Source of the DNA: Adineta vaga
Lineage: Eukaryota > Animalia > Rotifera
NCBI GenBank assembly: GCA_021613535.1
Contig: CP075493.1
Location: 15,004,001-15,068,000, forward strand
Direction: 5' to 3'
DNA: 64,000 bases
The number at the start of each line of letters is the position of its first letter. The stretch's first letter is position 1. Below are positions 1 to 64,000 of this stretch, piece by piece. The notes beneath the pieces were generated by a model that had not been told where the DNA came from, made no database searches, and was given only the letters and a program-made list of their open reading frames with translations. The translations under genes and the position numbers were made by a program.

Positions 1-851
1 TGGAGGTAACGTTCAAGGTTCTATCTTTCTTCGTATAACAATAAATCCTAGTGATGTGGCCAGGAAACAATCTACTCATGTTGTTAGAATAATATACGGT
101 TGTTCAGTAAACATAGAACTATCTACTCTGAGGTATAGATTAGAAAATCGTTTTCTTGCATAAACGTATATCAATAAACCATTAAATGACGTATTCTTCC
201 CTTTTCTTTTCCAAAACCCTTGTACTCATGCACTCACTATCTAATAAACTTCTCATCAGTTTTTTCTATCGAAAGATATCCTTCAAGCATTGTTGTAAAA
301 AACGTTTTAAGTGCAAGAGTTCATGAAAAAACGCTTTTTTTTATGGTGCACCTATATTCTCATATTTCATCTGCAAAACCTACGATGGTCACGTTGTGAA
401 CTACTTAAGTATTAGAGATTAATACTTATTATCCATCTTTAGATATCATTTTAATAAATAGGTCGACTATATCCAAGAACTAACTTTTCACCTTTATTCA
501 ATTTTTTGCCTCTCGTTATTTTCTTTTTCTACTTTTAAAATCAAGCTTTCGATTATTAATTTTTCTTTTTTCCGTTCATTTTATTTTTCATTCCTAAAAT
601 AAAAGGAGAGCCCTGAAGAGTGTTTGTAATTTTACATAAATATACGAAATCTTTTGGCGATGCAAACATCTCCATTTATTTTTAAGTAGATATCTATCAA
701 ACAGATATATCATTAGGCACAAAAGATCAATTGCGGAAAACCTAAAGTTGAAACTAGCAGATTAATTTCTATCATAGATATATAAGTTAATCTGTTGTCC
801 ATGGATTGCATATAATTGCTTTGAAGAGTTTTCTTTTTTTCTTTCTGCTCC

Positions 852-1113
852 TTAGACGAAGCGAGGACATCAACTATAGTATTCTACGTCGAACACACCA
901 TGCTAGGAAGCATGCGTTGGTTTGATCGACTGACAGAAAGAAAAAAAGGAGAAGACGACATTCTCGTGGGTTCCATATATTTTTTACGCGTTTTCTTTTC
1001 TTTCCTTTTTCTTCGTTAGACGAAGCGAGGACATCAACTATAGTATTTTACGTCGAACACATCATGGTAGGAAGCTTGCGTTGTTTTCTTTCGACTAACA
1101 GAAAGAGAAAAAG
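852..1113. repeat. Imperfect direct repeat, two ~95-nt copies, period 164 nt
   Basis: ttagacgaagcgaggacatcaactatagtatt(c/t)tacgtcgaacaca...ggaagc.tgcgttg starts at both 852 and 1016. Confidence 0.9.
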
Positions 1114-1748
1114 TAAAAAACGAAACATCTCTATAAAAAAGTTCTTGCAGCTTCGGCAGTATCAAGTTTTCAGTCGTTTTCTGCTACATAAAATGCATTG
1201 TGATAAGAATATTATTCCACTAGATGGCGTATCAAAACCATATCGATGTCAATGATGATAAGTTTTTTTTACGCTCCTCCTTTATCCTCTAGAGAAAAAA
1301 GTTTACAAATTAGAATTGTCGTAAGATAGAGGCTTTTGCAAAAACTGTCCGTTTCTAAAAATATCAATCAAGATATCGATAGATAATGGAAAAGCTAAGT
1401 TCCTTGTGCTTTACTATTTCGAGATACATAAATTTATTGAGGTATATCAGAAAAATCTTTCCAACAAACGTTATTTTGTCGTTACAGAATACTTGACGAA
1501 CGAGAATCACCATATACCATAGTGACTTTCATAAGGAAATAGCAGTTAAGTGCAAAGATCGGGTATTAATTTGAGTTCATATAAATGATTACGAAGAACA
1601 CTTTAATCTACAACAATCACTATTGAATGTATTTTTGTTATTTTTTTTCAAATAAAAAATGATGAACATGAAAATATTAAAAACTGTTATGTAACAGTGA
1701 AGTAGCATGAACGTTTTTTTTAGAGATGTTTCGTTTTTTACTTTTTCT
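1106..1748. mobile_element. Putative MITE / non-autonomous TIR element (~640 bp)
   Basis: ~50-nt imperfect inverted repeats: agaaaaagtaaaaaacgaaacatctcta... at 1106 and ...tagagatgtttcgttttttactttttct ending 1748. No credible internal coding sequence and no clear TSD. Confidence 0.55.
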
Positions 1749-2608
1749 ATTGACGATTCTGTTTTTGAGAAAATATTTCTGCTACAAAACTTACGGTTTA
1801 AACTTAGTTCGTTCTAACGAAAAAAACTGACTGATTTGTCAGTTGATCAAGATTTTCTCGTAGACATAGGAGATCGTCGACAATTTCTCGGTCGAGTATT
1901 ACTCTATCGTAGGTTACACGAGAGGGCCTCTATAATTAGCAGAAATTCAGTTGACTGTTACTTGGTTGGTAGGAGGATGATTAACGAGAAATATAGCTAT
2001 GATAGAGAAATATTGAAAATAGAATAATTGTCAGACTTTTACCGCCTCCCTTCAAGTGAAAAAAGTTTTGCGTCAATTGGGTTATTTTATTACTCGCAAT
2101 TGTGATATAATTATCGCGTAAAGAACTGAACAAGTGTTTATAGAATTTCTTCATTCATCTTTATATCATGAATACTGACTCTTTTGCTCTGGCATATAGT
2201 ATTTAGGAAAAAAAGAAAACCTGTGATCCAATTCCACGGATACACATACATAATAGAAAAGGATCTCCATAATAAGTGTGAAGTCGGGGATACGTATGTG
2301 TCTTGGTAACGACACATATCCACCCACGTCCTCACAGGTTCCCCACATTTCCTCTGAACTATATACATTCGCTTACCTTCCATAGACATGATTATTTTTC
2401 TAAAACTTGACAATTAAACATCGGTCGACAAAATAGTCTTTCGAGAAAAGTTGTCAATAAACAGTATCACTGCCATTCTCGTAAATGGAATTTCGCCGAT
2501 TTGTTCTTATTAATTCGAGCAATGTTAAGCGCTTTGCAGATCTATAATCGATGATGATTGTATTGCCAGATTAATACTTGTAGATTGTCACCTTCGTTAC
2601 CTCACACC

Positions 2609-4071
2609 ATGTTCCATTATTTTTCAAAAGAAGCACCCGACGTTGATCCTAAACAGCACGTGTGCAGTCGCACAGAGAATGGTATGATTCGAGTATCCCA
2701 GCGCTTTAATGGTTTCAGCCGATTGGGTGAAGTTCTTCACTTGCAAGGACCGTACATCTCTCTCGAACAACTGAACGGGGCTGTTGCTCGTCTGCAGCGT
2801 CGCCATCCTGTCCTACGAAGTCGTCTTCAAGCTCACCCGACCATTCGCGATTGGTTCGTGCTTGAAGAAGACGAAATGCTTCGGCTGCCTGTGGAAGAAC
2901 TAGCGCGCAAGCGTGAGGAACGTGATAGTTTTTGGCTTCAGGAATGGCCCAAAAGAGAAAAGGAGCCGATCAACATCGGTGAACCGTTGGCTAAACTGTG
3001 GCTGTTGCAGGTAAGAGTCTGACCACGCTAAATTGGAGGAAAGGCGTTATGTAATGCTTGCTTTAGGATCCGGACGATAAAGAGGACGTGAATGGATTTC
3101 GCGAGGTGGTAATCATGTGCGAACATGCCATTTGTGATGCCCAGTGTTTGAGTAACGCTGCTCACGAACTTCTGCAGATTCTCTCAGACGAGACTGGACA
3201 TGCATGCGAGCAACCGTTGCCTTGGTCGGCGACGATAGAGGATGCTATTCGAAACAGTCTATCGGCCGTGAACCGAGCGTTCGTGGTGAGTCGATTCATT
3301 TTCTCTGCAATCTACACACATATGAAGAACAGATTACCGATTGCAAGGGTACCCTTTGACGAAGTCAACTTTGATATCAATGAGATAGATAAATATTGTC
3401 ATTCGGAAATCGTTTACGGCGTGTTGAACAAAGAAATGACGGCCAAGTTACTCGCTAGATGTCGTCGGGAGAGAGTAACGGTGACATCCGCTGTGATCAG
3501 CGCTGTCTTATCGGCAACAGCTAGAGTGGTACCAGTTAAAGATGGTCAAGATACGATCATGAATATTGGGTTGAGCGCCGATGCTCGACGGCGTTACGTG
3601 CCGCCAATTCCTAGTCACGATATGGGCTACCACGCTTCTAACATTGAACCATTTGGTCTACGTGTGAGCGCTGCGCCTAAGACGCCCGAAGATTTATGGC
3701 AGTTGGCACAGACCTATGCTCAACATATGAATGCGTGCGTCAACGCCGGTCAAATATTCGCGGTTGGTTTGATCGCAGGGAAGATCGTCGGAAAGTTGAT
3801 GGGTCCAATCAATATGGCTTATATACCAACATCTTCCATGTCCAGTTGGGGCGTGCTGCCATTCGTTGAACAGTATGGTCCGTGGCAGCTCACCGCCATG
3901 ACTCCATTCTTAAATGTTCGTCGATGGGCAGCACCCTTCATTGTTATCCAGACGGTGAATGGTGTTCTGACGATGATGTTCAGCGGTGCCTCTCCTATCA
4001 TTCCTGCGAGCGTATTAATCGCTTTGCGCGATCGATGTATGGACGCATTACAGCAAATGATAGTCAACTAG
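2609..4071 (+). CDS. CoA-dependent acyltransferase of the condensation-domain / alcohol acetyltransferase / PapA5-like superfamily (2 exons)
   Basis: Exons 2609-3010 and 3067-4071 join in frame across a 56-nt phase-0 GT-AG intron. Motifs LQRRHPVLR, HxxxD (EHAICDA), RRERVTVTSA, ADARRR and SSWG. GC about 50% in sampled lines. Confidence 0.85.
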
Positions 4072-4853
4072 ATTACCTTATCGGTATTGTTAGGGCGACA
4101 CATATCACCCAACATATATCTCTTTCTCGTTTATACATATACATATACTGCTTTATACAGTTGGTTAGAGTTAGAGAGATAAATAAACGAACGGACGAAG
4201 ATCGTCCACATCACCATCACAACTATCTCGCACAATTGGCGACCCTGGACAAAAAAGGAAAAACAAACAAAGAAACACACTCTTATCGATATGCATTTTG
4301 GTTGAATACATTAACTTTAGTTTATGTGAATTATATTTTCTTATAATATTAATTAATTTTTATCATGACAGAGCCTCAATAATAAAACGAGACTCGAATT
4401 GTTTTTCCAACAAATTTTTTAAGAAAAAACGATTAAGGGCAATTATGTAAGGAACCTCTATAAGAGATATTCGATCACCCTGTTGAAACAGAAATCAAAC
4501 TTATTAAATTTCAATCATTCTATTTTCAAACACGACCATAGGGACTAGATCATTTGTGAAGAAAAATCGGAAACGATCGTTGCATATTCGGTAATGAATA
4601 CCCATAAAATATCTCATTGATTTATGTCGTATGTTTTAATCAAATATCTGTATTTAACATGGAACTTGACTTTTTTAGTGTTTCTTGTTTCCTAACCAAG
4701 AGCAAAATAGACCTTTCATACAGTCTAGATCATAAAATTTAAATCAAACTATCATCTCTACTATGACTATTGATACTTTTATTAATTTTCTAAAGAACAA
4801 AAATCAATAATATACATTCTACAATCTAATTGATATCAGCTAGTTATTCTATA

Positions 4854-5498
4854 TTATACAATTATTTGAACATTTGTTAATCGATGATCATCAGCTTCTG
4901 TATCTGCCGTACGATCAATATGTAAATCATTGCGTGATCTAAGATGATCTGATCTCCATATAATTCGACTGGTAAAGAAAAACAATTAAGAAACATGAAT
5001 ATTCAATTCTATATACTTACCGATAGTAAAACCAAATCTAAACAAAGAAAAAAGATAAATAAATTGATATTACAAAATACAAATCTATTACTCTAACTTG
5101 TCGTGGAGTTAATCCAAGTATACGACCGAGTTGAATACTTTCTCGACGTGTTAAATATCTTAATACATATTTATAAACAAATTAAAGAAAAAAAACATTT
5201 TTTTCTTACTTGTAAGTACTAAATTCATTTTCTAGTACCGAAAATTGATAATAACTATGATCTATTCCAAAATATCGACGTTCCAGATTCGTTTCTATAA
5301 AATTTTTCGTGTATAATTTTTTTTCTCTCAATTATTTTACAAATAAATACCTTGACTTTTTATTAATTGTTCGGTATTGTCGAGCATTGAATTTGTTGTT
5401 AATTGGAGATTGCATATACTGTTCTCTGTTTCGTCCATTTCTTGATCGTCGTTCGTCGTTAATGATGAATTGGAATCGCTATCCATTGTCTTTGGCAT
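4854..5498 (-). CDS. Divergent ANTP-class-like homeobox protein (5 exons, not in ORF track)
   Basis: Exons 5498-5351, 5294-5210, 5158-5092, 5037-5021 and 4968-4854 splice in frame via GT-AG introns to give ...YYQFSVLENEFSTYKYLTRRESIQLGRILGLTPRQVRIWFYYRRIIWRS... One intron lies at the common VK|IWF position. Confidence 0.85.
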
Positions 5499-6559
5499 AG
5501 AAAGTTACGCGAAATAATTCTAATGGAATAGTTTATTGATTCATGTTTGATTCAATGAATGGCCTGATACATGCTATTGAACGGATATTTATATATGAAT
5601 CTAGACGTTCTGATTTTAAGGACATGACCTATGTCGTCAGATTCGTTGACCCTATGACCGAGAGTTGCTATCTACTTATTCCGACCATTTCGCCTTTCTC
5701 GCTTATAGATTCGCATTTTAGACGAAACATCGACGCATCCTGAGATAATACGTCGTGATGATTGAATGTTCAAGCAAGAATACAACATGCGCTCATCGCC
5801 ATTTTTCTTTATTGATTATGATTCTTTGTAACATCTCCTTCGATCTTAGCAAATGAATCACTACGTTTTTCACGATTGTCATGTTTTCATTTCGCTCGGC
5901 AATACAATAGAAAACAAAATTAATTGGTCATTTACGTTGACCTCATAACTGATAGTTACGACCTACTCTTTTTTCCTCAGATGGTGATTAAGCACACGAT
6001 GTTGAGTATGGGATTGCTTAATGAAGATCTATACTCACAATCATCTAACAACGTTTACATCCATTTTTTGTACACACACTATCGTTTCAGGAATAATTAT
6101 TATGTACAGTGAACTACTATAACAAAAGTTTATAAATAATCGATTTCAATACTACCATTGATACCTTTTATAATAGTAATAAGTTTTTTATGATAAACAG
6201 CTATAGTTTTCGTCGAATCATAAATAATGCTTGAAGATAATAAACAAATGCAAGAATAAAGTTATTTTGAGAGAAATATAATGACGCAAGATTTTCGAAT
6301 CAAAATGCAATATAAATATGTTGTCGTGGTAAAAATCGTTCTTCATTATATAATGCTCATTAAAAATCACCTAAATCTCGATATATCTTTGTTAAATGAC
6401 CCGATACTCTAGCAATATGCCTATGACCATTTTCACCGAATAGTTTCCTTTTTAAATTAAGTGAACAATAAAAATAATTTAAAGCATTTCGAATATCATT
6501 GTTGATGGTGTGAGTGGGTGTATCTATTCTTATTTCATACCCATACCCATTTCTGAGAA

Positions 6560-6885
6560 TTTCTTCAAAATATATAAATTGCATTACTATATTGAAATGA
6601 TTGTACATATTGCAAGATATTTTCCGATAATTTTTCATCAATAATAAGAAATATTCTTTCGTGTTTTATTTTCTCCATGTATATTGTAAACAATTATCTA
6701 ATACATTAAAAACATATACATCACTTGTAATGTCATGTCAGCCATTGAGTGTTATTTGTCCATCAGAATTTTCTTCTGCATTAAATATAGTATGTGTAAA
6801 CCATCCTTTATGATGAAAAGATTCTTCTGTTCGAAAAGCAAGGAATTCATCTTCACATTTTTCTCGCCATTCGTTCTTAGTCATA
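6560..6885 (-). pseudogene. Degenerate coding fragment
   Basis: MTKNEWREKCEDEFLAF... and RIFLIIDEKLSENILQYVQSFQYSNAIYIF*, interrupted by stops and frameshifts. From recollection only, it resembles the N-terminal alpha/beta module of bdelloid TPR/ART proteins. Confidence 0.3.
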
Positions 6886-7080
6886 TATTTGCTAAAATAT
6901 TAATATAAAACATAAAATAATCGAAGTAGTTAAAACACGAGACTGAACAAAATATAATATTCATATAATATTTTTCCTGTTTCAGTGATTTTATTCATGT
7001 GAAAATGGATTCTGAGATGTATTCTTTCGGAAAATTATGTTGTTCAATTTTCAGTTAAATAAAACATTATATTATTTTTT

Positions 7081-7988
7081 TCAACCAAGTTTAGAACGAA
7101 ATTCTGCCATTGAAAAATTAGGATCTATTTTGCGACCTTTGGGGACACCCGCTTCCTTATGTCCCAATACACGAGAAGTTGGTACACCATAAGCTTTTTG
7201 TAAAGCTTTAACACCTTTGATATAACTTTGATATTGAACTTCTGGCCAATATGCATGTCCACTATCGGTAGCTGGTAAACCTTTTCCTTCAGCTTCAATA
7301 CCAATAGCGTTGCTATTGCCATAAATAGAATCATCTACAGTACTTCCAGCATGATAACAACGACCTGCTGCAATAACAAACCATGTTCCACTACGACCTA
7401 ATCCAAGTTGTGCAAGTGGACCAGAAAGACTTGATGTTCCATCTCGTACAACATTTAACGAAGGATAATCACCTGTTGCTGGTCCTGCTGTATGATGTAC
7501 TACAATTCCTTTGACTGAACTCATTACACCATGACCACGAGTTTTCCAACCAGAAACTTCGACAACATTGAGACCAGCACCGCGAAGTATATCAGCCAAG
7601 CCTGTAAGCATTGTGTTCGTTGGTTTACTACTACCGCCACCAGTTGAAGTGCTTCCTCCTCCTCCTTTACAACATTGAATATTAGCAGCACCAGAACAAA
7701 TACCTGCATGAGGTGTACCACCACTAGCTCTACAGGCTGCTGCATCCTTGCATGTTTTACTAGGAAAAAATAAAACAATATTTCATTTGGAAAGAAGTGA
7801 TTTTACCAAGTACAACATTGAATGTTCGCAGCACCAGGACAAAGATTTGCTTGAGTTGTACCACCCTTACTAGTACAAACACTTCTATCAATGCAAGCAT
7901 TTGAAGACCAACATCCACTAACACTAGTTGCTCGCAAATAAACAATTGCGAGACAAACAATCATAGGCAAACCAGTCATTTTCAACAT
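7081..7988 (-). CDS. Secreted N-acetylmuramoyl-L-alanine amidase (Amidase_2/PGRP fold) with two N-terminal Cys-rich repeats
   Basis: Signal peptide; 47-nt intron 7806-7760 joins the exons in frame. Two repeats ending C(P/S)GAANIQCC, a G/S linker, then LADILRGAGLNVVEVSGWKTRGHG, VVHHTAG, CYHAG, IGIEAE and LGHKE..KIDP (Zn/catalytic residues). Confidence 0.9.
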
Positions 7989-8016
7989 TTTTCTAATTAC
8001 TGAATATCAATTGTTT

Positions 8017-8043
8017 TATATGTATATATATATATATATATAT
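8017..8043. repeat. (TA)n microsatellite
   Basis: TA run just upstream of the amidase start codon. Confidence 0.8.
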
Positions 8044-8310
8044 TTCAATAAAAATAACAAAGGATTAGATTTTATTCGTGCTTCGTTAATTGTTTCGTCA
8101 AAAGAAGATTAGTCAATAGAAAAATATTTTTTTGTATTTTCAATTATCAATAGAATGAAATCGAATAATACGTCTCATACAAAAGCTTGATTTTATAGCT
8201 TTAGTATTTTAAAAGTGAAAAGTAGAGTAATATCATCAGATTGAAAGTGTAAAGCAATATCCACACTCTCATCATTTCAGTTCAGTTATTTAAAAAAAAT
8301 CATCACTCTG

Positions 8311-10182
8311 TTACTTTTTCAGTACAAATTCATCAGCAATTGTATCATCACTATCATGATAATAAGTGAATTTCAATTGAGTACGATTCGCCCACAATTG
8401 TGTATAACCATATTCTTCATCATGATAAATACTCCATTCAGCACCGCTATATGGATATGAAACTAATTCTTGTCCTGCCATACCAATTAAAATTTGTATG
8501 ATACCATCATCAACACATATATGTTGATACATAGGACACGTTCGTTCATAAGAATGTATATGAGCATAAAGATTAATATCCACATGATATTTATAAAATA
8601 ATGGCTCTAAATATAATTGTAACATAAATATAATAAAATAAGGTTTTGAAATGATTTGTGATGAATACATGGGACGATGTGAAGTAGTAATAAGCCATGG
8701 TGTACGAGAACGATTTACTGATTGAAGATCTTGTTCTAACCAGATATATTGTGATGAACCACGACGAAAATCATGTTCATTCGAAAATACAACAAAATGA
8801 ATGGGACCAACATCATAACTGTACCAAAATAGACCATTACCATTGGATGGAGAATGAAAACGACGTACCATAGGAACAGCACATTCACCACCAGAATCAG
8901 TACCATAATCACCCCTTCAAATGAGAAAAAAAAGAAACAATAAAACTATTGATGATACAACTTATGCTGACCATTTGGGACGAAATCCTCCAGGACCTAG
9001 TGCTCCACTTGGATCTTTTTCACCACCCGTGACATGATCATATTCATGATTTCCAATACTAACCATATATGGTACGTGTGATGCAATTGATTCTATATGA
9101 GTCATAAATGAATCCCATAATACGCCAATACCCATTGCATAACTAATATCACCAATATGTAATACCGATGTAATATTGTTCGACATTACTCGTGCTCGTA
9201 CACGATCCATTGTTGATTGAGCACCTGTTGCGAAGGGTGACAATCCCATATCACCGTAAGCAATAAGATTTACTTCGGAATCTCCATTTGCTGGGCGATT
9301 GGTAAAGGAATATACGGACGACCAGCCATTTTCATCAGTACCAACACGATAAAAATACGTCATGGATGGATGGAGCTCGTTGAGTAAAATAGTATGAATA
9401 AAACCAGGATCGATAAAACTTTGTGGACTCCAGACTGTAGCTTTACCTTCACACATATCTGATGCTGTATAAGTGATCGTTGTACCATTGATTTCCCATT
9501 CTAATGAGGATGGATTCAATCCATATTGACATCGAGGTATGTGAACATTTGAATTAGTAACAAATGAAACAAATATTTGATCGATTCGATCACCGTATGC
9601 TAAATGAATCTGTGTCGGTTCATTATAATTAGCAGGTTGAACAACAGGTGATTTAGCAACAAATGAATAATTTCCAGAACAATTCTTATCACGTGTATAA
9701 TAACGAAATTCAAGTGGTCGACGTAAATTAATCATTTCCCATGATACACTACTCTGGTTTTGTACATATGCAAATCCAACATAATCACAAAAACCTAATT
9801 AAAACAAAAATAATATAACGAAGAATTTAATTTAATTTTAATGAATAAACTATTTACCAGTAAGAATTGCAGTTTCGGCAAAATAGATACCGACGAAATC
9901 ATCATGACATGTATTTGATATTGGTGTCCAAGTCACTTCAATTGATTCCAAACTAACATACAATGTAGTTGAAACATTCAAATTAGTAATAGCTACAGTT
10001 GAAATTTTATTCGGTGATGTAGAAATACCTATACTTCGATCACAAGGATATGAATCATCAATGACAGCATGACGGTTTTTAAAAGCCCAATTAATATTCG
10101 AATGATGTCGATTGCTACCATCAATAACAAAAACACAAGAAAATAGTAGAAAGGCAGCGCACACCTTTCTATAGAACACCAT
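8311..10182 (-). CDS. Secreted purple acid phosphatase (plant/protist PAP2/PAP9-like type; 3 exons)
   Basis: Exons 10182-9858, 9794-8972 and 8914-8311. Signal peptide, FN3-like N-domain (PTQIHLA, YFYRVG), metal motifs GDMG, GDISYA, GNHE, HRPMY and AHIHSYER, plus DSGGECAVP. Confidence 0.9.
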
Positions 10183-11240
10183 TGTGATATCTAACTTGCA
10201 CTTATCAATGTATGATATAAACATGTAAATAACACGTCGATGATAAATCTTTCCAACACATATAAGATATGTGAAGAGAATATTCATTTTTCATTAGTTT
10301 TATTTCTTACATATCAGTCGACATGCCAGAGTTCTATCAATTATTTCGTAAACAATTTTTTATTAACACTGAGGCTATAGGGAAAATGGATCTACATCTT
10401 CATTCGTACATCCTTACCCTTTTATCATCCGTTGTTTTTGAGGATGTGTTCTCTTTTTTATACTCATCCGTACTGTCACTAACATCCTAGAACAATAAAT
10501 CTTTTTTGTTTGCCATCTATCACTGTTCTTTAAAGTTTATTTTATGATCATCTATTCCGTTCGTAAATCTTATAAATAAAACGATGATCATATACGAATT
10601 TCATTATTTAAATGGTTGTTTTTTTTCTTTGTGCATACAATTCATGAATTTACGATCTTGATCTTGTATATTGTATAAGTAGCTTTTATCATTCCTTATA
10701 CGAACATTTACGATCAAAATTATTTGACCTAAAAATATATAATAAAAAAGGGCAAACACAGATATAAAAGTTCAATCTTGAAATAAGTATGTCATATGTA
10801 AATGACAATCAATAGATGATATATTAAGAACTTTGAAGAATACAAAATATTTTTCTTCAACTTTTCGCACATTCGATGTTTAGTAAGCATGTGAAACATG
10901 TATGCTAAAACACTGACATCTAATTAATTATCACAAATATAGTAGATAAATTCTTTAAAACATCGTGCTAAACAAGTTTCATGAGGATTATTGTTTAAGT
11001 CAATTTTCTTTTCTGTGTTCTTATAATAAAATAAAGAAACATATTATTTAAGACTGCTTATGAATAATATAACTCTAGTTCGCATTTATTCACTTACTTT
11101 TGACCTTAACCTCAATGGGGATCATATTCAAGTACGTTTATATATTTCATTGTTTTCTAATGTTTTATAGACTATAAAAGCCTTCTTATTTGCTGCGTAT
11201 ATTTAGTTTGATTTTTTTACAACTAGATAAAACGAAACAC

Positions 11241-12746
11241 ATGAGTTTGCAAGTGAATTCTTGGACGGAATGGAGTCCTCTCGAAACAGTTGTAGTTGGT
11301 TCAGTAATTGGAGCATGCTATGCAGATGAAAGTCCTTCTTATCCATGGCACCATGTCGAAGATGAGTTTGCTGGTCTGATAGAGTCGTTTTCTGGACCGC
11401 GACCTCGTTCACGTGTTGAAGCAGCACAAGCACAATTGGATAATCTTGCAAATATCATTCGTGGAGAATGCATTCAAGTTCATACAATGAAAGAATTCGA
11501 AAAAGATATTGGACAAGATTTGGATCGATATCGTTCGGTTGTCGTGGAAAATTCAAATGAAAAGAATCAAGGCGCAATAACTACAATACAAAAGGAAACA
11601 ATTGAAGTATGGCGCGCACCCAGTGATGGAGTTCGTTTTGATCTGGATATTCGTACACCAAATTTTACATCAAAATATCAATTTGGTCTTGCTTGTCCAC
11701 GAGATTTAATTATTACTTTAGGTAATACTGTTGTCGAAGCACCAACTTGTTTCGATTCACGATACTTCGAAACAGAATTTTATAAACCACTTTTATATTC
11801 TTTATGGGCAAAAGATTCAAATATGAAATGGCTTCAACCACCAAAACCTACATGTTCTCGAGAACGTATGTTTGATTCAATAGATTATTGGGATAAATCA
11901 GTTGCTAGCAAACGTCCATCATTTGCTGAACGATATTATAAAACGAATTTAAATGAATCAGAAATTGCTTTTGATGTTGCTGAAATGATGCGCATGGGTA
12001 AAGATGTTTTTTACAAGAAGAGTACTACAAGTACAATCAAAGGTTTGGATTGGCTTCGTCGAACTTTTCCTCATCTTCGTTTTCATATGGTGCATTTTCC
12101 CGACGATGATAGTCCTCATATTGATGTTTCTCTTATACCTCTTCGTCCACCAACATCTGGATCGGAAGGTCTTGTTCTCATCAATCAAGCATATCCACCA
12201 TTGGCTTCGGAAATAAAACTATTTACGGACAATGAATGGCGTCCTGTGTGGTGTCCTGAACCCGCCGCGGAGAAACTACCGATTACAGCCATTTGTTCGT
12301 CAAGTCTCAACATGAACTTATTATCATTAAATGAAAAATGTGTTGTTATTGAAGAATGTGAAGTGCCACTCTATAAATTACTGACTGATGATTTAGGTTA
12401 TGATGTTATCACATGCCCTTTGCGTAAACTCAATGAGTTTGGTGGCGGTGTTCATTGCGGTAGGTTCTTTATTCTCTCTCTCTCTCATTCCATATGTGTT
12501 AAAGCAGGAAACAGATACTCAACAAGATGATCGAATCTAATGTATTAATTCTAGCGAAAACCAGACGAAACAAGTTATCTAGTTAATTGTGTTTTTTGTT
12601 CTATTCGTATAGTGACTTGGGATATCCAACGACGTGATTCATGTCAAGATTATTTTCCTAATCAAAATTATGAAGAAGAATGTCGAATTGATTATACAAC
12701 TTTTAATAATTCTGAACGATATCGTAATACAATAAAACATTCATGA
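11241..12746 (+). CDS. Amidinotransferase (glycine amidinotransferase / AGAT-like)
   Basis: Motifs VNSWTEWSPLETVVVG, CPRD, FDVAE and PHID. Exon 11241-12459 plus exon 12613-12746 restores the catalytic GGGVHCVTWDI motif. Confidence 0.9.
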
Positions 12747-13165
12747 ATCAAAGTCATTTGCGCTGGTTGATTCTTCTCCAATGATTATAAAACTAAATAA
12801 CTACATTGAATAATCTATTTATTTTTTCGATAACAACATTCATAAATTATTATTCATATAGAAATATCCAAATAAAAATATAGCTATAGAATGTGAATTT
12901 TGAATTGTTTTATTCTATCATCGCCATTGGAGTGATGCTTTGCACATGAAAGTTATCACATGCGACTCAAACGCTTGAAATGTTTCATAATGAAAGGACA
13001 CGAAGGAGAAAAAATACTTTTTACCTGTTAAAAGGTCTTTTCATGGTTTCTTACTTGGCTGACTCACGCACGGATATATACCATTCTTTTTTTCTCGTAA
13101 ACTGGGAAAAAGTGTGAACACAGTACAAGACAGACAAACGAAGTATAAATCATTTATTATTCAGC

Positions 13166-13793
13166 ATGGCAACTGACGATATTAACAAGACTAGTTTATG
13201 CAAAAAATGTAACGTTAGAAAGGATGGTTTGTTTATGTGTCATGGTTGTCATGAATCATTTTGTTGGAAACATACAGAAGAACATAAATCCGAACTTTCT
13301 CTTCAAATGGATATAGTTGCACAAGAACATGATTTGCTTCGAGAAGATTTCAATCTATTTACCACGCATCACTCTCTTCTTGGAGAGATTGATCGATGGG
13401 AAAACGACTCGATTATGAAGATTCAAAAAACTGCAAACTTGGCCCGTATAGATGTACAAAAACAAGTTCAAGATTTAAAAGATGCAGTGCAGACGTCATG
13501 CGCAAACGTAATTGATGAAATTCGATTAAGTCGAGAATCGGATACTTTTGTTTCTGAGATTGATATCGCCAGATGGATGCAGACACTAAAACAGATGCGA
13601 CAACAACTTGAAACAGTAATGACAATACGAATATCGAATGATGAACAGATGACTCCCATCCAGATGATACAAATCATACAAGAAACAACAGCTGTATCAC
13701 ATAAATCTAATAATAAGGTAAAAATAACTATGCTAAATTGCATACGAAAATTCACTTTATAACTTTACCTAGACAGCGATAAAAAAATATTAA
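13166..13793 (+). CDS. B-box zinc finger + coiled-coil protein
   Basis: CKKC..CHGCHESFCWKHTEEH, then heptad-rich EIDRWENDSIMKIQKTA. Likely intron 13718-13772 followed by TAIKKY*. Confidence 0.7.
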
Positions 13794-13896
13794 GAGTTTA
13801 AAATTTACTTAGTAATCATGTGCTCAGCGTAGCGTACGATAATAACTACTGAGGAAAAAAGAGCCGTTGCTAAGTATTCATTATTTCTTTTATTAG

Positions 13897-14953
13897 CGAA
13901 AGTACACGTCATTGATTAGTGACAACTTCTTGAAATTTATCAAATCCATTATACCAAGATTCACTTTGGACCAGTTCAATTATTTGATCGACTTGATTGA
14001 CGAAGTGTGTATCATTTAATAATTGAATAAAAGAGGAATTATTGACTTTTACTCTTACAATTTAGTTATGGGATGTTGAAGAGGAAATAACACAAGTAAA
14101 TATTATTGAATTACTTGGTATTATTGGTCGACATTGCCAACAAGAGTCGGGTGCACGAGTAGGTCTATACTTCATATCTAAATACTAATAAGTTGACGTT
14201 ATATTTATGCAAGGTTCTAGAAATTTTATGGAATATGGCACATGATGATCGACTTAGTAAAGGAATGCTACAGCGTGTTCTCAACATTTACTATGATATA
14301 TTCAGTGAAAAACGCGATTGGCCCAATGAACTGAAATATGATTATTGCCTGAAATGTGTTTCTTTTCTTCAAGAAAAACAAAGATGGATTGTTCCAGCGA
14401 TTCAATATCTTATCAAATGTGTGGATTCAGAGCACTCAGGCACATGCAAGCCTATCAATCGTAGCATCACATCATTACTCGTGCAAAAGCATGATCTCAT
14501 CTTTATTCTGATACAAAGTATTTCCGTTTGTCAATCAAATACGTGGAACAAAACGGACGGTTGCGTGCAGTCTGAGACGTTAGTTGATCGACAATTCACA
14601 TATGAAGAACTGATCAAAAGTCATCTGGATTTAATTTCTGCTCTGTTGAAAAGAGGTAATTTGTTTTTAATATATAATCGTTCGGAAGAGTTGTGGGATA
14701 TATTAATATTAAATAAACACGCCAGTTCAGTTGGACGTGAACTTGGCTTCGATTGGTTTATAACCTGTTTTGAAGATCTTAATCGTGACTCACGATCTGC
14801 TCTTTTCGAAAACCGTGTGAGCAAGTTAGATTTGACGAAACTTTCAGTCAAAGGTAATTCTTTAAGTTAAATAAAAGGTTTTATTATGTTTTTTCTCAAG
14901 GATTTGAATGCTTCAAATTGTACTCCAGCCAGTACGAAAAGAAAGAGATATGA
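13897..14953 (+). pseudogene. Truncated fragment homologous to the helical N-terminal region of USP9X/USP24-type deubiquitinases (no catalytic domain)
   Basis: Four spliceable exons give ..RVLEILWNMAHDD..RWIVPAIQYL..EELWDILI..GFDWF..FENRVSKLD..KGFECFKLY..*. No clean in-frame start or link to the upstream gene. Confidence 0.55.
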
Positions 14954-15429
14954 TACCTTCGACTACGATGTGATGATGAATGTGAAAATGGTTTGCAAAA
15001 TTATTATACATATTTATAATTGTTGCGTGTGTTTTTGATTATTTTACTGTTTTATTCTGTATTCTATGAAGTCTTTTCGTTCAAAAGAAGAAAAGTGACA
15101 TTTTTCTTGTCGAAATAATCATTATTTAATTAATAAACGAGATTATGAGTGTATTCTGCTTCTTTTTCATTCGTTCATTCATTCAATATCTTTGTGAATA
15201 TCGATGTAGAAAGACAATTATAAACAACCAATGTATTATTATCGGTACTCACACATATTCAACATTATGATCTATAGTTAGTTAACATCCATAAGAAAAC
15301 GATCATTTTCTTAGCAACCATAGATTACGAACATCTAAACAAAGACTTACGCAGTCGTTTCGTTCTCTAATTATTCTATTATTTCATCAAAGAATAATAT
15401 GAACTACAAAAAAAACTGCTGAATAATGA

Positions 15430-16500
15430 TCATTTTGTAGAACTATTGATTAATTGTTGATATTTTTCTCTTCTCTCCTTGTTGTTCATTTGCTGATTTG
15501 CAATTGATTGAATAAAATATTGTTGAACCGAAGAAATATTTGTATTCGATTGTTCAATCAGTTTTTGCACTTCAGCATTGCATTCTTGCTCATTATCGAG
15601 CATGAGATCTCTGAACATCGAAGATATACGTGGTACGATCATTTTTCTTGATACTTCAACGTAAGAAGCTGATAGAGTAAAGAGTAAATCTGTCATCTCT
15701 TCTATATCAAATAAGATCCAAAGAAGAGTATTTTTGTCATTGATTAACTGAAAATTGAATGATCAAATGAAGAGAATGAAAGAGAAAATGATTCCGCTTA
15801 CCTTCATTATTCTACCAGTGAGAGAGGTAAGTTTAATTGAGAGTTCAGTCATTTGATTACATTCGACAATCAATGTGTTAATATAGTTAAGAATATTTGA
15901 TAAGACTGTTGCATGATCAATGTCTAAAGGTGCTTTATTAGCTGATGTTGTAGTTGATAAATCAGGTCTAGATGTTGGTTGTACTGCACGAAGAAGTTCA
16001 TTGAAGAAATTTGTCATTTGTTCGAATTCTATTAACGTCTTTTTCATAATTGAAATAACATCTTCAGCAATTTTGTTAATGTTTTGTAGAGTGCTTGGAA
16101 GAAGAACTTCTCTTTCTTCAATGCTTACTTGAAAGAGAAGTTTTAACACTTGATCCACATATTGTGATTGCTGATTTATAATCATTTGCATACGCGTCAT
16201 ACTCATTTCTAGTGCTCTGAAAGTACGATCGACAATGTTCGTTGCTTGTGTTAATGTAGTTCGATAGGATGATGGATATTGAATATATGTGTAAGAATGG
16301 GAGTTATCCAGTGTATAATCTCTTCGTGAAAGCACAATACACATACGGGAAAGTTCAGTAATCAGACGTATTGGCATGACACCAAGATCTTCCCATGTTT
16401 GTAATTGTGTCGAAGAAGTTGAGGAACTTGTCATCACAGAACTACTCTGTGAAAAAACAAGACCACTAAAGATACTTAAGACGATAAAAACACGAAACAT
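15430..16500 (-). CDS. Secreted all-alpha / coiled-coil protein of unknown function (2 exons)
   Basis: Signal peptide MFRVFIVLSIFSGLVFS. Phase-0 intron 15801-15748 joins ORFs 15763-16500 and 15430-15696 in frame. Confidence 0.75.
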
Positions 16501-17448
16501 TATTCTTCTGAATATATTGCAAGTAACAATATGAAAATATCGACAGATTATATACAGTGATTTTTTTCAGATGCTCTTTCTCTCAGCATTCTTCTTCTGT
16601 ATATTCTGTTCGTATTTTATCAACGAAGTTTAAAAAGTATATTCCGGATTAATCATTTGCACTTGCAACGAAGCGAGAATAAGAAACTTTGATGTACAGC
16701 TTATCTCTGTCTGAAGGTATAGATGAGGTGGAATATAAATAGAACGTGAATACAATATCCTCAAGAGATATTAGTTGATCTACTGATAAAACAGACTGAA
16801 CTTAAACACAAGATAATATTTGACTTGGTTTATACTGAAGAAAAAGATATAAACTGTATTTTGTTAATAGGAGAATGCATTCAAATCGGACATCACTTAC
16901 AAATGTTATTTATCGTTTCTGACGTAGTTTCATTTTTTTAGACATTTCGAATAATGTTTTATTATTGTTTTTGATTTGATCAGATCATTTTAATTCGCTC
17001 TAACTAATTTTATATTTGGAAGAGAGAGAAAACAGGAAATTATTTGTTGACATCATCAAAAATATATTGTTGAAAATCATTTTATTCCTTGAAATAGTAT
17101 TTCATCTGAGGAAAACTATTAGTTTTTAATATAAAAATACATGTGCTTGGATTGTGAAGAATCGTCTAAATTTCAGCATCGTCCTCAAGATCGATTTTGC
17201 CAATGTATTCGTTGAGTACTAGTTACGATAAAAACTATCTAGTTTAATAAATATCAAGCGCTTCAAACAATGAAAATGATGATTAAAAAACGAATGTACA
17301 TTCCATCATGTGGAATATCATTTCACGCGAGTATTTTTTTCTTTTATTCATTTTATCTCTATAAAGCCAGACGCAATATATACGTGCTACCGGAAAATGC
17401 GTTAACTAAATGAATATTACACTTTTAGGGTTTAACTTTTGAGTTCCC

Positions 17449-17648
17449 ACATTCCAAGAACGGGGAAAGGGGAATGGAGAATGCAACTAGCGTTCCCCGT
17501 TCTGAGAACAGATAATCTTTTCGTTTAATATGCGGATAACTATGTGTTAGAAACCTAACTATGTACGAAAAAGTACTATAAAATGTAGTGTGAAATCCGT
17601 TCCGTTCCTGGGAATGGCACGCTTGGGAACGGGGAACGCTGACACCCT
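17449..17648. repeat. Short inverted-repeat element (MITE-like relic)
   Basis: agcgttccccgttc (17489-17502) is the perfect reverse complement of gaacggggaacgct (17627-17640). Additional gaacgggga / ccgttcc copies lie nearby. Confidence 0.6.
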
Positions 17649-19347
17649 TGAGATCTGGGAATATGAATCAAAGACCATTTTTATTCAGAATTTCTTTTTC
17701 TGAAAGAAAGAGTTATACAGAGTATAGAAATGCTTAACATTGGTCGGTTTATTCAAGCCAAGCTGGTACCATACATTCACGTACGTTGTATATAAACGTT
17801 TGTTTTTTCTTATATTGGACAAGTAATGTAAAGGAAAGACAAACTGTGTAGTGCAATGTCATGAAAGGAACATGCATGACAGATATTTATTTGCACCTAA
17901 CTCACTATCGTGTGCATCCAATTTTTATGATCCTTTGATTCACGTGAATAAACATTACTCGGAGAAAACAAATGACGTTTTAAATGTAAAGACATGAAGC
18001 TCTCTTCCTACATACACAAAAAACTTCAATACATTTCAGCATTCGTTTCGATCGTAAGTATACTTAATTATCTGTATATGCATGTGTTCACGTAACGCGA
18101 CCCTTTCATCATAAGTATGTTTTAAAAGTTGAAATGAACGTTTATAACACGTTGTAGAGTGCACTTGAAAGCATAAGAAAATATATCTTATTGCTTGAAA
18201 ATTTGTTCCTGTGAGTCTATAAAATATTGTGAAGAGTTTGACTGTATTGATTAGGGAAAGACGTACAACTTCGGACTGAATTTTCTTCGCAAACATGCAA
18301 CGATGTATTTTCTTTATTTCAGGAAAAGGTGAGCGGTTCCGTTGGATCCGCGCTACTTGCGTTTTATAAGTCTGAATAGGGATACTATGATGTGCTGTAA
18401 ATCGTGTTGGAATCTCACTAAATTCGTGAATTTCCCTAGGGAAAATAGGTAATATTTGCGTTATTTTGGTAAGCTTTTGAGTATTATTGGAATATATATC
18501 ATCTCAAAGCTGTAAGTAGACAGATGAGTAAGGTATGCTTTCGTTGGACAGTCTGAACTAAAACCAACACCAAGTTATAGGACTTTCATTGAGGAAAATT
18601 AATTGACTTTTTCCAACTTTTTGTACCATTACGGCCGGTTGTTGCCAAAAGGCAACATGTTGGCATTCGGCTCGATTTTAGTTCTTTAAACTCCAAAATG
18701 GAATTCGGTAATCTCCACACGTAGAAGACAAAGAATATAAGGAAGTAGAATTTTTTGCATGCTATCTTCTAGTAGCCGTCTGGATAGGGTTAAATCATAA
18801 TTCAATTCATTTTTTATAACTATTACGATCAATTTTAGTCAAATCTAAAATGTATTTTTTCATGTCACACATATGGAAAGGGAGTTTTTTTATATACAAG
18901 CAAGGGAAAAAGCGAAAAGTCGGTACTCCAGTATACTCGTTGTACTCCCGGGATAAGTTGTAATTACCTATGAGATTTTTATTAGAGATTTCAAGTCTAC
19001 TATAGTGACCTGTGTTCCGATGTATTAGATGGAGTACCGAATTTTCGCTTTTCCCTCCTTGGTCTTTCGTCAGTTTAAATGAAAGAAAATATTTAGTCAT
19101 ATGAGTTTATTAGATTAATACAGTTCAAAGTCAAAATCATTGGAGAATACAAAGACGATCTGAAATTGATAAGAAAAAAAAAACGTCGTTTTATTTTATA
19201 TTTATATAAATATCACTCGTACGGAATATAAAAGTAATTAAAAGAATCACGTCAATTCTCCTGATGCATATCTTTTAAAGATCTATTATTATTATTATTC
19301 TTTGTATAAATATTTATTATTCTTTTATAATAGAAGTTTTATCAAAT

Positions 19348-20442
19348 ATGAAATCATCATTTTCAATTCGATTATTAATCGTCTTAACTGTGTCTTTATT
19401 CATTTGTTTAATCTTTTACCGACGAATTTTTTATTCAATAACAAAATCCAATTTAAGATTTAATAAAATTATTCAAAATACTTTAGCAAATTTTGATTTA
19501 TCCCCTATAAATCATCAATGTAGTCTTGAAGAAGCTAATCTTCTCGGTGAAAAATACCAAACAATCTATAAACATCCTTGGTCGGCATGTTATTCCGATG
19601 ATTATCTTCTTCAATTCTATTTTTCTGATATGTCAAGTACTGATGAATTATTTTCATTCAATATTCGTGCAAATAAAGGATATACAATTGCTACTTGGTT
19701 ATCATTATGGTTTTCTCATTTAAATATTAATCCGAGAACTTTAGGAAATTATTTACGAACTGAATTAAATATTAGTGATTGTGGTGCATGTGCTGATTGT
19801 AAGGAAACTATTTTTGAAAATTTAACATTTACAAAATATATCAAAAAGAAAATGACGATTTATGCATTTGAACCGCAACCGAAAACATTTCAATTACTAG
19901 ACAAAGTTCGAAAATGGATGAATGTTTCGTTTATTTCAACATATGAATTAGCACTGAGCAATCAAACTGGTTCAGGTTTATTAGCGAAGTGTCCTTCAGG
20001 TGGTGAAACATGTGGATTATCAATGACAAATGATTCAAATACAAGAAATAATGCTATAGCAACGGCAATAACGACTTTGGATAATTTTATCAAAGAAAAT
20101 GGAATTTTTCGAAAAATTGATGTTTTAAAAATCGATGCTGAAGGTTTTGATCCATTGATTATTCAAGGTGCAGAGAATATTCTTAATCAACATCAAGTAA
20201 AAATACTTCTTTTTGAATATCATGGAATTGGAATGTGGTCACAAACGAGTCTTTTTCAAGTTATAACTAATCTCGATAAAAAAGGTTATATATGTTATCA
20301 ATTAGGAAAAACTGGTTTATTTCAATTAACATCTTGTTGGTCATCGAAATTTGAAAAAAAAGTTTGGAGCAATGTTTTATGTTTATCAAGACGAGAATCA
20401 AAATTAATGGTTTATATTGAAAAACTTCTTATTAAATTATAA
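19348..20442 (+). CDS. FkbM-family SAM-dependent methyltransferase with N-terminal membrane anchor
   Basis: Intronless 364 aa ORF with an N-terminal TM helix. Motifs FNIRANKGY (motif I-like), YAFEP, ALSN, TTLDNF, KIDAEGFD and LFEY. Confidence 0.85.
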   Translation: MKSSFSIRLLIVLTVSLFICLIFYRRIFYSITKSNLRFNKIIQNTLANFDLSPINHQCSLEEANLLGEKYQTIYKHPWSACYSDDYLLQFYFSDMSSTDELFSFNIRANKGYTIATWLSLWFSHLNINPRTLGNYLRTELNISDCGACADCKETIFENLTFTKYIKKKMTIYAFEPQPKTFQLLDKVRKWMNVSFISTYELALSNQTGSGLLAKCPSGGETCGLSMTNDSNTRNNAIATAITTLDNFIKENGIFRKIDVLKIDAEGFDPLIIQGAENILNQHQVKILLFEYHGIGMWSQTSLFQVITNLDKKGYICYQLGKTGLFQLTSCWSSKFEKKVWSNVLCLSRRESKLMVYIEKLLIKL

Positions 20443-20960
20443 ACATTTTTTCAGAATGTCTTTATACAAGACGATATTCTAATAATATCATGAACTGCCT
20501 CATTTGAATTCGAATATAAATGCACATTCAGCTATTTGATATCATTTCGAAAATAAATAACAAAACTTGAACTAGAGTTTTTCCATGGAATAGGAATAGA
20601 TTTTCTTTTATCTATATTCAATTATACTTCACACGAAATGTTTTATTTTGGTTACCATTCGTTATAATTCAAAATTTTGTACATATATGACTCTACTTAC
20701 GAATTATATTTTTATGAGTAACAGAGTCTAAATCATTATCCATCAAAAAATAATGACTAGGAACGCTTTTTGAAAATCGTCATTTATATTTGAAGTCAAA
20801 TTAGACAGCTACTCGAGAAAATATAATTGGAAAAAAAGTGCCACAAATCCGGAGTGTCTAGCAACTCTGGTTCTGACACAATCTTACGATACGTTTTCAT
20901 TATATATAAACTTGACACATGAAAAGATTTTGTAATCCTTCAAATTTTCTTCTTCTTCAA

Positions 20961-21932
20961 ATGAACATATCATCTTCATCTATAAATTTGAATATAATAA
21001 CAATATTAAACGATGTAACAAATCAAACGAATCGATATATTTCCTTATTAATATTTATATTTGATCTTATTGGTAATATTCTCAATATTTTTGTCTTTTT
21101 ACATCGAACACTTCGATCTAACTAATTCATGTTCATTGCTTTTTTTAACTTCATCTATTGCAAATATCATATCAATAATAAGTGGTTTAATAACACGAAT
21201 GTTATCTGGATGGTCAGGTGATTCTACAGACACAATTGTAGGGCTTTGTAAATTAAGAATTTTCATTCTTTGAATCTCACGAACATTTGTTATGTGGATT
21301 CTTATGTTAATAACAATTGATCGATGGCTTTCATAATCTATTCATGTTCATTATCGACAAAAAAATACATTGAAAAATACTTATCGAGGAATTATTTTTC
21401 TTCTATTCTTTTCAATAATTCTCAATATTGATTTACTTTATTGTTACTAAGCCAATCTTGAACATAGACCATTAACATGTTATTCAAAAACAGCAATCTG
21501 TCGTTTAATTACAGATTTGACTTATGCATTGATCATTTATACATTACCATTAGTTTTAATGATTACATTTGGTTTATTAACAATAAGAAATATTCGTCAA
21601 ATTCACAATCGACATCTTCAACCAATAATAATAATAATATGTATTCATTTAAAACGTAAGAAAAAAGTCGATCAACAATTACTTCGAATGCATCTTATTC
21701 CAGTATTTATCTTAAGTATTCTTACGATACCATCTGCTATTCAAAGACTTCATTCAACTTTAACAGACTAATGAAAAATCATCCATTCAAATATCAATTG
21801 AAAATTTTCTTTTTGATATTGTTATTCTTTTGAATTATATCTCAAGTGGAATACCATTCTATATTTTTACTTTATGTGGTGGAAATCTTTTTCGAAATGC
21901 TTTTTGGAATTTAATAAAAAAAGATTTCTTTA
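20961..21932 (+). pseudogene. Rhodopsin-like GPCR pseudogene
   Basis: GNILNIFVF..TLRSN, LCKLR, TIDRWL and DQQLLRM match the intact GPCRs at 56122 and 57809. It has a frameshift near 21120 and stops at about 21271, 21333, 21448 and 21769. Confidence 0.85.
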
Positions 21933-22752
21933 ATATTTACCTATATAACAATATCTTTTTCAACTGTCATATTAAAATAGCATTCATGTTCGCAATTTAA
22001 TAATCTAGATCACAAAATTAGTTTGCTCTTAAATTGTGATTTTGCAGCAAGATCATATTTCCAATATATGATTGCAATACTTTGATAGAAAATGAATTAT
22101 TTTTTATTTAACTTAACTTTCTATCTTCAAAATTGATCATATACAAACATGTTAATGGACAACTGCAAACAAATAATTCAAACGATCGTAATAAATTTAC
22201 ATGTTTTGTACAAGTTTTCCAACGTTCGCTTAAAAATCAAATCTTTTTATTTAAATTAAATTCTAGATGTAAAAATAACTATGCGTTAACCATTTGCACT
22301 ATTAAGTTATTTTGTCAAGGACATATCTGATCATTCACAAGAAAGGAACTTGTAAACTTTTTTTGTAGATTTCAAGGCACATCATAGATGACAAAAGTAT
22401 ATGCAGAAAGTGAAACACATCGAAAAATCCGAAGAAAATGCATTAACTTGTTTTTGTTTTATACATTTATAGAGAATGATGCACATTAGATATATTCAGA
22501 TACGTTTATCATTTTTCAAAGTTTTCTTTTCGAAGAATAGTGATTAATATCCAGTACACTAATGAATTTCGTTTTTTGTTTGTCGTAAAAATATGCTTCA
22601 TCAAAATGTGTGAAATATTACATAGACAAAATAATTGTATAAGAAAACATTCGCTCTTCTAATAGAAAACTTTTCCTTATAGCTATAAGAATAATAATTT
22701 TAATTAAGCCAGAAACCACCATAGTTCAATTTATAGAGAATTACAATAGACT

Positions 22753-23191
22753 TTAGTCCAATTTTGATGGACAAATGCGTTCATCCATCAATGATGTAGG
22801 ATAACAAACAGGAAGATTATGACAACGTGGATGTCGAACACAAATTGTAGTTAGCTTTTCGCATGTATTATCTGTTACATTACATGGAGTAAATTGTGAA
22901 CAGCTTGGCCAAAGAAAAGCGCAAATACCAATTCCATCAGTATTCAACATTGCAAAACAACCACATTCGGTATTTGTTGAACATGAATCATAGTTATTTG
23001 TAAGAAGACATATTTGAGATTTTAGTTGAACTAATTTAAGAAAAGATTTGAAAAGTAAAATAGAATTAAAAAAAATCAAACCTGTTATACTAAAATAAAA
23101 AATTCGGGTGAGAATATAAATAAAAGATTTGTATCATTTACCTGAAGAAAATAAGAAGAAAATAATAGAATTGATTTGCGACAATCATCAT
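22753..23191 (-). CDS. Small secreted Cys-rich protein (3 exons including an 8-nt microexon)
   Basis: Exons 23191-23142, 23089-23082 and 23030-22753 give MMIVANQFYYFLLIFFSITVQLKS followed by CSTNTECGC..GICAFLWPSCSQFTPC..C..CVRHPRC..CYP..ICP. Confidence 0.75.
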
Positions 23192-23724
23192 TGATATTTA
23201 GACAAAACTGAATTAAAAACGAAACTTTTTCGTTTCTTTTACACAGGTGATGTTTTAAATCATAGAAATTAAGTCTTTTATAATTGAATATTTCTTTTTT
23301 TTTTTCAATCAAAATAAAATAGAGAAAATGTAAGAATCATGTTTCTCAATGATGATGAAGGGAAACTAAAGGGTGTGGGTGAAGAAGATATACCGACATC
23401 CACCCTTAACTGTTTAATTCTATGTTGAAGTTGATTCAGTTTTCGGCCTAAATCATCTGCTGATTGAAAACCAGAATTTATTTTTTATCCTTCTCGTAGT
23501 GTGAATGGAATCTATGTCCATATTTTTCTATTGTTCAGCTAGACGTCGACTGATTTTCATCATTCTGCGTGAACTTTAAATATCTTCTTTATTCAATCTG
23601 GCCTTGCAAACAATCGATGACCTGATGCAGAGGTCAACCTTTGCTGCTATCGATGACTCTTTCCCATCCACTATATAAATCAACATTATCATTTGATCGA
23701 ATTTTTCTTTTTGGCTAACCAGAT

Positions 23725-25383
23725 ATGAATAATTCAACTGTTGGTATAGTGGATCTTCCTCATGAATTAATCATGAAGATTTGGAATAACCTTAGTAATA
23801 TTGATGTACTTTATTCATTTATTGGTGTTAATCATAATTTCAATCAATTGCTACATGATCAAACTTATATTCGTACTCTTCAATTAACAAAAAAAAACAT
23901 CGATCGATTTTGTTCAGTTATTTTACCTGAAATCAATCAATACATCGAATGTCTCATTCTTGAACCAATCTCAATAGAACGAATTCTTCTTTCATGTGAT
24001 TATTGTCGTTTAAATAAAATTATTTTTACACAAATTGGTAAAGATTTTATACTTCAACATTTTACCAGTGAGATTATTTCCATTCGTTAAAATGAGAATA
24101 TCGTATGTTTTTCTTTCTAGACAATTCACCTTTGATGAAGATTTTTCAAAATAATATTAAATATCTTTTTTTAACAATGAATCAAAAACAATTTCCATCA
24201 TCATTAACTACCATTGATTTAGGTAAAAACATTCTCTCACGTATTTTACATACATTTACTAATCTTCTTGAACTTGATTTCAATGAAAATCATATTGAAT
24301 ATCGTTCATTGATCTCTATTTATGGATTATCTTCAATGATTTGTTCTTCAATATCACTAATCAATTTGAATATTACTATAAAATCATTCGATGATGGCTT
24401 ATCTTTACTTGATGGTCGATTTCCTCAACTACAAAAATGATCTATTGTTATCGAGAAAATTACTACTCCATATCATTATCTATTGAAAATTTAGTAAGAA
24501 AAAACAAACAAACAAACATGATTTCTAAAGAATATTTTCTTTTTAGACGACAATATATTCTTTAAAATCTTTTTCTATTTTTTCCTATTATGATACAAAT
24601 GAATATGATCATTCAATATTACCTTTAATTAAGCGAATGATATGTCTTGAAGAATTAATTTTATCGTTAGATGTTATTCGTTCATCTACATCTATTGATG
24701 AGAATCATTTGAAAAATGAAATTGTTATTTGTTTACCTGAACTTCGAATATTTCAATTTAATATAATGACACATTGTCAATATTTGAATAATGAGATTTT
24801 TTCGACATTTAATCATTGGAAATATGGTCAAGTGAATTCTTATATAAGTTATTATCCAAATAATATTGCTCAATCACATATATTTTCACTTCCTGGTTTG
24901 AAAAATGTTATTTATCGAGTTACTTATGGTTTTCTAGGTGGTTTTTGTGAAAATATTCGAATTTTATATCTAGTTGATCATGTTTATCCATTTGAACATG
25001 AATTTTTTCTTCGTATTTCTCGTTCATTTCCATTAATTACTCATCTTACTGTTTTAAGTAATCGACTTCGAAATCATATCAATGAAAATAATGATCAAAT
25101 AGATTCTGTTGTTGAATTTCCTCATTTAACTTCTTTAAGAATTCATTATCAACGTGATATTTATTTGGAACAATTCTTAAATTATACAAAGACACATTTA
25201 CCAAATCTTCTTGATCTTACTATTTCATATAGAAATTTACTAATCGTTACAGAAAATTATCAACGGGATATAACTCGTCGTAATTGCTCGAAAGTCGAAA
25301 TTTTATCATTTACAATACGTACAGATACGGAACATTCAAATGAATTTTATTCATATTTTCCATGTTTAAAAGAACTTTTGTGA
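23725..25383 (+). pseudogene. F-box / LRR-like protein gene with premature stop
   Basis: DLPHELIMKIWNNLSNIDVLYSF (F-box-like); LLDGRFPQL; PFEHEFFLRISRSFP. Introns at about 24068-24120 and 24494-24546. In-frame TGA at 24438-24440. Confidence 0.7.
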
Positions 25384-26149
25384 GAATTTTGTTTGTTTGA
25401 TGGGTGGGTGTAGAAAAATGATTCCCACATCCTTTTTTTTCCTTCGAGAGAATATATTCGACATAACGTTTGTCAAATGTAGAACAAAGATTTAAGCAAT
25501 CTCAATATTTATCTTTCAAGAAAAATTCAAATGAATGAAATTGATTTTACTCTGTAAAGCAAAGTAGATTTGCATTGTATAACAATGAATAAATATCTAT
25601 ATGATCTGTTCAAGAAACATAAGTCTATTATAAATTAAATAGAATGGATTCGTGCAGGTGAATAGTCATGTTCTGAACAGTGCAGAATTATTTGATCCAT
25701 TAGTTAAAACATGAAAATTAATGAAACCGATAAACAAATATTAGAAGGAAATAAAGTAGAATAAACTGCAAAATTCATTGATGTATCATTATGTTACTTA
25801 GTTTTCGTTTAATCTTAATATAAAATATTATGATATTTGACACATAATCTTCTTTTTCGCTTTTGAAAACACACGCTCGAAATTTTGGATCCACGTCTTT
25901 TTGCTGAATTTATTTATAGTCGGAATAATATATTTCGTACAAATTCTCTTGTTATTGTATAGGATGCCTTTTCATGTTTCCTATAATAGAAAAACTATAA
26001 AAACATTTTATAGAAACACAAAGAAATAATTTAGTTTTATGATAGACTTTTCATACTATCTAAATCCATGTTTAAATCAAGTGAATAATTTTAATGTAGG
26101 GAAAAATCGAAATAAAAGCAAAATATGCCCTAAAATACAGAAAAAAAAA

Positions 26150-26761
26150 TTACATTTGCTTGAATGTTTTTTGTAGTTTTCGAAAGAGAAGAGAACTCGT
26201 AATACGATGGCGAAATACATAGCAGCACAAAGTAATACCAAGAAACACAGATAAATATACACTAGTATCAAAAGCGCGAGAAGTAGATGAGAATTTTCTA
26301 TCGCTTAAATGACAACGACCTGAAAAATCTTCAAATAAATTGTTGCTTCCATATTTCTGCTGTTTCAAATCTCCATCTTTGGTCACAATATAAGAAAAAT
26401 TTTGATGAATTGGATAGTTCACCACTATGATGTTTTTCGTGTGATCAGACGCAGCTTCATCGACTGTGTTCGTTCTTGTAGCACGTACGATTGTCATTAA
26501 TTCTGTTTTCGTACGTCTGTTGTATCTATGAAAACGGCGAGATGTTACTCTAAACCAACTAGTATTTGATGCCTGATTCAATTTTGTACTAATTTCCCCA
26601 GTTGGTTGTATTCCGCGAACAGCTAATTGAATTTTGGTTTCATTTAACGTAAAATGAGTCGAATAAATAGAGACCCATATATCGTCAGCATGAGCATTTG
26701 CAATATGTGTAATATTGCTCCAATGGAACAATGCCTCCCAAATATCTTTTAATGTAAACAT
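26150..26761 (-). CDS. Hypothetical 203-aa protein with C-terminal transmembrane helix
   Basis: Intact ATG-to-stop ORF with globular composition; hydrophobic VYLSVFLGITLCCYVF followed by a basic tail. Confidence 0.6.
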   Translation of the reverse strand: MFTLKDIWEALFHWSNITHIANAHADDIWVSIYSTHFTLNETKIQLAVRGIQPTGEISTKLNQASNTSWFRVTSRRFHRYNRRTKTELMTIVRATRTNTVDEAASDHTKNIIVVNYPIHQNFSYIVTKDGDLKQQKYGSNNLFEDFSGRCHLSDRKFSSTSRAFDTSVYLSVFLGITLCCYVFRHRITSSLLFRKLQKTFKQM

Positions 26762-26829
26762 TCTTTTTCGACTGTTTTCCTATAAAGAAACAAAAATTTT
26801 CGATAAGAATGAATTGCAAATTATGAAAA

Positions 26830-27540
26830 AAGAGATGGGGACGGCTGTTTTGAACGACATTCCTCTTTGTCTATTTCAGTAACACGTGAGTTTTTTCTTC
26901 TCTACTTCCTCTTTCCTTTCATTCCGATGTTTTTCTCTTTCAGCCTCTATTACATAGTGTCTTACGATGTATACACTTCGATATTTTCCTTTTTCTCTTT
27001 GCTATTGTTTGTATTTTGTCAGGGTCGTCAAATGGAACCAAAAACACTTCTAACTGACGAATACAAATCAACAGTGAAGAAATAATTCAGAGCGTTTATA
27101 TGACATTAAAACGTGATGATTTCTTGAATGATAATGATGAAATAAAAATACAAAATATCAATAATTATATTAAGTTAATATAGTAAGAATATACATACTG
27201 GATTTCGTACGTGTGCGTACAAATTTTCTTAGTATAAACTTCACCGTTAGATTCTTATTTCGCTTTCGAATCTTAATTCAGAACAACTTTTACTACAATT
27301 AACCTTCGTCTTTTCTACAACGACTAGTTTTTACCACACAGAACTACGTCTCTAACTCTTTTCTAATAATATCTCAGAGAAATGCCGAATAGAGAGAGAT
27401 AGGAAAGTAAGAGAAACATCGAGAAAAATATAAAGAGAGAGGAAAGAAGAAATCGGTATTATAACGGGAAAAAAAGAATTTCTTACTGAAATAAACAAAG
27501 CGGACGCCATTTAAAAGGACGTTCGTCCTCTTTCTTGGCA
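26830..27540. mobile_element. Degenerate foldback / MITE-like element
   Basis: ctttgtctatttcagtaa (~26864) versus ttactgaaataaacaaag (~27483). The pyrimidine-rich left arm mirrors the purine-rich right arm over about 130 nt. Confidence 0.45.
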
Positions 27541-27812
27541 TACAAACATCTAAATCTCACAATCATAATCTCAATACAGATTCAAAATAAAGCATCTGTC
27601 AAACTAATTTGTAAGGCTTTTCAATTAACTTCGCTTTTTGTACTAGTACTGCTTATCGATAAGCAATCATGTACTAAGTGAAATTCGATCCAATATCTAC
27701 TTGTTTCGTTTACTTAGAAAAAAATAGATTTGCATAAAGAGCAGTCTATACAGAATGGTCTTTAATGTGATTCATAATCGAGATAAGTTACATTCAGACG
27801 CTACATACAGTA

Positions 27813-28130
27813 TTGTATGTCGCTAATCCTTGTCATTTTGAATTGACTCCCGTAAATACATTCGTTGAACATTTTGTGAAAGAAAATACAACTATTGGAA
27901 TTCCACTTATACACTTACGATCGAAGGAATTCATTGATGATTTGTTAAAATCTTTAGTAAATGAAAGTGTAATTAACGTTAATGAAACATTGAGAATTAT
28001 TACACAATTTGTTCTCGATGAGAAACTTTATGTACATCCAAAATCGAAAATTATTCGTTATTTAGCACGAGAAATTGGATAAGATAACAATTACTTCCAA
28101 TATATGCTTGATAGTTTAATAAAAAATATA
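27813..28130 (+). pseudogene. Orphan coding fragment next to a transposon end
   Basis: Protein-like helical text IHLRSKEFIDDLLKSL..IIRYLAREIG*DNNYFQYMLDSL with an in-frame stop and no ATG start. Confidence 0.3.
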
Positions 28131-28194
28131 TAATGCTGCTTGTTTTGTTTTATTATTATATTTTTTTCTTCGATTGTTTTCATAATAACGATAT

Positions 28195-29963
28195 CCCACG
28201 GAAAAATTTTTCAGCAAATACCGCGGTAATTAACCGTTTATTACTTGCGATTTTTACCGGTGATTTTGCACCGAAAAAGTCAGACCTTTTATTAGGCTTT
28301 TCTACACCGCTCGAAACCGCGGTATGTTCAAATCGCAGTTATTAACGGTTTTTGAAAAAAAAGAGTTCATCATATCGATGATATATTATTTCTGACATCT
28401 ATCTAGTAATCTGTAACCGTTCTATGTTTGTAACCTATCTACTATCTTAAGACGATACTTTAACACCTCGGTCAACTCATTAAATACCACTATCTATTTT
28501 TTTTAATTTTCCTCTGATTAGATTCGAACTTTTTACCGAGTGATTGCAATCGACTAATTCTATTGAACCATATGATGATGTTCATTCTAATATCGAATGC
28601 GATAAAAAATCTTCTCATTTAGACTGATGTGTTTAATTTACTAGTAGATCTATAAGAGTCTTATAATTCCTAATAATTTATATCTCATTTATAATTGTAT
28701 TAAATTTTCTGAGATATTCACGTTGATGATGTGCTACATGCAATATATAAAATCTTATTTATCCCTCATAGTCGTGATTATTAAACTCTAACCACAATCT
28801 ACTCGAATAAAATCATTTCTGGAGGAAAACATATATTTTTTAGGATCTTTAGTTGATGAACTACGGTATCGTGTGTTAAGACAAAGTCTAACTATTTGAA
28901 ATATTATTATAGTTCTGCCTATATGTAGATCTAAATACATCAAAACACATAAGAATATTACTCAACATACTTATCTTGATTTCATCAACTGAAAAAAAAC
29001 AGATTTGTATATTTTTATCTCTGAATTTTTACTATCTCATGAACCTACTGTTACAAATGATCGTCGCAACAAAATCTGACTGATACTCAGAGAGACAAAA
29101 TCGACAAAAGAACGACCTTCTTATGTTGGTTTTTTCCAACAAAATCTATATATATATCACATTAAAAAATATACTTTTGTATGCGTATAAATGATGTTTT
29201 TTTTCTTTCAGATAGAAAATACCCAAAAACGACGTTTGTACGTATACAAAAGTGTATTTTTTTCACGTGGTAAATATATCTTTTGTCGAAAAAACAAAAA
29301 AAGAACGTCGTTTTTCCTTGCAAAGCGCGTTTTTTTATCGATTTTGTTTGCCTGAATATCTTTAAGATGAATTAATGTCTATTTTAAGTCAATATAATAT
29401 TTGATTAATCTAACGTCTATTTGAATTTAATTTAATCATTTCTCAGCAATTTGACTTTCAGAACAAATCTTTTTATCTCAACTCATTTCATTTGTTAATA
29501 GAAAAAAAATTGAATCTAACTTCAATCAGAAATATCTTTTTTTAAATTTAACTATGATTATATGAATAGAAATTGATGTGATATATCATTATGACAAAAA
29601 TCACATAAAAAAATCTGACAATATTACTAACACGAAATTATTTCGAATGATGATATCTTCGTAAATGATGGGAAGATCGCGGTTTGTAATAAGAAGTTCG
29701 CGAAATATAATACCGTAATGTATGATGATTCTCGAATACCACAACTAATCTATGTCTTATCAAGCTTTTTCGAAACCGCGATATTTAACGGTGTGAACAT
29801 CGTGGTTTCGTTCGAGTGTACCGCGCTAAATCGATGTTGCGGTACAACACACCGCGGTCAACTGCGGTTTATTTTGCACACCGCGATCTTTCAAGACATA
29901 ACCGCAACCACTATGAAAAAACCACGTTTATCAGCGGTATCACATTAAATATTTTTCCGTGGG
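28195..29963. mobile_element. Non-autonomous DNA transposon, EnSpm/CMC-like (1769 bp)
   Basis: TIRs cccacggaaaaat (28195-28207) and atttttccgtggg (29951-29963), flanked by AT on both sides (possible 2-bp TSD). Clustered subterminal accgcg/cgcggt repeats at both ends. No transposase ORF. Confidence 0.8.
29082..29360. repeat. Foldback (long imperfect palindrome) nested in the transposon
   Basis: gatactcagagagacaaaatcga pairs with tcgattttgtttgcctgaatatc, and tatacttttgtatgcgtataaa pairs with tttgtacgtatacaaaagtgta. Confidence 0.7.
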
Positions 29964-30436
29964 ATTACAATGGAACCTACTTCGTAATTATTTCAACGAA
30001 AGTGTCGTTGTGGGCTGAAAGAACTCGCACACTCTCAATAAATAACCTTATTGTATAATTTCAAGAGAATACATCCTATCCCGTAATGTTGTGCATTAAA
30101 GAACCTGGTGTTCCAATGTTGAGATTCGCTTGAGAACTTTTGCTGAGTCTAAAAATGTTTGCATTAAGCGCAAAATTTAATTCTCTATCGAATGATATTA
30201 TTTCTTGAGGGATGTCATCCGGAAAAGAAATCGACATTCGGCCTTCAATATTCTGTTAACTTAACTTTTACCTTTTTTCCAACTTTACTGACTTTAAACA
30301 CGTGTGCCATTAGTTTTATGTTGTCATTGCTTACAAAAGTTTTGCCGTTTCTTATCTTCATTTTTATTCATACTTCATATACTTGATGTAAAGTATCATA
30401 ACAATAAATATTCTGTAAGAAGAAACTACTATTATA

Positions 30437-31612
30437 ATGGGTATTGGTTCATCTAAGAAAACTGGATTCAAAATTGGAGAAGCCAGCCCATTTTATTGGG
30501 CGTGCAGAGCAGGAGATATACAAACAGTTCGGAAAATGCTGCCAAATATGACTTACGAACAAGTTAATCAAGTTGAGCGCAATGGAAGCACAGCTCTTCA
30601 TGCAGCCACCTATCATGAACACTCACATATCGTTCGACTACTCTTGGAGAGTGGTTGTTCACGTACGACTCAAAATCGACATGGACTCACAGCATATCAA
30701 GAAGCATCTACAGATGAAATTCGAGCATTGTTTGATCGACCAACATCAAACAGATTTCTCGATGAGCATATGACTGACACATTTCTAGTAGTTAGTCATA
30801 CGGGCGATAACGTTGATATGGAAGATGGTATACCAGATAATTGGTTCAAAGGACATGCAACAGCAAAGACAGCTTATGAGGCACAATTCATGCATGCTAT
30901 AGCGGATTCATCCGGCCTATTAAAAAACATAGTTCAGAACCGGATAGAAGCAGAGAGTAAGAAACAACTTAGACACCTTGTGTCAAGAACAATCAATGAA
31001 GAACATGGACAACACGCATGTGCGAATCAATTATACGAAAAATTTCGTAAGGAATTGGATATACCATCTCTTCTTACCATGTATACTCTTGAAACTCCAT
31101 TGTATAGCGCTTTGCAAAATGAGGCTGATTCATTTGCAACTATGATTTATTTACATTTGTCAGAATTAAAAGATCGTGCTTATAAAGGTCGAGCATATCG
31201 TGGGGGACGAATGACAGATAATGATATTCGAGCTTATCGTTGGGCACTCCAACGACAAGAGCAAGTTCTTGAAACTCGTACAATACAATCCATGTCTTTA
31301 AATAAGTCTATTGCTCTAAGTTTCACGCAATCAATACGGAGAGGTTATGATCCCCGACATGCCGTATTATTAATCTTCGATTTTCCAGAGATCTGTCCAA
31401 CTGCGATCAATTTAAACAAAATCTCGGAAAAGTTGCCAGCATTATCAGCCTTCGAATATGAAGAAGAAGTACTTCTACTGCCATTTACTTTATTTTCTGT
31501 GAAAGAAATCAAAATTGATTCCACAAGTAGTGACTATTGTATCACACTTAGTCACAGACCCACTCCAAAAGGATCAGCCGTATCGATTGCGCACAATTTA
31601 CGGAAATCATGA
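30437..31612 (+). CDS. Ankyrin-repeat + R-S-E-type mono-ADP-ribosyltransferase (ARTC-like), putatively N-myristoylated
   Basis: MGIGSSK; NGSTALHAA ankyrin; LLTMYTLETPLY; AYRGG (R), QSMS (S-x-S) and EYEEEVLLLPFTLFSV (ExE). Intronless. Confidence 0.9.
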   Translation: MGIGSSKKTGFKIGEASPFYWACRAGDIQTVRKMLPNMTYEQVNQVERNGSTALHAATYHEHSHIVRLLLESGCSRTTQNRHGLTAYQEASTDEIRALFDRPTSNRFLDEHMTDTFLVVSHTGDNVDMEDGIPDNWFKGHATAKTAYEAQFMHAIADSSGLLKNIVQNRIEAESKKQLRHLVSRTINEEHGQHACANQLYEKFRKELDIPSLLTMYTLETPLYSALQNEADSFATMIYLHLSELKDRAYKGRAYRGGRMTDNDIRAYRWALQRQEQVLETRTIQSMSLNKSIALSFTQSIRRGYDPRHAVLLIFDFPEICPTAINLNKISEKLPALSAFEYEEEVLLLPFTLFSVKEIKIDSTSSDYCITLSHRPTPKGSAVSIAHNLRKS

Positions 31613-31877
31613 TATCTAATATGATAACTCGTTTTCCTTTTGAATGTATCATATTTAACTATGATATCTAGCGATTTTCTCAATGATTTGTTTTGAAGAA
31701 AATACGTGATTTTGAACCATAAATGTTGATGTATATCTGTATGAACGATTATTTGTTGATCCATATTTATTAAGAAAAGAATATATAATATTTTAAAAAA
31801 AGGAAATGGAAAGTCATAAATGTTACATATTATGAGTTCATTCGAAATTATAATGGAGTTGTATTCAGTCAATTGCA

Positions 31878-32539
31878 TTAATTTGAGGTTTTTGAATTAG
31901 ACTGACCAAAAGCATAGCAAATGCAGCAAATAAGGAATATAACATTATATTGAGCTATAAGGAGACAGTATGCAAAATTGTACAGAGACTTATGACAGTA
32001 ATCAGGTTGGTCTGGATTGTCAAACTGAACTTGACCTCGCACATTAAACACCCAAACACAACCCTAAAATAAACTGTACAAGTTGAAGAAACTGATATGC
32101 GACCTACTCACCACTATGAACCACGCGAAAAAGAGCAGTAAGAGTGGGATAGCACCACTACAAGTCCATAAGGTTGTGCCTTCACATCTGGCAGTATCTC
32201 TTGACTTATAGCAACAGAATACTCTTGATAAAATCTACGAGTATACAATAATGATGGGATACTTATTATACGTTTAAAAGATAAATATTAATAAATATTA
32301 CTAACAACAGAAATTATCACTACACAGAGAGCAAAACCAACTGCCCCAAATACAATCATATACATTGGTATCTTTGGTTGTATCGGACATTGCTTTATTC
32401 TCGTAATTCCAACAATCATTGACGCTAACGGTAAGGCTGATAACAATGGTAGAATTATGAGAACTATAGTGATCGATGTATATATTGATCGAAATTGCGA
32501 TGCCATCGATCGTGCTAATGTTCCAGTATTTCGTGTCAT
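31878..32539 (-). CDS. TMEM272-like four-TM protein (3 exons)
   Basis: CPIQPKIPMYMIVFG, AWFIV|GCVWVF and DYCHKSLYNFAY; two short GT-AG introns; stop at 31878. Confidence 0.75.
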
Positions 32540-33173
32540 TTCGATTATCTAAAAATATATTTACAAGTATTATATAGTAAGAATGTGGGTACGGTTTTAT
32601 GATGAAATTATCGGGATTGCAAGGAATTGGATAGGATCAATAACTATAACTAGAGCAGAACTGATTTCCGACTATTCATTATTGCGAAATAGGATTTGTT
32701 CTCGAGTTATTGCCTTTGACTGCTTTCACTCTTTATTCCCAAGCACATAAAAGAAGGCAGTAACGAAATTCGACAAAGCTATTAGTTTTACTTAATCTCC
32801 AAAAGCTCTACTACTTAGTAGGCACTCTGAGTCTTCTTTCGTGTGTTAAAACGTTGCTCTGAAAAGATTTGAAAATAACTATTCAATCGTTCTGCTTGTA
32901 CCACTTATAATATTATAATGTAAATATTTTTCATACATATTCAATAATTACTCACTGTTCTCGACGATTAATAGATTTTTCTCATCTAAAATAGTCAATA
33001 GATTACAATCTAAAAAGATGTACAGTCAGGAAGTGACAAAAAAAACTTTTTTTCCTATAATAGATAATTCAACGCTTTTAGCAGCTATAAAAGAAAACGT
33101 AAACAAAAGTCATTGTTATTCTTTTCGGGATAATATTGTCATTCTCACCAAATACGAGGTTCATTCGACTAGA

Positions 33174-33986
33174 TCAAACGATAGATGACACTTGAAAAAA
33201 ACCATCGTATACATCATAACCACTCCAGACCTCTCCACCACACCATCGAATTAAACCTTCAATGTACAGCATAACTTCTAGTATCCAATGCACCTTCTCA
33301 GACGGTGAAGATGAGCCCACAACATTTATCCACCATCGGTATGCGCCCATGAAATAATGAGCCAGAGCATGATTGCTCACTGTAGCATAGTTTGATGAAA
33401 CAACACCGTTAACGATAATTGTACCGGATGGGGTAAGAGGTGCATAGTATCCTTGTGCTTTGGTCAACTTCATACTGAGAATTTCAGCAGGAACTAGTTG
33501 ATGATTGTCAATGAACTGAACTCGATCACCCACATGAAATTTGCCAGCAAAACGAGCGGCGTTTGAGTCAAAATCAAACACAAGATGATTTGGAGACACC
33601 AGCAGAATAGACGTTGAGTTTGAAAGACGTGAACGTAATGTAATTTCGAGAAAATCGAAGAGGCCGTGTTGTTTTGCATGAATGAAAGCAATGACTGGTT
33701 CGTAAGTATGGTTTTTGTTAACAAGTGCATGATCACCGATTTGTAGATTAGACAAAGTTTTCGATGAACCATCTGCAAGTTCAATGAGACTCGAGCCAGC
33801 GAAACACACAGCCGAAATCGACGATATTACACAGCTATATTGTTCACAGACATCGTCCGAAACCGAGAGGCAATTGCAAGTATGCTCAAAGCCATAGTGG
33901 TATATAGCGAAGTGATTGTAAACATAAGTGCTTTCAAGATAGAAAATTCCATGCATCATGATGATAAAGGCCAGTTGAAACGTCAT
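33174..33986 (-). CDS. Secreted Hog (Hint + sterol-recognition-like) precursor, copy A
   Basis: Hydrophobic leader and 4-Cys peptide, then [13 protein letters not shown] (Cys61), [32 protein letters not shown] and SRR-like HALAH..YRW..VHW. Confidence 0.92.
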
Positions 33987-34817
33987 TTTTGAGACAAATA
34001 ATATTGAATTGCGACAGAAAATGCTAATACTTTTTGTTAGAAAAATCTTGAAAGGAAAAATAGCAACGGATCTCAGAATATATTTAACTACTAGAAACTT
34101 GAATGTTTACACCGGCGTATTTTATGATAGGATATGGTTTATGTGAGTAGAAATGTGTCTTCTCTGAATACCGAAATATAAAGGCAGAGATAGCTGACAG
34201 TCAACAGAGATGTTTCAGTAAATATCCCAAAATCAACATATGAAAAACCAAAATTCTAACTCGATGTTTTCCCTCTTTCAAAGAATTTATTACATAAAAT
34301 AGCCTGTATTGTCGATCCTCAAAAAGTATCCAAGATGCTTCGAGAATGTTTAGATGTTTTCAATTACTCTTTTCAGTTCTCGAGTGAATTTCATGACATT
34401 ATTGCTGATAAATATTCATAATAGAAAATTCTTCTTCTGAAGTTAGGTATGTGTGATAACTATCATAAAAAACTTATTAAACGTAACCACGTGAAAAGAT
34501 AACTTTGAAGGTATCAACTGCTGACTCCTTTTTTATTATATACGTTGAAAAGTAAATCTTTTTCGCGGAATATGTCACTTTAAAATCCTACATATAACAC
34601 ACTATGTTCGCGAATAGACTCCTGTTAAAAGTTTCTTCTATTAGGATTCAATCAAATATCTCACTAGACATATGGAAAACACACTTAAATATAATATACG
34701 ATATTTTATAAAAAAAACTGATTTCAGAGGGCAGAAGACATAATCTCAGAAGCATAGAAAAAAATCGAACGTTCCACTTCTGTCATTCTCACCAAATATG
34801 AGGTTCATTCGACTAGA

Positions 34818-35627
34818 TCAAACGATAGATGACACTTGAAAAAAACCATCGTATACATCATAACCACTCCAGACCTCTCCACCACACCATCGAATTAAAC
34901 CTTCAATGTACAGCATAACTTCTAGTATCCAATGCACCTTCTCAGACGGTGAAGATGAGCCCACAACATTTATCCACCATCGATATGCGCCCATGAAATA
35001 ATGAGCCAGAGCATGATTGCTCACTGTAGCATAGTTTGATGAAACAACACCGTTAACGATAATTGTACCGGATGGGGTAAGAGGTGCATAGTATCCCTGT
35101 GCTTTGGTCAACTTCATACTGAGAATTTCAGCAGGAACTAGTTGATGATTGTCGATGAACTGAACTCGATCACCCACATGGAATTTGCCAGCAAAACGAG
35201 CGGTGTTTGAGTCAAAATCAAACACAAGATGATTTGGAGACACCAGCAGAATAGACGTTGAGTTTGAAAGACGTGAACGTAATGTAATTTCGAGAAAATC
35301 GAAGAGACCATGTTGTTTTGCATGAATGAAAGCAATGACTGGTTCGTAGGTGTCATGTTTGTTGACTAGTACATGTTCGCCGATTTGTAGATTAGACAAA
35401 GTTTTCGATGAACCATCTGCAAGTTCGACAAGACTCACACTAGAAAAGCACGATATTTTTACAGTTGTTCTGCATTTATATTCCATGCAAACAGTACCAT
35501 TGAGAGAAAGACAACTGCATGATGAATCATAACTTTGCCAAGCAGATATTTCGTTTGTTTTAATGAGCAGTGCGAAAATTATAGTGTATATGAGTATTGA
35601 TATACTCGTAACAGTCGAATTAGACAT
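34818..35627 (-). CDS. Secreted Hog (Hint + sterol-recognition-like) precursor, copy B
   Basis: Signal peptide, a different 4-Cys peptide, [13 protein letters not shown] (Cys60); remainder almost identical to copy A (offset 1644 nt). Confidence 0.92.
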
Positions 35628-36361
35628 AGGATTGCGATCGGATATAATCCTTCGCGTATTAAAATAAAGTATATAGTAAATAAGTGTTCAACGAAGTTGT
35701 TTAAGGATATCTAAAAAATAATAAGCCTGTATTTTACGAAAAATTTTTTCTTCATGCCGAGGATGTTGGTGTGACTGTAAATAGCGCGTTCATAATTCAC
35801 CCACATCCTGATCAACATTATGCGAACATTGTTATCGATATTGTTCGTCGGTTTGTTTGAGATACTTCTGGCAAGTCTCTCTAAGAAATCTATTAACCTT
35901 CTATTCAGTCTATTCTTCCAACATATGAAGTGTTTAACGAGTGATATCTATATTCAAAGAAGTGTCAACCTTGCATATACTTTTTCTATTCTTATCTCTA
36001 GAATCACAAAACCATCATCTTTTAAATTTACGGCTGTTATAAATCGTGACGTAGCAAAGATGTGATCACTGTTGTGTTTTTGTAGAAATGTTTTAAAGCT
36101 ACTCCAGTTCGACTCCTAGTGGTGGCTTTCGTTTCTTCAAGGTGGGTGTATTAAATATATCTCAAACTCACACCCTCCCCCTCACCCACACCCATACCCA
36201 AGATGCGGCTTTCCATTGTCTCCCACACCTTCAACATGCAATTCAAATAGTTGATAGATATTTCAATTGAATTCAAATTCAACGTTTGGCATTAATATCG
36301 TCCACATACACTACATTTTCTTTTTTTTTCAAAATTTAGTTTATTATAGAAGAACCTTTAA

Positions 36362-39300
36362 TTATAGAATTAAACAAGTTTCTGACGTAACTGAATGATT
36401 ATTAATAACTTTTAAATTTCCAACACCGGCATTTGCAAATTGAATTCCTTTGATTTGTTTTTGATCATATTCCAATGTTTTTTGATGAATATCATTCAAA
36501 TCCGTGTTAACATCTTGTTCGATGTTTGTAGATATAATATCATCATTATCATCATTACTACAATCATTTTCAATTTCAGTTATATCAATTATTTCCTCCT
36601 TATTTTCAAATATTGAAATAACTTTCGATTGAATTTGTTCATCATTTGTCATATTTGAAATTGAATAATGACCATTTAATTGAGTAACAAAACGAACAAA
36701 ACAAATTGATGTGATACATTCTTGTGTCAGAATATCATTTTTAATTCCATTAACATCTTTTTTCGACTTTGATCCTTCTTCTTCATCATCATCACTTGAA
36801 TCCAAATCAACATTTTTCTCCATATATTCAGCAATTCTTTTGCCTTCTGATTCATTTATAGATTGAATATTTCTATAAAAAATGAAAAAAAACAAAGGAT
36901 TTTAGAAATGAACATATGTTATAGATAATAAACACTTCAAACTAAAATGTCATTGTCTTATTGAATACTTAAAACTAAATAACAAGACGATTTTTTCATC
37001 ATTTTCATTACCTGCTTGGTAATTGTTCTATTCGATTTTGTAAAGTTAAATCATCTGGATCAGCAATCATTAATGTTAATAAACGTCGATCATTCATTGC
37101 TAAAAGAACAAAATCTTCATCAACATTCATAAATGAAACAAAATCATAAACAAATAATTTTGCCATTTGTCGATTATCTTTGATTCGATACATAAATAAT
37201 ATTCGTGGTTTAATTATCACAAATAAATATTTGGATGTTTGATTACAATATAAATGTTCACATTGATCATCAAGTTGAATTGTTTGAAATGAATTATTTG
37301 AATAATTTTCATAGAAATGTATTTGAAGTTTATCATTGAAATATAATGCTAAGAAAGTATTCTTAAAAACAAATCTATCAATTTTATCAAATGATTTCAA
37401 TTGTAAAGCATTTTTTTGTATATTAATTTCACATAATAAAAGTGTTTTATCATTCAAATATAAGAATAAATAGTTTCCTTCTTGTTCACTTGTAATTGAT
37501 TTCAATTGTATCGATGATGAGATATAAGACGATAAATCAATATTCATTGAAATTGTCTTTTCAATTGTATAAATAATCAATGATTTCATATCATCAGAGA
37601 GAATCACAAGACTTTCGTTTTCATTGATTCTACATATTGTACTGAACATCATGGAACATGAAAATTCTAATCGAATTTTATTGATTTGATAAAATTCAAT
37701 TGAATTATTTGAAAGAACTTTTTGACCAAATGAATAAATGAAGGAATTATTTGTTAAAATATAAATATTTCCATTTGTTGTTGAATGAATTTGTGAAGAA
37801 GTGTGAAGATTAAATTGAAAAATTGGCTTTTGATTCAGCAGATGAGATGAATAGATTTGAATCCAATGATGATTTGTAAGAATAAGAACAAACGGAAGGT
37901 CAGAATTGTTTTTATTTGATAAAATAACAAATTGTTCAATAATAATATTCTTATCAAATAAATGTGTTGATTCAATGGATGATGAATGTTGATAGGACCA
38001 TGTTGTTAATTCACTGAAATGAGTAGACAAATGAAAATAATTTATTTTGTTAGAAAAAGAAACTTACCGTTTTGAATGATCAAGTGTAAATGCTTTATTT
38101 CCATATAATTGAATCGTTTCAATCTTTTGATTTGTACGTGGAAAAGAAGGCATCTCTTGAAATGATTTTCGTGCTGTTTTTGCATAGTACGCATGAATAG
38201 CACCATTTTCCATTGAACAGAGGAACATTAATGCTATGAAAACAAAACAAAATCAAATTAATTCATAGATAAATGTTATTTATATATATATATAAATATG
38301 AAAATTACCATTTGTTGATGCAGATTTTATTGCTGTAATTGATGAAGAACTAATATCAATTGATACATATAATCCATATTGATGATCCATTTGATCGTTT
38401 GAAACACATTTCCATTGATAGAGATCAACAATACCTCCACGAGATGTATAAATCATATGACGACTTGCAATATGTGATGATATGATGTCAAATTGACCAG
38501 GAATTCGTACATATGAAATATGGGAATGATTACATTTATGAATAATATAAATTGAATCATTTGTTTCAATTATAAAAAATAGAATACTCTCTGTTGTACC
38601 AGATTTATTATCCATTATTTCTTTATCTGGTAAAATAATTCGTTTGAATGGTTTTGATTCAATTGGAGGATTAAAACAAATCAATGTTTTGATTATTTCA
38701 TCATCAGATAAGATCTTTTCATCTTGATGAAATTGTTTCAATGAAATAATTGATAAATCAATTGAAATTGTTTCATCAAATGTACAAATTAAAATTCCAT
38801 CATTATGAGTAACTAAATGAAGATGATTTCCACCATGAATTGTTCCACGATGAACAAAAGATTCGATTTTCCAATCAATGATTGAATGAATATGAATTGT
38901 TCCATCATTTAAAACAGTCACAATCATTGAATACATCGGAACACATAAAACTTGTTTAATGACAGAATTTGGAAAATGAACCTTTGTAAATAAACGATTT
39001 TGAACGAGATTCCAACAATCAATTGTATTTCCATTGATTTCTGCAATGATACAAAGAGATCGTTTTTTATCAAGAATTTCAACAATTAAAAAACCAAGTT
39101 GAGATGAACGTTGAAATTTAATTGTTTCATGAGCTGAGATGAAATAGATATGATGAAGAGAATTAACAAGAAATAAATAACTTTTATATTGAGCTTCTTC
39201 ATTATTTGTCGATGAATGTTCAAAGATTTCATTGTTTTGATCTAAATAATAAGTTTTTGTCAATGTTGTTGCATTGGAATAAGATTCATCGATGATTGGT

Positions 39301-42300
39301 AATTTAATATCTAAAACAGTTTCAATTGATTGCATATTAAGGACAACAATTCGATTGGAAAGAGTAATCGCATTGATTTGATCATCGGTAAAATCAAAAT
39401 CCACAATTGATGATGTATGACGAACTGTTGAAAAAAGAAGTCCAGTGCCCGGAGGCTGAATTTGACAATAAGGAACAATCAATGAAGAGTGATGAATACT
39501 TTCTTTATCAAATTGTTTGATTAATGATGTTAGCTGGGGTTTAATACCATATAAGCCTAAAAGACGTGATGAATATTCAAATGGAAAATTTTCTGGATAT
39601 TGTTGAAGTTGTGCACCAATAATTAAAAACAGGGATGAAAATACATCGAGTTCTTTCTTCATTTCTAATACATCCGTAGGCATTTTATATGATGATGATT
39701 GTTTAAATTTTTGTAAATCATTTAATATATCAATAAATGTTGAACATCGTAATCGACCACCTAAAAATGATATTTATGAAATGAAATTAGATTTAAAAAA
39801 GTAATTTTTACGCATGAATGAATAATTGAAAAAGATTTCTTCACAAGCAATCGGAATTGCTAAACTACTTGTCAATTGAGCTACAAACAATGGTAATTCA
39901 TTTAATTTTCTTTTATTAAATTGAATTTGACCATTGACATCAACAAATTCAATTGGTTGTGAAGTTGTGAAACGATTTGCTTGAATTTCTCCACATGTTT
40001 CATTTAAATTATATTTACTAACTAAATGTTGATTATCAATTTGCATCGGTTTGTTTTTATTCTTCCATGTTTCTTTATATAAATCGATCACATTTTGAAA
40101 AACATGTTTTCGTTCCTCCGAATTCATTTTTGATATGTATTGAGAATTGGCGACTTCAATAAATCGACGATGGTACCTATTGAAAAACGTTAAAACTGAA
40201 CTATCTTTTCTAAAAGTTTAGGAATCTGACTCGCTTGAGGGTATCCCCGCCCTCGCACACCTAGATGAAAAATTCTTACCAATAAATAACTGATAAATCA
40301 TCAACTTCTTTTTCTGTTATATATTCATCTAAATCATTTCGAATTCTTGTCCATAATATACCAGGTATACGTCGAATAGGTGGAATATAATGTTGAAAAA
40401 CACTTTTCAAAACATCATCATCCAATGAAAGAACATCTTCAAGTTCATTTTGACTAATTCCATTTCTACAAGATGTCATATAACAAATTGCACGACGAAA
40501 TAATAATTCATTATGTATTTTACTTAAATATCGAAAGAGATAACGAATACAATCATCAACATTTTTTAATTTCTTTAATTCATAATCAATTGGATCATAT
40601 GAATGCCATGTCGAAATAATATCAAAGATAAGTTTCATATACAATGGTAAAATATTTGTAGTTGTACTCATCAATTCACGAATAAATATTCGTTGTTCAT
40701 CAGTTAATGAACGTTTCTTCATTTGAAGCCAATTATTATAAACAGTATCGACTGTTGTGGCATCGAATGGTGGAACTAAAACAAGAATATGTTCTGTTTC
40801 ATTGGGTAAAATTGGATTATAATTGATAAGAATTTTAAGATTTGATAAAATATTTCCATGATCAGGTAATGTTGAAACAATACATTTGACATTCGTTGGA
40901 AATCTTGTTGATAACCAATGACAATCATAAGAATCAGTTTCAAGTTGATCAATTGAATCAAGTAGAATGAGAAGGTATTCATTCGAAGGAATATTTGGTA
41001 ATAAAACAGTTTCTAATTGATGTCGTAATTGTGAAATATCAGGATAATGTTGCATTGTTAAATGATATAATTGACAAATATGTTCAGAGATTGATAAGAA
41101 TGTTTTATAGATTGTTGACGATGTACGTGTTGTTCTATTGGTTTCAAAAAATGAAAAAAGTTTGACCTATTTATAGAAAGAGATTGACATACCCAAGAAA
41201 ACGTAAAATAACCGATACAGATCGATCAGACCACCAGTTAAATGCCTATTCAGATTATTTAAATACAAATTGAATTAAAAGAAAAATGAAAGATTACTTC
41301 AATTGCTGTTTTAGCAAGAACACTTGTTTTTCCACAACCCGATGCACCATAAACAATACATGGTCGATGTTCTTCATCATTTTTTACATAATTTTCTAAC
41401 TAAAAATAAAGTTTTTCGTTTATAAAACTTCTTCAAAATAGATTTTACTTTATCTAAAATATCTGTTCGACTATGAAATTTCTTCACATAAGTTTTACAT
41501 TGAATTGCATGTTCTAAAATTTCACGTTGTAAAACATTTAGATTGTTAACTAAAGAAGTTTGAAGACAATGATCAATTTGTTGTTGAATTGAATTATAAA
41601 AATCTTCATTAAATTTGTTAATATAATCAGAATGATCAGTTCGATTGATTCCATTGGATGTCCAAGGTACTTTATAGGAATAGATTTGATTTGATTCTAA
41701 TGAATTTGGAATTCGTATGAATTTTAAACGATTTAGTAAAGATTCAGCTTCATTATCAATCAGCACTTTCCCATCATTTGTTGAAGTTAAATCAATAAAT
41801 TTTGATGCTTTTTTATCAGTTAAATGATCATAAATATCTTCAATTTCACGAAAGAAACATAATGTTCGTTGATTTGCATTGGGTGATGATACAATTCCTT
41901 TGAGAATTTCTTTTTCAGTAACTATAACACAAAAAACAAAAATTGACTTAGATATCGTGACTCATTAGTGAAGAGAAAATGTTCTTGTGAATGTAACTAA
42001 GCAACTAAATGTCATGCAAATAACTCTGATAAAAGAAAGAAAGAAAAAAAAGAAACCTGAAATGAAAAAATCATCATATTCATCTGAAGTAATTTGACTT
42101 TGTTCAAAACATTTTTGTGCTGCTTGTCTTAAACATATTCGAATACGATCATTGATTTCATTCCATTGTTTTCTTGCTCCTTTCATTTCAATTGTATTCT
42201 AAAATGAAACGAAAAATATGTTTAAAACAAATCAAAATTCTTTTTCTTCGCACATCTGATTTGATATTTGGTAATAATGATGAAATTGAACGAAGAATAT

Positions 42301-42878
42301 AAGAAAATGGTACTGAATTTGTATCTAATTGATACCATTGTGAAAGTAATTGAAGATCTTCTGTTGAATTTGGATCTAATTCAACTATTTTCTTCAAACG
42401 TTCAAATAAAGTTGATTCAATTTTCGCTGGTGTTGGCCGTGAACCATAACGATGACTTAATAGAACCACAAAATTTGTTGCAACAGAATATTTTTGACAT
42501 AGTTCAATTTCTTTCAAACAAGTTTCCACTTCACTATGATTATCAGCAGCTTCATTTTCAATTCCCCATCGCATATCTGAATACTTAAAGTAGAAAAAAA
42601 GAATTCAGGAAGAGAAGTGTGATTTTCTTGTACGAACTTGAAATTCGAGACCATATTTTTCACGACAATAATCTTTGAGTTTAGGAAAAACATTCTCAAT
42701 CAATGAATCTCTTTCACAGAGTGTATCTAAAAGAATCTTTATTTGATCTCAAACGAGAAGAGTGATATTCTCTACCTGAAAATGTTGAACTAATAAATAC
42801 TCGGATAATTTTGGATCGAACATCGGGAAGATCTTCACATCGTCCACGTAATAAATCGGTTTCGTTTAAGAATTCCAT
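36362..42878 (-). CDS. NWD1/NWD2-like protein: DUF4062 (TIR-like) + NACHT NTPase + degenerate WD/beta-propeller region (multi-exon)
   Basis: IIRVFISSTFS|DT..ERD, DMRWG, LLSHRYGSRP, Walker A GASGCGKT, Walker B LILLDSIDQL, GISQNELEDVLSLDDDVL, IPPIRRIPGILWTRIRNDL, YW|YHRRF, FNKRKLNELP. About a dozen short introns; ends TSETCLIL*. Confidence 0.9.
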
Positions 42879-43450
42879 CGTTACTCCAAAGAGAAAGAGA
42901 ATAAATGTTTGTCAAACTTAAAATGACAACATTTTTCTTGCGTTCTCTTTAGAGAAACCTCAATTCAAACAAAAAAAGAATAATATAGAAACGTAAGATG
43001 TCGATGCATATAGAAGTCGAGAATTTTTTAGTTGAATTCGTAATAAAATAAATCTCTTTATTGAAGGTATGAGTAAATACGAGATACCTCACACCCTCTC
43101 GATAACAGGAGTACGATTCTTCATATTCTGATTAAGTGAGCCATTATACACAAGCATAATAAGTAGGACTGATTTAACAGATTCGATCTATTCCATGGAA
43201 AATTCGGACCGAAATTTTCGATAAATACAATAATTAAAAACATGTTTATTTGACCTTAGTATTATAATTTTCAATATTTTTACATTATATCATTCATAGA
43301 GCACAGAACGAAAAGAAAAAAGAACGTTGGTAAACATAGAGATGATTTATAATTTATATTTTGATGTTATCAATAAGCATTTTTTTTCTTTCGAAGGGCA
43401 AAAGAGAAAATGTTATATCTCATTAGTGTATACTGAGTGAAAGTAACAAA

Positions 43451-43838
43451 ATGAGCAACAAAGCAGCTATTTTTTGTTTTGTTTTTGGTATAATGGTATT
43501 TGCAATAACCTGTGAAGGCTTCTATCTCGATAATAATGATTCGGATGAGACTTATCGTTTGGAATCATTATTGAGAAAAAGATTTCAAAAACGTGAAGGT
43601 TGTGATGATGATCGTCTTAATGTTGGTGAAAAGTGTGGCACGCATTATGAATGTTGCAGTAGTTATTGTGCCGGTGGTACTTGCAAACCGTGTGGTGATG
43701 TTACTAATTGTCTATACTGTAATCGTGGTGATGTTCTTGGTCCTAAGTGTCCTGTTGTAGGCAGTAAGTATATATTTTGTCACTATGTTGAAAGATTAGA
43801 CATGAAAAATTTTCTTCTTCTTTTCAGACAAAAACTGA
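43451..43838 (+). CDS. Secreted Cys-rich prepropeptide (knottin/toxin-like)
   Basis: Signal peptide, acidic pro-region, RKRFQKR convertase sites and a 10-Cys mature region. Intron 43764-43827, then NKN*. Confidence 0.8.
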
Positions 43839-44220
43839 CATATTGAAAACATTGGCATAAATTGAACGTTTTTCTATACAATTCTTTAGTATCTCAAGTT
43901 TTTTTTTTGTATTTCTTTTCTTCATCTATAAGTAAATAAATCAATATACACGTTACAATTAAGTATACATTTACACAGTGAAAATTGGATCACAGATGAA
44001 ACTTCATGGCAGATAAAGCATAGACAAATAATGAGAAATCTGTAGTTTTTTTTATTCTTTCAGTTCTGTTTGTAAAGCAAAGGAAACAAAGTAACCAGCT
44101 GTTTCGTGTACATTGCCATTCTTCCTTCACACTTCCACATCACATGACTCATTTTCTCACCGAGAGTGGGTATTTTACATTATTGCTTTTTTAAATTCTA
44201 AGTATAGTAAAGTCATTTCA

Positions 44221-45771
44221 ATGGCAAATAGAAACATATCGGACGACTTTTTACGATGTCCAATAACATTCGAATTATTTCGCGAGCCAGTCTTAGCACC
44301 AGATGGTCATACCTATGAAAAAAATGCAATCGAACAATGGATTAGAGATAAGGGTAATAGTCCAATGACACGACAATCAATTTCAATACAAGATTTAATT
44401 CCAAATCGTGCCATCCAAGATGCTGTTAATAATTTTGAGACATTATTACGTCAAAAAGAATTTCAGTTTACATTGCACGTTGATATACGAAAAAAGGGAA
44501 AACGACCTCTCTTTCAAGCACCTGGTAAAACTATCTATACAGCTGAATGGTTAACAACTAATAATCAACAACCAGAAATAGTCCTATTGAAAATAGACGG
44601 CGCTCGAGCAAGAAAAGAAGCATCATTCTATGTAAATTTAAGTCGTCATCCACATATTATTCGAACATTTGGTTTTGTCTATGATCCAAATATTCCTGAT
44701 CAAGACAATACAGTTATACTTTTACAAGAATATGCACCTGAAGGAAGTTTGTACGATTTGTTACAAGATCGAATGGGAGTTCCGGATGAAAAAATACTTA
44801 TTCATCTATTTTTACAGATTATTGAAGGAATGATTTGTTTAGTATCGAATCATGTCATTCATGGTGATTTAGCATGTCGTAATGTTTTGATATTTCGTTT
44901 TGATGAAAATCAACCAGAGAGAAATGTTGTGAAAATTACTGATTTTGGTCTGAGTCGACATAATCAACTATATTCAAGAGCACCAGGTGCAGCAAGAACA
45001 ACGCTAGATATCTGTCCTGTTCGTTATGTAGCACCAGAAATACTTGCATCGTTCAAAACATCAGTAAATTATACAGAAAAATCAGATGTTTATTCAATGG
45101 GTGTATTAATGTGGGAAGCATATTCTCGAGGTACAATACCATGGTCAAATGTTGAACGTGATGAAGATGTCGCTGAACGGATACGAAATGGAGAATTATT
45201 ATCTCAACCATCCAACTGTAGTCAACCGTACTGGTCAATCATAAAAAGAACATGGTCTATATTACCAGAAGATCGTCCAACATTCAATGAATTGAAACAT
45301 CTTCTCTCCGAACAATACTATCGTTCAGGTAATATTCCTTTCATTTATCCCAAATTATTCTAATTTAATACAGTACAATTATTAGAAGGTAATTCATCAC
45401 AGAATGTAAATAGACTAAATTCTACGAAGACTACATATGATGCTACTGCAAGACAAAGACAGATAGTCCAACGACAACATCAGGAAGAACAAGACAGACG
45501 AATAGCACAGCGATATCAGGACGAAGAACGACTTAGAACGACTACATCAATGGGTAAAATTAATTGTGGTGGTAGTGTTTGTTCCAAATGTGGCAAATGT
45601 CGTGATTGGTATCTCAATGGTAGAATTCCTCGAAAGCGTAGAAACGGATCTTGTACTGCTTATAAAATTGATATTCTAACTGCTTTTCAAACTTTTGCTT
45701 CTGGAATTACTACAGATATGCGTCCTTTAGAAGAAAATCACATGTGTCAATGCATCGATAATAGAAACTGA
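44221..45771 (+). CDS. U-box + tyrosine-kinase-like kinase + C-terminal Cys/His (putative Zn-binding) domain
   Basis: CPITFELFREPVLAPDGHTYEKNAIEQWI..SPMTRQ (U-box); HGDLACRNVL, DFGLS, PVRYVAPE and SDVYSMGV. Intron 45329-~45385 leads in frame to CGGSVCSKCGKCRDWY..HMCQC. Confidence 0.9.
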
Positions 45772-46383
45772 GTTTTTAGTGACAATTCTTTTGTTTATTT
45801 TATCTGATATTATGCAACGAGAAGAGGGTCGGGTGTAGGCCGATAGAGACACTGTCTTACGCTCACACCTTTAAGATGGTAGTAGTCAACTTTGCTTGGA
45901 CAATTTTGATTGGACGATCTTTTATGTTGAATTGTTTTTTTTCTCACAAATCTCGAGGATGGGTGAGGGTGCGGGTGGATAAAGACACTGACTTGTACCT
46001 TCACCCACCCATCCTCACTATTTCAAACTATGTCTCATTTGATAAACTTTATTTAATTTTGTCCTTCTCTAAAAAACACTCTAATATAACATGGTCGTTA
46101 TCTGCGTTCTTTCTTTTTTTCTTTTCTTTGTTATACAATTGCAGCTATCATCGTTCTTCTCGGCAATTTAGTCCGCCATTCTCATTCTCAAGTGCACCGA
46201 TTTTTATTTCGATTATCCGTGCAAATGTTTGGAGCACTTGTTTTGTGTCCAAGATAAGAAATGACGTCGACAAACATAAAATTCTTTCTTCGAAAAGTAT
46301 AGTAAAAATCAAGAACGTTTCATTTAAATAGACTGTAGCGGAGAAGAACATTATGATTTTTCTTGAGCTTTTACTCTACGAAG

Positions 46384-49204
46384 ATGAGCAAGCAACCAAC
46401 CAGTGAATTCTACCGGGCATGCCGCGATGGCGATACTGATACTGTGGAAAAGATGTTACCCATCTTAACCAAAGAAGACATCGAACGTGTCGAACCCAAT
46501 GGAAGTACTGCTCTTCATGCTGCAACGCACTATGGTCATAAAAAAATCGTTAAACTTTTGCTTGCTAGATCGCCTGACACTAGCATTCGCAATACATATG
46601 GTAACACAGCAGAAGACGAAGCCTCTGGTTCAGAAATTAGAACTCTATTTGTAAGTTTTCGTATAGTGTAGCCAGCCATGAAGAAACTCGAATATCTTGA
46701 TTCTTCTCGAACATTTTAGAAGCAAAGCTCATCGCACGCATCAACGATATACAATAAGGATGAGTCATGTACTCAAGGATCAAAAGTCTTTGTATTCAAA
46801 AACGGTTACTGTTTAATTGTCAAAAGAATTGAACTTCCGCCAAACCGAGCTGAAACGTCATTAGAGATTAATGATCTACCTACAAATCCGGTCCACGGCA
46901 CATTTTCGATACAAACGTCAGCCAATGGTAAGTTTTCCCTAGTCTATAGCATGATAGCCCACAGATACTGTAAGCAGCCGTGTTTAGAGCAGAGAAGGCC
47001 ATGGTGAATGCTCGCTAAATTTGAAATGCATCTAGTGCTACACAAAGAAATGCTCGAATCGGTATACGAGATATGTTACAAAAATCGTCGAAGGGTTTAA
47101 GAATGACTTTTTCTTCCGAGTTTGTCTTATAATACCTTTACAACTTGATACAATGCTTCTCGTTATCATGTATTAATTGTCCTTACGAATTTCTCATAGC
47201 CACGAAAACTAGTTTAAGTATGTTCTATGTCATGCATGATTTATTTATTAGTGACTGTGTCGTCTATCCGAATTAAAAATACGCATCGAGAAATGATAAA
47301 AACATGTATGAACACTGAGGAATTGATCAAGGCAAATTGGAACCAAGAAAATATCGAAATACTAGTAGAAGGCTTACAGTCGAGTCCTTTGTGGATAAAG
47401 GGAAAAATTCAATCAAGTTCAGTTGATCAGAACGAAAACGACTGTGAAGACAAGGAAAAGGAGACACCGATAATGGTCGTCATTAAGAAAACCGACAATA
47501 GAACCATTGCAATTCCACTGAAATCTATTATATCAATTCAAGGCGAGAATCTTGAAACAACATTGACACAAGAACCTGCTAAAAAGAGCTTGAGAATCTT
47601 TTACAAAAATGGATCGGATTCAAATGGTTGGGCTGTCATGAGGTACCTTACATTTGGAATTGCATGGGTGCCATCATACGAGTAAATACAATGATATGTA
47701 TTTCTTGATCTGTTCATTTTTTTTTTCTTACTAGTATAATTCTAATGAAATCCAAGAAATCCAACACGAAAATGCTGCGCCTGTCAATGAAATGTGTTTT
47801 AATGAATGATATTGAAGATCTCCAGGCGGCCAGTTTGGTTTGTATTGTCGGTCATCCAAATTTATCCAAATATATCAATGTTACTGATGCCGTATTCAGT
47901 GACAAGTCAGCAAAAGATTTCCTCAAAGAAATGGCCCAATGTGAACACTCATCATCATCAAGATCGTCGTCGTTGTGGTTACCAACCCAAAACTGCGCTG
48001 GTACTCGATTTTATCAATCTACGAATGATTCGAAATCTGATGACACGTCATTCGACGAAGAGAATAAGGACGTAGAAGATAAGGACAACGAAAGTAATGG
48101 GAGCGATGATCTTTATTTATACGAATTCCATAATATTTTACTTGATCGAAAGGAGAAAATCCTCTTATCGGTATTCAATATTGAAACGCCATACAAGGAT
48201 TTGTATCAATGCAAAATTGATCAAACTCAGAGGTCTCCCAACGACTTCAAGTCAGTAGATGGTTCTGGTGAATCAATGGTAGATGTTGAGGTATGACTTT
48301 TTTTCAAAAACCCTTCCCGCTTTATTCATGAACTGAGAGTCTGTTAGAAAAAAAACAGTTGAAATCGTAGCCGTTCTTTTCATTCTATTCGTCAGAGAAA
48401 ATGACCAATGATTGACCTCCGTCTTTAGCTTATGTTTTTTTGATCTGCGAGAAAAAGTCTAGGTTTTTATATCAATGAGATTTTCGTATACACGCTCTGT
48501 TTCCAGTACGAAATTGATCTAGACATAAATTCATTTGAACGAATAATGTTTCGCACGGTACCCGAAGAAAAAAAAACATCTGAACGAAAAAGAGGACACA
48601 TTCATTCTAGGAAAATTCTATTATTTTTATGAATTTTCGAAAAAGGATCGAAACCATAATTTTACGCAGCCTACATTAAAGCGAAAATGAAGATAATTTT
48701 TTCTATGCACTTTTCACTCATTTGCAGGTCTGGCATGCGATTGAATTTGACAATAAATCCAAACATACTTTAACCACAGCACCTGTAATGGTTACGCAAG
48801 ACGATCAACAGTTTATTTGTCAAGATAGTTTACCTTTCACTATGAAGAATCAGTCGGCTCTTATTGCTTTAACGAAGGCACCCAGTATTAGAGTAAAGTA
48901 CGAAGAAAAAGGCTCAGATAGTCAGTTAACGAATCCGTCTACCGTGGTTATTGTCAAGAAAAAGTACGTTAAAGAAGAATGGAACGGTAGCCTGACAGTA
49001 ATCAACACAAAGAATGAGCCGGTGATCGTAGTTATTAGACTTCGAGTGTGTGGTCAGATGTCCAAATATTCGCTGGCACCCAAGTTTGATAATGTTCGAG
49101 ATGGACAGTTTGCAAGAAACAAAATACACGACATTAGATGGGATGTTTCACTCGAACCACAGCAACAACAAATTATAAGCTACTGCAGAAATGTTCTTAA
49201 ATAA
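46384..49204 (+). CDS. Ankyrin-repeat protein fused to a DUF4140/DUF4139-like region (5 exons)
   Basis: Exons 46384-46650, 46720-~46927, 47252-~47681, 47735-48290 and 48728-49204 splice in frame. Motifs VFVFKNGY, VHGTF, YLTFGIAWVPSY, VWHAIEFDNKSKHTLTTAPV and IRWDVSLEP. Confidence 0.75.
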
Positions 49205-49879
49205 AAACTTGATTCTTTCCAATTTCAATAGTTCTATTTTTGCCAGGTATGAGTTTCTCTGTTATATTTAGACCTACACCCATACGCTCAAGATGGTTCT
49301 TCGGTCACTCACGGTCAACCGTGCGCACGTTTACCGTTATTACATCATTCATTAATAATTCGTTTTTGAAAGGAATGATTGAAATTTGTTCCAGTGTCTT
49401 GTAAAAACTTATTGAGCTTTTGCCGATACAACTGGAGAAAAGAAGCTAAAGGGTTGGAACTATTTCCTGGGGTGTTACTGATAAGATAGGTTACATTATA
49501 ACTCAAAAAAAGACTTACTGCATAAAAATAGTGTAACATTCTTTTTTGAAAACTATAACACTAGATTCGGATTCCTCGACCTCGATTAACTTTTGTCCAA
49601 TGATTATCTGAAGAGGGTGTGTATATATTCTGCTAACTTCAAATCATACCCACACCCATCTTTATTTAGTTCCCAAAATTGATCATTGAAGAAACAAGAG
49701 TTCTTGTCTATTAATACTGTTTAAAATTGATGATGTGACACAATTTTTTGCTTTAAATATGACGTTATGTTGTTGCTTTTCAAATTTGAAAATATGGATG
49801 AGGGTGAAGATGAAGAGAAATGAATGACCCATCATTCCCTTTCTCTCAATCTACACACACACAAACATTGACATAGATT

Positions 49880-51481
49880 TTAATTGCCACAAAGATAATA
49901 AAAAAGCTTAGTTAAAGTATCAATATATTGTGGAATATTAAGACGTTCGATTTTGAGACAATCCAATTTATTCTTTGCAATATCATCGTAACAATGAGGA
50001 ATAATTTTCCGAACTTGCTCTGGTCTATTTGATTTTATAACCTTCAAATTCGGTAAAAGATTGAATAAATATAGCAAAGTTCCATAATTATATTGTTCGC
50101 GTTCAATGTTTAAATAAACTGTAGTCACAGTTGGTAATTGTAGTTCATTCTTGTTACGAAAATCATGATCGAATAATTCAGGAAATCGCACATCATACAT
50201 TTGCATATAATTGTCAGTCACTTCTTTTAGTTTACAATAAAAATAAAGTGTTTGAACATTCGGAAAACGATTTCGAATAAAACTGAATGTGTTTATTGAC
50301 CACCAAGGTTCTTCTTTTCTTAATAGAACTGTGTGAACATGTTTACAAACAGGAGGCCATGGGTTACGTCCAATATACAACAAATTCAAGTCGTTTGTCA
50401 TGATCTCAAACTACGAGAATAGAAAAACAGAATTCATTGAAAAACTGAAAAAAATACTTACACAACTAAATTTGTATGGTAAATTATAGATTATTCTCTC
50501 AGAACAATCTGTATCATTCCAGCAAACTAAAGGACCGAATCGTTGCCAATTGTTATTTTGAGATGTTTGAATATCAATGGTAAAAATTTGATTTAAGTCG
50601 CACCAATTCCATTTAATGAGAAAGTTAAATGACGATAGCAAAGGCATTCTATCCAGTACATGATGTTCAAACTGCGCCAAAAAAGGTTGATCCTTTCGTA
50701 TTGTAATATTCAGTATTAAGGATTGAATTGTTGAACCCACAACAGCAAAGAACATCTTAAATTCATGAGAATATGGTGTTACACCTGTTATGGTAACATC
50801 ATAAAGCATTTTACAGGATCGTTTCATTTCAATATCAATTTTATTTCGATCATATGAATACGAATTCTCCAGATGCATCTGTAAAACAGATAAAAGAAAC
50901 TTATTGTTTTCAAGTAGAAAATCTTTTCAACTAACTTTCAATCTTTGCAAATTAGGCAAATGTTGGAGAATGTTAAATATAGAATCAATCTTCGAAAGAT
51001 GAATTGACAGATCTGTTAAATTTTGAAAAATGTGATTTTGACCAACAATCGGATAGGTTAAGATGTCTTGATTTTCTCCTTTTCTATCACGGAGAAGAAC
51101 AAGTTTGTTCAAACATTGAGAAAGTTGAATACATTTATTTGTTGGTACTTTATCATTTATATATGTCGTTATCAAATGTATTGTTTGAATATCACCTAAT
51201 GAAAAATATCTTGAAGCGAAATGAATTTGTTTTTCTTTCAAATAAAGACCAACAATTTTCCGTTGTGTTAATGCTTTTGAAAGATATTTTTCAACCCATT
51301 CATCATCTTCATTAGAAATATTAACAAATGAAATAAAATTTTCAAGTAATGGTTGAATTCGACATGGATGTAGATCGAAGAATAACATAAAACGATCTCG
51401 AATAGATAAGTATTGAAATATACAACGTAATGAAATATCTTCTAAATCCAGAAATTGTGTTGTTGTTGTTGCTTTCGACAT
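49880..51481 (-). CDS. F-box-like / LRR-like protein (3 exons)
   Basis: FLDLEDISLRCIFQYLS (F-box-like), LPNLQRLKV, MPLLSSFNF and IYNLPYKF. Three ORFs separated by about 55-nt GT-AG introns. Confidence 0.7.
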
Positions 51482-51686
51482 TATTGAAACTCAACAAATC
51501 TACGTTTAAGAGATAAAACACGTGATTGCATTATAATAATAAAAAGAAAAATAAGAATGTGACTCTCTGAAAGAAAAGAAAAGAAAGAATACGGTTACAT
51601 TGTGCAGTCATTTTTTTAATCATACACTATGTGTCATTGACTGACACAGAATGAATAGAAAACCGGGATTTTTATTCGAAAAATCT

Positions 51687-51739
51687 TGAGGGTGTGGGTG
51701 TCGGTGTGCTTCTCATCCACAGCAACACCCACACCCTCA
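51687..51739. repeat. Hairpin made of telomere-like hexamers
   Basis: Perfect 15-bp stem tgagggtgtgggtgt (51687-51701) / acacccacaccctca (51725-51739) with a 23-nt loop. Confidence 0.8.
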
Positions 51740-51945
51740 CTTTGCTTCCTAGTAAAAAAATGTTGGATTATTGTTGATTAGAAATAGATTTTTTTTGCAA
51801 CAAAATCAAAATTGTGTTTATCAACAATTCATATCATAAAGATTTCGTTATTCTAAGAATAGAGGAAAGTGCTCAATCTCGACAAAAAACATTTATAAAG
51901 ATAGCTTTCTCAACAAAAGCAATCATGTCACCTGTAGTTTTATTA

Positions 51946-52809
51946 TTAAATCAAAAAAACTGTTCTAATTAATGATACGATCATCATGAAATACAATACG
52001 GTCATATTCAAGTTGTTTTTTTGTGCAGTATTGAAGAATCGATCAAAATTGAATTGAATCATAGTTTTTTCTTGAATTAGATTCATTGTTTCAATTCCAT
52101 TACAATTTTTTGATTGGCATTTAATTGTTGAATGATCTCTCCATGTTCGATCATTCATATCGAATTGAACTTGATAAATTATTGATGGCATATTACGACC
52201 ATGAGTAAAGCAACCAGCACACATTCGATGTCCTTCTGAATCTTCCATATATCGTGTGGAACATATTTTACAATTTTGTGGATTGGCTGGTATTTCTACA
52301 TCACATGCATCACCAGATGTTTGATTCGAAAACATTAAACACCAATGACCATCGAATGGTTCAACTGATTCTAGAAGATTTTTAAGATCAGCAAATTGAA
52401 CAGTTATAGTTAATGATTGTAATATACGCTTAAATGTGCCGATATCATTACATTTTTCACTTGAACAAAAATATGTAAATGCATGTTCGAAAGATGGATT
52501 TGATCCTGAACCACGAATATCGGTAGCAGCGGTAAGAAGTCGTTTCGGCGGGGAAGAAGAAAACAGTTCCATTCTTTTGCCAGTTGATGTGACAATGATT
52601 TCGGTTTGATTCGAACTTAATAGCGATCGAAAACTAATATAACACATTGTCTGATTGCTTTTGATTGAACAATCATCGAATGCTTTCGGCATTGTCTCAG
52701 CTGTAATCGAATAGTTATACATATGAGGTACTGATGAACAATCATAACATGATATTTCACCAGATAACGAATGAAATAATGTAAAAATGATGAATAAACG
52801 AAAAAACAT
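51946..52809 (-). CDS. Ly6/uPAR-like (three-finger) two-domain, probably GPI-anchored surface protein
   Basis: Signal peptide, ISCYDC...FCSSEKCN, second domain ending CQSKNCN, hydrophobic C-terminus. Confidence 0.7.
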   Translation of the reverse strand: MFFRLFIIFTLFHSLSGEISCYDCSSVPHMYNYSITAETMPKAFDDCSIKSNQTMCYISFRSLLSSNQTEIIVTSTGKRMELFSSSPPKRLLTAATDIRGSGSNPSFEHAFTYFCSSEKCNDIGTFKRILQSLTITVQFADLKNLLESVEPFDGHWCLMFSNQTSGDACDVEIPANPQNCKICSTRYMEDSEGHRMCAGCFTHGRNMPSIIYQVQFDMNDRTWRDHSTIKCQSKNCNGIETMNLIQEKTMIQFNFDRFFNTAQKNNLNMTVLYFMMIVSLIRTVFLI

Positions 52810-53261
52810 ATTTGAAATTGAAATAATATCAACTAAAAGAACATTGCAATATATATACGGTATGCAGAATCTTATCTAGACTCTTTATTGAGATAACGTT
52901 CTCTAACGCAACATAATATGATGAGTGGTATCACATATCTCGGAGATCGAGAATGCAGCATGTCCTACATTTTCATCTCTCATCTTCATAGAAAAAAAAA
53001 AAGATTCTATATCAGCATCCAGATATGGTTCCAACCAACATTCACTCACTAAATCACATCCTCAATAGTTGTGCTTATTAAAAGAGCTAATTCATCCTGT
53101 TGATATCACGTATTATGACATTTACTAAAAAGATATTTGTTTTTATTACTAAACTTATAGAAAAAATAATCATTTCAATTGATTGTGAAAGTGTCTGAGA
53201 ATAGAATGTAAACGGGATATTTGCACACCATTCTTTCAGTTTGTCGACGTATTTTATTAGA

Positions 53262-55669
53262 TTAATAAGTTTTCTCTAAAAATTAAAGGAAATAATTTCA
53301 TTATTCTGTTTTGTTTCTATTTTAAACAAACCTTTATGTATCATCAAATAATTTTTCTTCATTTTTTGTTTGTCTTCAATCATGAGTGAGGCAATTTCAA
53401 TTGGTAATGCAAACCAAATGAGATGTTTATACTTAACAGGTATATTCAATGGTGGATCATTAGATGTATAATCAAGCAATACAATTGCATTCTTAATCAC
53501 ATTAGCAGCAAGTAACTCTGCTAGTCGGAATGGATCCTAAAAGAAGAATTAATTTTCCTAATCTTTCATTCATAAAACTGATATTTACAGGAAGTCGAGT
53601 TGATGATGAATCATTGTTTTTTGTATAAGATTGCATTTTATTAGAGCTATATGTGATATCTTCCAGACTAGATAAATTCAATTGAAATCCATTGCGATGT
53701 TTCCATATACCTGAAACTGGATCATATATATACTAAAAGAAAAACAAAATTTCCAGATATATAAAGACATTTAAACGTCTACCAATGGTAGAAATTTCCA
53801 TCCGTGTGTAGCGATGAATTCCACTGCATCAAATATAAAGTTAATATCATCATCACTTGTAAAATAAGGTAAATTCAGACGTGTAAAACCAGGTCTAGAA
53901 GTTTTTTTTAAAATAAATTATAATAGAATGTAACTTTTCTATTTACTTCATTATCACAGTTCGAACAGGAATATCAGATTCGCGACGGCTAAAAGAATAA
54001 ATACATAGATGTTATTTTCGATCGTTTATTTTTACTTGTTCTCTTCGGTAATAAATTTCATATAAATATCCGCATCATCATCAGTTATATTTAATAGATC
54101 AAGTGCATACGGTCCAGCACAAGCACAACCAGATCGAACTTGTATACCGAATAAATCATTGAATAGAAGTGCAATGAAATTATGATGTAAATATTTCTTT
54201 AGAGTTGGTACATAAATTAAAAATGAAAATATTGGTAAACGTTGAACTGTTTGTGAACCAAGAATAATTAAATTTTCAAGTTTTCTACAATGATGAAAAA
54301 ATCTTTTAACTAATTGTTCTTCTCGTGTATGAATATAATTTATATCAAGAGAATCTTTTAATTGAAAAACAAGACCAGATCGAATACAACCAATTAGATT
54401 TGTTTTATCATCATTTTCGATACAAGAATGATCTTTCTGAAACAAATTCTTCTTAACAATTAGAATACCTATGAAAGAAAATTATAGTAAGATTTTCTCA
54501 AATCATTAACATGTCTTACCTGGTGTACTTGGACCACCAATAAATTTATGTGTAGAAATAAAGATTCCATCTTTATAAGCTGTTAATGATGAATTCATAT
54601 CAATTTTTAGATGAGGTGCAGCTGCTGCATAATCCCAAAAAATCAAACCATTGTATGAATGAACAAGTGAAGAGATACTATCAACATCCGTACATATACC
54701 AGTTACATTACTAGCAGCATTAAATGAACAAATAATACGTTTTTTTAATTTGAAATAGTATTGTAATTGTTTCTTTAGAAATGCTTTATCAAGTAAACCT
54801 TCTTGTGTTAAGGGTATTCGAATAAGCTTCAATTGAAAAGATATTTTTAAAAATATTTGCATTTTCTAGACTTACTTTAGCACCAGTTTCTCTCCATGGT
54901 AAGATATTACTATGATGTTCAAATGTGCTAACCATAATAATTGTATTTCTTTTGTTGATTTCATTTTTAATATTCAAATTTTTAACAAGTATGTGAATTG
55001 CACCTGTTGAACCTGTACCAGTAAATAATAAAATATCATTTTCATTTGCATTCACTGATTTTTTTATTAGATTTCGAGATTCTTCAACATATTTTCTTAT
55101 CTGCCGACCACTAACATTTGATTCATTATGTATATTACTATATCTATAAAATGACTTGATAAATAAACTCTTTTATTAAAAAAACTCTGATTTACTTACA
55201 AAGGAAGTACCATATTTTTAATAAAATCTTCAATAAATGTTAATGCTCGACCTGATGCAGTATAATCACAATAGATCACTTTTGAGAAGAGAAATACGAA
55301 ATTGCATGAAAGTGTAATAAAGAATAATCTTACTTCGTCTTGAACCCCATGGTCCATTAAAAACGAAATCTTTACCAATGATGTTTTCATCAATATATCG
55401 AATAAGTTTAGGTCGTTTTAGTGTAGTGCATTTTTTCTTTGATGATTTCGTTGATTGCCACTAAGAATAGAAGATTTACTTAGTTATTATATCTAAATAA
55501 TATTTCTTACCTCCAATTCATAGATAGAAACATCAGATAAATCTGATTCATAACAACTGGATCCACTATAATGACGTTGACGTACGGGAGATGATTTTGG
55601 TGAAGCATATGAATCAAACGATTTCCTAGAAATCTTTCGCGTTGAATGTGAATTATATCCAAGAGGCAT
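53262..55669 (-). CDS. PLP-dependent aminotransferase class V / cysteine-desulfurase-like protein (multi-exon)
   Basis: GPWGSRR, YCDYTASGRAL, FTGTGSTGAI, FEHHSNILPWRE, FNAASNVTG, WDYAAAAP, STHKFIGGPSTPG (PLP Lys), GIQVRSGCACAGPY and PGFTRLNLPYF. The 3' end is approximate. Confidence 0.88.
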
Positions 55670-56121
55670 TTTACATTTCTGTTGGATAAATCGACGATAT
55701 ATGTTGATTTTATATAATGATAATAATGACGTCATTAACATGTGATTCGATTATTTCATTTCTTCTATCAAACCATTAATAATGATGAATAAGTAACTAT
55801 AATTGTAGAAGACAAAAACCTGTGTCGTACAGTTCGTTTATGATTCAAATAAGATGAGAACTATACAAATGGTATATAAATAGATACGTTTGTATTAAGG
55901 AGAAATGCATACTTATTGCTTCTACACTATATTATCGAATTGTTATATTCGTGCGCCATCATAATAAAACGTGACAGAGGAATGTATTCTTTTTCTCATA
56001 GCTGCGTAGTGATTTATTTATCTGCTCTCAGATGCTGTAGTTCAAATCTATACACCCACATTGATTACTCACATAGGCATAAAAAAATAAAGAAAGAAGA
56101 CTTTACATTTTTACAACGCAT

Positions 56122-57033
56122 TTATTGAAATTGAAAAATATTTCGTACTTCCTGTCGAAATGATTTTGATACTAATAAATTCGTATAACAAACAATACAA
56201 AATGGAATATAAGAACAAAACAAAGCAATACTAAGAAGAAATATTTGAATTTGTATACGAAAAAAACTTTCTACACGTGATTGATTCAATTGTTGATACA
56301 TAAGAACAAATGATATCATTAAACTAAAGATAATATAAACACTTATATCAACTAATAATAATCGAATAAGTTGACGATCTTTTGGACGAGTTGTACGTAA
56401 ATTTGGATTTCGAATATTTTTCAATGTCCATAAACCGAAAATAAACATTAACAAAGGTATAAGAATTCCTTTAACGATTATCGAATAATAACTGATAATT
56501 TTTAAATAGATGCCAGGTTGGAGATAACAAAGAATGACATTAGGTAGAAATTCAATAATATTTGTGAAAATCAATGCAGGAATATGTAATAACGACCAAA
56601 ATAATGTGACAAAAAGAATACATAGATAAGCAAAACGAGATGTACTTCTCTGTCTTGTTCGAGCATTACGTGAAGTTACAAATATTCGATCAATCGAAGC
56701 TAAGATTAAATAAGATGGACTTAAAACATCAAATAAAGTTAAAGCATAAAAACGACAACGACAAAAGATAAGATTAGATATACTTGGATTAATATTATAA
56801 CCAAGCGCTAATGTTGATGTGAATAATGATGTATAAATTAAAAACAGACTTGCAATATTAAATGCAATAAAATAGATTGAACAAGAATTTTTACGTAGAT
56901 TTCTTCTTGTAAAAACACTTAAATTAAGAATACAACTAACCGTACCTATTGTCATTAAAATTGGTCCACCATATCTATATGAATTTGTTTGAATCGAATT
57001 TAATGTTATAAGAATATCTGAGTCGTTTGCCAT
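56122..57033 (-). CDS. Rhodopsin-like 7TM GPCR (intronless)
   Basis: Seven hydrophobic segments; LRKNSCSIYF, FCRCR, LASIDR, KDRQLIRLL and VSKSFRQEV. Confidence 0.9.
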   Translation of the reverse strand: MANDSDILITLNSIQTNSYRYGGPILMTIGTVSCILNLSVFTRRNLRKNSCSIYFIAFNIASLFLIYTSLFTSTLALGYNINPSISNLIFCRCRFYALTLFDVLSPSYLILASIDRIFVTSRNARTRQRSTSRFAYLCILFVTLFWSLLHIPALIFTNIIEFLPNVILCYLQPGIYLKIISYYSIIVKGILIPLLMFIFGLWTLKNIRNPNLRTTRPKDRQLIRLLLVDISVYIIFSLMISFVLMYQQLNQSRVESFFRIQIQIFLLSIALFCSYIPFCIVCYTNLLVSKSFRQEVRNIFQFQ

Positions 57034-57808
57034 TGTTCAAAGAATAAATTGTAAAGGATTGAATAAGTTTTGTTTGTTTCTAACTAATGTCATTAAATTA
57101 AGAGAGCGTTGAGTATAAGAGATTAATAACATCATGTCATTCCTATAAAGCAAAGAAAAGACGAGCGCCTACGTCAATCGCAATTAAAATTTTCAATTAT
57201 AAAACATGTGAAGATATATAGACACGTGTCTAAGCTGAGATAATATATTCACTTAAAAATATTCTTAAATGAATAGAAAACAAATCTAAGGAAAAATGAA
57301 AGAAAGACATTCACTCATCGATTTCTGATGATAATTGTATAATATTTCATTCCTGAGTGTAACGACCATCTTTTCTATCGTCACCAACCATATCAAAACT
57401 GATATAACTTTGTAATGAATCCTGATCTCAAAACACTTTTTGATATATCATTGAAGATTTTTTTTAATGACATTTAAAATTAAAATTAAATATCTTCTCA
57501 TGCTGTGAAATCATCGAGTTTCTCGGTATTCATATTTTTTGCTTTCATATACACAATTGGAACTTTTATCTATTCACACTCTGCAATAAAATGTGATATT
57601 GTAATTATCTTCTATTCAGTCATTGAACGCTTAGTATAACAAGAAACAGAAAAGTATTCTATATTCTAAATAAAATATATATGTCAACTCACAGTATGAT
57701 TATGAATATGAGATAATGAAAATGAGAAAAAAGAAAGTATAATTAGTGAAGAATATCTATAAACAAGATTTTTATCTTCATTTTTATTCGTTCAGTTTAT
57801 TTCTGACT

Positions 57809-58780
57809 ATGTCCTCACAATCGATCGTTAGCGATTATACAATTTCATTACAATTAGTACAAAAATATCTTTTTCAATATCTTGGATCAATCATTATAAC
57901 TTTCGGTTCGATTGGTTGTCTACTTAGTTGGATAGTCTTCAATAAAAAGACTCTACGTAAAAATCCATGTTCAATTTTTATGACAGCATTTCATATCAGT
58001 AATTTTGCATATATTATTACACTTATCTTACCAGCTGTATTATCGATTGGGTATGGTATGACATTCATTGCCAATACTTTAAGTCTTTGTCGATTTAATC
58101 TATATATGGCATTTGCTTTAGATATTCTAAGTCCAAGTTGTTTAGTTTTAGCTTCTATTGATCGACTCTTAGTAACTTCACCAAATGCATTGACAAGACA
58201 ACGAAGTACTTGTCGTCTTGCTTATATCAGTGTCATTTGTGCTGCATTACTATGGTTATTATTACATTGTCATGCATTGATATTGATGTATATTATTCAA
58301 CTTGGACCAAATATTTTCATTTGTTATACACAATCTTCAATATATCTCACAATTATAAATTACTATACATTGATCAAAAATATTCTTGTTCCATCACTTT
58401 TGGCAGGTTTAGGTGTTTTAGCAATCAGAAATGTTCGACATCTAAATCATAATCGAATTGTTCATGAAGCATCGGTAATAACTATGGGAAATCATCGTGG
58501 AATTCAAGCAGTTCATTCAAAAGATCGTCAACTAGTTCGTATTCTTCTGATTGATATAGGAATCTATGTAATATGTACATATCCTCAAACAGCATTCAAT
58601 TTATACCAACAAATAACTCAGTACCAGATGAGAAGTGTCGATCAAATCCAAGCAGATGCTTCAATTCAATATTTATGTTCATTTGCAAGTTTTATTCCAT
58701 ATTGTATTGGTTTATATAGTAATTTATTCGTATCAAAAACATTTCGAAATGAAGTGAAGAACATTTTTTTGTGCAAATAA
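57809..58780 (+). CDS. Rhodopsin-like 7TM GPCR (intronless), divergently oriented paralog
   Basis: LRKNPCSIF, LCRF, LASIDR, KDRQLVRILL and VSKTFRNEV. Confidence 0.9.
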   Translation: MSSQSIVSDYTISLQLVQKYLFQYLGSIIITFGSIGCLLSWIVFNKKTLRKNPCSIFMTAFHISNFAYIITLILPAVLSIGYGMTFIANTLSLCRFNLYMAFALDILSPSCLVLASIDRLLVTSPNALTRQRSTCRLAYISVICAALLWLLLHCHALILMYIIQLGPNIFICYTQSSIYLTIINYYTLIKNILVPSLLAGLGVLAIRNVRHLNHNRIVHEASVITMGNHRGIQAVHSKDRQLVRILLIDIGIYVICTYPQTAFNLYQQITQYQMRSVDQIQADASIQYLCSFASFIPYCIGLYSNLFVSKTFRNEVKNIFLCK

Positions 58781-59282
58781 CTATAAGAAAAAAGAAAAAG
58801 AATCTTTCTATTTTCTTCCTTCTTTTATTCAGCGTATGTTACATATGAAATGATCTACATTACGTAAAATTAATGTTTTGTATGAGCGAGAAATTAAAAG
58901 GCACTCGAAATATGTGTTACACAAAAGGATGTAGATATTGGCAATAAGCGATTTTTCTAATATCCTGCATCTCATCAATGCTCACAACATCAAGAATCTC
59001 TTTTACGCTTTTTCAGTTTAAATCTATGTACATTTAATATTCACACTTGTTGAGCGATCTTAATGTAGCACTTTCAGAATGTTTTTTTTTAGTTCATGTT
59101 TCATTATCATGAAATATTTTGACAGATAAAATAAAAAAAAGAAAAGTGTCGTTCATTTACACTTCCCTATTTCTTTCGGTAAAGGATAGTTTATGATTAC
59201 TCTCGTGTTCAAGTGTTCTGTGTTACCCATGAAACTAGAATAAAATAGCATCATTATATTTTATTTTCTTCACATTTTCCAA

Positions 59283-60755
59283 ATGAAATCGTGCGTTTTT
59301 CTATGTTTTATTTTATATAATGTTCATACAATTCCAATTGGATTCATATCTCATACTACTCTTATTGTTGAAAATTCTTCGTCATCAATTATAATGAATG
59401 GTACAAGTAATCAATGTCTTTGTAAAATGGTATCTTCATCGAATATATCTGCCTTGAATTATTTTTCAAATAATAGTTGTCAACTCTTTTCAAATATATC
59501 TTTGACAAACGCAAATTTTTCATGGATAATCAATCTTGATAGTACATTTTATTTTCTTCAGTTACCATCGTTAACAGACACTACGGAACAGTTCACTACT
59601 GCTACTACTGTTGAATTAACAACTGTTGCTTCATGTGCATTAGGTATGACAAAAAAAATAATAACCAGAAAATCTTCATGTATTCTCTATATATTTCTTA
59701 GGTAATTCATTTCTAATGGGCACAACAGTATTTGGATCTGAAATTGGTACTGCTGGTAGTTCACTGTCAACATTAAATGCTCCTTGGGGTATTACTATCA
59801 ACAATGATGATTCAATGTTAATTGCAGATAATAACAATAATCGCGTACTTTATGTACCTGCTAATGAAACTACAGGAATAAAAGTAGCTCCTATTAGTGC
59901 ATCTTTGTACTCTCGGAGAGCTTATTTTGATAGCTCTTATTTGTATTTGTTTGTAATTGATTCTACACGTTGTCAAATGACTCAATACTATAATGGATCG
60001 CTGACGAAAACGATTTTATTTGGTACTTCGTGTGGAAGAAATTTAACACAATTTAATACATCCGCTTCTTTTATCATGGATTCAAACGGAAGCTTTTACA
60101 TTGTTGATACCTATAATCATCGTATCATGTGTTTTCCAGCGAATATGACTTCTGGTATTGTAGTAGCTGGTGAAACTGGTATATCAGGAAGCGATAGTTG
60201 GCATTTATACAACCCACAAGACATCGTTTTAGATGAATCAGCAGGAGTTTATTATGTTGCTGATGGACTTAATCATCGGATTCTTCGATTTTCATTCGGT
60301 TCATCGAATGGGACAATCGTAGCTGGTGGTAACGGTATTGGTTCAGGATCAAAGTAAGTTATACCAGGAAATAAATGAAATAGGGATGAGTTGTTTTTCT
60401 CTTTCTCATTGTTTAGTCAACTGAATGGTCCATGTGGTATATATCTTTCCAAGCAAAACGGCACACTCTATATAGCGGATACGAACAACAATCGAATTGT
60501 ACGATGGTATCCCGAGTGTTCTGAAGGAGTAACAATCGCAGGTAAAGAATATTGTTTTCTTTGGTATGAGTAAATTCATGATACATGTTTATAAACGAAA
60601 CATTTGATTTGTAATTAGGTGCTTCTAATGGTACAAATGGTGCCAGTCCATTTCTTCTTAAAACTTCAATTACACTTACGATGGATAAGGATGAAAAGTA
60701 TTTATATGTTGCTGATAGAGCAAACAATCGAATTCAAAAGTTCACAATGAATTAA
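59283..60755 (+). CDS. Secreted NHL-repeat beta-propeller protein with N-terminal PAN/Apple-like module (4 exons)
   Basis: Signal peptide; QCLC..ALNYF..CQLF; T-rich linker; repeats LNAPWGI..IADNNNNRV, IVDTYNHRI, VADGLNHRI, IADTNNNRI and VADRANNRI. Exons 59283-59643, 59702-60353, 60417-60541 and 60619-60755. Confidence 0.88.
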
Positions 60756-61279
60756 TCACCGTTAAATAGGAAAGGTGTTGATTTAGGGTGAGTGCAAGAG
60801 ACAAATATCACTTAGTCCTACATCGACAACATTAAGATGTAGTTTTCTATTAAATACCTTAGAGTTTCTAAGAAATACATTTCAGACAATGAATCAATGT
60901 TTGAGAAGCGCATGAGATGAATTTTTTTAACTCTTCGTATTTTGACATAGAGGAGGTTCAATGCCTCTGAGTTTTTTTTTAAATGTTTGTTTCGATTATC
61001 TTTTTCTCTTTCTTCTCTTTTCATTATTTTGTACTGTGAGGACCTTATGGTGCTTAGTTTTAAGCACAAATAAAGAAAACACTTTTTGAATATCATATTT
61101 TATGATTTTTTGTATCTGCTATTCGGAAGTTCATTTAAAGGAAATACGTCAATTTATATTTTATCTAACACATTAGTACGCAAAAAGAAAATGAATGCAC
61201 ATATGCCTGTGTTAGTTAGAGAAAGAAAAGCTTTGTTTTACAGTGTATGAGAGAAGAATATTTTCATTTATACAAAATA

Positions 61280-64000
61280 ATGATTATATTAAAAACGGTC
61301 TTTTTCTTCACTCTTTATATATCAGTAAATGCTTCTCATTTACTTTACTATTCTAACAGTATTCAAGGTTCGTATCAAACATACGATTGTTTATATGCTT
61401 ATTTGATTGATAGTAAAAAAGAAGTTGGAAAAGCATACATTCAAAACTATAATTTAATTCCCTACTGTCGTCGACCTGATGATAACGAAGAACAAGATGA
61501 AATTCAATATCCCATTCGTGAAAATATAGCGCAAACATTAAGTTTTAAACAATTGAAAAATCGAAATGTAACAAGTGAACAATTACTTCAATGGTTTTCA
61601 CCTGTTGATGTTGCAGAAGAATATGAAAGATTTCTCAATGATTCAGATGTTTTTCATAATTGTTCATCACCTTGGTTTGGTTCAATGTGTCAATATAAAT
61701 TTTTTCTCGGCGACGATTTATCATTCGAAGATATTATTCAATTAACTTTTAAGAAACAAGATGATATAAAAACTAATATTGCTCATGGAACATGTTATCG
61801 ATTTCTAACGAATTGTACTGGAAGATCATGGCCATTATGTCTTGATCGGTACGATATTTGTGATGGAAAATTTGATTGTATGAATGGTGAAGATGAAGAA
61901 TTTTGTGATCAATTAGAAATGACGAAATGTAATGATGATGAATATCGATGTCATTATGGTGGTCAATGTATTCCACAAACCTTTTTAAAAGATAGTAGAT
62001 TTAGTACTGATTGTCTTGATGGCAGTGACGAAGGTGAAGATCGTTACGCTCCAACTTCATTAAGAAATATGTTTTGCTCACTTACGTCCACATTTCGATG
62101 TCAAGAACGTATTGGTCGATATCCTAAATCTTTTCAATGCGGTGATGGTGAATATTTACTTAATTATGTTCTACCAAATGATAGAACATTTTGTTTAAAT
62201 GAGAAAGATAAAAAAGTATCTCTAGCGATACTAACGAGCATGGAACATATTTCAAATATTGATTGTCAAAAAGCATTCTATTGTGCGCTTCATGCCAATC
62301 GAAAATTTGGTTACGGAGGTATAGATCATACAGGTATTGAATTATTTCTAATTTTGGAAGATATTAGAGATGAGGATTGTGAACCTTTATCTAAACATTG
62401 TAAATCGGAATGGTTAGTTATACCTGCTGTTCCAGTTTTATTTGGATTCTTTCAATTTGTGTATTTTACTAATCGATCTGTGGATGATTTCAAAGCATCG
62501 ATAGAACCTGATCTCGTATGTTTTCATGCACGAGCATGTCCTCGAGTGGTATTGGATATAGTTCCTATTCAAGTTACTAATGGATTAACATGTTTTTCTC
62601 CTGTGAATTTCTCATTGTTTTATAAATTAAACAATTTTAATGATGCATTTGACATATTTTCACATTACAATCGATATTGTCGAACGACAGGTATTGAACA
62701 ATCCTGTATCAATTCATTTGATTTCTATTGTAACGAATCGATGAAATGTATTTCATATAATCGCGTTGGTGATGTTCAATCTGATTGTTATTACGGCGAA
62801 GATGAACAATTTGATGCATGTCATTTGAACGATTCAAATCGATTTAAGTGTTCATCAGAGCCAAATAAATGTTTATTACAAGTTGCAACTGGTGATAACA
62901 TAATCAATTGTCGTGGAGAAGAAGACGAAATGTTTGCTTATACTCAACATTTCTCTATATTATTACCTTATGCATATATATGTGATGCGGATTCACATTT
63001 GTACAGTTATTTCTATACAATGAATGATACAGATGAATCGAATTGTCATTGGTGGCCTTGTAATAATCCCTACACACATTGTAATCAATTATGGAATTGT
63101 CCAAATGGTATTGATGAACGTAACTGTCCGGATTCAAAATGTTCTTTTAATGAACATGAATGTTATAATCAACAATCGAAATCATTTTATTGTATATCCT
63201 TAACGAATATTTATGACAAATACTTTAATTCATGTAATGAAACATCTTTTGAACGTAATGTTTACTTTTACAATGGAACAGATGATATTAGTAAAGATTA
63301 CTTTTCTTGGAATAATAGTCACTGTCTAAATTTCGATAAACTCTGTCGAATGAATTCTTATTTAGAAATATCATCTTCCGAAGAAAACATTTGCCTGTAT
63401 CCATCCGAAAATTTCTATTGAACGATTGAAAAAACCATCAAACTTATTCCAAATGATGACTATCTTTGTGAATCTAAAATAGCTTTTCGTGGAAATACTC
63501 TTCCTTTTTTCAAAACATCTCGACTAGGATATTCTCCATCGTTATCAATAAATCAGTCGAATTCAGTTCAACTTCAAACAACTCCAATGAAAAAACGCAT
63601 ATTAAACATGGATACTGAATCGATTTCCTATTGTCATCGTGGTATTCTCGTGTTACGTGGTTCAAATCAAACAAAAACATGTTTCTGTCCACCGAATTAT
63701 TTCGGATCTCAATGTCAATGGCAAAATCAACGTGTTAGTTTAACTATTCAATTCGTATGGCGTAGTATGACATATCAAATGGCAATATTTGAAGCAATTA
63801 TTATGCTTATTGATGAACATGGACAAATTGAACCATATCATGAACGAATTACTTATATGCCCGATCGTGATTGTAATATAAAATACAATCTTTATTTACT
63901 TTATCCAGATCGACCAAAATCTTTATCAAAGAATTATTCAATTCGTATTGATATTTATGAAAAAATTAATTTAATCTATTGGTTAAGTTGGTATCTACCT
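61280..64000 (+). CDS. Large secreted/receptor protein with LDL-receptor class A repeats and EGF-like domains; one in-frame TGA; runs off the window
   Basis: Signal peptide; CDGKFDCMNGEDE, DCLDGSDE and NCPNGIDE (LDLa). After the TGA at 63419-63421 the same frame stays open to 64000 with CHRG..CFCPPNYFGSQCQWQNQRVS (EGF). Confidence 0.8.

Follow-up and report, generated by a model that had tools for sequence, protein, structure and literature searches.

In enoplean nematodes, secreted peptides of 15–34 residues preceding a Hog domain have been catalogued and an 'Ur-Hog' has been postulated (Burglin 2008, PMC2362128); the architecture of signal peptide, short peptide and Hog domain is already known. 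The current study concerns two genes of the bdelloid rotifer Adineta vaga, termed A and B, which lie in a window of 64,000 nucleotides (the whole stretch of DNA analysed; contig CP075493.1, positions 15,004,001 to 15,068,000 of the forward strand). By architecture they are likened to the short-hogs Shog1 and Shog2 of Xiphinema and Xhog3 of Trichinella (PMC2362128), which likewise consist of a signal peptide, a short peptide and a Hog domain, with no Hedge domain. Short-hogs are recognised by a signal peptide, a mature N-terminal peptide of no more than 40 residues and a Hog domain directly thereafter, and this arrangement is found in A and B when the signal peptide is cut at its putative cleavage site. 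As in Ts Xhog3, the Hog domains of the rotifer proteins contain no Cys between the catalytic Cys and the C-terminal tail, and Hh-like SRR motifs are kept. The central Cys pair specific to nematodes is consequently absent, and membership of the nematode-type Hogs (Nema-Hog) is ruled out. Furthermore, the nematode peptides were reported to have no conserved motif in common with any other sequence (PMC2362128), whereas a 4-Cys hairpin module is conserved in those of the rotifer.

The Hedgehog Hh-C structures 1AT0 and 6TYY share with the rotifer proteins the Hint fold, the Cys1-Phe pair, the xxH histidine and, as predicted for the latter, SRR-like helices following the Hint core, while the rotifer His at position 46 equals the residue of the engineered, active D46H variant (6TYY). 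In contrast to Hedgehog, the rotifer proteins are without a Hedge/HH_signal domain, have Ser for Thr69 and Asn for Cys143, and carry about 25 additional, conserved residues as a C-terminal tail. The nematode Warthog, Groundhog and Quahog families and, to judge by its mentions in the literature searched, the spiralian Lophohog family resemble A and B as lineage-specific Hog expansions with non-Hedge, Cys-containing secreted N-termini; the N-terminal domains of Warthog, Groundhog and Quahog are, however, much larger, and Pfam finds none in A or B. Protist Hogs and the Ur-Hog (Burglin 2008) also combine a secreted, short, Cys-containing N-terminus with a Hog domain, but Burglin saw such N-termini conserved only within groups, whereas the 4-Cys module recurs across several Hog clades, apparently across supergroups. 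In non-animal Hogs the motif-J Cys is often replaced (Burglin 2008, PMC2362128). No paper describing Hog genes of bdelloid rotifers was found in the literature searched, and A and B represent an undescribed rotifer branch of a known kind of protein.

A tandem pair of Hedge-less Hog genes

A preliminary description of the window had proposed two intronless genes 1644 nt apart, encoding Hedge-less Hog (Hint plus SRR) precursors in which a short N-terminal peptide holds four Cys and the catalytic Cys is residue 61 (A) or 60 (B). This outline was upheld in each respect: the two ORFs are uninterrupted on the minus strand with 1644 nt from stop to stop (Table 1), and the search with the Hint profile PF01079 which that description had suggested matched both proteins at E values of the order of 5e-33 (4.8e-33 for A and 7.2e-33 for B) over residues 58–243, the two cysteines aligning to Cys1 of Hh-C. 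The scores of 115 (A) and 114 bits (B), covering profile positions 10–208 of 213, compare with a curated cut-off of 29.7 bits. BLASTP aligned the A and B proteins at 88% identity over 238 aa.

Only 59–60 residues lie upstream of the Hog domain. Neither protein matched the HH_signal/Hedge domain (PF01085) in Pfam, and their N-termini had no Pfam match of any kind; since the N-terminal Hedge domain is missing, membership of A and B in Hedgehog proper is ruled out. A six-frame search of the whole genome likewise returned no PF01085 match, which is a weak negative. A transcript contig for the family was not found, contig P0003 being low-coverage metagenomic DNA.

Table 1. Positions of the two Hog genes and their parts within the window (strand relative to the window; codons numbered within each gene).
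Feature	Position	Strand	Description	Basis or remark
Gene A	33174..33986	-	Intronless CDS, 270 aa; in order: hydrophobic leader, aromatic-rich stretch, 4-Cys module, Hog domain	ORF list, Pfam Hint match, A. ricciae orthologue
Gene B	34818..35627	-	Intronless CDS, 269 aa; in order: signal-peptide-like helix, 4-Cys module, Hog domain	ORF list, Pfam Hint match, A. ricciae orthologue, AF2 model
4-Cys module and linker, A	33807..33878	-	Codons 37-60; C37, C39, C47, Y50, C52, then 8 residues to scissile bond	
4-Cys module and linker, B	35451..35519	-	Codons 37-59	Alignment of 44 sequences, AF2
Catalytic Cys61 codon (TGT), A	33804..33806	-	Invariant Phe next	
Catalytic Cys60 codon (TGC), B	35448..35450	-	Invariant Phe next	Aligns to Drosophila Hh-C Cys1 (6TYY/1AT0)
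Transition zone, A	33701..33803	-	Codons 62-95	
Transition zone, B	35345..35447	-		
Core gene-conversion tract, A	33137..33700	-	37 nt 3'UTR, stop codon, codons 96-270	
Core gene-conversion tract, B	34781..35344	-		
SRR-like region, A	33243..33383	-	Residues ~202-248	Protein sequence identical to B
SRR-like helix-loop-helix, B	34887..35027	-	Residues ~201-247	...LAH...YRWW and VHW...LY motifs

Gene conversion in the Hog part and conservation of the peptides

The nucleotide sequences of A and B were compared in an ungapped register (A coordinate plus 1644). Within the core tract 8 of 564 positions differ, namely one in the 3'UTR, six synonymous and one non-synonymous (A143T), which is exactly the number that the preliminary description had estimated for its near-identical block. 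Its impression that similarity decays towards the catalytic Cys and collapses upstream is likewise borne out, as about 20 differences occur in the approximately 106 nt of the transition zone leading up to the catalytic Cys codon, and identity stands at approximately 40% both upstream of this codon and further than 37 nt beyond the stop. Paralogue dS in the transition zone is about 0.7, close to orthologue dS, and the peptide region is saturated between A and B.

The same syntenic tandem pair, with the same A/B identity profile, is present in an independent assembly of A. ricciae, in which the orthologue of A lies at L031:9546-10361 and that of B (P0001) at L031:8001-8816. Gene order at the locus, flanking genes included, is collinear in A. 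vaga and A. ricciae, and the identity steps fall in the same places. Hog dS within species is 0.051 for the A. vaga pair and 0.060 for the A. ricciae pair, whereas it amounts to 0.85–0.95 in all four cross-species comparisons, with a Hog dN/dS between species of about 0.1. The duplication is therefore older than the split between A. vaga and A. ricciae, yet the two Hog parts of either species hardly differ from each other, which demonstrates gene conversion, one of the two routes that the preliminary description had supposed: the Hog part of A and B has been homogenised by repeated conversion, independently in both species. The converted block extends from about codon 65–95 to about 37 nt past the stop, and in both species its edges fall where the DNA ceases to be alignable.

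The sharp boundaries of identity are the one feature that might suggest that the assembly is chimeric, that a haplotype was collapsed or that a partial duplication took place very recently. Since the pair, its identity boundaries and the collinear genes at its flanks recur in the independently assembled genome of A. ricciae, the near-identical block is not an artefact of assembly, and a chimera or recent partial duplication is ruled out. The low within-species dS of both pairs, alongside saturated flanks and N-termini, also speaks against such an origin, which we regard as scarcely credible.

The frame C-x-C-L-S-x5-C-x2-Y-x-C reported earlier for both N-termini is borne out by the ORF translations. 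An alignment of 44 bdelloid sequences extends this observation, C37, C39, C47, Y50, C52, C60, F61, H102, H133 and N198 being invariant and the module always measuring 23–26 residues. For gene B the module is predicted to form a beta-hairpin with strands at residues 34–43 and 46–55 (pLDDT 72–86, AF2), and the same hairpin is predicted for a distant homologue (P0090). Ahead of the module AF2 places a helix at residues 4–24, and the most hydrophobic N-terminal stretch of ten residues has a Kyte-Doolittle value of 2.2–2.8 in A and B against a family median of 2.8; the leader of gene A is only moderately hydrophobic (2.2), and a database gene model starts this gene at Met10. The predicted released peptide is near neutral and Ser/Thr-rich and therefore indicates no known activity, while a protein-language search for look-alikes of the 30-residue peptide gave no usable match.

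The preliminary description had read the pair as a system of diversified cargo. On such a reading one autoprocessing cassette would stay constant and be joined to new peptides by domain swapping, with diversifying selection acting on the peptides. It is true that the peptides of A and B are 21% identical ahead of Hog parts that are 99% identical, and that the residues between the cysteines vary across the family. Nevertheless, the four Cys, the Tyr and their spacing are invariant, and each peptide type has its own A. ricciae orthologue, the N-terminal regions being 62–71% identical over their full length with dN/dS of 0.14–0.27 for the peptides and 0.33–0.38 for the leaders. Values of no more than 0.38 in both parts contradict diversifying selection on the peptides. 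The constant-versus-variable pattern arises because gene conversion is limited by homology, as seen in the match between tract limits and alignable DNA, and the tandem Hog pairs on C2 and C6 of the A. vaga genome show the same pattern, its further occurrences including a Hog pair of another subfamily. Cargo diversification is for these reasons very improbable. Gene conversion confined to one block leaves the leaders and peptides of A and B as two distinct types that persist under purifying selection, and on alignment these two types are ancient paralogues built on one conserved module rather than swapped cargoes.

The Hog domain and the putative fate of the peptide

The Hint core of the AF2 model is of high confidence (pLDDT approximately 90), and its top Foldseek hits in the PDB are 6TYY (Hedgehog D46H, target TM-score 0.84) and 1AT0 (0.83), followed by inteins and BIL domains; hedgehog models of the ESM-Atlas align over 195–213 residues. 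Alignment to Hh by phmmer equates C60 with Cys1, SPNH with TPAH, H102 with D46 (His in 6TYY) and SNY with SCY. The TxxH motif (Thr69, His72) is accordingly present as SPNH, its His being invariant, while all 14 representatives of the bdelloids, and roughly half of the remaining Hogs sampled, have Ser in place of Thr69. The general base of Hedgehog, Asp46, is absent and an invariant His102 occupies its position; Cys143 is also absent and is replaced by an invariant Asn198, whereas other A. vaga Hog paralogues keep a Cys there. The only cysteines in the Hog parts of A and B are Cys1 and one in the conserved tail (...RWCGG...YDG.F.VS).

Two of these substitutions bear on autoprocessing. Hedgehog carrying D46H still autoprocesses and is cholesterolysis-competent in cells (PMC12054796), for which reason the function of a general base at position 46 may be kept. 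Cys143 of Hedgehog, on the other hand, forms a branched-intermediate thioester, is the disulfide partner of Cys1 and is needed for cholesterolysis, and C143A and C143D abolish both autoprocessing and DTT-driven cleavage (PMC12054796). Because Asn198 replaces this essential Cys, cleavage competence cannot be assumed from homology. Although Cys1 and the SxxH His are kept, His stands at Asp46 and Asn at Cys143, so that self-cleavage of A and B and attachment of a sterol are putative.

The model that we consider probable is that of a Hedge-less Hog family with domain-confined gene conversion and release of a hairpin peptide. The precursor comprises, in order, a hydrophobic leader, a module of approximately 24 residues, a linker of 7–9 residues and a Hint plus SRR part starting with an invariant Cys-Phe, and the module C-x-C...C-x-x-Y/W-x-C is predicted to adopt a two-disulfide beta-hairpin. 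Following entry of the precursor into the ER and removal of the leader, the Hog domain would perform an N-to-S acyl shift at Cys60/61, and His102, which corresponds in nature to the engineered, active D46H residue of Hedgehog, would activate the nucleophile that resolves the thioester. Since Asn stands in place of Cys143, the branched thioester route would not be available and resolution of the thioester must be direct. The peptide set free would measure about 30 aa for B and about 40 aa for A, and its C-terminus might carry a sterol or another lipid.

It is possible, though we think it doubtful, that the Hog domain cleaves with no sterol involved, with water or some small nucleophile other than a sterol resolving the thioester, so that the hairpin is unlipidated or otherwise adducted. 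The invariant Asn at a position whose Cys is required in the cholesterolysis route of Hedgehog (PMC12054796) would fit such a reaction, as would the modest confidence of the SRR-like helices (residues 205–222 and 233–247, pLDDT approximately 58–69, AF2), and Burglin did not commit non-Hh Hog domains to a particular adduct, naming an 'adduct recognition region' instead. Against this, the SRR-like motifs and helices have been kept: phmmer matches the stretch to the first SRR helix of both fly Hh and human SHH, LAH is invariant, R216 and W218 of YRWW occur in at least 90% of sequences, and the Hog part evolves under the low dN/dS given above. The cholesterolysis competence of D46H Hedgehog in cells also weakens this reading.

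The loss of Cys143, together with a module length so fixed that it could denote a structural rather than a cargo role, might alternatively point to a non-cleaving pseudo-Hog, that is, a protein of about 240 aa that stays intact, whether secreted or bound to the membrane, and is permanently capped at its N-terminus by the 4-Cys hairpin. This we regard as unlikely, as Cys-Phe at the scissile site (44 of 44 family sequences), the SxxH His and His102 are invariant and are kept in distant relatives, which is hard to explain without catalysis. Moreover, AF2 confidence is lowest (pLDDT below 50) at residues 58–62, the junction of peptide and Hog domain, as would be expected for a flexible linker between two units.

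Distribution of the module and its significance

Strong homologues of A and B number 58, and all named ones are from Adineta or Rotaria. Six family members, all uninterrupted, are present in this A. vaga genome, and the bdelloid clade is monophyletic in the Hog tree (SH-aLRT 98), the deep nodes of which are without support. Judged by their sequences, A and B are members of an intronless subfamily of Hedge-less Hog proteins that extends across the bdelloids. The 4-Cys module is additionally found in 17 of 94 non-bdelloid top hits, where shuffles predict 0.19; the taxonomy of these carriers rests on three transcriptomes of phagotrophs (the EukProt sets of Rhodelphis, Ploeotia and Plagiopyla, accounting for 3 of the 17) and on metagenome contigs. 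Protist-assigned carriers show the module in the form C-x-C...C-x-x-W-x-C. A search with the nearest non-bdelloid 4-Cys Hog (P0092) and a word-indexed search with a profile of 20 distant members each returned no informative named relatives. The idea, raised by contig L033, that giant viruses carry 4-Cys Hogs was unsupported, as a scan of IMG/VR for viral copies gave no confirmed relative.

We tentatively suggest that the C-x-C...C-x-x-W/Y-x-C hairpin, 7–12 residues before the catalytic Cys of the Hog domain, may be an ancient pan-eukaryotic module serving Hog as cargo or partner, perhaps the N-terminus of the Ur-Hog, rather than a rotifer invention, and that bdelloids may have obtained it vertically or horizontally. 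In that case the bdelloid Hog, with His46 and Asn143, would be a natural example of autoprocessing without the Cys143 branched intermediate, which was recently reported to be indispensable to Hedgehog.

Hedge-less Hog proteins are common and almost unstudied outside nematodes, and the small size of a hairpin cargo of about 24 residues eases the identification of an adduct by mass spectrometry. The natural 'general base swap' to His46, combined with the loss of Cys143, offers a direct test of the generality of the Cys143 branched-intermediate mechanism. Concerted evolution limited to one domain of a two-part gene represents a clean natural case, which has occurred independently in two species, and it illustrates that what looks like a 'constant cassette, variable cargo' design can be the work of gene conversion. 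Were protists truly to share the module, this would be the first case of a Hog N-terminus whose conservation reaches past a single phylum.

Identity and genomic setting of the two genes

Genes A and B both match the Pfam profile of the hedgehog C-terminal Hog domain (PF01079, the Hint module) with E-values of 4.8e-33 and 7.2e-33, respectively, over profile positions 10-208 of 213, and no Pfam match was found for their first ~58 residues. The two proteins are 88% identical across 238 residues. In ungapped register, exactly 8 of the 564 positions in the near-identical block differ (six synonymous, one in the 3'UTR and one being A143T), 20 differences occur in the ~106 nt between this block and the catalytic Cys codon, and identity drops to ~40% both upstream of the Cys codon and beyond the first 37 nt that follow the stop. 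The preliminary description of the open reading frames, the eight differences and the divergent flanks was accurate to the base.

Positions of the Hog genes and associated features (L- and P-numbers are loci and proteins of this study; G000 is the A. vaga genome, in pieces C1-C6)
Feature	Position	Strand	Remark
Gene A ORF	33174-33986	minus	270 aa, uninterrupted
Gene B ORF	34818-35627	minus	269 aa, uninterrupted
Near-identical block, A	33137-33700		
Near-identical block, B	34781-35344		
Gene A 5' end	33957-33986		
C-terminal tail, A	33174-33251		
C-terminal tail, B	34818-34895		
Small membrane-protein gene	31800-32570	minus	includes ORF 32288-32539
A. ricciae B orthologue	L031:8001-8816		same order as A. 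vaga
A. ricciae A orthologue	L031:9546-10361		same order as A. vaga
C2 pair	L007:1348-2154, L007:2627-3415		G000 C2:1118828-1120895
C6 pair	L010, L011		G000 C6:9613033-9615312
Inverted pair	L027, L028	opposite	G000 C1:17657229-17661217
Thr-run genes	L016, L018		G000 C1:13329875, 13380562
P0099	L033:10001-10906		ENA ERZ27250609 k141_57624

The database model of gene A (P0002, 261 aa) begins at Met10 and thereby loses most of the hydrophobic leader; comparison favours Met1 as the start, since the longer MTFQ... beginning is kept in the orthologues of A. ricciae and one ENA contig. Past the SRR, the last ~25 residues of the alignment form a tail (...RWCGG...YDG.F.VS...) which is conserved in part of the family, is replaced by a shorter tail in other members and has no counterpart in Hedgehog. 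Directly downstream of A lies a gene for a small predicted membrane protein, conserved and collinear in A. ricciae, where the annotation joins it to the A orthologue in a single 432-aa 'Hint' model that is probably a mis-annotation.

A six-frame Hint profile search of the 100.8-Mb genome (six pieces) returned 54 matches, which fall into some 30 loci or more. The A/B subfamily comprises six uninterrupted loci, four of them in two tandem pairs (A/B itself on C1, another on C2) and the remaining two standing singly on C3. The match is broken in many of the genome's other Hog loci, at profile positions ~62-65 and ~146-149, in the way introns would break it. Elsewhere on C1, the two genes of an inverted pair ~3 kb apart have identical exon translations and N-termini rich in Ser/Ala, and two near-identical genes 50 kb apart each encode a segment resembling a membrane anchor and ~15-17 consecutive Thr immediately before the catalytic Cys, recalling Hoglet/T-hog. 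Searching all six frames of the genome with the Hedge profile (HH_signal, PF01085) detected no Hedge domain, a weak negative; A. vaga may resemble C. elegans in possessing many Hog genes and no true Hedgehog.

Concerted evolution of the Hog block

The A/B pair recurs in tandem on a 184-kb contig of A. ricciae, and the genes downstream of it there are collinear with the window. In the N-terminal region, protein identity is 21-25% between paralogues, against 62% (A type) and 71% (B type) between orthologues. For Hog codons 95 to the end, Nei-Gojobori estimates of dS are 0.051 (A. vaga) and 0.060 (A. ricciae) between paralogues, compared with 0.85-0.95 in all four cross-species pairs. This difference, together with the orthology of the N-termini, places the A/B duplication before the split of the two species, and the comparison demonstrates that the Hog block was homogenised independently in each species thereafter, bearing out the gene conversion initially proposed. 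The identity profile steps sharply at ~CDS nt 190-220 in both species, and again at matching places ~35 nt past the stop.

Synonymous sites are saturated between paralogues in both the peptide region and the leader (dS ~1.2 in the latter), and orthologue dN/dS is 0.14 and 0.27 for the peptide and 0.33 and 0.38 for the leader; these estimates show leader and peptide to be retained as two distinct types under purifying selection. Such values, and the invariance of four Cys and one Tyr (C37, C39, C47, Y50 and C52 in B numbering) in 44/44 aligned full-length bdelloid members, speak against the diversified cargo envisaged at the outset. A diversification device was rejected and domain swapping is not needed, because homology-limited conversion between tandem paralogues yields the same appearance of a constant module with variable cargo.

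Within the A/B subfamily, the C2 pair is 100% identical over CDS nt ~238-690, with diverged N-termini and C-terminal tails; one N-terminus is of the 'MNVALIH...KDYE' leader type. Since its two leader types share contigs in other bdelloids (proteins P0012/P0014 and P0019/P0024), this pair too is old and undergoing conversion. The tandem genes on C6 belong to another Hog subfamily, which contains introns, and share a ~650-nt tract at 95-100% identity between flanks at ~40%. Gene conversion seems to be a general feature of tandem Hog paralogues in A. vaga.

The 4-Cys module, the active site and a proposed mechanism

As with the module residues, the catalytic C60-F61, H102, H133 and N198 are invariant in the 44-member alignment. 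The first module Cys lies 23, 24 or 26 residues from the scissile bond without exception, the module has a near-neutral charge (-3 to +2) and 15-52% Ser/Thr, and an N-terminal hydrophobic 10-mer (median Kyte-Doolittle 2.8) precedes it. From the same alignment AlphaFold2 models a helix at the N-terminus (4-24), a beta-hairpin spanning the module (strands 34-43 and 46-55, pLDDT 72-86), a disordered junction (58-62) and, after a confidently modelled Hint core, two helices towards the C-terminus (205-222 and 233-247, pLDDT ~58-69). On its conservation, the N-terminal peptide is a module and not free cargo.

Searching PDB sequences with phmmer aligned B with Drosophila Hh-C, pairing C60 with Cys1, SPNH with TPAH (Thr69, His72), H102 with Asp46 and SNY (N198) with SCY (Cys143). 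The top structural match to the predicted B fold is 6TYY (target TM-score 0.84; 1AT0, 0.83), a Hedgehog D46H mutant bearing His at position 46 as B does, and its neighbours in ESM-Atlas, hedgehog proteins, align over 195-213 residues, past the Hint core. D46H Sonic hedgehog retains autoprocessing in cells, while processing is abolished in C143A and C143D because Cys143 carries the branched thioester intermediate (Faris et al. 2025, PMC12054796); activity is known to tolerate His46. His46 and Asn143 occur together in 14/14 bdelloid representatives, the seven further A. vaga Hog paralogues compared all keep Cys143, and Asn143 is found in 21 of 106 other top Hog matches, a sample biased towards query-like sequences.

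As the subfamily thus differs from Hedgehog at two positions that define the cholesterolysis site, having His for Asp46 and Asn for Cys143, we can only infer cleavage and a sterol adduct. The precursor would enter the ER and lose its leader, two disulfides would form in the hairpin, and an N-to-S acyl shift at Cys60/61 would be helped by His133. The linear thioester would then be resolved, bypassing a Cys143 intermediate, by a nucleophile that the SRR-like helices position and His102 activates. This would free a hairpin peptide, ~30 aa long for B and ~40 aa for A, with a C-terminal adduct that may be a sterol. From the sequences we consider self-cleavage of the precursors rather probable, and a sterol as the adduct somewhat unlikely.

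Distribution of the module and relation to known Hog systems

All named sequences among the 58 strongest matches (E <1e-40) in a 5.8-billion-protein collection are from Adineta or Rotaria, the others being from metagenome contigs. When 1.84 billion representatives were searched with a profile, 7670 Hog-like proteins were found; of 94 non-bdelloid top matches that have 30 or more residues upstream, 17 contain C-x-C...C-x-x-W-x-C ending 7-12 residues before Cys-Phe, against 0.19 expected (maximum 3) in composition-preserving shuffles, and the hairpin is also predicted by AlphaFold2 in one distant member (P0090). Three of the 17 carriers are named, all from EukProt transcriptomes (Rhodelphis marinus, Ploeotia vitrea and Plagiopyla frontata), and as all three are phagotrophs these may represent prey contamination. 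A tree built from 127 Hog domains recovers the bdelloid 4-Cys proteins as one clade (monophyletic, SH-aLRT 98), apart from other A. vaga Hogs and with further 4-Cys Hogs as nearest neighbours; deep nodes lack support, and the motif requires at least five changes on supported branches. Its distribution may reflect ancient origin, convergence or horizontal acquisition by bdelloids. An IMG/VR scan found no confirmed viral relative of 4-Cys Hogs. One 4-Cys Hog, P0099, lies on a 110-kb metagenome contig (57-62% GC) with dense, apparently intronless genes, including those for kinases, F-box, MORN and ankyrin proteins, most others having no Pfam match; the contig may stem from a protist with a compact genome or from something like a giant virus.

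Hog proteins with non-Hedge N-termini, conserved within groups only, have been catalogued across eukaryotes, among them the "Short-hog" group from Xiphinema and Trichinella, whose predicted secreted peptides measure 15-34 residues; outside animals another residue often stands in place of the motif-J cysteine, and a secreted ancestral Ur-Hog, which may add a sterol-like adduct, was postulated (Burglin 2008, PMC2362128). That catalogue makes no mention of rotifers, and our literature search found no paper joining bdelloids or Adineta to Hog domains. Since short-peptide Hogs are already catalogued and bdelloid ones are absent from the literature searched, we conclude that, among the Hog families compared, the A/B family is a new subfamily of a known Hog kind, with its own N-terminal module.
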